This document shows, piece after piece, positions 1-64,000 of a stretch of 64,000 bases of DNA. The DNA comes from Macrostomum lignano (lineage: Eukaryota), in NCBI GenBank assembly GCA_002269645.1, contig NIVC01001894.1, positions 124,001-188,000 on the forward strand. The letters are read 5' to 3'. Position numbers and translations under genes: made by a program. Every line of letters begins with the position of its first letter. Position 1 is the first letter of the stretch. A model generated the notes under the pieces. The model had not been told where the DNA came from and did not search any database. It was given only the letters and a program-made list of their open reading frames with translations.

Positions 1-1995
1 AAAACACACTGGAATTTGCTATTAATAATGGTTGATCAGTTCCTATTGCTACCAAAGCCTCTTCAGAGCACTATGTTGCATTTTGGCATCAAAGCATGAT
101 TCAACCAAAGTGACATTAAATGATTGAGGTAACTGAGTGCCACACTGAAGCCATTGCAACTTGTCATTAAGGCACTTTCTCAATGAGACTGCACACTCAT
201 TTAGGCAGATGCCTCTATCAATTATGCCATCTTAGAGCTATGACAGCAGGGAACTAGTCTGTCTATTCGTTTGCTAGAAACACTGCACAATTGTTTTTAC
301 AGCATTGAAGTAGCACCACCCTGGCTGCACAGTTTCTTCATTGAAATGGCAGAGTCAGAAGTGCAGCTAAACTGAATGCAGCAAAGTACACACTTGTTTT
401 GATGCTGAAAGACTTGATCTGCTTTAGGATGATGCTTAAGCACAACAGGTTAGAATGAACCTGATGTCAAAATTAGGTAAATTACTTGCTAAATAAGTAA
501 AATTATATAGTTTGTATATTACTATTTTAGTATACTAAGTATAGCATATTAGTAAGTAGCATTTTTTAACCTTTTTGCATCTACTGACAGAGCCATCTCA
601 ATGGAAGAGCAGTTTGAAGTTGCACTTCGAAATTGTGATGTGGGTTAAAAGCCAATAATTGTCCCAATACTGATGTCAAGTGCATGATTGGCTGCAAAAT
701 AGATATTTTGCGTACCATTGGCCAGTGTAGCAGAGGGCTTGACAGGCTTTATACTGCATTGCACTCTATTCTACCTACTAGCCTTGAAGCCAAATCTGCT
801 TTCTCTGCAAATGGCATGCTACTGACAAAGCTAAGCTCACACAAGGCAGAAACAATGCTTTCAAAATTGTGTTTGCTGCAGTTTAACTTTTAAAATAACT
901 AACTAACTAACTAATTATTCAATGTCATGTTGCTAGTAGTTTGGGCAATTTGCTTCCAAGACTCTTTATTTACCCACCCCTCTCACAAATGATCCAACTT
1001 CTGCACTCTATCTTATGACATTATGCTTCTATGGCAACAAAGCTTTATGCTATCAAGTATTTTTGGAACATGACATAAATTGTAGCTGCAATGTGATAGC
1101 CCCTATATTATATAACAGTTACACAATCTTAAAATCCCAAAACCCAAAACATCTTCCCTTATGTACAAGGATCTTCCAATTAGCACTTAGCAAGGCTCCC
1201 TTCTACAGTGGTCAAGGGTCAAGGTTGGGTCAAAGGGTTTTGCCATAATCTATCATGCATGTGATCTATGGATTTGATACTATTTAAAATCTAGATTTCT
1301 GAGCCAAAATTCAACCATTGGCTACCTGGGTTTACTCACTTTGACATCCCAGCTGCTTGCCATTAAGAAGAAACCTAGAGCAAATCCCTGCCCCTGTCCC
1401 GACTCCTATTCATTCCCAAAATCTATCTTAAATTCTAAGAGCAGTCTCTGTTTCCCCCAAAGTTGCTCTTCTAATCCCTTTTAATTAATTCCAATTCACT
1501 TCTACATCATCATTAGCATTGTCTTTAAGAAGAATCGAGCCAGAATCTGCTGTATATTTTTTGTAAGTGTTTTAAATGTTTTTAAAAAGTGGCAACACAT
1601 AAAAAATGAGAAAGGTGTAGTAAAACAATGTTGATGATAATAGATAAAAAGGCAATAAGTTTTTTATATATTGTAAAATTTCATTTAAAAACTTTAAACA
1701 ATTATTTCTGAATCTACTGCCTCCAATTGCTGGTACCTGTTTTTTATATAGAATTTTTCATAGAATTTAATTGTATTATTTTTACTTTTTGGTCCCCACT
1801 TTTATCCACATAGTTATCTAAACATTACCCACCAACGATATGTATGCATAACCATTTAGTAGCAAATGGACTTTCTTCTTCTTTTTTCTTCTGTTTTATT
1901 ATCCAAAATGGCATACAAACAAGAAGAAACAATGATCTCATTGCCAGATCTTACCACAACTCCAATAATAATACCAATGGTTTGGGTAAATGGCA

Positions 1996-2362
1996 AGGGG
2001 GGCTATAGCCCAGTAGTAGCATAGCTGCTCTGGTGTGCCAGTGACCCAGGCTTGATTCCAAGTGCAGTCGCATTAATTTTGGGCTGAATTAGAAGCTCGG
2101 CTTGGCTCTGCTTGTGCAATTTACAGCCTTGAGAGCCAACACCCCAAGGCACAGTGAAGTGTACATGCCTAATGATAATATAAAGTTAGGGTTGTTAGGG
2201 CCGCTGTACATTCCTATGTATATGCCTGCATACATATCTGCATACTTGTATGCTTGCTTAGGAGAATAGGCGGAATGGGCAGGAATGCCTCTTGCCGGTT
2301 GTGTGTTGATGTCGCTTAAAGTGCGTCAAGGTGCACATGACCCCCCTGCCTCTAATAAAAAA
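1996..2362 (+). mobile_element. tRNA-derived SINE (group 2), old C>T-decayed copy with 14-bp TSD
   Basis: A-box-like TAGCCCAGTAG and B-box-like GGCTTGATTCC in the head, AATAAAAAA tail, and identical flanks TTGGGTAAATGGCA at 1982-1995 and 2363-2376. Aligns end to end with the reverse complement of 53251-53614. Confidence 0.85.
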
Positions 2363-3096
2363 TTGGGTAAATGGCAGGAGTCAATACCTTATCATCTAAT
2401 TAGTACTCCTTTGCTAATTTGGAGTACTAATTAAATGGGCATTTTTGCAACTTAACTTGGCTGGGCCCTTTGCCAGACAGCTAGATTGGCTTGGTGTTGT
2501 ACCTGGATGATTTATATAAGGATAAAAGGAATAATTGTGGTCTAAGGATTAAAATTCCATTTACAGCACCTCATTACTTTAAGAATAAGAGAAAAAACCA
2601 TCAATAGTATTTTTTAAAGCACTAATACAAAATAATCTAAGAGAAAAGCTAAAAAATGACATATTAGGCATAAAAATCCATTGGATAATTTAAAAGTTAT
2701 ATTATCTATAACTTGGAAAATCAGACATTTAGAAGAAAAATGATCATAGTAGGCCCTACCTTATGGGAAAAAATGCATTACAGAAGTTTAAAAAAATATG
2801 ACACTAAAATGATATAACTTTTTTATTACTTAACCAAAATTCAAAAGTAAAGTGTCTTTTTACTCATACAAACAAGATCTATCATACTACATAATTAGAA
2901 ATTTAGAAGATTCAAAATCTCACTAGACCTCTTAAATAGTTACATGTATATGTTACAAATAAAAATGGCCAGGTGATTCTAAAGGTTGCAAATATATAGT
3001 ATGATAGACGATGGTAATGAGCTCTTGTATAGTAAAGTGAAAGTTGCATAGCTTATAGCTTAAGTAGGCCTATAGGCTAGAATGTACTTGACATGA

Positions 3097-3940
3097 CAGG
3101 TACAAACTAAATTGCAGAAACGGATGTGGATAGGCCTATGGAATGGATTCATATATTAAAATGCAGATATGGATATAGGTTACTTTTTTGTGGAATCAAT
3201 ATGGATATAAATAGTAGATGTAGAAAATCTCTAGATTTAGTTCTGTTTAGTTCTGTTAGTTAGTTTAGTAACATAGATTTATATTCTGCTTTATTTCTGT
3301 TTCTGTTTAAGTCCTATTTTCAGATAAATTTTTCTCCTTTACATTTATTGTGAAATAATGATAAAAAATCTTTTTCTCTATTTTGAAAACTAAAGCTGCT
3401 CTGAGATATGCTACTGATAGTAGAAAATAAGAAATTTGATTAGTTTTGAAGTTATTTTTGTTGCTAGATTTAATAGAAAAAATGTATATATATAACATGT
3501 GTATGTGTATTTCTAAAGACCACAAATATGTAAAGTTTAAGTTTGGATTCTAAATAGTTCAGCTAGATAGTTCAAATCTAGATCAAATCTAGACTAGTTT
3601 CTTGTTTTCATGTACCTGTGCCAATTCTGTAAAAGACATGTAAGTCTCTTGATGATTTCCTCATCTGATTTGTTTTTTTTTAATGGAGACAACAATTTTC
3701 TATCATTATTCACAATAAATTTGAATAAGAAAAATTCATCTAAAAATCAAATAGAACTAAATATAAAACAGAATATAAATCAATGTTTTGATAGAACTAA
3801 ATCTAGTGATTTTCTACATCTGCTTTTTATATCTGCATTGATTCTGCAAAATAGTAATCTGCATTTGTATCCAAATTTTAGTAGGCCTATGCAAATCCAT
3901 TCTGTATCTGCATCCATTTCTGCAGTTTAGTTGGTACCTG
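3097..3940. mobile_element. hAT-like non-autonomous element (MITE)
   Basis: Both ends begin CAGGTAC(A/C)AACTAAA(T/C)TGCAGAAA and the imperfect inverted homology runs ~150 bp. TGACATGA flanks both sides (3089-3096 and 3942-3949). A CAG terminus with an ~8-bp TSD is typical of hAT. Confidence 0.7.
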
Positions 3941-5445
3941 ATGACATGAGTTCCTATGACCATGGATTTTATAATTGGAGGTGACAAAGCCTAGAATCGA
4001 ACATGTACACATATATGACTGAATTCCTACATTTCTATTATTTTGAGAATTGTATTATTATAGGACTAGCACTTATTTTGGTATTGCAAGCATTTATTGT
4101 GGTATTTTATATATTCTTTTTGATATTTCAACTTTCAAGCACTTATTTTGGCATTATAAACATTCTTTTAAACATCGCAGGCACCTATTTTAGTGCCAAA
4201 GGTGTTATATATTGGCCCCTGGTAGAAAAATTATTAATTAGGGCCTACCACAATAATTAATAAGGTGGGCATTGGCCCTTAGGCCTATAGCTTTTACTAA
4301 TGGGGTTGGGGACATGTCCCCCCCAGTGGCAACATGCCTGCCTTTAGGCCTACTAAGTTTGACTGCACCAAGAACTAGGCCCCTAGGCCTATGAAATTTT
4401 TGTTTTGCGTAAAAATAATTTTGAACAAGAAACAAAAAGATTGCCTTGCCCCTAACCTAATGAAGTTTTAGTCTGTTAGCCATAAATTCACTATGACTTC
4501 CATTTCCATAGGCTAAAGGTAAATTAATTTGTTGGTACTCAATTCACACATGGGTATAAAATGTATAATATAGGCCTAAGTAAAAATTTATAGGCCTAGG
4601 CCTACAAGGCAAAATCATAACACAAAATTAAAATCACAAAAAAACATAATATATGGCAAAAAAGTGGACAATTGTTGGACAAAAAACTAGCTACCCTTTA
4701 GACCTATACGAGTCCAATAGTATAATTCACTTTCAGTTATTTGGTCTGTCTGCAATCTGCATTACATTTAATTGATGACTTATTTGACAATTATCTATGT
4801 ACTCATCATTTCTCATCTAAGTATCGTCCTTGTTCTCATCATCTCACTTTTTACTTAAGTTAATAGATAAATTTTCAAGTCTACATCGAAAAAGTTAAGC
4901 AGTTAAAGTAATTTACGTTTTTAAATAAATAAAACTATTTAATTTTGAGAAAAGTAAGTTTAAGTTTAAGTTTTTAATTTGATTTTCTAGCTTGTTTAAA
5001 GTTCAATCCTTGATTTTCTTAGAAACGAGCTCTTTAAGTTCGATTTTTTCCAGATTCAGATAACGTTGAACGTGTAAAGTGTTCGCTTATTTCTAGTCCT
5101 TAACTAACAAGTTTCATGAAAATTGGTGGAGCTGTGTCTGCTAAAATCAATCGCATACCTACTTACGGACAACTCATTTATTGTATATGATATTAGTTTG
5201 TGTTTGTTTAGGCCTAATAAGTTAGAAAACGTAAAAAAGAACAAGGAAACTTTAACTCTTGATAAACCTGTATAACTTTCGCCGACACATTTTCAGGCAG
5301 ATCTTCCGACACGTTTTTATGACACTTAAAATGTCGCAAAAAGTGTCAGAAAAAGTGTCGTGTAACAGTTAACTTTTGCCAACACATTTTCAGATAGATC
5401 TTCCGACACTAGTTTGTGTTTGTGTCTAAAGTTATACAGGTGTAC

Positions 5446-6178
5446 ACTTCGGTAACAGCCATTTTGGTAACAGCCACATTGGTAACAAAAAATGATCACT
5501 TTGGTAACAGTAACAGCCATTTCGGTAATAGTCACTTTGGTAACAAGTGGGAATAATAAATTAATTGATATGCTCCAAAAAAGTTCTGTATAGTGTGAAA
5601 AAAACTTTAAAGAAAGAATGACAAAACACATGCATATCTGCATCTGTTTAACTTGTTGAAATGTGTTTTAACCAATCATTTTTATTTCTGGATAAGTCAG
5701 ATACATGCACTGGAGGGCGGAGACATCCTCTAATTGCCCAAATATTATACACCATATACATTAGTATCTCTAATCTAGTCTAGTTAACAAATAGTGACTT
5801 AGATTTATAGAATCTACTTTGCCCATATCTTCATTTATTATTTAATTTTTTTTTCAAATTCAAATGTAGACCAGCTCAAGCTTAGCTTAATTTTCTTTGC
5901 CTTCAATTTTTTTTCATAAAGTAATATGCAAGTATAAACAAATTATAATTATACTTATATAATTATACTTTCAACTAGAAAGTTTAACCATAGGCCTATG
6001 TGGCAATAAGATATTTGAGATATTTATTATTAAACTAATTATTGCTAATCCTAAGTATTCACAGTTATAAATCTGTTTTGTTACCAAAGTGGCTATTATC
6101 AAATCTAAAATGGCCATTACCAAAGTGGTCATTCTTGTTACTAAAGTGGCTATTATTGAAATGGCTGTTATTGAAGTG
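5446..6178. mobile_element. Non-autonomous TIR element with repetitive subterminal motifs, superfamily unassigned
   Basis: Left end CACTTCGGTAACAGCCATTTTGGTAACAGCC aligns with the reverse complement of 6078-6178 (CACTTCAATAACAGCCATTTCAATAATAGCC). No clear TSD. Confidence 0.55.
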
Positions 6179-8059
6179 GATTGTATTTGTCTCTATCTAG
6201 GGTTAGGCCCTTGCCTTATAGGCCTATCATATGGTTATACTATACATAGGCCTAGCTCATATAAATTAGGTTTGTTTTCTAGTCCAGGATTTTTAGTGTA
6301 AATTTTTATAATGCTTAATACTAGTAAATTTCTCAATTTTTCTTTGATAGGCTAACCTATTTTGCTTTATAATATTTATATTATATATCCTAAAGGCTAA
6401 AATAGTTTTATAGTAGAATTCTAGCTGTTTTGGCCTAAAAAAATTTGGCCATGGACTTTTGGCCCTATGTATTGGTTTCCCAACAGACATTCAGACAGAC
6501 ATTCAGAAATCATTCAGTAAATGTTTAACAAAATTGTCTATTTATTATGCAAGATACTGTGAATTTACAGAAACTTTTATGCATGTCTCTGCTTTAAAAA
6601 GATACCTCAGACACACAAAGACGCTTCACAGGCTAAGATATTCCCTAGCAACTATTGTTACGACATTTCCCAATATACCAAATACTGTATATAGTAGTTT
6701 TTTAAAAAGCCACTACATCGTCCCACTTTGGTCTTTCTGCATGAAATTTGCACAGCTATTTTACACATGTCTCTGCTTTAAAAAGACATCTCAGACACAC
6801 ACAAAGACGCTTCACAAGCTGAGATATTCCCTAGCAAATGTTTTTATGACATTTTCTATATGTATTGAATGCTGTTTGATGTTGCTGCTGAATCATATAA
6901 CTGTTTTTTCAGAAGCTGTGCTATTTCTGCATGAAAATTGCACTACTGCTTTATGCATGCCTTGCTGTAGGAAGACACATTAAAGACCAACAAAGATGCT
7001 TCACAAGCTGAGATATTCTTTAACAATGGTTACTACAATGTTTTCTAAATACTTAGTATACCGAATGCTATAATACGTATATTAATAATATTATTTTTTA
7101 GTAATATTATTAATATTAATGTTATTACTATTAATGTTACTGTACTGCTATTATTACTAATATTAATATGAATTTATACTGCATTACTATTATTATTATA
7201 AAGTTAAGATTATAATTATTAAGAGCAAATGTACATGTAAAAAACGTTGGGTAGTATTTAAACGTTGCAAAAAAGCAAAAAAAGCAAGGAAGCAAAAAAA
7301 GCAACAAAAACAGCCCTGAAAGAAATCACAAGTAAATGTAACTTTTTAAGACTCTGCACCCTTGTCTAGAGTGTCAACTATACCTGATACAAGTGATTGA
7401 GACAGCAAATTTGTCAAACGACTACCAGAATAAAGTAAGACCTGACTCTCAAAATGGCAAAGAAAGTCTGCAACTCAATTATGACTGGAGAGTATCAGGT
7501 ATCACTTTAAGAAATCGATCTGCCTACCACAGAAGCAAATCAGTCTCGAACCGATTCGCAATTGACAACTCTGACAAGGGTAAGCGAAATTGCCTACCAA
7601 ACAACTACAGAACGTGCAAACGCCAAAGACAGGCGCCAAACGTAGAAAAAGTGATCACTTTGCTAAACAGTGCACATCAGTAAAATTGAACAGAATTAAT
7701 GTTATCGACTCAGATGATGGAGCAATCCCATCAGCAACTGAGAATCAAACTATAGAAAATAAGCATCAAAACATTTTGTGCAATGAAACATAAAACACCC
7801 CATAAATATCACATCAGACTTGATCTGCAATAACTGCATTGTCCCTTTCTTTATTCAACACAGTCAGCATTTTATGCATCAAGTCTGGCGCAATTGGAGC
7901 AAACATTTGCCATGCTTTTCCAGCTGTTCCAACAGATTTTGTGGTACCAAAAGAGGCAGGAGGGGCATTCAATCTAAAATGATGCAGAAAAGGTCTTGCT
8001 AGCTGGTTGAATCTGTTACTGTTGTACATGTACATGTAAAATGCATGGGTATTTTATAT

Positions 8060-8654
8060 CGCATTAATTTACCTATTTGATTCGCTTCCTTTGGCTAGCG
8101 GGCTCCTCCAAGCCACAGAACCTGCAAACGGGTTGCTCGGTTTCTTCTATGAAATTAAACACAGTATTTTTAATGTGCTGGCAAGCGGCGCTCAATTTCT
8201 GCGCAGTGCATGCAGACAACACAGTGCACTTATCAAGAAACAAATTGCAGCCAAATAAGTAGGTCAGAATGCCACATGAAAATGTATCCTTTTGCTAGGT
8301 GCACATTCTTACTACACTTCTAAACTTTCTACCCCTAAGGTGCTCCATCTGCTCAGGGAGAAAGGTAGAAGCAGCCAGAGAAGCAAGGAGCTCACTAAAA
8401 TTAGAAAATGGCACATAAGTTCAGTTAATATGCCTTGCAAATTTCAAAGCCCCCCTTCTCGTGTACATTTTACAGTATTTGGCAGTATAGTTCAATGCCA
8501 ATTGCTTTCTTCTGTCACTCCAACATATGGAGTCCAGGTAGTGCACTGTGAGATTGTCAAAGAACACAGCCAAAAGCCAAAAATGGCTTTGTGTAAGCAT
8601 CGGGACCAGAATTTTCTTCAGTCTAAAATTTTTTATAAAATTAAAAAAAAACAT
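8060..8654 (-). pseudogene. Ulp1/SENP-like C48 cysteine protease remnant followed by a Cys-rich segment, inside the MULE
   Basis: One reading frame gives LVPMLTQSHFWLLAVF..HYLDS..(stop)..MCT*QKDTFSCGILT, i.e. the His/Asp/Gln/Cys of C48 proteases. VCRFCG follows in the same frame. In-frame stops fall at 8421-8423 and just before QKD. Confidence 0.75.
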
Positions 8655-9003
8655 ATTGCATAGCCGTGTCCATGTTGGAAAATGTGTCGGGCTAAGGGAA
8701 CTTGAAAAGAAGACATTTTTTACAGCACCCAGGAGGGCACTTCATGATTGTGCTTAGTACGAAGCAGTGGTACAAATTGAAGGAATTGTTCAGTCAAATA
8801 CATGTCTAAGGCAAGAGGCGGCAAGGGCAGGCAGGAATGGGCAGGTGCAGCCAAGAAGAGTTCAGGGGAGGGCAAAAGATGAGAAAAGCTCAGCCTCAAA
8901 CTCAGGAAGAATTCATGATGCAAAAACTTTTTAAGAAGGAATCAAATTCCCTTTTGAACCCAATAAAAGGAACCAAGGGTCCAAGGGAACCAAAGAGATT
9001 ACT

Positions 9004-9789
9004 GGCTCATTCCATATAAGCATGGTCGTAACATGACAGGTTATTTTTACTTATAAAATGAAATCTAATAATAGAATATACTAAACCAATATTTTAAATG
9101 AAAGATTATTTTGTCTAGAATATATTTATAGAGTTTCATATAGATATCATCATTAGTATAGATGCTATTAAACCTTAAATGACACTTATGGTCGTAACGA
9201 CAGGATTTTTGACATATAGAAACTAAAAGGTAAAAGTCTTATAACATTTTTCATTTTTGATATTTTGCAATACATTTTTAAAATTTGACTAAGAACATCT
9301 TTAGAAATCATACTCTTTTATTAGAATATATAAACTCAAAAGGCAACAAAGATACAAAAGAAAATGCAGCCTTATGGTCGTAACATTATGGTCGTAACAT
9401 ATTTTTTTCTGTCAATTCAGTAACTTTGAGGTACTAATACATTAAAAATATAATAGATTATTTGGTCACCAATGCTTTTATCTGATGATGCAAGTACTAT
9501 ACTTTTATCTATAGTTTGTTTCAACCTTCAAAAGCTTTCTATTTGTTTTTAAAAGGTACAAAATCTTAATGATGTCTTTTGCTTCGAAAAATGTCCAAAT
9601 TTTTACAAAAATGACTTTTTGCCAATTGATAACATACTAATCCAACATTTTACCATTCCTTTATTCTTAGATTGTATATATTGCACAATATAAACATTTG
9701 GTAAAAAAATAGGCTAATTAGGCAATGGCAAGCAAAAATATTGACTTTTTTCTATTTTCCAAATATGTCCATCTTATATGGAATGAGCC
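9004..9789. mobile_element. MITE with perfect 17-bp TIR nested in the MULE
   Basis: GGCTCATTCCATATAAG (9004-9020) and CTTATATGGAATGAGCC (9773-9789). The interior is AT-rich and non-coding with repeated ATGGTCGTAAC. No convincing TSD. Confidence 0.7.
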
Positions 9790-10451
9790 TTCTTCAGAAT
9801 TACAGAATTTTTGCAGGATTTTTCCACCTCTGCATGTGGATATCAACTATACTCCTAGCAATGGTCGATAGTGAAACCAAAATCAGATTAAAAGTTAAAA
9901 TTTCACATTATGCTTACCGCTTGACCAAGGAAATAGTTCTGAAGAGATTCAATGTGCTGAGAGCCTTTGCTACCACCATCTAGCAAGGAAAGAAAATCAC
10001 TCTGCTGCATAGCAACTCTATCTGCTCTGCTAGCAATTGCAGCCAAGTAGCCGTACACAACCTGATAATATTTTTAATACCTTCTAAACATTAAATTACA
10101 TACCATAAAGCTATGACGCAAAGCGCTTCCTACAAATTTCTTACCGCATAGTCCAGCCAGTTCCTACCATTAGGTGACTCTAATTGCTCTTCTGAAATTG
10201 GCGTTCCTCTTACATCTCGTAGAGCCAAATTTTTTTAGCTGGGCGGTTGCTGAGAGTTGCGTGGCAGTTGCTAAGAGTCGTGTGGCGATTGCTGAGAGTC
10301 GCGTGGCGGTTGCTGAGAGTCGTGTGGCGGTTGCTGAGAGTTGTGTGGCGATTTTGGAAACTCACAGGGGGGAGGCTGTGACTTTGTTTGTGGTGTCTGC
10401 CTACTGTTTGAGTATCTGCATCGTTTTTTGCCCTAGCTTTCTTCAGCCCCA

Positions 10452-12828
10452 TCAGCTGTCTCCGCCGCGGCCTTCCTTTTTTTGTTGGCAAAATCGTGGT
10501 GGAGCAACTTGCCAAAGTAATTTTGCTTCCTTTATCCTTTCATGACAGAAACTTGCGGTTAATTTCGAGAACTCTGCGACAGAGACAGGTAGCTGAAATT
10601 TGGATTTTATTCTCTTAAACCAGCTCTCAATGTGAGCATTTGAAAAAGGAGACTTCATGCAGCTTTTCAAGAATTCATGGTTCCAGATGCAGGCAGCCCA
10701 TAAGGGAAAGTAGGAGAGGTATCAGATGACAAACATTTCAACTATTTTCGGTGAATGCAATTCGTTATTGATAGCAACTTCCTACACTTCCACAGTGCTA
10801 AGTGATTGATGTCCTCCATGCATTAAAGTACTCATAAAAGGGCCATCATTTGTATAATGAACTATTCGTTTCATCCTCATTAGTACTGTCATTGTCTTCG
10901 TGATCTCCTTCCTCTGACTGTCCATCTGAGTTGGTCCCTTGCTCATCATCTTTGCTATTATAGGGTTTGGACATTATACGCTGGCATACTTTCGTAGACT
11001 TTGTCAAAAAAATGTTCATTGCATCCCGAATTGTTGAATTAACTTCTTCTACAACCTTAATAGTCATAACTCTGTAGAAGTATCTCAAAAAAATGTCCCT
11101 GATTCGCTTTGAATACTTCTTCTGCTTTAGATACCGGCTTACTGAATGCATTAGATGATTTGTACAGAGCATTACCCCGTAACTGTGACAGAAGTGTTGG
11201 CTTTTTTGGAAATAGTGATATTGCATATTTAAATACGTCTCCAAATCGCATTGGTGGAATTCAAAGCAGCTATGTATCAGTGCCCAGGAAAAGTCTGTCA
11301 CCCATAGGATTGGTACGTAGGCTTGCCTCAACTGTGACATCATGTTGACAATATGATGGCGCAGAACATGCAAGAAATGTGCTATTGATGCGACAGAATG
11401 TCCATTTGTAATGCAGTCTGCTATTGAGACAGATTTCATGCGGTCGGTAGCTGTTGTTACAATAGAGTACAGGAATACGCGTCTAATATAATCCGCTTTT
11501 TTAATTATCAATCCGGTGGCGTTAATATGAAGAACATTAAGCTCATTATCCTGTATTAGGTTGATTAAATATTGCAGTTGGTAACCAGAATACAAAACGA
11601 CACGCAGGGGGATCAGCGCAGCACTCTCTAACTATTCCCGGCAAATACTTGTGTGGGTATTCTTCTTATAGAGCAGTCTGCATAATGAGTAATTCCATAT
11701 TAACGTCCTTATGTAGTAATTTCGCCTCTTACCTTTTTGGCTATTCTTTCCATTACAAATTTCAATTTGCGTGAGTCAAAGTTTTTGCTCAAGATGTGAT
11801 GCATGTGCTAATCTTCATTGGACAGCTTTCGATGCACTCCAGACGCTCCATGCTCTGCGACAAGTTTTGTGAAATTTTCTTCCTCATCCTCTGTTATTCT
11901 TCTAAAAGTTGATGATTCCACTTTCAAGTGGTCAAAGGGCCTTTTCATATTGCTTGCTCTGGTTCCAGAACCAGAACCAATTTGTGAAGTATAACTTTTT
12001 GTCTCCATAACTAAAGGGAGATACGTGCTATAAAGTTTTTATTATTGAATGACAATCGCCAAGAAGAAAGTGAAAAATTGTGCTAAGTTAGGTTGTTAAG
12101 GCAGTCAAATATTAACAGAGTTTAATAGTTATACTGCTGTTTTTCTTAGAATTCCGAACCGATTCTGGCCCAATATGAAAAGGCCCAAAGAGACCTTGTC
12201 CAATGACGTGCCACTCCCAGCGTTCTTGTGATTGGGGTTCTTCCTTCATTACAAAACTAAGTTCTCTCTCGCACCCCTGCATCTGCATCTTGCACGCAGC
12301 CCTTACTGTCCAGAAATTCATAGATTTTTTTCTAGATTCAACTGCACTAATATGACAGTAACCCCTCATGCGCAGGCAATAAGACGATACAGATCTCAAT
12401 GATTTGCAGAGAGCTTCATTTAGTGCTGGCTTCAAAAAAACATACTTGGAATTATTGATTCGTAAATTAATCTTCCTTATAGCATTAATTGATATTGTCA
12501 CTGTTGCTGTCACTTCATTCCTTGAGGAGCAGTCCATAACAAGTTGCCCTTCAGGAGTCCCCTCAAGAGTCTCTTCAGGAGTCCCTTTAGGAGTCCCTTT
12601 AGGAGTCCCTTCAGGAGTCCCTTCAGGAGTCCCTTCAGGAGTCTCTTCAGGAAAAACTATACGTAATAAATGTACATAAAGAAAAACTGCCTCCTGTACA
12701 GTGTTAATATTGCTGATAGATCTGCCTAAAGTAAAGTGCTTCAGAGCAGTAGAAGGCAAATACAAGTATAATGTAAATTCCATGCTAGTGTCCAAATGCA
12801 AGTTAGATGTGAGCATGCCTTCAGGCAA
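10452..12828 (-). pseudogene. NOF-like MULE DDE transposase, fragmented by stops and frameshifts
   Basis: Motifs in order: LHKDVNMELLIM..PGIV..P/LRVVLYSGYQL, LHINATG (first catalytic D read as N), VTDFSWALIHS (second D), LCTNH (CxxH), YFPLWAA and SNAHIESWFKRIK (catalytic E). The order matches Mutator-family transposases. Confidence 0.8.
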
Positions 12829-13789
12829 CCATTGCTAGGGAATATCTCAGCTTTTGAGGCGTCTTTGTGTGTGTCTGAGGTGTCTTTTTTTTTAAAGCAG
12901 AGACATGCATAAAACAGCTGTGCAAATTTCATGCAGAAAGACCAAAGTGGGATGATGTAGCAGCTTCTCAAAAAACTACTATATACAGTATTTGGTATAT
13001 TGGGAAAGGTCGTAACAACAATAGCTAGGGAATATCTCAGCTTGTGAAGTGTCTTTGTGTGTGATTAAGGTGTCTTTTTAAAGCATAGACATGCATAAAA
13101 GTTTCTATAAATTCACAGTATCTTGCGTAATAAATAGACAATTTTGTTAAACATTTACTGAACGATTTCTGAATGTCTGTCTGAATGTCTGTCAGGAAAC
13201 CAATACATTTTGACCCCAAACTATTTTGCCCATAGACCATTTTTCCCATAACCTAGTTCAACTATAGGCATTTCAGCCACAATTAGGCCTAATGATTAAA
13301 TATATATTGCTAAGCTAAGTGTACTATTTATACACTTTATTTTGCCTTCTTAGAAAAACACTCTAACATGAAATAATTTGCAAACAATCCTATATACTAA
13401 AAATGGTTTGTTGGTAAGTATCTATCTATCTATCTATGTGATCGATTTGAGCAAAAACGTCTGAACCAATTTTCTTCGAACTTGCACTGTTCGACCAGAA
13501 ATTTTTCTGTGATGGTACATGCATTGTGGTTAAGAAATTACTTGATATTAAAGGGATTAAATATTTGAAAAACATGCTATATATAAGTGCTAAAATTCAT
13601 GTTATCAAAATGATGAGAGCTAGCCTAGAGGTAAACAGACTAAACTGCTAAATGCAGGGACAATGGTTCCTCACTGGGATGCAACTCTGACATTTTGCAA
13701 GCTGTTGGTTCGATTTTGGACCAAAATTAACACAAAATTTATTTTTGGTCCAACTTTGAACCATTCAGGACACAGTTTTTGTCATCCAG

Positions 13790-14170
13790 AAAGTCGTCTG
13801 GCTGTCTGAGATTTTTTGTACCAATTTTTGCACAACTAAACCCGATTTTTACCCTTACTGTGTCAGACAAAAGTCGGCTTGCTGTCGGAGATTTTTTGTA
13901 CCAATTTTTGCATGACTGAAACCAAATTTTTACCCTTACTGTGGCAGACAAAAGTCAGCTTGCTGTCTGAGATGTTTTGTACCAATTTTTGCATGACTGA
14001 AACCCAATTTTTACCCTTACTGTGTCAGACAAAAGTCAGCTTGCTGTCTGAGATGTTTTGTACCAATTTTTGCACGACTGAAACCCAATTTTTACCCTTA
14101 CTATGTCAGACAAAAGTCAGCTTGCTGTCTGAGATTGTTTGTACCAATTTTTTCTTGACTGAAACCCAAT
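13790..14170. repeat. 81-bp tandem repeat, ~4.5 copies
   Basis: AGACAAAAGTC recurs at 13865, 13946, 14027 and 14108. Confidence 0.85.
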
Positions 14171-15134
14171 TTTTCAAACATTTATCAGATTTAAAAGATT
14201 TATTAAACATAGGTGTAATTGTAGGAATATTAAAACTTATGGCAGAAATTTTTGTTGAAATTTATTATAAAAAGTCCATTTCAATGGGGTGCTTTCGTAG
14301 AAATCAGGTGCTAGAAAAATTGTACTCAAGCCTGAGCTGCCTGGCTGCTATTAGATTATATTAGATTAGAGGATTACATACATTTAGACTACAGATTAGA
14401 GACAAAAGATAAAATTGGATATATAGGACCAATGAATTCAGAATGGTAAAGTGAGATCAAGGAGTATAGACTAGCAATAAGATTAGATACTAAGACCAGA
14501 GACATGATTTAACTCTCACGATTAGCAATTATGTGCCACATTAGTGGTTGCTAATTGTATTGTAATGTAGCTTGTATAAATAAACATATAAAATAATATA
14601 CTTTACCATTTGTAAATGGTACTCTACTGTCCATGGAGACAGTTTAATGTACTGTATACTTAAGATAAGCAATTGAGCGCATAACTGAGTGCGGCTTTCA
14701 GTGCATTTCGATTGATTTAAGAGAAATAAAGTTTAAGGCTTAAAGTTGAACCAATCATTGTCGATGAGAATCGTTGAAAATGGTTTGTTTTTTATTTACA
14801 AGTGAAGTGACAGATGAAGGTCGGAGTTATTTCAAGCAAAAGTCTGAGTTGTTGTTATAGTTTGCACCAAAAATCGGCAAGTCAGCGACAAACTCGGTTC
14901 AATTTTGAGGGATAGAATCGACAAAATAGGGCTAATGTTGGGTTAAAGATAAATTTCAAATCATTTTTCTTCCGTTTTTTATTGTTGGAAGTTGGACAAA
15001 GATGAAAATCGTAGATAAATCGTGTTGTTTCATGTCAATCAACCGTCGGGCCAAAATCTAGGTTGCATCCCAGCGGGTCAAATTTCTAGACAATAGAGTT
15101 TTTTAATTAAAGCTTTTTAGTGCCAAGAAAACTA

Positions 15135-15400
15135 AAAAATCATGGAAGTGTCATGTAAAAATCATAGAAGCGTCGTGTAAACAATCATAGAAGCATCATG
15201 AAAAAATCATAGAAGTGTCATGTAAACAATCATAAAAGCATCATGTAAAAGATCATAGAAGCATCATGTAAACAATCATGGAAGTGTCATGTAAAAATCA
15301 TAGAAGCATCATCAAAAAATCATACAAGCATTATGGAAGAATAAAAGAAGCATCATGTAAAAATTAAAAGAAGCGTCATGTCAGACCTGAAAGAAGTGTC
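15135..15400. repeat. Degenerate ~21-22-bp tandem repeat
   Basis: ATCATAGAAGCATCATGTAAAA-like units. Confidence 0.65.
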
Positions 15401-17707
15401 ATAAAAATTAAATGAAGCTATAGTGCTGTGCTGGGGAGAATTACTGGGATGTCAAGGTTCACAGAGAATAACTAAGATTATGGGGGGGGGTTTCTAAGAT
15501 GTCAAAGCAAAAGTCAGAAGCTACTTCAAAGTAAATGTACTTTAATCAATTTTTTATTACATTCTTTGTTGGCTCACCATGCTGGGGGGGGAGGCGCTGA
15601 TAGAAGAGTCATGTAAAAAAGAAAAGAAGCAACTATGTATGCATAAAAGAAAAGCCATGTCAAAGTTAAAAGATTCATTTGGGAATTGCTACAATGTCAA
15701 GGCTTGGAGGGAATTGTTATAATGCTATGATTCTTAAAGAAGGAATCACAAAAATGTCAAGGCTTAGGGGAGAAGAATTGCTGAGATTTCAAGGCTTTAG
15801 GTTGGGTTAAAGTTAGGTTTAGGTCAGGTTTGGGTTGAGGGTTAGATTTCAGCGTGTTTCAAGGTTAACAGGGTTTTTTTAGATTTCAAGGTTTATAGGA
15901 GACACTGCTGACATGAATAGCTGAGATGTCAAGGCTAAAGTCAGAAGCTACATGTAGTTTATTGAAAACTTTTTATTACATTATTTGTTGGCTTCTCACA
16001 GGAGGGATCACTGATAGAAAAAGCCTAATGTAAAAAATAAAAGAAGGTTCATGTCGAAGTTAAGAGATTCATTTGGGAATGCCTACAATGTTGAGGCTTG
16101 CAAGGAATTGCTATGATGCTGTAGTGCTATAATGACTTTTGGTGAGAATTACTGAAATGTCAATGCTTTAGGGTTAGGGTTAGGGTTATGCTAGGGTTAG
16201 AAAGTAGACAGATTTTTTAAGATTTCAAGGCTTATGGGGGCATCACTGAGATGTCAAGGGGGGAGTTGATATGTTAAGGCTTGTGGGGGGAATTGCTGAC
16301 ATGTCAAGACTCACAAGGGACTGCTGGGGTAAAATGCAGAGACGCTACATGTAGTTTATTAAAACAACTTGTACTGCATTTTTTGGCTCCCCAATAGGGG
16401 GCGCTGATTGCTAGTATAGCTCTAATATTAAATAATTTGCAAACAATATAGAGGCCAAACAACATTGATGCAAAGTTATCTCAAAATATAAAGAAGTGAA
16501 ATACTCATATATACTTACAAATTTTAAACTATTGTATATTTTTTATAAAAATTAAACATTTTCTAAAAGCAATAATGAGAATTTTTTAATATTGCCTTTT
16601 TTAGAAATTATTACCTATATGTTAGTTGGCTTAGCCTTAGCTCTGGCATATTGCTCCAATAATTTTAGCTAAGCATTTTTAGTTATGCCCATATATACTA
16701 TATAACAATCATTGTTGCAAACACAAGTGAACAATTGTTTAGGCCTTTATATTGGCTATAAGTATAACTTATATATATGATATATACAATAGAAATTTCC
16801 ATTATGTATACCCTTCTTTGGGGCAATAATTATGTTTTATTACATGTTAAAGATTTAAAGTAGGCCTAGCATCGAAAAGCTATAATCATAGTCATTTAAA
16901 TCAAAAAAGGCTTAGAGAGAAACCTTTTTTTTGTAAATTGAACTATTACAATGGGGTCATTTTTTGTATATTTATTTATGTATATAAAAATTCTATTCTA
17001 TATTTCTTGACATATAAGCCTAGTATATATATTTTTAATTAAATATTTAAATAATAGTATAAAATAAAAATATTGGCTAGTATATTGTAGTTAATTGCCT
17101 ATATTGGCTCTTTTTATGTATATCTCTAATAGATTCAATACAAAATTCTATAGCATTAGCCTAGTGTAGGCCTATTTAAACTTATTTAAATAGTCTACTT
17201 TCATTGTTTTGGCTTAATAGCATAATCATTCCTTGTTTTTATAGTTATTTTACTCACTGTTTTGTACTGATGCCTATGATATTAATTTTGTTTTTTATTT
17301 GCCTACTTTGTATGATTTAAATAATTTTGTCACAATCATGTGTATATTTCCTTTGTTATTGCAGCTCTAGATGTATTGTACATGCCAATCTAACCTAATG
17401 CCAAGCAACCCCTTCTTAAGGTGCATCAGTCTTCTTTTCTCTTGTACATTAAAAAAATAAAAACACAGTATTAACATTCTAGTAGACTTAATGCATTGTC
17501 TTTCTGTCCTCCCAAAAAAGTGCTATGTATACTCATACTAGTTGATATTATTATAGCCTAGTTCTTTTTTGCACTCCATTAATAATGCTATATGATATGA
17601 TAACATCTAATAAGCAAATGGAGAATGAGATTTTGTAGCAAAAACCATTGTGTCTCCCACTGCCCTGAGCAGCTTAATCATTTTGAGTTCTCCACTTTCA
17701 CAGCCAG

Positions 17708-20700
17708 ATGGGCAACGCCCTCCGCTGCTGGCCATGCCACTCCAAAGCCAAGCAGGGCCCGGCGACCCGGCTTATAGTGCCAAACTTCAAGTTCGAAGAC
17801 TGGCCAGATAGCGACAATCCTAATAAGCGATTCGCCAACAATTGCATTAAGACTACAAAGTACAGCCTGTTGACTTTTCTGCCATTAAATTTGTGGGAGC
17901 AGTTCCACAGGTTCGCCAATATTTACTTTGTATTTATTGTGGTGCTAAACTTCATGCCCGAAGTGTCGGCATTCGCCAAAGAGCTGTCGCCCATACCGGT
18001 AGTATTCGTGCTGGCTGTCACAGCCGTTAAAGACGCCTTCGAGAACTACAGGCGCTACCGGTCTGATCAGCGCATCAATCACAGCCGCTGCCAGGTGTAC
18101 AGGCGCTCTGTGCGCGACTACGTGCCAGACGAGTGGCGCCGCCTCTGGCCAGGCGATATTGTAAAGCTGAGAGCTAACGATGTCATACCGGCCGATATTT
18201 TGTTGCTGCACAGCTCGGATCCGGCTGGCCTGTGCTACATTGAGACCTGCAATATCGATGGCGAGACCAATTTGAAACAGAGACACGTCATGCGCGGCCT
18301 GGAGCTGAAGGTGCGTTGTTGGCCGAGGAGTCGGGAAAGATATGCTTAGTATTGAAATCAATTGGGCTCCGGGTTTTTGCGTCACAAGCTCTAATCAGCA
18401 AGATGTTAAAATTTGTATAAAAGTTCAATCTTGAGAAGAAATTTTAAGCCTGTAAAGTTTCGAATCTGACTATAACTTTGTTTACTATTACTATTTTATT
18501 GGAAATAGTTTCCAGTTTTCGATCTGTGTGTGTGTGCAGTCTGAATCGAAAGTTCGAATGCGGATTGGCAAATCTCACAGGAGGGCCCTGGGGCGAAGCA
18601 AGACTCCTGAGCACACGCAAGCGCGCCAATACTGTACGCAAGCACACAGCTCACACAGGGTGTACAGCGGCCCTGGCCATCGCATGTACACTCTGTACTT
18701 TAGGGGGGTTGGCCCTCACCCTCATGGGTGTGAAGTGTACGACAACCCTTAGTCAATTTTCATGCACAAGCCCCAGTTTATGTCAATGTGGCCGCGCACG
18801 GAATCAAATCAAGGACTACTCAAGTAGGAGGATGCACGGAATCAAACCAAGGACTACTCAAGTAGGAGGATGCACGGAATCAAACCAAGGACTACTCAAG
18901 TAGGAGGATGCACGGAATCAAACCAAGGACTACTCAAGTAGGAGGATGCACGTGAAGTACAATGGGGTTTCTTCCCGGTTTAGGCCCTTGCGGATTACCT
19001 TCAGACTCGGGCCTCTTCAGTGGGAAGTTCTCTTAACTCTCAGTAGCGTAGGTAGTGCTGCCACCAGTTCCTTCAGGTCTCGGCCTTCGGTGAGGTGAGC
19101 TTCCCGTCGGAACGAAATAATGAAGTCAACGAACACAGCACAGCGTGCAGATTTAGAGCGCAACGAATAGGGCGTCTCGTCAGCAGTACCTGCCGGGCTA
19201 GGATGGTAGAGGGAGGGCTGAGTTAGCCTCTCGTAGACTTGGGTTGACTTGGTCGGGTTTCAGTCGGAGCAATAGGAATAGAGTCAATATGCGCAAAGGC
19301 TCGGACACTCGGGGATTTGGTCACACGCAGACGTAGAACTCGAGGCTGAACAGAAAGAAGACTCCTTGACGGAAACAAGGGGGAGAGGGCTCCTATTTAT
19401 AGCCGGGAAACACCTGCGCTCAAGACCTCGTGACTTGTTCTATTTTTAGAACTGACGTCACTCGAGAGTCTCGGGCAGGGTACAAGCGTGCGGAAGACCT
19501 CGTGACTTGTTCTATTTTTAGAACTGACGTCACTTGAGGTCCCTGGCCAGAGTACACGCGGCTGTGACTCAGTTGCTATTTTTAGCAACATGAGTCACTC
19601 CTCTCCTTAGAGAAGGGAGGGGTCCGAAAGCACGTGACTCACCCGGTAAACAGGGCCAACGAGTGCAGTAAACATGTTTACTGCACTTTAAGACTCAGAG
19701 AACGCAAGAACTGTCATGTGACTTGCTCACATGACAGAGGAAGACAGGACGGAAGCGAAACAGAGACAGCCCACAGTTAAGAGACTGAGGGCTGAGAACG
19801 GAAACGCAGCAGGGCGGAAAGGACACAGGGCGACAGGCAAACGAAAGGAGGGCGGGAAGCTGACCAGCGGCAGACAGCAACCCAAAGGGAGGGCAAGGGA
19901 ACGGCTGACTAGGGCGACGCCTAACCATAAACTAGCGGCTCACTACACACGGAATCAAACCAAGGACTACTCAAGTAGGAGGATGCACGGAATCAAACCA
20001 AGGACTACTCAAGTAGGAGGATGCACGGAATCAAATCAAGGACTATTCAGGCACGGGACATGTGCAATTGTACGTAGAATAAAAAATTAGCATAGAACCC
20101 TAATTTTCTGAACGAAAACTTTATGAATATCAATAGAGCTATAAGAAAGGCACAGCATATGAAAAGATGAGCATTGAGTCTGCCTCCTATCGAAAGCAGT
20201 GAAAATTTTTGTGTTGAAAAATGAAAGCTTCCTATCTCCGTAGTGTATTTTGCGGCGAAAACCAGCCTGGAGCCTCCTTAACATTTTCTAATAAGCTTAG
20301 TTTCTCGTCCTCCGACTTGAGCAGTCCTTGAATCGAATACTGGGGTCTGGGGCGCGAAAGTCAGAAGCGTTTACCGCTAAACTGGCATGTCCAAATGATT
20401 TTGGCAAATAGGTTTGGTTTATTATTTAAAACGCAGGTTATCCGACGGAATGCTTGGCTCTGTGTGAATTTAGACTTCATTTCAGTTGAATCTTCTAGCA
20501 CGAACTATTTGCGGTGTTGCAGCGCTTATTTAATACGTTTAATTGGTTAAGGTGTATTCAATATTGGTGCGTTTTGTAGTTATATCAATTTTATTTCTTT
20601 AATTAATAGTCCCAGGCTGTTACTGCGCAATAGTAAATTATTATTATTTCCTATTTCCAGCAATGTTCCCTTGCAACTTTAAGCAATTTAGCTGAATGCA

Positions 20701-23488
20701 GGTATTGCCGTTGGGTAAATCTTAAACCATAAATAATGCATTAGATGCCAAATGCATTTTTAACCCTGCAATAATCCACTCTACTAAAATTGAAATTTCT
20801 TAACTAAGTAATCTTTTTTCTCAAATTTACTTAGTAAGAACCGAAAATTCGTAGGTTAATAATCCTAGGAATTCTTAAATTGCTACTAGCCTTAATTTTA
20901 CTCACATTTTGCTACTTGTATGAACTTTGCTGTGATTAGCTTAACTTATTTGATTTTTAATACATCAGTAGCTTCTACCCTTGCGTCTGTGCAACCTGAG
21001 GTCATTGAGTGGCTTCTAACCTTGCATTTGTGCAACCTGAGGTCATTGAGTGGCTTCTACCCTTGCATCGGTGCAACCTGAGGTCATTGAGTGGCTTCTA
21101 CCCTTGCATCGGTGCAACCTGAAGTCATTGAGTGGCTTCTACCCTTGCATCAGTGCAACCTGAGGTCATTGAGCTGCTTCTACCCTTGCATCGGTGGTGC
21201 AACCTGAGGTCATTGAGCTGCTTCTACCCTTGCATCGGTGGTGCAACCTGAGGTCATTGAGCTGCTTCTACCCTTGCATCGGTGCATCCTGAGGTCATTG
21301 AGCAGCTTCTACCCTTGCATCGGTGCATCCTGAGGTCATTGAGCAGCTTCTACCCTTGCATTGGTGCATCCTGAGGTCATTGAGCTGCTTCTACCCTTGC
21401 ATCGGTGGTGCAACCTGAGGTCATTGAGCTGCTTCTACCCTTGCATCGGTGCATCCTGAGGTCATTGAGCAGCTTCTACCCTTGCATCGGTGCATCCTGA
21501 GGTCATTGAGCAGCTTCTACCCTTGCATCGGTGCAACCTGAGGTCATTGAGTCAGTCTTAGTGAGACTATTTTTGTATTTTATCTTTTAAAAATCACCAA
21601 TCAGGAGCTTTAGTAGTAGCTTTATATTAAAGCTAATCATTTAATTATAACTTCTGCATTAAAATGAGTTTTTTCTAGTTGCTAAAACCAGAGCCTTGTG
21701 TTGCTTTGAATCGCTAAAAATGTCGTCCCGGTCCTGTTTTTTTCAGCATTCACTCGCAGGGGTAAAACTGCTATATTGTTTATCTTGAAGAGTTCAGTTC
21801 ATTAATTTGCAGTTTGCTTTTTACACTGTTTATTTAACGAGAGTTCAATAATTGGAGTTGCACTATTGATGTTTAAAAACGACGGCATTTTATTCTGCCT
21901 AGAAATTAAAAGTTAGTAAAATTTTGCATGATCGTACGAGCTATGTATCATCAGTTACTAAGTTTTTATATTTTTATTACTGACTAATTTTGTGCTCAAA
22001 GTTAACTAACGGATTTTCAGATAGAAAAGTTTTTGCTATCAATCGGAGTGCTATTAGCACCCATAAAGTTCCGCTGTGTTTAATAGAAGGACGAGAAGAA
22101 CTTCGTTTCTTAGAAAGCCTTTTGTTACTGGAACTCTTTTGTGCCAAAAAACGACAAGTTCCTAAATCCGTGGTGGATTTTAGCAACCCCAGTCTCCTGA
22201 TATGTTCTTAGAAACGAGGTTTCCCGTCCTTAAACTACTAAAGTCGTCCTTGGACCTGCCTCTAGAGCGTGTTCAGTATTTATCTAATAATATACATTTT
22301 AAAGGATATAAAAAGTACAAATTTCTTAATCCATTTTCAGGAATTCGACCCAGAAACTTTTGTACACGACGTTGAAGTTGAGGTGCCGAATACCGAGATT
22401 TACAAATTTGACGGCACTGTGTACGTTGACTATCTCTATGAATTTTGACTGCCAGCTAGTCTTTGTTTCACTGTAGGAATACCAATGCCCTTTTTCCGTA
22501 CGTCGAACTACTAAAGGGGAATCCCCCTGACAATTTTTTTGCTGCGCCTGAACGGAGAAGCGCAGGCACACGAAATTCAATACTCACTGATGTCATCTGT
22601 TGAAGGTTCCGACAGCGTCGGGATGATACTAGCTGAGGATGTCCAGCAGTTGAGGCTTGCCCACTGCCGAGGCTTGATCATCGATACTAGAGAAGTTCGC
22701 AACCATAGTCACCTGGTGCTATCTGTTGAAGGTCCAGAAGGCCAGTGACCAACGAAGTCAGAGCTGATGCAGACCCATGTGATCCACGTGCTGATGAAAT
22801 TTGGAGGCTTGGCAAGGCTGCACTGAGGGGTGTACTGAATACACTGGCGCTTATAGGAAAATCCGACCTTCTGGCAGAATCGTCGAATATCTCGACGGTC
22901 CGGAGGGCTGACGACTTGATTCTTCTTAGCCCGTGTTCTTCAATTTCGTGTGCCTGCGTTGCTTCATTCGGCCCCCCACCCTTGGTAGTTCTACTGTTAA
23001 TTAAAAATGTTTCTAAGATTTTTAACCTTCACTTTTACAGGCGCATCCGAGGCGCCGATGATAACGTTGTCGCCATTCATAAGGAGAATCTCATTCTCAG
23101 AGGCTGCACTATTCGCAATACCAATTCCGTTGAGGGCATGGTTATTTATGCTGGTAAGGCCTGGCTCTGCTTTATAACCTGTGGCTGTTGTGTTTTGCTG
23201 ACTTTCTGTATGCTAAGTCTTCTGTGTTTTATGTTTTTTAAAGGTTCAGTCATAAGGTGTAATAATTTATCCTCTGCAGTAAGGTTTTTCAAATTCAAAA
23301 CTTTATCCAAGGTTTCTTGGTAAAATTTTTCACGGGGGAGCACTGCAAAAGTTCCTATTGCACTTGAAGAGGAGCGTTTTCTGCATGTATTTGTCTGTCT
23401 GGATGACTGTATGTTTGTCTGTCTGTCCTGTCTGTCTGTCTGTCTGTCTGTCCGTCTATCTGTCTGTCTGTCTGTCTGTCTGTCTGTG

Positions 23489-23537
<49 letters not shown>

Positions 23538-23544
23538 GCCTGCC

Positions 23545-23581
<37 letters not shown>

Positions 23582-23582
23582 A

Positions 23583-23645
<63 letters not shown>

Positions 23646-23808
23646 TAGTGTCTTAGTGTCTGTCTGTCTTAGTGTCTGTCTGTCTGTCTTAGTGTCTGTC
23701 TGTCTTAGTGTCTGTCTGTCTGTCTTAATGTCTGTCTGTCTTAGTGTCTGTCTGTCTTAGTGTCTGTCTGTCTTAGTGTCTGTCTGTCTTAGTGTCTGTC
23801 TGTCTTAG

Positions 23809-23883
<75 letters not shown>

Positions 23884-23904
23884 CTGTCCGTCTGTCTGTC
23901 TGTC

Positions 23905-23939
<35 letters not shown>

Positions 23940-26900
23940 CTGTATGCCTCTCCGCTGGTCTTAATTTCATAGCTTGCTATTCAGTTTTAACGTCTGCAGA
24001 ACATTCAGTGCCAACAGGCATCAATCATTGATGACAGGTGGGCAAATTTATCATTAATCAAGAAATATTTAATTTAATTTTCTATTATCTTGGTATTGAT
24101 AGTGGTAAAATCTGTGATGATTTTGAAGAACTATTCTGAATAAATATTTTGCAACAGTAAAAGCAAAACCAACACAGAGCCTCTGTAACAAAGGTATTTC
24201 TGCTTATCTTCTGTTTGGAATTACGAGTTGATTTAACTATTCTATACTATATATAAGAGCACGTAAAAGTGCAATACGCTAAGTCTGGTCTCTAATCCTC
24301 AAAGCTGGGGCGCTGCCGCATTCCCGGATCCTCTCAGACTAAACCACCGCCACTCTCCCAGATCCTCAGTTGCTGGGCCACCGTCACCCTCACAGATCCT
24401 CAGTTGCTGGGCCACCGTCACCCTCACAGATCCTCAGTTGCTGGGCCACCCTCACAGATCCTCAGTTGCTGGGCCACCTTCCAAGATCCTCAGGCCGAGC
24501 AGCCTCACTCCCAGATCCTCAGGCCGAGCAGCCTCACTCCCAGATCCTCAGGCCGAGCAGCCTCACTCCCAGATCCTCAGGCCGAGCAGCCTCACTCCCA
24601 GATCCTCAGGCCGAGCAGCCTCACTCCCAGATCCTCAGGTCGGCACGTCTGCCACCTCATCATGCTTTTCAACAGTTAAGCTTCCAATTTTGCTAAAGCT
24701 CAGTTACAATAAGCTTCAAACAACGCTACCGACCGCAGGCCGCGAGACCAAAGCAATGATGAACAATCGCGGGCCAAGATTCAAGCGCAGCAAATTGGAG
24801 CGCCAGATTAACAAAGATGTAATCTGGTGCGTTATCATACTGTTCGTGCTGTGCCTGTTTGGCGCTATTGGTGAGTTTCTTTTGTTCTTTTTCAGTGTTT
24901 ATGCAAATTACTTTCCCTTGTAATCTTGGTATTTGAAATCCCGACCGTTACCAGGCAGCGGCATTTGGCTACACGGATTCGTAAAGCCGGAGAGCGTTAT
25001 TTTCTTGTCGCTAGGCAACGACACTCGTTCAACGCCGGTTGTTCAAGCTTTCATTAACTTTTGGACTTATATTATTATACTGCAGGTGAGTTGCGGGTGT
25101 TGGTATTTTGCTACAGTCGATATTTCGGATTCTGAGACCGTCGCTTTTGAGTTCTGAGAAAAGTTCTGAGCTTTTTTACTTCTATTAGTCATCGCCTTTG
25201 AATTCTAAGATCGCCGCTTTTGTACTTTGATTAGTCGCTTTTAAATCCTAGGTTTGTCGCTTTTGTACTTTTAGTTGTCGCTTTTGACTTTTAAGATTTC
25301 TGTTTTTTTACTTTCATTAGTCGTCGAAATTGCCGCTTTTGTAATTTTGTACTTTTCCGCTTGTGATAATTGTGACTGCCTTTTTCTAGACTATCTATCA
25401 GATCATCGCCAAATCCCACTATGATTCTGCAGGCCATGATTCCGCTGGCTCTGTACGTGACAGTTGAATTTGTGAAGCTTGGCCAGACAGTCTACATCAA
25501 CAGCGACTTGGACATGTACGACCCGGAGCGGGACATGCCGGCCGAGTGTCGGGCTTTGAACATCACGGAAGACCTCGGCCAGATCGAATATGTTTTCACG
25601 GATAAGACTGGCACCCTGACTGAGAATAAAATGGAATTCAAACGGTGCAGCGTGCTTGGCCACGACTACGAATATTGCCAGACTCCGCCTCGGCCAACCG
25701 GTGAGTTTGTGCAGTGATCTATGAACAGTATATACATACATAGTACTGCTGGCCCAGTGTTTGTATATTCAAGGTCATTTTTTTATTTCACCTGCCCTAA
25801 TTGGGCCAGATGTGCAACCGACAGCTCAGCCGCAGCTATTTGCGCGGCGCATCTGAAGGCTACGTACGGCTGTTCAGTCCAAGGACTGGGGGGTCGCCAC
25901 ACACAGCCTCAATTACCCCAGCTAATGATGGCACCCATTTTACAGCTGGGTGAACTGAAGCAATGCAGAGTTAAGTCTCTTACTTAAGGACACGAATTGT
26001 TCCTAGTGGGTCGAGAATCGAACCCCCGACCTTTCAGTCGTGAGTCCGACGCTCTGACCACTAGGCTACAACCCACACAGCTATCTTCATCAGTCGAAAA
26101 AAATAATTTTGCAGCTTTGCTTACAGATTACTCAAATTTTAAATTTTATAGATGTCTTGAAATTCCAAGAATCCCTATAATTGTTAGTATTTTACGTTGA
26201 ATTCAAACAGATCCTGTGGACACGGTCTGCTTGCACTTGTTGGCAGGGAGAAAATATCGAAACATTCCATCCTTGATGCATGTAGTTGTGAATACCAGTC
26301 GCGTTTCAGTAAATAAAAGTACACAATAACTGACTGATCTCCGTGGCACCCTGAATCGATTCGACATTTTGTTTTGCTGCTCCCATATACGGTTGGCCAA
26401 TTAGTTGTTTGATCGACCCACTCACATCTTTGGTTGGATTCTTGGCTAATTATGACCAAGGCATTGTTAATGTGTGCTTTTTAGTATTCGCCCAGGGTCT
26501 GTTTTGTTTTATTGGTTACCTTTTAAATAACACCGCATATTATTGTGCAGTGTCTGTACGAGAATCCCTATTGTGTGTACTATTGCAGCTAAAGCGGCGG
26601 CGCCCGCTCGTGCAAATTGTAATTCGCATCAGCAAATGCCAGCGGATAGAAAGTTGACCAAGTTTAATCACTTGTCTCGAAGTATGTTAATAGTCTGGAT
26701 TGGGTTGTCTTTTATATTTCTTAACCACTATATATTTTGTTTACTTTGAGTGTTAGAACTGTGCGTTTTATTATCAAATGGTCAAATTATCAAATTTATA
26801 ACTTATTTCAATATTGTTATATTTTATTATTCTAAATGTGGTGAGGCTACGTTTCGGTACCCTTGTGACTTTTTTCAATATTAGAGAGGCCTGGGAAGTA

Positions 26901-29900
26901 GAGAAGCAGACTCAGGGACTGCTGAGTGAGCAGAGAGGCAGACTCAGGGACTGAGTGAGCGGATAGGCAGACTCAGGGACTGAGTGAGTGGATAGGCAGA
27001 CTCAGGGACTACTGAGTGAGCGGATTGGCAGACTCAGGGACTGAGTGAGCGGATAGGCAGACTCAGGGACTACTGAGTGAGCGGATAGGCAGACTCAGGG
27101 ACTGAGTGAGCGGATTGGCAGACTCAGGGACTGAGTGAGCAGAGAGGCAGACTCAGGGACTGAGTGAGCAGAGAGGCAGACTCAGGGACTGAGTGAGCAG
27201 AGAGGCAGACTCAGGGACTGAGTGAGCAGAGAGGCAGACTCAGGGACTGAGTGAGCAGAGAGGCAGACTCAGGGACTGAGTGAGCGGATAGGCAGACTCA
27301 GGGACTACTGAGTGAGCGGATAGGCAGACTCAGGGACTACTGAGTGAGCGGATAGGCAGACTCAGGGACTACTGAGTGAGCGGAGAGGCAGACTCAGGGA
27401 CTGAGTGAGCGGAGAGGCAGACTCAGGGACTACTGAGTGAGCGGATAGGCAAACTCAGGGACTGAGTGAGCGGATAGGCAAACTCAGGGACTACTGAGTG
27501 AGCAGAGAGGCAGACTCAGGGACTGAGTGAGCGGATAGGCAGACTCAGGGATTGAGTGAGCGAATAGGCAGACTCAGGGACTGAGTGCGCGGATAGGCAG
27601 ACTCAGGGACTGAGTGAGCGGATAGGCAGATTCATAGACAAGTAGTACAAATACTTTAACAGGTGAGAGGAAATCTGCACTCTTGACACCTGCTTCTGAA
27701 CAGTAAAACTTTATTTACAAACTCAACCCTTCATCAGCTCAGTTAATTACGCTCTAGTCTTTTGAAGCGGACAAATAGTTACTTCTATTTTCTAATGTCG
27801 GTTTCCTGTGTGGTCATGCGCGCGCACACTTTATGTTGTTGTCAAACATAAATGTATGCTTTAATTAACAGTAAGCGTTAACAGTAAGCTACCTTCACCT
27901 GAGACAGAGAGAGAGCACTGATGCTATCTTTCTCGTCTGGTATATTTAGAATCGTTAGTATTCTTATGAATTTTTTATTTTGGTATATTTTCTACATTCT
28001 GGTTATTTTACTTTTTTGGTTACTCACAGTAGCAGGAAACGGCGTCGTGCTCCTATATTTTAATATTTACCTTAAAATCAGTGTCTACTTTTATTATTCA
28101 TCTGTGGCGAGTGTGTGGTTCTGAAATCGTCTTTATCTGACTGTGTTGTATTGCTTCCTTGATGCATTTCACTGAAATATAATAGATTATAATTATTATT
28201 CTTAATTAGAACTTACATTTTATCGCCAATTATTTAATTTTTCCAGCCGACAGCCAGGCCAGCATTGAGTGCAGGCAGCCGATTCTGGACGGCGGCAATC
28301 AGAAGCGAGACTGTGACTTTGATGTGAGTCATTGTGGCTTTGTGGCTATGTAGCTAATCCCTGTAACCATAAAGATAATCATGCAGCTGATCCCTGTGAC
28401 CATAGAGATAATCATGTAGCTAATTCCTGTGACCATAGAGATAATCATGTAGCTAATCCCTGTGACCATAGAGATAATCATGCAGCTGATCCCTGTGACC
28501 ATAGAGATAATCATGCAGCTGATCCCTGTGACCATAGAGATAATCATGCAGCTGATCCCTGTGACCATAGAGATAATCATGCAGCTGATCCCTGTGACCA
28601 TAGAGATAATCATGCAGCTGATCCCTTTGACCATAGAGATAATCATGTAGCTAATCCCTGTGACCATAGAGATAATCATGTAGCTAATCCCTGTGACCAT
28701 AGAGATAATCATGTAGCTAATCCCTGTGACCATAGAGATAATCATGCAGCTAATCCCTGTGATCATAGAGATAATCATGCAGCTAATCCCTGTGATCATA
28801 AAAATATATTCCCCCGGACCGCAACACCGCCAGCCGGAGCCGCAGTGTGCGGACGAGACCTGCCAGTCTCCACCGCCGCCGCCGCCAACAACGCTGACCC
28901 GCTCGCCAACCTCCGAGCTCGCCGACGCCCTGGCAGCCCCGGACGGTCCCAGCCTTCGGCGAGTCACTTCGCTGCGTCAACGTCGCCTGCTCGACTTCTT
29001 CCTAGTGATGGCCGTCTGCAACTCTGTGGTTGTGTCGATTGACCAGCCGGCCTCGGAGTCGGCCGCCGATTCCACGGCCACTTCCGCTACTTCAGTTGAC
29101 AGCGCCGTCAAACGATGGAAACGCCAGGTTTGGCGCCGAAAAGCGCCGCCGGCTGCGTCGTCGGAATTGTCGGCCTCGGCTGCGGTGGCGGCGTCTGCAG
29201 CGCCGACGCCGTCGTTGACGCCGTCGCCGACCCCGCCAACACCGCTGGTGCTGGAGACCGATCAGCTGTCAGCTGGCACGCCGGAGCCGTGTCGGTACAC
29301 GGACGCCGAGCTGACCAAGGCCTACGTGGCCGAGAGTCCAGACGAAGCCGCCCTGGTCCGGGCCGCGTGCCGCAGCGGCTGCAAGCTGGTGCAGCGGGAC
29401 GCCGACTCCTGCCTGGTCTGGCTGCCAGCCGACGGTCACGTCCGCCTGCCGCTGCTCTGCGTTATGCCGTTCGACGCCGACCGGAAGCGGATGTCGGTGC
29501 TAGTGAGGGACCCGGCCACCAACCGGCCAATGCTGCTAACTAAAGGTGCCGATTGCGCTGTGCTGGACCGGCTCCGGCCGTCCGACCCGGCTGATACGGA
29601 CTCGGACGCTGACCGGGTGCTGCTGCTCACCCGGCTTCACATGGAACAGTACTCCGTGGCCGGCCTGCGCACCCTGTGTCTGGCTGTCCGCTACCTGGAC
29701 GAGGCCGAGTACGCCGATTGGCTGGCCGAGTACACCCTGGCTCAGCGGCGCATCCAGGGCCGGGAGGCCGCGATGGCACGGGCGTTCGACCGGTTAGAGG
29801 CCGGTCTGGAGCTGCTGGGCGCCACCGGCGTCGAGGACCGGCTGCAGGAGGGCGCTGCGGACACCGTGGCCGCGCTGCGAGAGGCCGGCATCAGCGTCTG

Positions 29901-32900
29901 GGTGCTCACCGGAGACAAGCAGGAAACTGCCGTGCAGGTGCGAGACCGTCTGGACAGGCATATTGAGTCTTTTGAGTCTGGACAGGCATATTGAGTCTTT
30001 TGAGTCTGGACAGGCATATTGAGTCTTTTGAGCCTGGACAGGCATATTGAGTCTTTTGAGCCTGGGCGGGCATATTGAGTCTTTTGAGCCTGGGCGGGCA
30101 TATTGAGTCTTTTGAGCCTGGGCGGGCATGTTGAGTCTTTGAGTCTAGGCGGGCATTGAGAATTTTGCCCCCCACATAGTCAGCTTAGCCCTGTTTGTAC
30201 AAGCTGTATACAGCTCTTGGATACGCCTCGCAGCTGCTGCAGTCAACGGTTTAAATGGTACTGCAGTCAGAGGGGATGTGAATGATACTGCAGTCAGAGG
30301 GGATGTGAATGATACTGCAGTCAGAGGGGATGTGAATGATACTGCAGTCAGAGGGGATGTGAATGATACTGCAGTCAGGGGGATGTGAATGATACTGCAG
30401 TCAGAGAGGATGTGAATGATACTGCAGTCAAGGGGATGTGAATGATACTGCAGTCAGAGGGGATTTGAATGATACTGCAGTCAGAGGGGATGTGAATGAT
30501 ACTGCAGTCAGAGAGGATGTGAATGATACTGCAGTCAAGGGGATGTGAATGATACTGCAGTCAGAGGGGATGTGAATGATACTGCAGTCAAGGGGATGTG
30601 AATGATACTGCAGTCAGAGGGGATGTGAATGATACTGCAGTCAAGGGGATGTGAATGATACTGCAGTCAAGGGGATGTGAATGATAGTGCAGTCAGTGGG
30701 AATGTGAATTTTGCAATCGATACTGTATTGGTATTGTTAAACTGCAGGTATCGCAGATCACTAGGCAGAATTGTGCCAGCCCAGAGAGCTAGTGATACTA
30801 AGAGTTAGGTCTGCTGTTTGCCTATACTCCGAACAGTAGAGTGACTAAAACTCAACACTCACTCTCAGGTCGGCCATGCCTGCCGCCTGCTCACCGAAGG
30901 CCAACAGCTGTTGACGCTGGTCGCGGATTCTCCCGCCGAGGCTGGCGACCGGGTTCGCCGCTGGCTTCGCGAACTGGACGTGGCCTACAGGCCGGCCTAT
31001 CAGATCCGGCAGCGTCGGGCTCGGCCAGCTGTACGCGACGGCGTCGCCCTGGTGCTGGACGGCCGGGCACTGCGCCACTGCCTAGACGAGTTGGTCAGCT
31101 GCGATTTCCTACTGCTAGCTGAGCAGTGCTCAAGCGTGCTCTGCTGCCGGACTACGCCTAGCCAAAAGGCCGCCGTGGTCGGCCTGGTCAAGGAGAGCCT
31201 CGGCATGCAGACTCTGGCCATCGGCGACGGCGCCAACGATGTCAGCATGATCCAGACGGCCGATATTGGCGTCGGCATCTCCGGCCAGGAGGGCATGCAG
31301 GCCGTCATGGCTGCCGACTTTTCTCTGGCTAGGTTTCGCTTTTTAAAGAAGCTGCTGCTAGTGCACGGGCACTGGTGCTACGACCGGCTGGCTAGGATGT
31401 CTCTGTACCTGTTCTACAAGAACTGCGTCTATATTATGATGCTGTTCTGGTATCAGCTTTTCAATGGCTTTAGCGGACAGGTAGGTACAATATGGCTGGC
31501 TTTATTTGAGTGTGTGAATTGATTTTTCCGGTTTCGCATAATATTAGTTTGAATAAATATTGAAACGTTTCGAAATATCAGTTAACAAATGTTTAATGAA
31601 TATCGAAGTTAACTGCTGCAGAAGCAGAAAAAGCAGTTGTTGCAAGCAGCAATAGAATTCAGATTTTAGCAATGTTGCAGAAGCAGGTATTAACAATGTT
31701 GCAGAAGAATTCATTAGCATTGTTGCAGAAGAATTCATTAGCATTGTTGCAGAAGAAGACATTAGCATTGTTGCAGAAGAAGTCATTAGCATTGTTGCAG
31801 AAGCAGATATCAGCAATCTTGCAGAAAAAGTCATTAGCATTGTTGCAGAAGAAGTCATTAGCATTGTTGCAGAAGCAGATATTAGCAATCTTGCAGAGGA
31901 AGTCATTAGCATTGTTGCAGAAGAAGACATTAGCAATGTTGCAGAAGACATTAGCATTGTTGCAGAAGAAGACATTAGCATTGTTGCAGAAGCAGATATT
32001 AGCAATGTTGCAAAAGAAAACCATTAGCAATGTTGCAGAAAAAATCATAAGAATTGTTGCAGAAGAAGACATTAGCAAGATTTTAAAACCCAACCTGGGT
32101 CCCAAAAACAGGTAAACATCGGCCAGGTGTACCAGATCTGTTTCAATCTAACTATGACGTCACTGGGCCCGCTAGTTATCGGCATATTGGACAGGCACCT
32201 GAGCGCAGAGATTCTCATGGCTAATCCGGTGCTGTACACGGACGCTCAGAATTGCCGCAGCTATCTGCCCTGGCATTTCTGGCTCAACATACTAGACGCT
32301 GTTTGGCAATCTCTTGTCGTCTTCTTTGTTGCCTATCTCGGCGCTATGGATACGGACTGCGGCATTTGGAGCTTCGGCGACACCGTGGTCAGCGCCGGGG
32401 TCATCACCGCTGTGGCGCACAACGCGCTGGAGGTGCGCGGCTGGACCGGCCTGCACTGGTTTGCGCTGCTGGGTGAGTTGGGCTTCGCTTGGCGTAGCTG
32501 ACAGCTTTCCGGGCTTGTGTATGGGTGCCTAGTTAATACAGGTTATGGTAGGCGTGCTTCTGCGTTTGTTAGGATTCTAGATTGATGAAGAATCTGCTTT
32601 TATGGGGATTATGAGTTGATAAGGATTATGAGTTGATAGGGATTATGAGTTGTTAGGTAATATGAGTTGATAAGGATTATGAGTTGTTAGGTAATATGAG
32701 TTGATAAGGATTATGAGTTGATAAGGATTATGAGTTGATAGCGATTATGAGTTGATAAGGATTATGAGTTGATAAGGATTATGAGTTGATAAGGATTATG
32801 AGTTGATAGGTATTGAGTTGATAAGGATTGTGAGTTGATAAGGATTATGAGTTGATAGAGATTATGAGTTGATAGGGATTTTGAGTTGATAAGGATTATG

Positions 32901-35582
32901 AGTTGATAGGTATTGAGTTGATAAGGATTGTGAGTTGATAAGGATTATGAGTTGATAGAGATTATGAGTTGATAGGGATTTTGAGTTGATAAGGATTATG
33001 AGTGGATAAGGATTATGAGTTGATAAGGATTATGAGTAGATAAGGATTATGAGTTGATAGGTATTGAGTTGATAGGGATTGTGAGTTGATAGGGATTATG
33101 AGTTGATAGGGATTATGAGTTGATAAGGATTATGAGTAGATAAGGATTATGAGTTGATAGGTATTGAGTTGATAGGGATTGTGAGTTGATAGGGATTGAG
33201 TTGATAAGGATTATGAGTTGATAAGGATTATGAGTAGATAAGGATTATGAGTTGATAGGGATTATGAGTTGATAAGGATGAGTTATGAGTTGATACCTAT
33301 CCTAAGAGTTGATAGGTATTGAGTTGATAGGGATTGTGAGTTGATAGGGATTGTGAGTTGATAGGAATTATGAGTTGATAAGGATTATGAGTTGATAGGG
33401 ATTGTGAGTTGATAGGGATTATGAGTTGATAGGGATTGTGAGTTGATAGGGATTGTGAGTTGATAGGGATTATGAGTTGATAGGCATTATGAATTGATAA
33501 GGATTATGAGTTGATAGGGATTGAGTTGATAGGGATTATGAGTTGATAGGGATTATGAGTTGATAGGGATTATGAGTTGATAGGGATTATGAGTTGATAG
33601 GGATTATGAGTTGATAGGGATTATGAGTTGATAGGGATTATGAGTTGATAAGGATTATGAGTTGATAGGGATTGTGAGTTGATAGGGATTGTGAGTTGAT
33701 AGGGATTATGAGTTGATAGGCATTATGAATTGATAAGGATTATGAGTTGATAGGGATTGAGTTGATAGGGATTATGAGTTGATAGGGATTATGAGTTGAT
33801 AAGGATTATGAGTTGATAGGGATTGTGAGTTGATAGGGATTGTGAGTTGATATGGATTTTGAGTTTTATATAGTAGGGACTCTGAGTTAATACAATTTAT
33901 TTAATTGATTGAATTTCTCAGCCAATTAAGATTCTGGATTGATGATGAGGAATCTGTTGGATGTTCCGCTGCTCAAGCACCCAAAAAATGGCGATCGCTT
34001 AAATCCCCATTTCATCTTTTCCTTTCGTACAACAGGTAGCCCTCTAATCGCCTGGTTCGCCTTCGCCATCGTGCTAAACCTGGTCTGCACCAACTGCCTG
34101 CACCCGGACAACCCCTATTACGTAATTGTGCACGGCCTGACCACCGCCCGGTTCTGGCTGCCCCAGCTGCTGGCCCCGGTGCTGGCGCTCACGCCCAGGC
34201 TGTGCGTGCGCGCCTATCGGAACACTACGCGCTCGAATCTGACTGCCCAGGTCTGGCCCTAAAGGGGGGTGGCGCTAATTAATAGTACTTAAGTTAGACA
34301 CCTAACTGAGCAGTCGATGTAGAGACAGTCATCACAGATACTATAAATAGATGGGTCCGCGACATTTCACTGCCCCAATGTGACTGGTGATCCTAACCAT
34401 AATAATAATTTAATAATAATTGATTACACCTGCCCCAATTGGGCCAGATGTGCAACCGACAGCTCAGCCGCAGCCATTGCGCGGCGCATCTGAAGGCTGC
34501 GTACGGCTGTTCAGTCCAAGGGTCGCCACACACAGCCTCAATTACCCCAGCTAATGCTGGCACCCATTTTACAGCTGGGTGAACTGAAGCAATGCAGAGT
34601 TAAGTCTCTTACTCAAGGACACAAATTGTTCCTAGTGGGTCGAGAATCGAACCCCCGACCTTTCAGTCGTGAGTCCGACTCTCTAACCACATAGGCTGCA
34701 ACCCCGTCTTTCAGTTCAGTAGAAGCATCTTAATGTACTTTAGGACAAGAATTTCAAGACTTTTCACGCTAAATGAGTGCCGATACCTCGAGGCACAGAG
34801 GGTGTACACCCCGTGTGAGCGGTGCCTGTGAATGTATATCCGTCTGTATGCTCAGAGTTCAGCAAAAATAGGCAATTATTCCCCGGCTCTCTCATCAGGC
34901 TTTGCGCCATCAGTCATCGGCCGCGTCCACTCGTTCTACCAAGCCCGCCTGGCTTCTATCGCCGTCGGCTGCGACTCGCCGTCGAAACGGCGGCGGCAGC
35001 AGCGGTGACGCTGTCGAATTGGCCACCGCTGGCAACTTCGACGGAGCGGCGGTGGCCACCGGAGCCGCTGGCATCATCTCTGTTGGCGGCGAAGTCGGCC
35101 TATCGACCAGCAGCGACCCGCACCGACTGCCGCTGCAAACTCGGCCGCGGACTTTTCCGGGCCCGCCGCCTACGGCTGCCGCTCTCACAGCGCTGTCGTC
35201 TCGCAGTCTGTCGTTTTTAGTCCGCGGCAACGGCAGCGGCGTCGGGGGCGGTCGTCGGGTTCGAACTCGAAGCGCCTCTTCGGCGGCGGCAACGGCGGCT
35301 GCTGGACGCCGGGCCAGCTGGCGGCATCGCAGCAGCGCAGGCGGCAACGGCGCCGACTGGCCGATCGCGCTTGACGGAGCGGCCACGGCGCCGCCTCAGC
35401 GCCGCAGTAAAAGCGTTTGCTCCCGTCCTGCTGCTGCTGCCTCCGCCACCGCTACTCCGGCCACTGCTGCCGCCCCCGCCGCCGCTGCAGCCGTTGTCTC
35501 CTCGGACGACAGCGCGGCTACCATGTGCGACTCCGGCAGTGACAGCTGCGGCGCCGTTCCCTGCACCACCACCAGATGCTGA
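17708..35582 (+). CDS. ATP10: P4-type ATPase phospholipid flippase, ATP10A/B/D class (~1459 aa, 12 exons)
   Basis: Exons 17708-18310, 22341-22420, 23041-23153, 24739-24870, 24955-25085, 25433-25700, 28247-28323, ~28834-29937, 30869-31480, 32112-32472, 34036-34250, 34899-35582. All are AG/GT bounded and phase-compatible (4380 nt). Motifs: [47 protein letters not shown]. The exon 8 acceptor is uncertain. Confidence 0.9.
18590..18800 (-). mobile_element. SINE group 2 copy whose head is replaced by the 38-bp array and LTR
   Basis: Shares GGCCAACCCCC..AGAGTGTACATGC..AGGGCCGCTGTACACCCTGTGTGAG with the copies at 42.0-42.3 kb and 53.3-53.6 kb. Confidence 0.6.
18797..20045. repeat. 38-bp minisatellite split by a solo LTR (arms 18797-18952 and 19948-20045)
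   Basis: Unit GGAATCAAACCAAGGACTACTCAAGTAGGAGGATGCAC. Confidence 0.9.
18953..19947 (-). mobile_element. Solo LTR (995 bp), probably Gypsy-type
   Basis: TG..CA ends with a short inverted repeat (TGAAGT/ACTACA) and 4-bp TSD CACG (18949-18952, 19948-19951). TATAAATAGG lies on the minus strand near 19395. An internal direct repeat contains TGACGTCA. Confidence 0.8.
20972..21550. repeat. 41-44-bp minisatellite (ATPase intron 1)
   Basis: Unit CTTCTACCCTTGCATCGGTGCAACCTGAGGTCATTGAGTGG. Confidence 0.9.
22561..22958. mobile_element. Putative short TIR element in ATPase intron 2
   Basis: Perfect 17-bp inverted repeat CGCAGGCACACGAAATT (22561-22577) and AATTTCGTGTGCCTGCG (22942-22958). No TSD found. 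Confidence 0.45.
23388..23945. repeat. (TCTG)n microsatellite with TTAG variants
   Basis: Read directly from the sequence. Confidence 0.95.
24352..24640. repeat. Compound 34-bp then 29-bp minisatellite
   Basis: CAGATCCTCAGTTGCTGGGCCACCGTCACCCTCA followed by CAGATCCTCAGGCCGAGCAGCCTCACTCC. Confidence 0.85.
25790..26075 (-). mobile_element. tRNA-derived SINE group 1 (CORE-like domain)
   Basis: The reverse complement reads TAGCCTAGTGG (A box), GGTTCGATTCT (B box), then GTGTCCTTAAGTAAGAGACTTAACTC..CCAGCTGTAAAATGGG. Near-identical to 34427-34704. Confidence 0.85.
26905..27630. repeat. 29/32-bp minisatellite (ATPase intron 6)
   Basis: Unit GACTCAGGGACTGAGTGAGCGGATAGGCA. Confidence 0.9.
28350..28800. 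repeat. 33-bp minisatellite (ATPase intron 7)
   Basis: Unit CCCTGTGACCATAGAGATAATCATGCAGCTGAT. Confidence 0.9.
29948..30150. repeat. 28-bp minisatellite starting ~10 bp after the exon 8 donor
   Basis: Unit GGACAGGCATATTGAGTCTTTTGAGTCT. Confidence 0.85.
30258..30710. repeat. 26-27-bp minisatellite
   Basis: Unit GATACTGCAGTCAGAGGGGATGTGAAT. Confidence 0.9.
31665..32075. repeat. 24-bp minisatellite (ATPase intron 9)
   Basis: Unit TTAGCATTGTTGCAGAAGAAGTCA. Confidence 0.9.
32605..33865. repeat. 18-bp minisatellite (ATPase intron 10)
   Basis: Unit GATTATGAGTTGATA(A/G)GG. Confidence 0.95.
34427..34704 (-). mobile_element. tRNA-derived SINE group 1 (CORE-like)
   Basis: Same sequence as 25790-26075, with a (TAA)n-type tail at 34395-34425. 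Confidence 0.85.
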
Positions 35583-35689
35583 CGGCTGACTGGCTGATTT
35601 GAGAGCTTGATTGATTCATTCATTAACTAAAGTGTTATTAAATCAACCGATACTTTAGCTAAATTGCTTTCACTTCTAAGTAGCTGCTC

Positions 35690-36165
35690 GACTGTCTCTT
35701 GTCCTTCAGCAGCTGCCTCACTGCCTCCAACTTGTCCTTCAGCAGCTGCCTCACTGCCTCCAACTTGTCCTTCAGCAGCTGCCTCACTGCCTCCAACTTG
35801 TCCTTCAGCAGCTGCCCCCAACGCCTCCATCTTGTCCCTCAGCGGCTGCCCCCAACGCCTCCATCTTGTCCCTCAGCGGCTGCCCCCACGCCTCCATCTT
35901 GTCCCTCAGCGGCTGCCCCCAACGCCTCCATCTTGTCCCTCAGCGGCTGCCCCCAACGCCTCCATCTTGTCCCTCAGCGGCTGCCCCAACGCCTCCATCT
36001 TGTCCCTCAGCGGCTGCCCCCAACGCCTCCATCTTGTCCCTCAGCGGCTGCCCCCACCGCCTCCATCTTGTCCCTCAGCGGCTGCCCCCAACGCCTCCAT
36101 CTTGTCCCTCAGCGGCTGCCCCGCAAGCGGCTGCTCCATCTTGTCCCTCAGCGGCTGCCCCACCG
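35690..36165. repeat. 33-34-bp minisatellite just 3' of the ATPase stop
   Basis: Unit CCTCCATCTTGTCCCTCAGCGGCTGCCCCCAACG. Confidence 0.9.
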
Positions 36166-36974
36166 CCCCTATATTCCTTGAGATACAGCTCTGTAATTTA
36201 TTGATTTGCAGACTAACATAACGGAAATTTCACAAATACCCAGACTCAATGCTTTCCATACCAAACCGATAAGTTCGCTAACGTATTCATATTGAAATGT
36301 TTTATTAGCTGAGACAGTCGCACATTTCTGTTAGCGCAATATCCAAGACACTATGGTGCATTCTGTATTATTTATTATTCATTTATTCAATTTGACAATT
36401 ATATCAAACTTTCAACACACTCTACTCAATATTATTATTACTATTAGGTTTCTATAATCAGCATTTGTGTTTGCATCAGTGCATTCTGTTTATAACCCTG
36501 TAATTGTTAGAGTTTATACCTATTGTCTTGTCTCGTATGCGTCTTAGCTTATGTATAAATAATATGTACTTCTATTACTCTGTATTACTATTACTATACT
36601 AATTAATGCACAATCGCACAGACTTAATAATTCCCACAATTATTAATTATTGCTACGGAAACCGCACCTGTTTAGATGTAAATGCATATGATTGAAGATA
36701 TTATTTTTATTACCTTTTTGTTTCTTCTCACAGCCGGAGTTGAGAAGGCTGGAATAGCTGGCGCGGCTGTCTAACCGGATGCTTTGTTAAATTAGCTTTT
36801 CTTACCGTGATTACTGCAATCATATTGTATTATTATTAACTTCTTTGTGGTACGCTTGTACTATTTTACAAGTATTTTCTATTCTATTCGAGACAGTTGT
36901 GTTTTTTTAGATAATTGGCGGTTTGTGTATTGTACTACACATGATGTTTTCTTTGTTCATTGGTTTTTAGCATA

Positions 36975-37620
36975 CTGTGCCAGCCTGGGGTTGCCAGCTT
37001 GGGGGTTGCCAGCTTGGGGGTTGCCAGCTTGGGGTTGCCAGCTTGAGGGTTGCCAGCTTGGGGGTTGCCAGCTTGGGGTTGCCAGCTTGGGGGTTGCCAG
37101 CCTGGGGTTGCCAGCTTGGGGATTGCCAGCTTGAGGGTTGCCAGCTTGGGGATTGCCAGCTTGAGGGTTGCCAGCTTGGGGGTTGCCAGCTTGAGGGTTG
37201 CCAGCTTGGGGGTTGCCAGCTTGGGGTTGCCAGCTTGGGGGTTGCCAGCTTGGGGTTGCCAGCTTGAGGGTTGCCAGCCTGGGGTTGCCAGCTTGGGGAT
37301 TGCCAGCTTGAGGGTTGCCAGCTTGGGGATTGCCAGCTTGAGGGTTGCCAGCTTGGGGGTTGCCAGCCTGGGGTTGCCAGCTTGGGGATTGCCAGCTTGA
37401 GGGTTGCCAGCTTGGGGATTGCCAGCTTGAGGGTTGCCAGCTTGGGGGTTGCCAGCTTGAGGGTTGCCAGCTTGGGGGTTGCCAGCTTGAGGTTGCCAGC
37501 TTGAGGTTGCCAGCTTGAGGGTTGCCAGCTTGGGGGTTGCCAGCTTGAGGGTTCTGCCAGCTTGAGGGTTCTGCCAGCTTGAGGGTTCTGCCAGCTTGAG
37601 GGTTCTGCCAGCTTGAGGGT
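36975..37620. repeat. 15-16-bp minisatellite
   Basis: Unit TTGCCAGCTT(G/GA)GGG. Confidence 0.9.
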
Positions 37621-38294
37621 CCAGCTTTGGGGTTTTGGAGCTGCCAGCTTGAAAATGTCTAGTTTAGGGCTGCAAGCCAGAGTATTTCTACTTGTAATTG
37701 CCTCAAGCATTATCAGTGCAGCGCAGTCCCTGGCTCAGTGTGTAGGCAATGTGTATCGCATATTAATTTTGCTCTTTCATTTAGCAAATCTATTCTATCA
37801 GTTTTATTCTATACGCAATATTTTTCAGAGCTAAAAATAGTATTTCCAGAGCTCATTAGCGGCCAGTCAATGACATGGGCATCACGCCTGGTAGCAGTCT
37901 TTGCGTATTCTATATAATGCCCTTTTGGGGCTTTTTAAAACTTTGTTTCTGATCTTTTTAACACAGAAAGTAACCGTTTTGTTTACTTTTTATTGACAGT
38001 TATTTTTCATCGATAAGTACCCCATGTACTTTTTTTTGGCTTCACCGGCACCAGCTGGTGGAGCTCGGTAGAGTTTGGTTGGATGATGCTTTTTAGTCTG
38101 TCATTCCGGCAGTTTGTGTTTTTACATAAATTTAACTGATGAAAAATACAATTCCGCATATATCTATTATACTGTGTTCAGAACTCCTGAAATGCTTTCG
38201 ATGAGCACTAAGAATGCAACGAATACTGATAAAATCAATTTCTGCGGTTCTTTGCTGCTCGCGCTTCATTTATTTGCTACTTCACCACCGCCCA

Positions 38295-38940
38295 CCGCCT
38301 CCACGTTGTTCCTCAGCAGCTGCTCCACCGCCTCCATCTTGTCCCTCAGCGGCTGCCCCCAACGCCTCCATCTTGTCCCTCAGCGGCTGCCCCCAACGCC
38401 TCCATCTTGTCCCTCAGCGGCTGCCCCAACGCCTCCATCTTGTCCCTCAGCGGCTGCCCCCAACGCCTCCATCTTGTCCCTCAGCGGCTGCCCCAACGCC
38501 TCCATCTTGTCCCTCAGCGGCTGCCCCCAACGCCTCCATCTTGTCCCTCAGCGGCTGCCCCCAACGCCTCCATCTTGTCCCTCAGCGGCTGCCCCCAACG
38601 CCTCCATCTTGTCCCTCAGCGGCTGCCCCCAACGCCTCCATCTTGTCCCTCAGCGGCTGCCCCCAACACCTCCATCTTGTCCCTCAGCGGCTGCCCCCAA
38701 CACCTCCATCTTGTCCCTCAGCGGCTGCCCCAACACCTCCATCTTGTCCCTCAGCGGCTGCCCCCAACACCTCCATCTTGTCCCTCAGCGGCTGCCCCCA
38801 ACACCTCCATCTTGTCCCTCAGCGGCTGCCCCCAACACCTCCATCTTGTCCCTCAGCGGCTGCCCCCAACACCTCCATCTTGTCCCTCAGCGGCTGCCCC
38901 GAACACCTCCATCTTGTCCCTCAGCGGCTGCCCCCAACAC
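38295..38940. repeat. 33-34-bp minisatellite with the same unit as 35690-36165
   Basis: Unit CCTCCATCTTGTCCCTCAGCGGCTGCCCCCAAC(G/A). Confidence 0.9.
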
Positions 38941-39279
38941 CTAGTCCTAGTTCAAAAATTTTATGTCGTTTATTGCGCAGCAGAAAATGCCAAGTGTGGT
39001 TTTATTTTATTAAAATGAGATTTATCGCTATTTAGCTTTTACTTTCAGCATTTTTCACACTAATATTAAATTAGCTGCAATTAAATATAAATTATAGCGA
39101 TTATATGTAGTGAAGCTATACTACCAACTCAGCTGATATTTTAATGCGCAATATGTGATGACATTTACTGCACTCTAGTATGTATATATTGTACACAATC
39201 GCAGAGCCAAGAAGAGAGCAGTAATCATTATCTGACAATCGCCAAGGCTCTTGAGAAAATACGAATCAGCAGCGCAACT

Positions 39280-39492
39280 ATGCGAGTCCTTCAGCTCTGC
39301 CTGTTTCTGTGCGTCCTCTGCTCGGCCGTCCTGGCGAGACCGCCGCCTATGGAAAGACCGTATTCTGCCGGCACGCAGGGCGCTGGCGACGGCAAGATCA
39401 TCGTCTGTATGGATTCGCCCCTGCAGACGGTGACAGATAGACCTCCACTGACTCCTCCTGCTTGGCCAAGGCCTGGCCGGAGGACTGATTGA
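39280..39492 (+). CDS. Small secreted protein, putative amidated neuropeptide precursor (70 aa)
   Basis: ATG with A at -3, hydrophobic signal-like N-terminus MRVLQLCLFLCVLCSAVLA and C-terminal PPAWPRP-G-RR-TD. It is a GC-rich coding island in AT-rich DNA with AATAAA at 39561-39566. Confidence 0.65.
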   Translation: MRVLQLCLFLCVLCSAVLARPPPMERPYSAGTQGAGDGKIIVCMDSPLQTVTDRPPLTPPAWPRPGRRTD

Positions 39493-39874
39493 CTGACTTG
39501 AGAGTTCGAAACGACTTGTTAAAGACGTCTTGAACAGATTAATCGGATATCAATATATATAATAAAGCATTGAAGATTTTTTTCTACAAGCAAAGGGTAT
39601 AATAATACATGTACAAAGTATAATACAATTCCAGGTAATTAATTTCGCGGCGAATATCAGTTCGAAGTCGACTCGGCGATATGAATTCGAATCAGATTGT
39701 AGTATGGTAGTCAGGCACTGCAAAGCAAGCTATTGCGGTTGATTGTAGGGGCATAGGCACACTGAATCCTGCACAACTGTGCTTATCGCGTGTGGTCCCA
39801 TCTTCAACTCCCAGACTGCCAATAAAGCTTATCAATCAGTTCTCAGACTGCCAGCCACCTCCAGTCGGCAGTTC

Positions 39875-42800
39875 TCATCGAAGAGACTCAAGAAACACTA
39901 GCTGCTCAACCAGGCCGGCAGCCTCAGCATCCGAGGTGATTTCGCGCAGCCTGAGCGCTTTCTGTGCTGCGCTACGGCCGGCGCTGGTCGTCAGGTAGCT
40001 GTAGACCGCAGCGAAGTCGAACGCGCCGTCGCTTTCAGCGGCGCGTCGTTCGCAGCGCCGGCGCAAGTCGCTCAGCGTCCGGTCGAGGCCGGCCTGACCG
40101 AAACGCGATCCGGTCGCCTCGTCCGGCGCGTCCTCGAAGGCGCTGGCCAACCGGCCGCTGCGGGCCAAGGCCGCCTCGAGTTCCTGAGCGAACCGCAGGG
40201 TGGTGTCGCAACTGGCGCCGGCAGCCGCGGCTGCTGCGTCCTCTCGCTCTTCATCTTGAGCTTCCTCATCGAAGTCGGGCGTGTAGTAGGTGTCCGCCAG
40301 CTCAGGGTTGACCATTGCGGCTTCTCTGATTGGCTGTTTTCGGTCTGGGATTTGGACAGCGGCGTTTATGGGATTTGGGATTCGGAATGCGACGTTTATG
40401 GGATTTGAATGATGCATTTATGGGATTTAAATGATGCATTTATGTGATTTTGGGATTCGGAATGCGACGTTTATGGGATTTGGGATTCGGAATGCGACGT
40501 TTATGGGATTTGAATGATGCATTTATGGGATTTAAATGATGCATTTATATGATTTTGGGATTCGGAATGCGACGTTTATGGGATTTAGGATTCGAAAAGT
40601 GACGTTTATGGGATTTGAATGATGCATTTATGGGATTTAAATGATGCATTTATGTGATTTGGGATTCGGAATGCGACGTTTATGGGATTTGGGATTCGAA
40701 AAGTGACGTTTATGGGATTTGAATGATGCATTTATGGGATTTAAATGATGCATTTTTGGGATTTGGGATTCGGAATGAGGCATTTATGGGATTTGGGATT
40801 CGGAATGCGACGTTTATGGGATTTGAATGATGCATTTATGGGATTTAAATGATGCATTTATGTGATTTTGGGATTCGGAATGCGACGTTTATGGGATTTA
40901 GGATTCGAAAAGTGACGTTTATGGGATTTGAATGATGCATTTATGGGATTTAAATGATGCATTTATGTGATTTGGGATTCGGAATGCGACGTTTATGGGA
41001 TTTGGGATTCGAAAAGTGACGTTTATGGGATTTGAATGATGCATTTATGGGATTTAAATGATGCATTTATGTGATTTGGGATTCGGAATGCGACGTTTAT
41101 GGGATTTAGGATTCGAAAAGTGACGTTTATGGGATTTGAATGATGCATTTATGGGATTTAAATGATGCATTTTTGGGATTTGGGATTCGGAATGAGGCAT
41201 TTATGGGATTTGGGATTCGGAATGCGACGTTTTACGCACCCTTGAATTGGAATCCGGAATGCGGAGTTTATGGGTTGGGAGCTCGTGCTTCGTTTATTTT
41301 ATTCATTCGTATAATATTTAATGTATTCTATAGTTAATTTTTTAATCGAAAAATCCTTTCATTGCTACTCATAGTAAAAAAACCAGCCCCTGCCACTGCA
41401 AACCTCGTCTCCCATCGGCACCCGACGGTACGAGGTCGTCGCACTCCTCGGCGTCGGCTTCATCCTCAGACTGTTGCGGCTCCTCCTCGGCCAGACCCAG
41501 CGCCGTCAGCAGCGCTGCCGAGCGTCGTCGGTCGACTCGGTCGACGCCGTCGCCATCGGCCGTGGACTCCGCGCGAAGCAGCCGCCTGCCGGCGCCTCCG
41601 CCGCCGCCGCAGCTGGCCTCGGCCGCGGCCGCCTCTTCGTGGATCTGCTTCGACCGGCGGCGCAGGTGCGGCTCCCGCAGCAGCTCTCTGGCGCTGGCCC
41701 TCCGCTGAGGCTCCTTCTCCAGCATCCGCTCCAGCACGGCCTGCAGCGCCCTGGGATATCTGTCCGGCAGGGTGGGGCAGGGATCTTCGCAGATGCTGAA
41801 CAGGATCCTCATCAGGCCGTGCCCGGTGTACGCGTGCTCCTGGGCGCACATCTCGTACAGGATGCAGCCGACACTCCAGACGTCGCTCTTGGCGTTGTAG
41901 CCTGGTTACAATAATAACAATAATATTAATAATAGTAATAATAATAATAATAATAAATAACATGATAATTGCAAGAGTGTTCTGAAGACTTTTTAGTCGA
42001 GCACATTACTCATACACACGCTCACACAGGGTGTACAGCAGCCCTGACTTTCTAATCGTCAGGCATGTACACTCTCTCAGGCATGTACACTCTCTCAGGC
42101 ATGTACACTCTCTCAGGCATGTACACTCTCTCAGGCATGTACACTCTCTCAGGCATGTACACTCTGTGCCTTGGGGGGTTGGCCCTCGTGGGTGAAAATT
42201 TCATGACAACCCCACGGACAATTTTCGTGCACAAGGCCCAAATGAATGAGGCCGAATGTGGAATCGAACCTGGGATCGTGGCGCGAGAGTTAGACCCGTT
42301 CACTACTGAGCTGCTCTGCCCCTGAGGGAGCAGGAGTATAGTGTGTCTACACCCTCACAGACCATTGGTTACGAGGTCTCAGGTTGATGACCTAGCTGTC
42401 CTTACCCGAAAGAAGCATCATGGGGCATCGGTCTCTCACATCTCTGAAGGGTCGGGACCCGGTAGCAATAATACACATTGATGCAGTCTGTGTTAAAATA
42501 AAACTTTCTCCCGTGCCTCACCCTGATGCTTGAGCAGTTCCGGACTCATAAAGTACGGCGTCCCCAGAAAAGTAGTGGCCATGTCCACCGAATTCATGAG
42601 CACCCGAGCGATGCCAAAGTCGCCAATTTTAACCATGCCGCCCTTTAAAAATACGTTTTTCGTCTTCAGATCCCGGTGTAAAATCCGCTTCCCGTGCAGG
42701 TACTCGACGCCTAGGAGGATCTGGATCAGCCAGCGCTCAGTGGTGGCCACGGGCAGGTGCAGACCGGCCTTCTTCAGGCGCTGGATGGCCTGGTCCAGGT

Positions 42801-44055
42801 CGCCTTCGTCGCAGTACTCGGTGACCATGCAGAACGAGGGCAGGTCTGTCGCGAAATTTGGGGTGCCGGCTGTTAGACTTGAAGACGGTTGTTAGACAGC
42901 GGTGTCAGCTGTTAGACAGGTATATCAGCTGTTAGACAGGTATATCAGCTGTTAGACAGGTATATCAGCTGTTAGACAGGGATATCAGCTGTTAATCAGG
43001 GATATCAGCTGTTAGACAGGGATATCAGCTGTTAGACAGGGATATCAGCTGTTAGACAGGGATATCAGCTGTTAGACAGGGATATCAGCTGTTAGACAGG
43101 GATATCAGCTGTTAGACAGGGATATCAGCTGTTAGACAGGGATATCAGCTGTTAGACAGGGATATCAGCTGTTAGACAGGGATATCAGCTGTTAATCAGG
43201 GATATCATCTGTTAGACAGGGATATCAGCTGTTAGACAGGGATATCAGCTGTTAATCAGGGATATCAGCTGTTAATCAGGGATATCAGCTGTTAATCAGG
43301 TATATCAGCTGTTAGACAGGGATATCAGCTGTTAGACAGGGATATCAGCTGTTAGACAGGGATATCAGCTGTTAGACAGGGATATCAGCTGTTAGACAGG
43401 GATATCAGCTGTTAATCAGGGATATCAGCTGTTAATCAGGGATATCAGCTGTTAGACAGGGATATCAGCTGTTAGACAGGGATATCAGCTGTTAGACAGG
43501 AATGTCAGCTGTTAGACAGGGATATCAGCTGTTAGACAGGGATATCAGCTGTTAGACAGGAGTGTCAGCTGTTAGACAGGAGTGTCAGCTGTTAGACAGG
43601 AATTTCAGCTGTTAGACAGGTATATCAGCTGTTAGACAGGAATGTCGGCTGTTTGACAGGGATATCAGCTGTTAGATAGGGATGCCAGCTGTTAGACAGG
43701 GATGCCGGATGTTAGATTTCATCTGTTAGATAGTGTCAAACAACCGTCTGTTAGACAAGAAGAGTGGTCAACGTGTTATTACGCTGTAAGAAAACTCACT
43801 GACAAAGCAGTTAAAGAATTTTAAAATAGCAGAGTGGCTGAGCTTTCCCAGCAGTTTTGCTTCGTGAATGGCTTCAACAGTTTCCTCGGGGTCCAGGTCG
43901 CCGATGTGCACCTCCTTTAACACTTTGAACTTCTCCGCGCTTCGTAAATCTTCCACTAAGTAGGCGGTGCCATAGGCGCCCTTTCCAATCTTTTTCAGTA
44001 ATTTGTAGCGATTGCTGAGAATCCGAGGTTTTGAAAGCTGCCTCCATGAGGCCAT
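39875..44055 (-). CDS. NEK11: NIMA-related Ser/Thr kinase, NEK11-like (~515 aa, 4 exons)
   Basis: Exons 44055-43800, 42845-42522, 41901-~41404, ~40344-39875, phase-compatible. Motifs: IGKGAYG, VLKE, HRDLKTKN, KIGDFG, GTPYFMSPE, SDVWSVG. The NEK11-type tail (ELADTYY..FD..VYSYL..VEQLVFLE) is present. The exon 3/4 junction is uncertain. Confidence 0.85.
40355..41230. repeat. Higher-order minisatellite of 22-24-bp GGGATT..TTTAT subunits (NEK11 intron 3)
   Basis: Alternating GGGATTCGGAATGCGACGTTTAT, GGGATTTGAATGATGCATTTAT and GGGATTTAAATGATGCATTTAT units. Confidence 0.9.
41990..42322 (-). mobile_element. tRNA-derived SINE (group 2 core, different head) with an internal 18-bp expansion
   Basis: Head GGGGCAGAGCAGCTCAGTAGTG..GGTTCGATTCC. 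The core is shared with 53251-53614. AGGCATGTACACTCTCTC occurs about 6 times at 42058-42165. Confidence 0.75.
42870..43725. repeat. 20-bp minisatellite filling NEK11 intron 1
   Basis: Unit GATATCAGCTGTTAGACAGG. Confidence 0.95.
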
Positions 44056-46124
44056 TCTTTAACCTGGAGATATGTTAGCGGCAATCTCTAATGCACGCAC
44101 TTGAATATTTCTTTCTTTTTCTACATTTCTTTTATAAAGCTATAAATATTATTATAATATCATAAAATTAATATCATTTTATTATTTTATCATTCTCGAT
44201 AATTTTAGCGTAAAGAAAACCTTAAGTACCACCATGAATGTATATAAAAATAAATATAATATGAAATATAGTATGCTACATATTTATTGCCCATCAATTG
44301 TTGAAATTTGTAAAATGCAAAAGCCTAAAATGCAACAGCAAACATCAAGTACATTTTTTGTCATAAATATTTAAGGCAAGTTCATATAATACGAGCGTAA
44401 TACTATACAACATAATGTATGCACTAACAGCCAATACTGCATTTCTTTTATTTTAGATGCAAAACCTAAATTCTGATATTCTCTTTTAATAGGCTGGGAT
44501 AAATTATTTTTTTTGTAATGAATCATGTTAGTTTAAAATAACATCAACTAAAAATTAGCCACAAACATATTGAAAAATAGCTTTTTTCTTGTTAAATTAA
44601 TGCTGAATATAAAACTTCTTAGCTGGCAAAGCCACAAAGTGGCAATTTTTTATGGTATGCATGCTTACACAGTGGACCTTCTCTATTTACCTAGTAGTCC
44701 CTTGCCCAATTTTTTTGTAAGTAATTATTAGCTTGTTAGTTTCTGTAGAAAGGCAACTGATAAATTATATATTTATTAATATATATATATGTATAATGTA
44801 TGACATGAACGTGTAGTCGTGTAACATGTAACATGAACGTGTAACATGAATGGCTAGCCTATAGTTCAATAGCTGACATATCTGAAAATCTCATCACAAA
44901 GAATTCGGTGTCCTTGTGGTAGTGGAAGCTTGTGGAAGCTTTGCTTCTTGAATATATAATTCTTCTAAGGACTAAATTCGGATCGTTGGACTCTAAATCT
45001 TATTCGACTAAAAAGTTCCCCCGAATCTAATTCGAACTGCGATACGACGCTGTAAACTAGCTATAACAAAAAGTTTTTAATGATTAAAAACAACAGCTTC
45101 TGACGCTTTCTTGTAGCTGTTTATAAAAAAATTGTTGAGTTTAGATTAGAACAAGATTTGACACTGCATAAGTCGGGTAACTATAATATGCAACTATTTT
45201 GCATGGCAGTACAGTACTGCTTTGATAAATTAAGACATTACGGAAACAAAAAAATACGGGGATATCCGCTGCCCTTTCCGAATGCAGCGGATATGCAGTG
45301 TATAAAAATAGCTTACAGAGTTTCCAAGTAAAGCAATTTGTGAAATATAGGAATTGAATTTTGTCTAAACTGTCTTGAAATGGAATTCATGTTAAATCTA
45401 ATATACTAAATCTAAATGTATTAAATCCATATACTAAATTTGCACTAAAAACCGTGAAGCAGGGAGCGCCGCCAAGGCACGGCTTGCCCTCGAAGGTGAA
45501 GTTCTTCGTCTGAGCGAACGGGCACGGAGAGTCGCCGTCGCCCACAGGCGGTTCGGTCACGCTTGCTGGGCCGCCTCGCAGCTCGGCCGGTGGGGCCAGA
45601 GAGAAAATCTGCTGGCCCGATGCCAGCTTGTCCTACGACAGGCCCGGCACCGAGGCGCTGCACGACCTGAAGAGGTCGAGAGGTCGCCGGCTCCGAGGGG
45701 CGCTGCGAGAATGGGAGCGGGGTCCAGAGGGCCAGCAGAGGGGAGATTAAGCAGAAAAACTGCTTAAAATTAATTCTAAACCTTAAAAAACTAAATTTTG
45801 AGAAAAATTGATAACGACTCCCCAAACCTAAATAGAATTTATGCGATTCCAACCGAATGATCCGTGGAAAAACGCACTTATTCATCTTTTTTCGTCAATG
45901 AAATAAGCCAAGTTCACGGATTCCATCCATATGATAGCGCACTGACTTGTATCGCCTGATAGCATGGGGATTCCCTTTGGCAGTTGTTACAGGGAGCTGG
46001 CTATTGCGCTAAAAACAGCTCTGCCAAGTCAACACATCAGCCATGAGTCATGCGATGCGACAGTAAGCGCGCGTCATGATACGGTAATCCTAAGTGCATG
46101 TACGTTTTTCCTCTGATCATTTCT

Positions 46125-46985
46125 GCCCTCTCTTGTCTACCCAATTACTGCCCTCTCTTGTCCACCCAATCACTGCCCTCTCTTGTCTACCCAATTACTG
46201 CCCTCTCTTGTCTACCTAATCACTGCCCTCTCTTGTCTACCCAATCACTGCCCTCTCTTGTCTACCCAATCACTGCCCTCTCTTGTCTACCCAATCACTG
46301 CCCTCTCTTGTCTACCCAATCACTGTCCTCTCTTGTCTACCCAATCACTGCCCTCTCTTGTCTACCCAATCACTGCCCTCTCTTGTCTACCCAATCACTG
46401 CCCTCTCTTGTCTACCCAATCACTGCCCTCTCTTGTCTACCCAATCACTGCCCTCTCTTGTCTACCCAATCACTGCCCTCTCTTGTCTACCCAATCACTG
46501 CCCTCTCTTGTCTACCCAATCACTGCCCTCTCTTGTCTACCCAATCACTGCCCTCTCTTGTCTACCCAATGACTACTCTCTACTATCTACCCAATGGCTA
46601 CTCCAGCTCTCCGATCTACTCAATGACTACTCTAGCTCTCCTATCCACTCAATGACTACTCTAGCTCTCCTATCCACTCAATGACTACTCTAGCTCTCCA
46701 ATTTAGCCAACCGAATAACTACTCTCTCTTATTTACCCAATGGCTACTCTAGCTCTCCTATCTACCCAATGACTACCCTCTCCTATCTACCCAATAACTA
46801 CCCTCTCCTATCTACCCAATGACTACCCTCTCCTATCTACCCAATGACTACCCTCTCCTATCTACCCAATGACTACCCTCTCCTAGCTACCCAATGACTA
46901 CCCTCTCCTAGCTACCCAATGACTACCCTCTCCTAGCTACCCAATGACTACCCACTCCTATCTACCCAATGACTACCCTCTCTAA
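46125..46985. repeat. 25-bp CCAAT-containing minisatellite that drifts into a second variant
   Basis: CCAATCACTGCCCTCTCTTGTCTAC grading into CCAATGACTACCCTCTCCTATCTAC. Confidence 0.9.
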
Positions 46986-47611
46986 TCACCCCAAATAAGA
47001 GTCCTCTTGTCTTTTACGAGTGGACAATTTCCATTGACAACTTAACGGGTAATTAAAAACAAAGCCCTGTAATACGCAGTGTGTACTTGTACAGACGCCA
47101 TTCAAAGTATCAAATACAATGTCTCGAAAAAATAATAATCACAAGCCAATAGAGTGATGAGTTCAGTGACTGCAGCAGCCTGACATGAAGTGAGACAGAC
47201 CATGCGCCACGGGAATATCCAGCAATTACGCAACAGTAGGAAAAATGATTGACAAAGGCACAGGTTAGCAATCAACAGAGCATAGACAAGATGTTGACCA
47301 TTGTCGACCAGAAAAGCTCGAAAATATGACAACTAGTAGCTATTAATAATTATAATATTTCGATTCGAATGCTGCGACTTTCGTTCTCCGCAGGCGAGAT
47401 GAGATCGGTTGAAACGAAGCCGCAAAAATGAAATGAAATTCAGACTAAAGCATGGAGCAAGGAGCGTCACTACACAGGTATCGAATGCACAGACTGTATA
47501 AGGCTCTGGCTCCGGTCGAAATTTTTGCAAATCTACGCGACTCCGCGGTCAATTAGCTCTTAGTTATTTATTAGCCGAATTTTTGTCGAAATCAGTGGAA
47601 GTCGTGTCCTC

Positions 47612-48270
47612 TCTCCTGTCCTCTACCGGTAATCTTGTCCGCTCTCCTTTCCTCTACCGGTAATCTTGTCCGCTCACCTGTCCTCTAATCTTGTCCGCTT
47701 TCCTGTCCTCTAATCTTGTCCGCTTTCCTGTCCTCTACCGGTAATCTTGTCCGCTCACCTGTCCTCTAATCTTGTCCGCTCTCCTGTCCTCTAATCTTGT
47801 CCGCTTTCCTGTCCTCTACCGGTAATCTTGTCCGCTCACCTGTCCTCTAATCTTGTCCGCTCTCCTGTCCTCTAATCTTGTCCGCTCTCCTGTCCTCTAC
47901 CGGTAATCTTGTCCGCTCTCCTGTCCTCTAATCTTGTCCGCTCTCCTGTCCTCTAATCTTCTCCGCTCTCCTGTCCTCTAATCTTGTCCGCTTTCCTGTC
48001 CTCTAATCTTGTCCGCTCTCCTGTCCTCTAATCTTCTCCGCTCTCCTGTCCTCTAATCTTGTCCGCTCTCCTGTCCTCTAATCTTCTCCGCTCTCCTGTC
48101 CTCTAATCTTGTCCGCTTTCCTGTCCTCTAATCTTCTCCGCTCTCCTGTCCTCTAATCTTGTCCGCTTTCCTGTCCTCTAATCTTCTCCGCTCTCCTGTC
48201 CTCTACCGGTAATCTTGTCCGCTCACCTGTCCTCTAATCTTGTCCCCCTACCTCCCTCTGTCCTCTAATC
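47612..48270. repeat. 25/33-bp minisatellite
   Basis: Unit CTAATCTTGTCCGCTCTCCTGTCCT, with or without CTACCGGT. Confidence 0.9.
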
Positions 48271-48441
48271 CTGTCTACACCTCGACCACCTGAATTAACA
48301 GCACAGGCGAACGGATTAACCGATACGATTATTAAACAGTCAGCAGATAAAGACACTGGAAAAGTGCACTGGTCGGAAGAAGCCGAATCAACGGAGTCGG
48401 TCTTAGAAAGCAATAAATCTGATCTCGCGTTCCAACGCACA

Positions 48442-57120
<8,679 letters not shown>

Positions 57121-57513
57121 TCCTCCCCTTCATTGTCAGGCCTCAGAAGTAGACGGGTTGTCAAGCAAATATCTAGCTGCTAAACTACTCATGTGACTGA
57201 GTCTGCTGACAGTGTGATAAAAAGTTGATGCGTACCTGCTGTGATATTGAAAGAGTATCTAAATTTAAATCAGCATTGTATGAAGCGATCTGGGAAGCAG
57301 ACATGCTGCAGACTTGCTAAGCCGCAGAAAGGGCAAAGAAGGCATTTTCTAGACACTAAATTTAGCGCTCGAGGGCCGTGTTTGACTGCAGTAATAAAAC
57401 TAATGAGCAGTGCTATTTTTAGCTGCAACACAATTGTCTTGCATGGTACAACTGCTACCTGTCTGACTACAGAGCTTGACGCAATTCAAATCACTACACG
57501 TATGTATATTACT

Positions 57514-58720
57514 GTGCCATCCTCACTGCCATCTCTAGTCTGTGCCATCCTCACTGCCATCTCTAGTCTGTGCCATCCTCACTGCCATCTCTGTAGTCTG
57601 TGCCATCCTCACTGCCATCTCTGTAGTCTGTGCCATCCTCACTGCCATCTCTGCATTCTGTGCCATCCTCACTGCCATCTACAAGCATATATGCATGCAT
57701 TGGTACCTCACCGCCGCGTACACTGAATACATGCAAGTCTGTCCATTGTTCCACTGCCTATTATTGAGGAAAGATTGATCTAAAAAGCTGAGCAATGCAC
57801 AAAAGCGCAATGTTTCCTGGTTGATAAGGACAATAAACGGAGTTTGTGGCACAGAGACAAGAGGGTAAGAAATGACAACCTGTCAAAAGAAGTGAGACAA
57901 AGAATGCTTCAGTATAATTGAGTCAGTCTTTACATCAGAGACTGATGGAGGAGCAAACTATTGTGAATCATAGCACTGACTACTGTATCCAGCATTTGAA
58001 AGACTTGTAAACAAATGTGTGAATTGATCTTTATGCTCAAGTTAAGCATCTACGATCAAGTTATGCTCAAGTTAAGCATTCATGACCAAGATATGCTCAA
58101 ATTAAGCATTCATGACCAAGTTATGCTCAAATTAAGCATTCATGACCAAGTTATGCTCAAATTAAGCATTCATGACCAAGTTATGCTCAAATTAAGCATC
58201 TATGACAAATTCATGCTAAGTTAAGCATCTACATATGACCAATTTATGCTCAAGTTAGGCATCTATGACCAATTTATGCTCAAGTTAGGCATCTATGACC
58301 AATTTATGCTCAAGTTAGGCATCTATGACCAATTTATGCTCAAGTTAAGCATTAAGACCAATTTATGCTCAAATGAAGCATTCATGACCAAGTTATGCTC
58401 AAATTAAGCATTCATGACCAAGTTATGCTCAAATTAAGCATTCATGACCAAGTTATGCTCAAATTAAGCATCTATGACAAATTCATGCTAAGTTAAGCAT
58501 CTACATATGACCAATTTATGCTCAAGTTAGGCATCTATGACCAATTTATGCTCAAGTTAGGCCTCTATGACCAATTTATGCTCAAGTTAGGCATCTATGA
58601 CCAATTTATGCTCAAGTTAGGCATCTATGACCAATTTATGCTCAAGTTAGGCATCTATGACCAATTTATGCTCAAGTTAAGCATCTATGACCAATTTATG
58701 CTCAAGTTAAGCATCTACAT
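57514..58720. repeat. Segmental duplicate of 62782-64000 (offset 5280 bp), including two 30-bp minisatellites
   Basis: Unique sequence and array variants match (e.g. GCCTCTATGA at 58561 and 63841). Differences are a 6-bp indel (TCGTAC) and the copy structure of TGTGCCATCCTCACTGCCATCTCTGTAGTC. Confidence 0.92.
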
Positions 58721-58915
58721 ATGACCAATTTATGCTCAAGTTAGGCATCTATGATCAATTTATGCTCAAGTTAAGCATCTATGACCAATTTATGCTCAAG
58801 TTAAGCATCTACATATGACCAATTTATGCTCAAGTTAGGCATCTATGATCAATTTATGCTCAAGTTAGGCATCTATGATCAATTTATGCTCAAGTTAAGC
58901 TTTATGACCAACTTC
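58030..58915. repeat. 30-bp minisatellite (second copy at 63310-64000)
   Basis: Unit ATGACCAATTTATGCTCAAGTTAGGCATCT. Confidence 0.9.
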
Positions 58916-59632
58916 TGATAAAGCTGAACATCAATAACCAATATATGCGCATGTTAAGCATCTATGACCAATCTCTGATGAAAATGAACCTCTGACCAAT
59001 TTCTGATCAATCATCAAACTGAACATCCATGACCAATTTCTGATCAATCATCAAACTGAACATCCATGACCAATTTCTGATCAATCATCAAACTAAACAT
59101 CCATGACCAATTTCTGATCAAACTGAGAGTTTATGATTAACTCGTGCAAGAACGAGCATCTAAGAGTCTAAGATCAAATAAACTGACAAATCGTTTTCTT
59201 ATCATTAAGTACGATTATGATTGACAACTGTCACTTTAAGAAGAATTATAAAAAAACGTTGCGTTTAAAAATGTACGCTCATATTCAAAATGTTTAGGAA
59301 AGCCAAAGGTATTTAAGGCTTCAAGTTATAAATCAATGAGTTTATTTCGACAAAAACACAATGCTCAGCCGCATATGACGGGTGCAATGCTTTCAATAAT
59401 GATCTTTGGCTACCCCATAAATCACAACATGCAACACGCTAAGCACCAAAACACAGCAATTCACATTTCCACTAATAATTAAGATTTCTAGACAGAGACA
59501 GCAGTGAGGTACACAAGTGTATTCAAATGGTAGCTAAAAAGTACATTGTTTTTCACAAGGATAAACAACTATGTAAGAATATTTTGGATAAAAAATAAAG
59601 TTTAACTAGCCAAAGCATTGCTGAGTCAGTGC

Positions 59633-59929
59633 TCATCTCCGTTTCTTTTTCTGAGCAGCGGCCAGATGCTGCTTCCTGTTGTTGGACACGTGGCCGGCTG
59701 TTGCGGTTGCCGGCCGAGTTCCGGCTGTCGAGTTGCCGACGCTGCCGCCGTCCTCGGCTTCGTCGGCTTCGCCCATCGAGGCGGTGTCGCTGGAAGCGGC
59801 TGGCGGCAGGCAGAACAGAGCCAGCAGACAGGCCAGCTGGAACAGGGCGCCTATGAGCAGCGCCCGGTCCGACAGCAGCTCGTACCAGGTGGCTGGCGGG
59901 ATGAACAGCGAGCTGTCCTGGTCTGGCAT
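59633..59929 (-). CDS. MANBAL: MANBAL-like (UPF0239) small single-pass membrane protein, 98 aa
   Basis: P..TWYELLSDRALLIGALFQLACLLALF resembles the MANBAL signature (LFLGAIFQLICVLAI, from recall). A basic KKKRR C-terminus follows. An acceptor AG lies 2 nt before the ATG. Confidence 0.8.
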   Translation of the reverse strand: MPDQDSSLFIPPATWYELLSDRALLIGALFQLACLLALFCLPPAASSDTASMGEADEAEDGGSVGNSTAGTRPATATAGHVSNNRKQHLAAAQKKKRR

Positions 59930-59989
59930 GGCTGCAACATGCGGCGGCGGATAGGGCTGGACTATCGCTCAGTACTGGGGTGGTGTGAG

Positions 59990-60825
59990 GGGTGTCCTGG
60001 ATGCCACAGTCAGGGTAGCGGGAAGGGTGTTCTGGATGCTACAGACAGGGTAGCGGGAAGGGTGTCCTGGATGCCACAGTCAGGGTAGCGGGAAGGGTGT
60101 CCTGGATGCTACAGTCAGGGTAGCGGGAAGGGTGTCCTGGATGCTACAGACAGGGTAGCGGGAAGGGTGTCCTGGATGCTACAGTCAGGGTAGCGGGAAG
60201 GGTGTCCTGGATGCTACAGACAGGGTAGCGGGAAGGGTGTCCTGGATGCTACAGTCAGGGTAGCGGGAAGGGTGTCCTGGATGCTACAGACAGGGTAGCG
60301 GGAAGGGTGTCCTGGATGCTACAGTCAGGGTAGCGGGAAGGGTGTCCTGGATGCTACAGACAGAGTAGCGGGAAGGGTGTTCTGGGTGCTACAGACAGGG
60401 TAGCGGGAAGGGTGTCCTGGATGCTACAGTCAGGGTAGCGGGAAGGGTGTCCTGGATGCTACAGACAGGGTAGCGGGAAGGGTGTCCTGGATGCTACAGA
60501 CAGGGTAGCGGGAAGGGTGTCCTGGATGCTACAGACAGAGTAGCGGGAAGGGTGTCCTGGATGCTACAGACAGGGTAGCGGGAAGGGTGTCCTGGATGCT
60601 ACAGACAGGGTAGCGGGAAGGATGTCCTGGGTGCTACAGACAGGGTAGCGGGAAGGGTGTCCTGGATGCTACAGACAGGGTAGCGGGAAGGATGTCCTGG
60701 ATGCTACAGACAGGGTAGCGGGAAGGGTGTCCTGGATGCTACAGACAGGGTAGCGGGAAGGGTGTCCTGGGTGCTACAGGCAGGGTAGCGGGAAGGGTGT
60801 CCTGGATGCCACAGACAGGGTAGCA
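59990..60825. repeat. 35-bp minisatellite
   Basis: Unit CAGGGTAGCGGGAAGGGTGTCCTGGATGCTACAGA. Confidence 0.95.
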
Positions 60826-61330
60826 GGAACAGGAAGGGAGAGCCAAGGCTTCAATGCAAGAATCAATTGAAAATAAGACTGGGCCAAGCGGTGCCACCAG
60901 ACTCATGCGAGCTGCAGAGTCTACATGTTGAAGAGGAGATAAGAATGGGAAGAAAAATCAATGAAAGCCAGAGAGAAATTTTGCGCATTGAAACTACGAA
61001 AGGATTTTCACAGTCCAAGGCTTTGTTGATAAAAGAATTCTCCCTGTTTGAGGCGGGGGTTGGGTGGGTCAAAAACCCGGAAAATTCAATACTCTGCATT
61101 TCTCCGCGGCTCTCAATAGGGCCTGATTGACAGCTAAGGGTGTATATATAAAGTACAAGCAAGTTTCAGGGCCCATACGCGGTAAGAGTAGTATATTCAA
61201 ATAGTCAATAATTAATGAATACGACTTCATAAAAGCTTCAGATTACCAAAGAAATTCTGGACTATATTTATTACAAAATGCAATTTGAAATGATAAATTT
61301 TGCATGAATCAGGCAGTTCACTGCATAATC

Positions 61331-63026
61331 CTAGGACTTCTTGGCTACAATAGCCAAGCATCTGGGCGACAGTTCGGGCGAGAACAGCTGCAACAGCTCC
61401 GCAGCTACTCCCCTCTCTTTAAGGTACAACTGAAGGTCAACTAAAAGTACAAACTCCAAAACCGGCCTCAGCAGAGTCTGCAATCGATAAACCAGTTCAG
61501 CAAGGCGAAGGTCCCCAGTTCGAGTCTCGGTCTCCCAGACAGTCAGAAGGCGACCCCGAATTGTCGGCCAGTCGACTTCGCCGTTGTCATGACGACCGGC
61601 TGCCTCGTCCAGAGCGGCCAGGTAGGCGGCGAAATCTCCATCGGCTGCAGGCGGGCGGATGCGCCGCAGCAGGCGGTCGGCGTCAGGGCGGGCGGCCAGC
61701 TGCAGCGCGGCCCGGCGCAGGCTGGCGTCAATACGAGCCTGCAGCCTCGTCCTGCCCGTTGCTCCTAGGGGCAGCAGCAGCAGAGTCTCCAGACGCTCCT
61801 GGCAGGCCAGCCGACGGGCCGGGACGCTGGCGAATAGGCGGGCCAAGCCGGGCAGGCGCGACACAGCGGCGCTGACTGGCGCTGAGAGCGCGGACTTGTG
61901 ATAGCAGCAGGGCAGGCAGATCAGGCTGCGCAGCCGCTGGCTGGAGGCGAACAAATCCACCAGACTGTTGGACAGGGAGCCGCAGGCGTGCTGGCCCAGC
62001 GCCAACACCGGACTCGAATTGTCCATCCCGGCTGACAGGCGGTCCAACGCCGACTCAACTGCCAGGCGACAGTCGCGGCCGGGCCGCAGCTCCAGGCACA
62101 GCGTGGCGTCGGCATCAGACGAGGCCAACAGGCGAGCGTCGCGATCGATCAGCAGTGTCCGAGTGTCCGGAAACTGGCTGGACAGCAGGCGGCCGAATCG
62201 GCCGACTCCGGCGCCAACGTCCAGCAGGATTAGGGATGATGATGATGATGAGGAATCGCCGGAGCCACCAGCCAGGCCGGACTCGCCGATGTAGGCCAGC
62301 AGCCTCTCGGCCTCGTGCCGCTTCTTTGGCCGCAGCCGGCGGTACTGGTTTGACGCTGGGCGGGATGGTGGCGGCGGATTAAAGACGGCCGTCTGCTCGG
62401 CGATGTCGGACAGGCAGGAGAACAGCTCGTCAAGGTGCAGCTGCGTCCCGATGCTCTCGGCTGGCAGGGGCCTACCGGACACAGCGGCATTCAGACAGGC
62501 GTCGATCGCTTCAATCAGGCAGTCGGCGTCCTCCGCGGCCACGCGACCTCGCCAGGGCCGCACCAGCAGCGCGTCTGTCCAAGCGAAATCAACCGACCAC
62601 CACAGCTGGTCGAGCAGGCGGTCCAGCCGGTCCAGGAGGCCAGACAGGCGCGGACTGATGCCTGCGAGCGATGACAGGAATGTGTGCGCAGCGGCGGGAT
62701 TCGGCTGCTTGTACCTTTTGCTTCTTTGGTATAGCGATGAGCAGCGACTACTGGCTACAAGGCGGAGTGACAGATTCACTCCTGTGCCATCCTCACTGCC
62801 ATCTCTGCATTGTGTGCCATCCTCACTGCCATCTCTGTAGTCTGTGCCATCCTCACTGCCATCTCTGCATTGTGTGCCATCCTCACTGCCATCTCTGTAG
62901 TCTGTGCCATCCTCACTGCCATCTCTGCATTCTGTGCCATCCTCACTGCCATCTACAAGCATATATGCATGCATTGGTACCTCACCGCCGCGTACACTGA
63001 ATACTCGTACATGCAAGTCTGTCCAT
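61331..63026 (-). CDS. METTL25B: METTL25B/RRNAD1-like class I SAM methyltransferase (Methyltransf_32 type), ~486 aa
   Basis: Model: exon 63026-62986 (acaATGg, GT donor at 62985) plus exon 62750-61331. Motifs: RPKKRHE, LDVGAGVG, GQHACGSL, LPCCYHK, FSPELSPRCL. AATAAA lies ~60 nt after the stop. METTL25 versus METTL25B was judged from recalled motifs only. Confidence 0.8.
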
Positions 63027-64000
63027 TGTTCCACTGCCTATTATTGAGGAAAGATTGATCTAAAAAGCTGAGCAATGCACAAAAGCGCAATGTTTCCTGG
63101 TTGATAAGGACAATAAACGGAGTTTGTGGCACAGAGACAAGAGGGTAAGAAATGACAACCTGTCAAAAGAAGTGAGACAAAGAATGCTTCAGTATAATTG
63201 AGTCAGTCTTTACATCAGAGACTGATGGAGGAGCAAACTATTGTGAATCATAGCACTGACTACTGTATCCAGCATTTGAAAGACTTGTAAACAAATGTGT
63301 GAATTGATCTTTATGCTCAAGTTAAGCATCTACGATCAAGTTATGCTCAAGTTAAGCATTCATGACCAAGATATGCTCAAATTAAGCATTCATGACCAAG
63401 TTATGCTCAAATTAAGCATTCATGACCAAGTTATGCTCAAATTAAGCATTCATGACCAAGTTATGCTCAAATTAAGCATCTATGACAAATTCATGCTAAG
63501 TTAAGCATCTACATATGACCAATTTATGCTCAAGTTAGGCATCTATGACCAATTTATGCTCAAGTTAGGCATCTATGACCAATTTATGCTCAAGTTAGGC
63601 ATCTATGACCAATTTATGCTCAAGTTAAGCATTAAGACCAATTTATGCTCAAATGAAGCATTCATGACCAAGTTATGCTCAAATTAAGCATTCATGACCA
63701 AGTTATGCTCAAATTAAGCATTCATGACCAAGTTATGCTCAAATTAAGCATCTATGACAAATTCATGCTAAGTTAAGCATCTACATATGACCAATTTATG
63801 CTCAAGTTAGGCATCTATGACCAATTTATGCTCAAGTTAGGCCTCTATGACCAATTTATGCTCAAGTTAGGCATCTATGACCAATTTATGCTCAAGTTAG
63901 GCATCTATGACCAATTTATGCTCAAGTTAGGCATCTATGACCAATTTATGCTCAAGTTAAGCATCTATGACCAATTTATGCTCAAGTTAAGCATCTACAT

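Follow-up and report, generated by a model that had tools for sequence, protein, structure and literature searches.

Organization of the candidate peptide locus

Translation of the window, i.e. the whole 64-kb stretch of Macrostomum lignano DNA that was analysed, confirmed a 70-codon open reading frame (ORF) at 39280-39492 of the + strand, which runs from ATG to TGA and encodes MRVLQLCLFLCVLCSAVLARPPPMERPYSAGTQGAGDGKIIVCMDSPLQTVTDRPPLTPPAWPRPGRRTD. The features identified in and around this ORF are the following (positions are those of the window).

39183..39189 (+): TATATAT, a TATA-box-like sequence with a putative promoter role, about 40 nt 5' of the start implied by the GenBank model
39203..39204 (+): AG dinucleotide, candidate cis- or trans-splice acceptor; the exon of the UniProt model A0A1I8F4J5 begins at 39205 (..RLHL followed by SQEESSNHYLTIAK..)
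39229..39279 (+): 5' untranslated leader, read in frame as YLTIAKALEKIRISSAT in the 5'-partial GenBank model PAA54369.1
39280..39336 (+): signal-peptide-like leader MRVLQLCLFLCVLCSAVLA, with predicted cleavage between VLA and RPP; ATG with A at -3 (39277)
39337..39474 (+): predicted 46-residue propeptide or mature peptide RPPPMERPYSAGTQGAGDGKIIVCMDSPLQTVTDRPPLTPPAWPRP, with 11 Pro and one Cys
39475..39483 (+): Gly66 (predicted amide donor) and Arg67-Arg68 (predicted dibasic convertase site), the same in the second genomic copy
39484..39492 (+): Thr-Asp C-terminal dipeptide and TGA stop
39561..39583 (+): AATAAA (39561-39566) and, behind it, seven consecutive T (39577-39583), polyadenylation-site-like; the hexamer starts 69 nt past the end of the TGA
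39875..40309 (-): last coding exon and stop of a NEK11-like kinase, a convergent neighbour outside the peptide gene

The elements from which the initial annotation had deduced a candidate amidated neuropeptide were all recovered at these positions, namely the 19-residue signal-like leader, the Gly-dibasic site G66-R67-R68 lying two residues ahead of the stop, the A at -3 of the ATG, the polyadenylation signal at its distance from the stop and the upstream AG, directly behind which A0A1I8F4J5 opens an exon. The leader is hydrophobic, with a best 10-residue Kyte-Doolittle mean of 2.9, Arg2 in the n-region and, on heuristic grounds, a cleavage site ahead of R20 in which V occupies -3 and A occupies -1. 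Since no ATG occurs in 39190-39279 of the + strand, any transcript starting in this interval would have its first ATG at 39280; the reading frame itself is open 5' of this ATG back to about 39150. The ORF lies in a GC island (57-62% GC at 39200-39500) that matches the extent of the transcript and is flanked by DNA of 26-35% GC.

The tail-to-tail arrangement with NEK11 described earlier also stood: the neighbour is a minus-strand kinase with its stop at 39875-39877, the best named relatives of which are 'Nek11-like' proteins, and its best structure matches (NEK1, NEK7 and NEK2) assign it to the NEK family. On the minus strand past the kinase stop, no AATAAA, ATTAAA or common variant was found until 39190, 39169, 39145 and 39011, all of which lie beyond the ORF. 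The 3'UTR of the kinase may run antisense through the peptide ORF, and the strand of RNA evidence matters because the two convergent genes may overlap in this way. A structured non-coding RNA at the peptide locus was considered and rejected, as a search of 38900-39900 against Rfam returned no match at E<=1.

The peptide gene has GC-rich minisatellites on both sides, in which spurious ORFs reach lengths of up to 276 aa. At 38291-38942 there are about 19 tandem copies of a 34-bp unit, with copies of the same array detected by blastn at about 35697-36175; at 36978-37634 a 15-bp unit occurs about 44 times in a row; and a 104-bp unit is present in about 8.5 copies at 40346-41232, just upstream of the last coding exon of the kinase. 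Short tandem repeats at 42031-42325 give rise to HVHSLR and MYTLSG pseudo-ORFs between kinase-coding ORFs. An origin of the Pro-rich C-terminus of the peptide from the 34-bp minisatellite, the ORFs of which read ..RLPPTPPSCP.., was discarded, the local DNA alignment score of 17 being equalled by 120 of 500 shuffles.

Annotation and transcription

The closest database match to the ORF is GenBank PAA54369.1 ('hypothetical protein BOX15_Mlig023984g2, partial', Macrostomum lignano), an 87-aa model that is 99% identical, ends in ...PPSWPRPGRRTD and agrees with the window ORF in strand and frame. Its 17 additional N-terminal residues correspond to the 5'UTR read in frame (window 39229-39279) and are best explained as translation of this 5'UTR, because the transcript has no in-frame stop there. 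The model belongs to a sister copy of the locus, and the expectation that annotation would easily miss such a gene was therefore borne out in part only: the sister copy carries an annotation, albeit that of a hypothetical protein, but the copy in the window is absent from the protein collection, as judged by exact look-ups that included three 5' variants. Apart from the NCBI and UniProt entries, no record of the window ORF, its 5' variants or A0A1I8F4J5 was found on public contigs or in public clusters, and the identifier Mlig023984 was not found in the literature text or the M. lignano paper supplements searched.

The annotation of the M. lignano assembly was built on RNA evidence only, combining StringTie and TACO transcripts with de novo assembly (PMC5730564). 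Transcripts were cut at experimentally determined trans-splice and poly(A) sites, processed with TransDecoder and then filtered, and unstranded transfrags were left out (PMC5730564). Since PAA54369.1 is thus RNA-derived, the peptide gene is probably transcribed, and from the + strand, although this evidence is indirect. A transcript-based model on the sister copy, in the same strand and frame, supports the earlier reading of the ORF as a gene.

A second copy of the locus and a chimeric gene model

The sister copy is located on NIVC01002923.1 and is collinear with the window, its peptide ORF being preceded on the same strand by a P4-type flippase and met from downstream by the convergent gene of a 508-aa protein kinase. 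Window positions 29026-49678 align to NIVC01002923.1:47123-67386 with 93-99% identity, the differences residing mostly in repeat copy number. The M. lignano genome is known to be duplicated and neopolyploid (PMC5730564; PMC10733133), and the double flippase/peptide/NEK11-like neighbourhood fits this recent genome duplication.

The two copies differ at four positions in the 213-nt ORF (three synonymous changes and Ala61Ser) and at six positions in about 760 nt of flanking DNA. The ORF is intact in both, and G-RR is retained in the second copy, but this copy is a 99%-identical duplicate. Three synonymous changes out of four have a probability of P=0.059 under neutrality, and this excess appears suggestive only; the substitution rate in the ORF is not below that of the flanks. 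Because the two loci are about 99% identical in coding and non-coding DNA alike, their comparison has no power to detect constraint or conservation of the GRR.

A further model, UniProt A0A1I8F4J5 ('PhoLip_ATPase_C domain-containing protein', 1579 aa), originates from an older assembly and corresponds to window positions of about 29000-42000. Its parts are flippase exons, ORFs of the minisatellites, the first 36 residues of the peptide ORF up to a frameshift, and NEK11-like kinase exons read in antisense. Its read-through of minisatellites, its frameshift and its antisense kinase exons identify it, as far as its composition tells, as a chimeric artefact prediction, and for this reason the use of AG 39203-39204 as a splice acceptor is only a candidate assignment. 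The frameshift may stem from faulty assembly or from a third copy that is broken.

Search for relatives

An exhaustive HMMER search (phmmer) of 1.84 billion representative proteins detected no relative of the peptide outside M. lignano. It returned four matches, i.e. the sister copy, A0A1I8F4J5 and two spurious low-complexity hits. A word-indexed protein search found the sister copy only and missed A0A1I8F4J5 despite the 36 identical residues that it has in common with the query. When the neighbouring kinase was used as a control, the word-indexed search retrieved nothing with an exon-1 query, and with a 253-aa query it retrieved Nek11-like proteins of other phyla and missed the M. lignano kinase. 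Since an annotated M. lignano kinase is also missed, a result of 'no homologue' from the word-indexed search is weak for this species. The absence of orthologues is likewise weak evidence, because the presence of other Macrostomum species in the libraries is not demonstrable and the word search misses the kinase. No paralogues were found within the window by tblastn. No cnidarian protein was matched by phmmer, a result that carries little weight as short repetitive precursors are hard to detect.

Small gene or chance ORF

We give about an even chance to the reading that the locus is a small, independently transcribed, single-coding-exon gene of M. lignano encoding a secreted prepropeptide, from which an amidated peptide is predicted to be released. 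Counted against it are the orphan status of the peptide, the slightly negative codon score, the chance expectation for such ORFs, the frameshifted third model and possible antisense transcription. These points bear on an alternative that we consider unlikely, in which a chance or very young (de novo) ORF lies in a transcribed GC-rich patch, the leader and the GRR are coincidental and no functional peptide is made. The transcript would then be a non-coding RNA, read-through from the flippase or antisense 3'UTR of the NEK11-like kinase. The chimeric A0A1I8F4J5, which links the ORF exon to the flippase, and the lack of a poly(A) hexamer on the minus strand between the kinase stop and the far side of the ORF are both consistent with such sources. 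Against them, the GenBank RNA pipeline, from which unstranded transfrags were excluded, called a separate + strand gene.

How often an ORF of this kind would arise by chance was estimated from the window itself. A total of 188 ATG-initiated ORFs of at least 40 aa are present, 15 of which pass a deliberately crude signal-peptide filter and three of which carry G[KR][KR] in their last 12 residues. The peptide ORF is the only one of the 188 with both a leader and a C-terminal G-dibasic, and about 0.24 such ORFs are expected per window by chance, so that the protein features alone do not go beyond chance. The VCLS repeats near 23.4 kb (23138-23656) also pass the crude filter, and filters of this type are easily fooled in this DNA. 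Precursors with one cleavage site and one peptide copy form the class of neuropeptide predictions with the most false positives. The length of the open frame is not exceptional either, as an 87-codon frame at 60% GC has, by calculation from base composition, about a 6% chance of being open per frame, and the leader is encoded by a pyrimidine-rich tract, which would read as Leu/Phe/Cys/Val in one frame.

Coding statistics point in both directions. A codon log-odds table was trained on 897 codons from exons of the adjacent flippase and kinase genes. By this table the annotated frame ranks first among the six, which speaks for a gene, yet its score is -0.15 per codon, where most of the neighbouring exons reach +0.3 to +0.7. 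GC content by codon position is 0.63/0.59/0.64, compared with 0.66/0.46/0.73 in the reference, without GC3>GC2 periodicity. Neither codon usage nor positional GC is thus gene-like, but the atypical values are explained in part by the richness of the ORF in Pro, Ala, Gly and Cys. The comparison of the two copies is similarly divided, the three synonymous differences out of four arguing against a chance ORF and the substitution rate (4/213 nt in the ORF and 6/~760 nt in the flanks) being what a chance ORF would show. The failure of phmmer to find a homologue elsewhere also falls on the side of chance.

The case for a gene is lifted above chance by the coincidence of the ORF with a set of + strand signals that are correctly placed around it (the TATA-like box, the first ATG with its Kozak A, and the poly(A) signal with its T-run), with the GC island and with the transcript-derived model. 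If the ORF should nevertheless not be a real gene, it would serve as a reminder that a leader together with one G-dibasic arises by chance about once per four 64-kb windows in this genome.

Predicted processing and product

According to the established cleavage rules of prohormone convertases, Arg-Pro bonds and a lone Lys without a basic residue at -4, -6 or -8 count as non-sites. The 51 residues that follow the predicted signal cleavage (VLA before R20) contain five basic residues ahead of GRR. Four of them (R20, R26, R54 and R64) are each followed by Pro, and the fifth, K39, has no basic residue at -4, -6 or -8. By these rules RR67-68 is the sole predicted canonical convertase site in the precursor. 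The doubt raised previously about the N-terminal cleavage was justified, since R54 precedes Pro and no usable mono- or dibasic N-terminal site was found.

If the small-gene reading is correct, the precursor would enter the ER and lose its 19-residue leader by cleavage after Ala19, a prohormone convertase would cut behind Arg67-Arg68, an enzyme of the carboxypeptidase E type would take off both Arg, and the flatworm PHM and PAL activities would convert Gly66 into a C-terminal amide on Pro65. Flatworms possess both PHM and PAL. Because every internal Arg precedes Pro and no other convertase site is present, the default product would be the 46-residue Pro-rich peptide R20-P65-NH2, which contains 11 Pro and a single, unpaired Cys and carries a net charge near +1; this Cys43 could allow a disulphide dimer of the 46-mer. 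The most likely product, going by the predicted sites, would be this 46-mer or a C-terminal fragment of it ending in WPRP-NH2. Under bilaterian processing rules a short ...WPRP-amide would not be set free and a long peptide is likely, since the shorter RPPLTPPAWPRP-NH2 (a 12-mer) would require a non-canonical, cnidarian-style cut after Asp53. The computed monoisotopic masses are 4951.5047 Da (Ala form) and 4967.4996 Da (Ser form) for the amidated 46-mer and 1382.7935 Da for RPPLTPPAWPRP-NH2.

The Pro-rich amidated C-terminus would be the likely receptor-binding and protease-resistant end of a secreted signal, which could be a neuropeptide, a peptide hormone or an amidated gland product. The gene anatomy and the transcript-derived model are in place at the locus, and secretion, cleavage, amidation and a signalling role are what they would predict; the narrower term 'neuropeptide', as against any other secreted amidated peptide, is an inference.

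A gland product of a different kind was also weighed. In this improbable alternative the gene encodes a real small secreted protein (of gland, epidermis, gut or seminal fluid) and the GRR is incidental or a trimming site rather than the mark of an amidated signal. The signal-like leader and the Pro-rich, probably disordered body would suit many gland proteins, and the lack of an N-terminal processing site would leave a polypeptide of 46-51 residues, which is not a typical short neuropeptide. Planarian 'prohormone' genes, moreover, are often expressed in reproductive glands rather than in neurons. Fast evolution of reproduction-related secreted genes in Macrostomum, as reported in PMC7336406, would explain the orphan status of the peptide. 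Against a non-amidated protein, a calculation from residue composition gives fewer than 1% of random secreted proteins with G-[KR]-[KR] among their last five residues, and single-copy amidated precursors such as flatworm NPF and NPY canonically finish with a Gly-dibasic and a short acidic tail. Mlig023984 is absent from the reproduction-related supplementary lists searched, which says little as these lists appear to contain no Mlig identifiers of this type.

Finally, it is very improbable that the ORF is the 3' exon of a longer transcript joined through AG 39203-39204, with Met1 internal and the leader not N-terminal: the open frame upstream to about 39150, the 5'-partial flag of PAA54369.1, the start of the A0A1I8F4J5 exon at 39205 and the estimate that polycistronic precursors make up about 7% of the transcriptional units of M. 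lignano (PMC5730564) would accommodate it, but A0A1I8F4J5 crosses minisatellite ORFs, a frameshift and kinase antisense, the donor would fall within the 34-bp repeat at a non-consensus GTCCCT, and a polycistron resolved by trans-splicing would still yield a separate mRNA with its first ATG at 39280.

Comparison with known peptide systems

Taking the amidated-peptide reading as the working one, the predicted product can be set beside several known families; these resemblances would mean that it works like them, not that it belongs to them. Pyrokinin, CAPA and neuromedin-U PRXamides and the molluscan small cardioactive peptides (compare FPRV-amide, FPRM-amide and PRN-amide-GRR) share with it an aromatic residue followed by Pro-Arg-X-amide. 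In the pyrokinin-type peptides X is Leu, Val, Met or Asn, whereas it is Pro in the candidate; no homology was detected, and the planarian pyrokinin-like ppl-1 is a different gene.

With NPY and NPF the candidate shares the general layout of signal, peptide of 36-46 aa, G-[KR]-R and extension (19 + 46 + GRR + TD in the candidate). It differs from them in ending W-P-R-P instead of R-x-R-[F/Y]-amide, or R-P-R-L in the atypical npy-11. An NPF/NPY identity was rejected on account of this missing R-x-R-F/Y-amide end and of a C-terminal half too rich in Pro for a helix, the presence of seven Pro in the last 13 residues ruling out an alpha-helical C-terminal half. No NPF or NPY was matched to the peptide ORF by phmmer.

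The initial annotation had drawn a parallel with the PRPamides of sea anemones. The parallel holds in that PRP- and PRX-amides are a recognised group and that WPRP-amide is a hormone of the hydrozoan Clytia, but as the organism is a free-living flatworm, the likeness is at the level of the motif only. The Antho-RPamide-like subgroup of PRXamides includes LPPGPLPRP-amide (Anthopleura), QPPLPRY-amide (Helix) and AAPLPRL-amide (Urechis), and Pro-amide and PRX-amide peptides, Pro-rich lophotrochozoan ones included, are established bioactive peptides (PMC7266959). These peptides have a Pro-rich run followed by P-R-X-amide, as in the predicted ...RPPLTPPAWPRP-amide, which would end in a Pro-amide like Antho-RPamide. 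They are, however, short (7-9 residues) and released by defined processing, whereas the candidate has no cleavage site near the motif and would give a 46-residue product: R54 is followed by Pro, and it would take cnidarian-type processing at D53 to produce a 12-mer. The subgroup is itself defined by its motif, without demonstrated homology.

In the literature searched, every report of WPRP-amide concerns cnidarians and no flatworm PRP-amide is described; the WPRPG motif otherwise occurs there only in snake bradykinin-potentiating peptides, which were judged irrelevant. WPRP-amide is the oocyte maturation-inducing hormone (MIH) of Clytia, and AWPRP-NH2 and DAWPRP-NH2 were among the Che-pp1/Cpa-pp1 candidates synthesised. 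The hydrozoan MIH precursors (Clytia Che-pp1 and Che-pp4, Cladonema Cpa-pp1; W/RPRX-amides) resemble the candidate in carrying a C-terminal WPRP followed by Gly. The MIH motif W/R-P-R-X-Gly-basic is present as W62-P63-R64-P65-G66-R67, the window copy has AWPRP-G, as in the synthesised AWPRP-NH2, and the sister copy has SWPRP; a single motif copy is also found in Cpa-pp1. The active form of Clytia MIH is the free tetrapeptide, 5-6-mers being far less active, and the precursors are usually multi-copy with products of 3-6 residues. Unlike these precursors, which come from another phylum and to which phmmer detected no similarity, the candidate has no processing site beside the motif and would release no tetrapeptide. 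That the peptide is related to the hydrozoan W/RPRP-amide spawning hormone and, through an MIHR/NPY/luqin GPCR, would control gamete maturation or release in this hermaphroditic flatworm is the least credible of the readings considered and highly improbable. If this reading were true, cnidarian MIH and bilaterian reproductive neuropeptides would for the first time be connected at the level of the ligand. The exact match of WPRP-amide to a jellyfish spawning hormone offers a cheap and specific experiment, since existing anti-PRPamide antibodies and synthetic peptide can be used.

The planarian spp, npp and npy prohormones (Collins et al. 2010, PMC2953531) resemble the candidate in having precursors of 70-80 aa, a 19-aa signal, a C-terminal Gly-dibasic and a short tail. 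Smed-npy-11, an 80-aa precursor with a 19-aa signal, one 46-aa peptide ending in SRPRL-amide, GKR and a short tail (PMC2953531), shares with the candidate the length of its single peptide and a P-R-x-amide end, WPRP-amide being predicted here. No sequence similarity was detected between the candidate and the planarian prohormones, and its C-terminal half is Pro-rich where theirs forms an amphipathic helix. They end in Phe-, Tyr- or Leu-amide as opposed to the Pro-amide predicted here, and neither PRPG nor WPRP occurs in the 51 planarian prohormones. The planarian set is backed by mass spectrometry and in situ hybridisation, the candidate by sequence and a transcript-derived model. Among these 51, many lack relatives in other animals, and for several the site of expression is a reproductive gland and not the neurons (PMC2953531). 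Set beside them, the M. lignano peptide is a plausible and reasonable candidate for a lineage-restricted amidated precursor of a flatworm. If real, it would extend the flatworm repertoire by a Pro-amide peptide, a type not found among the 51 planarian prohormones searched, and would represent a species- or genus-restricted amidated peptide in M. lignano, in which transgenesis and RNAi allow direct tests of function.
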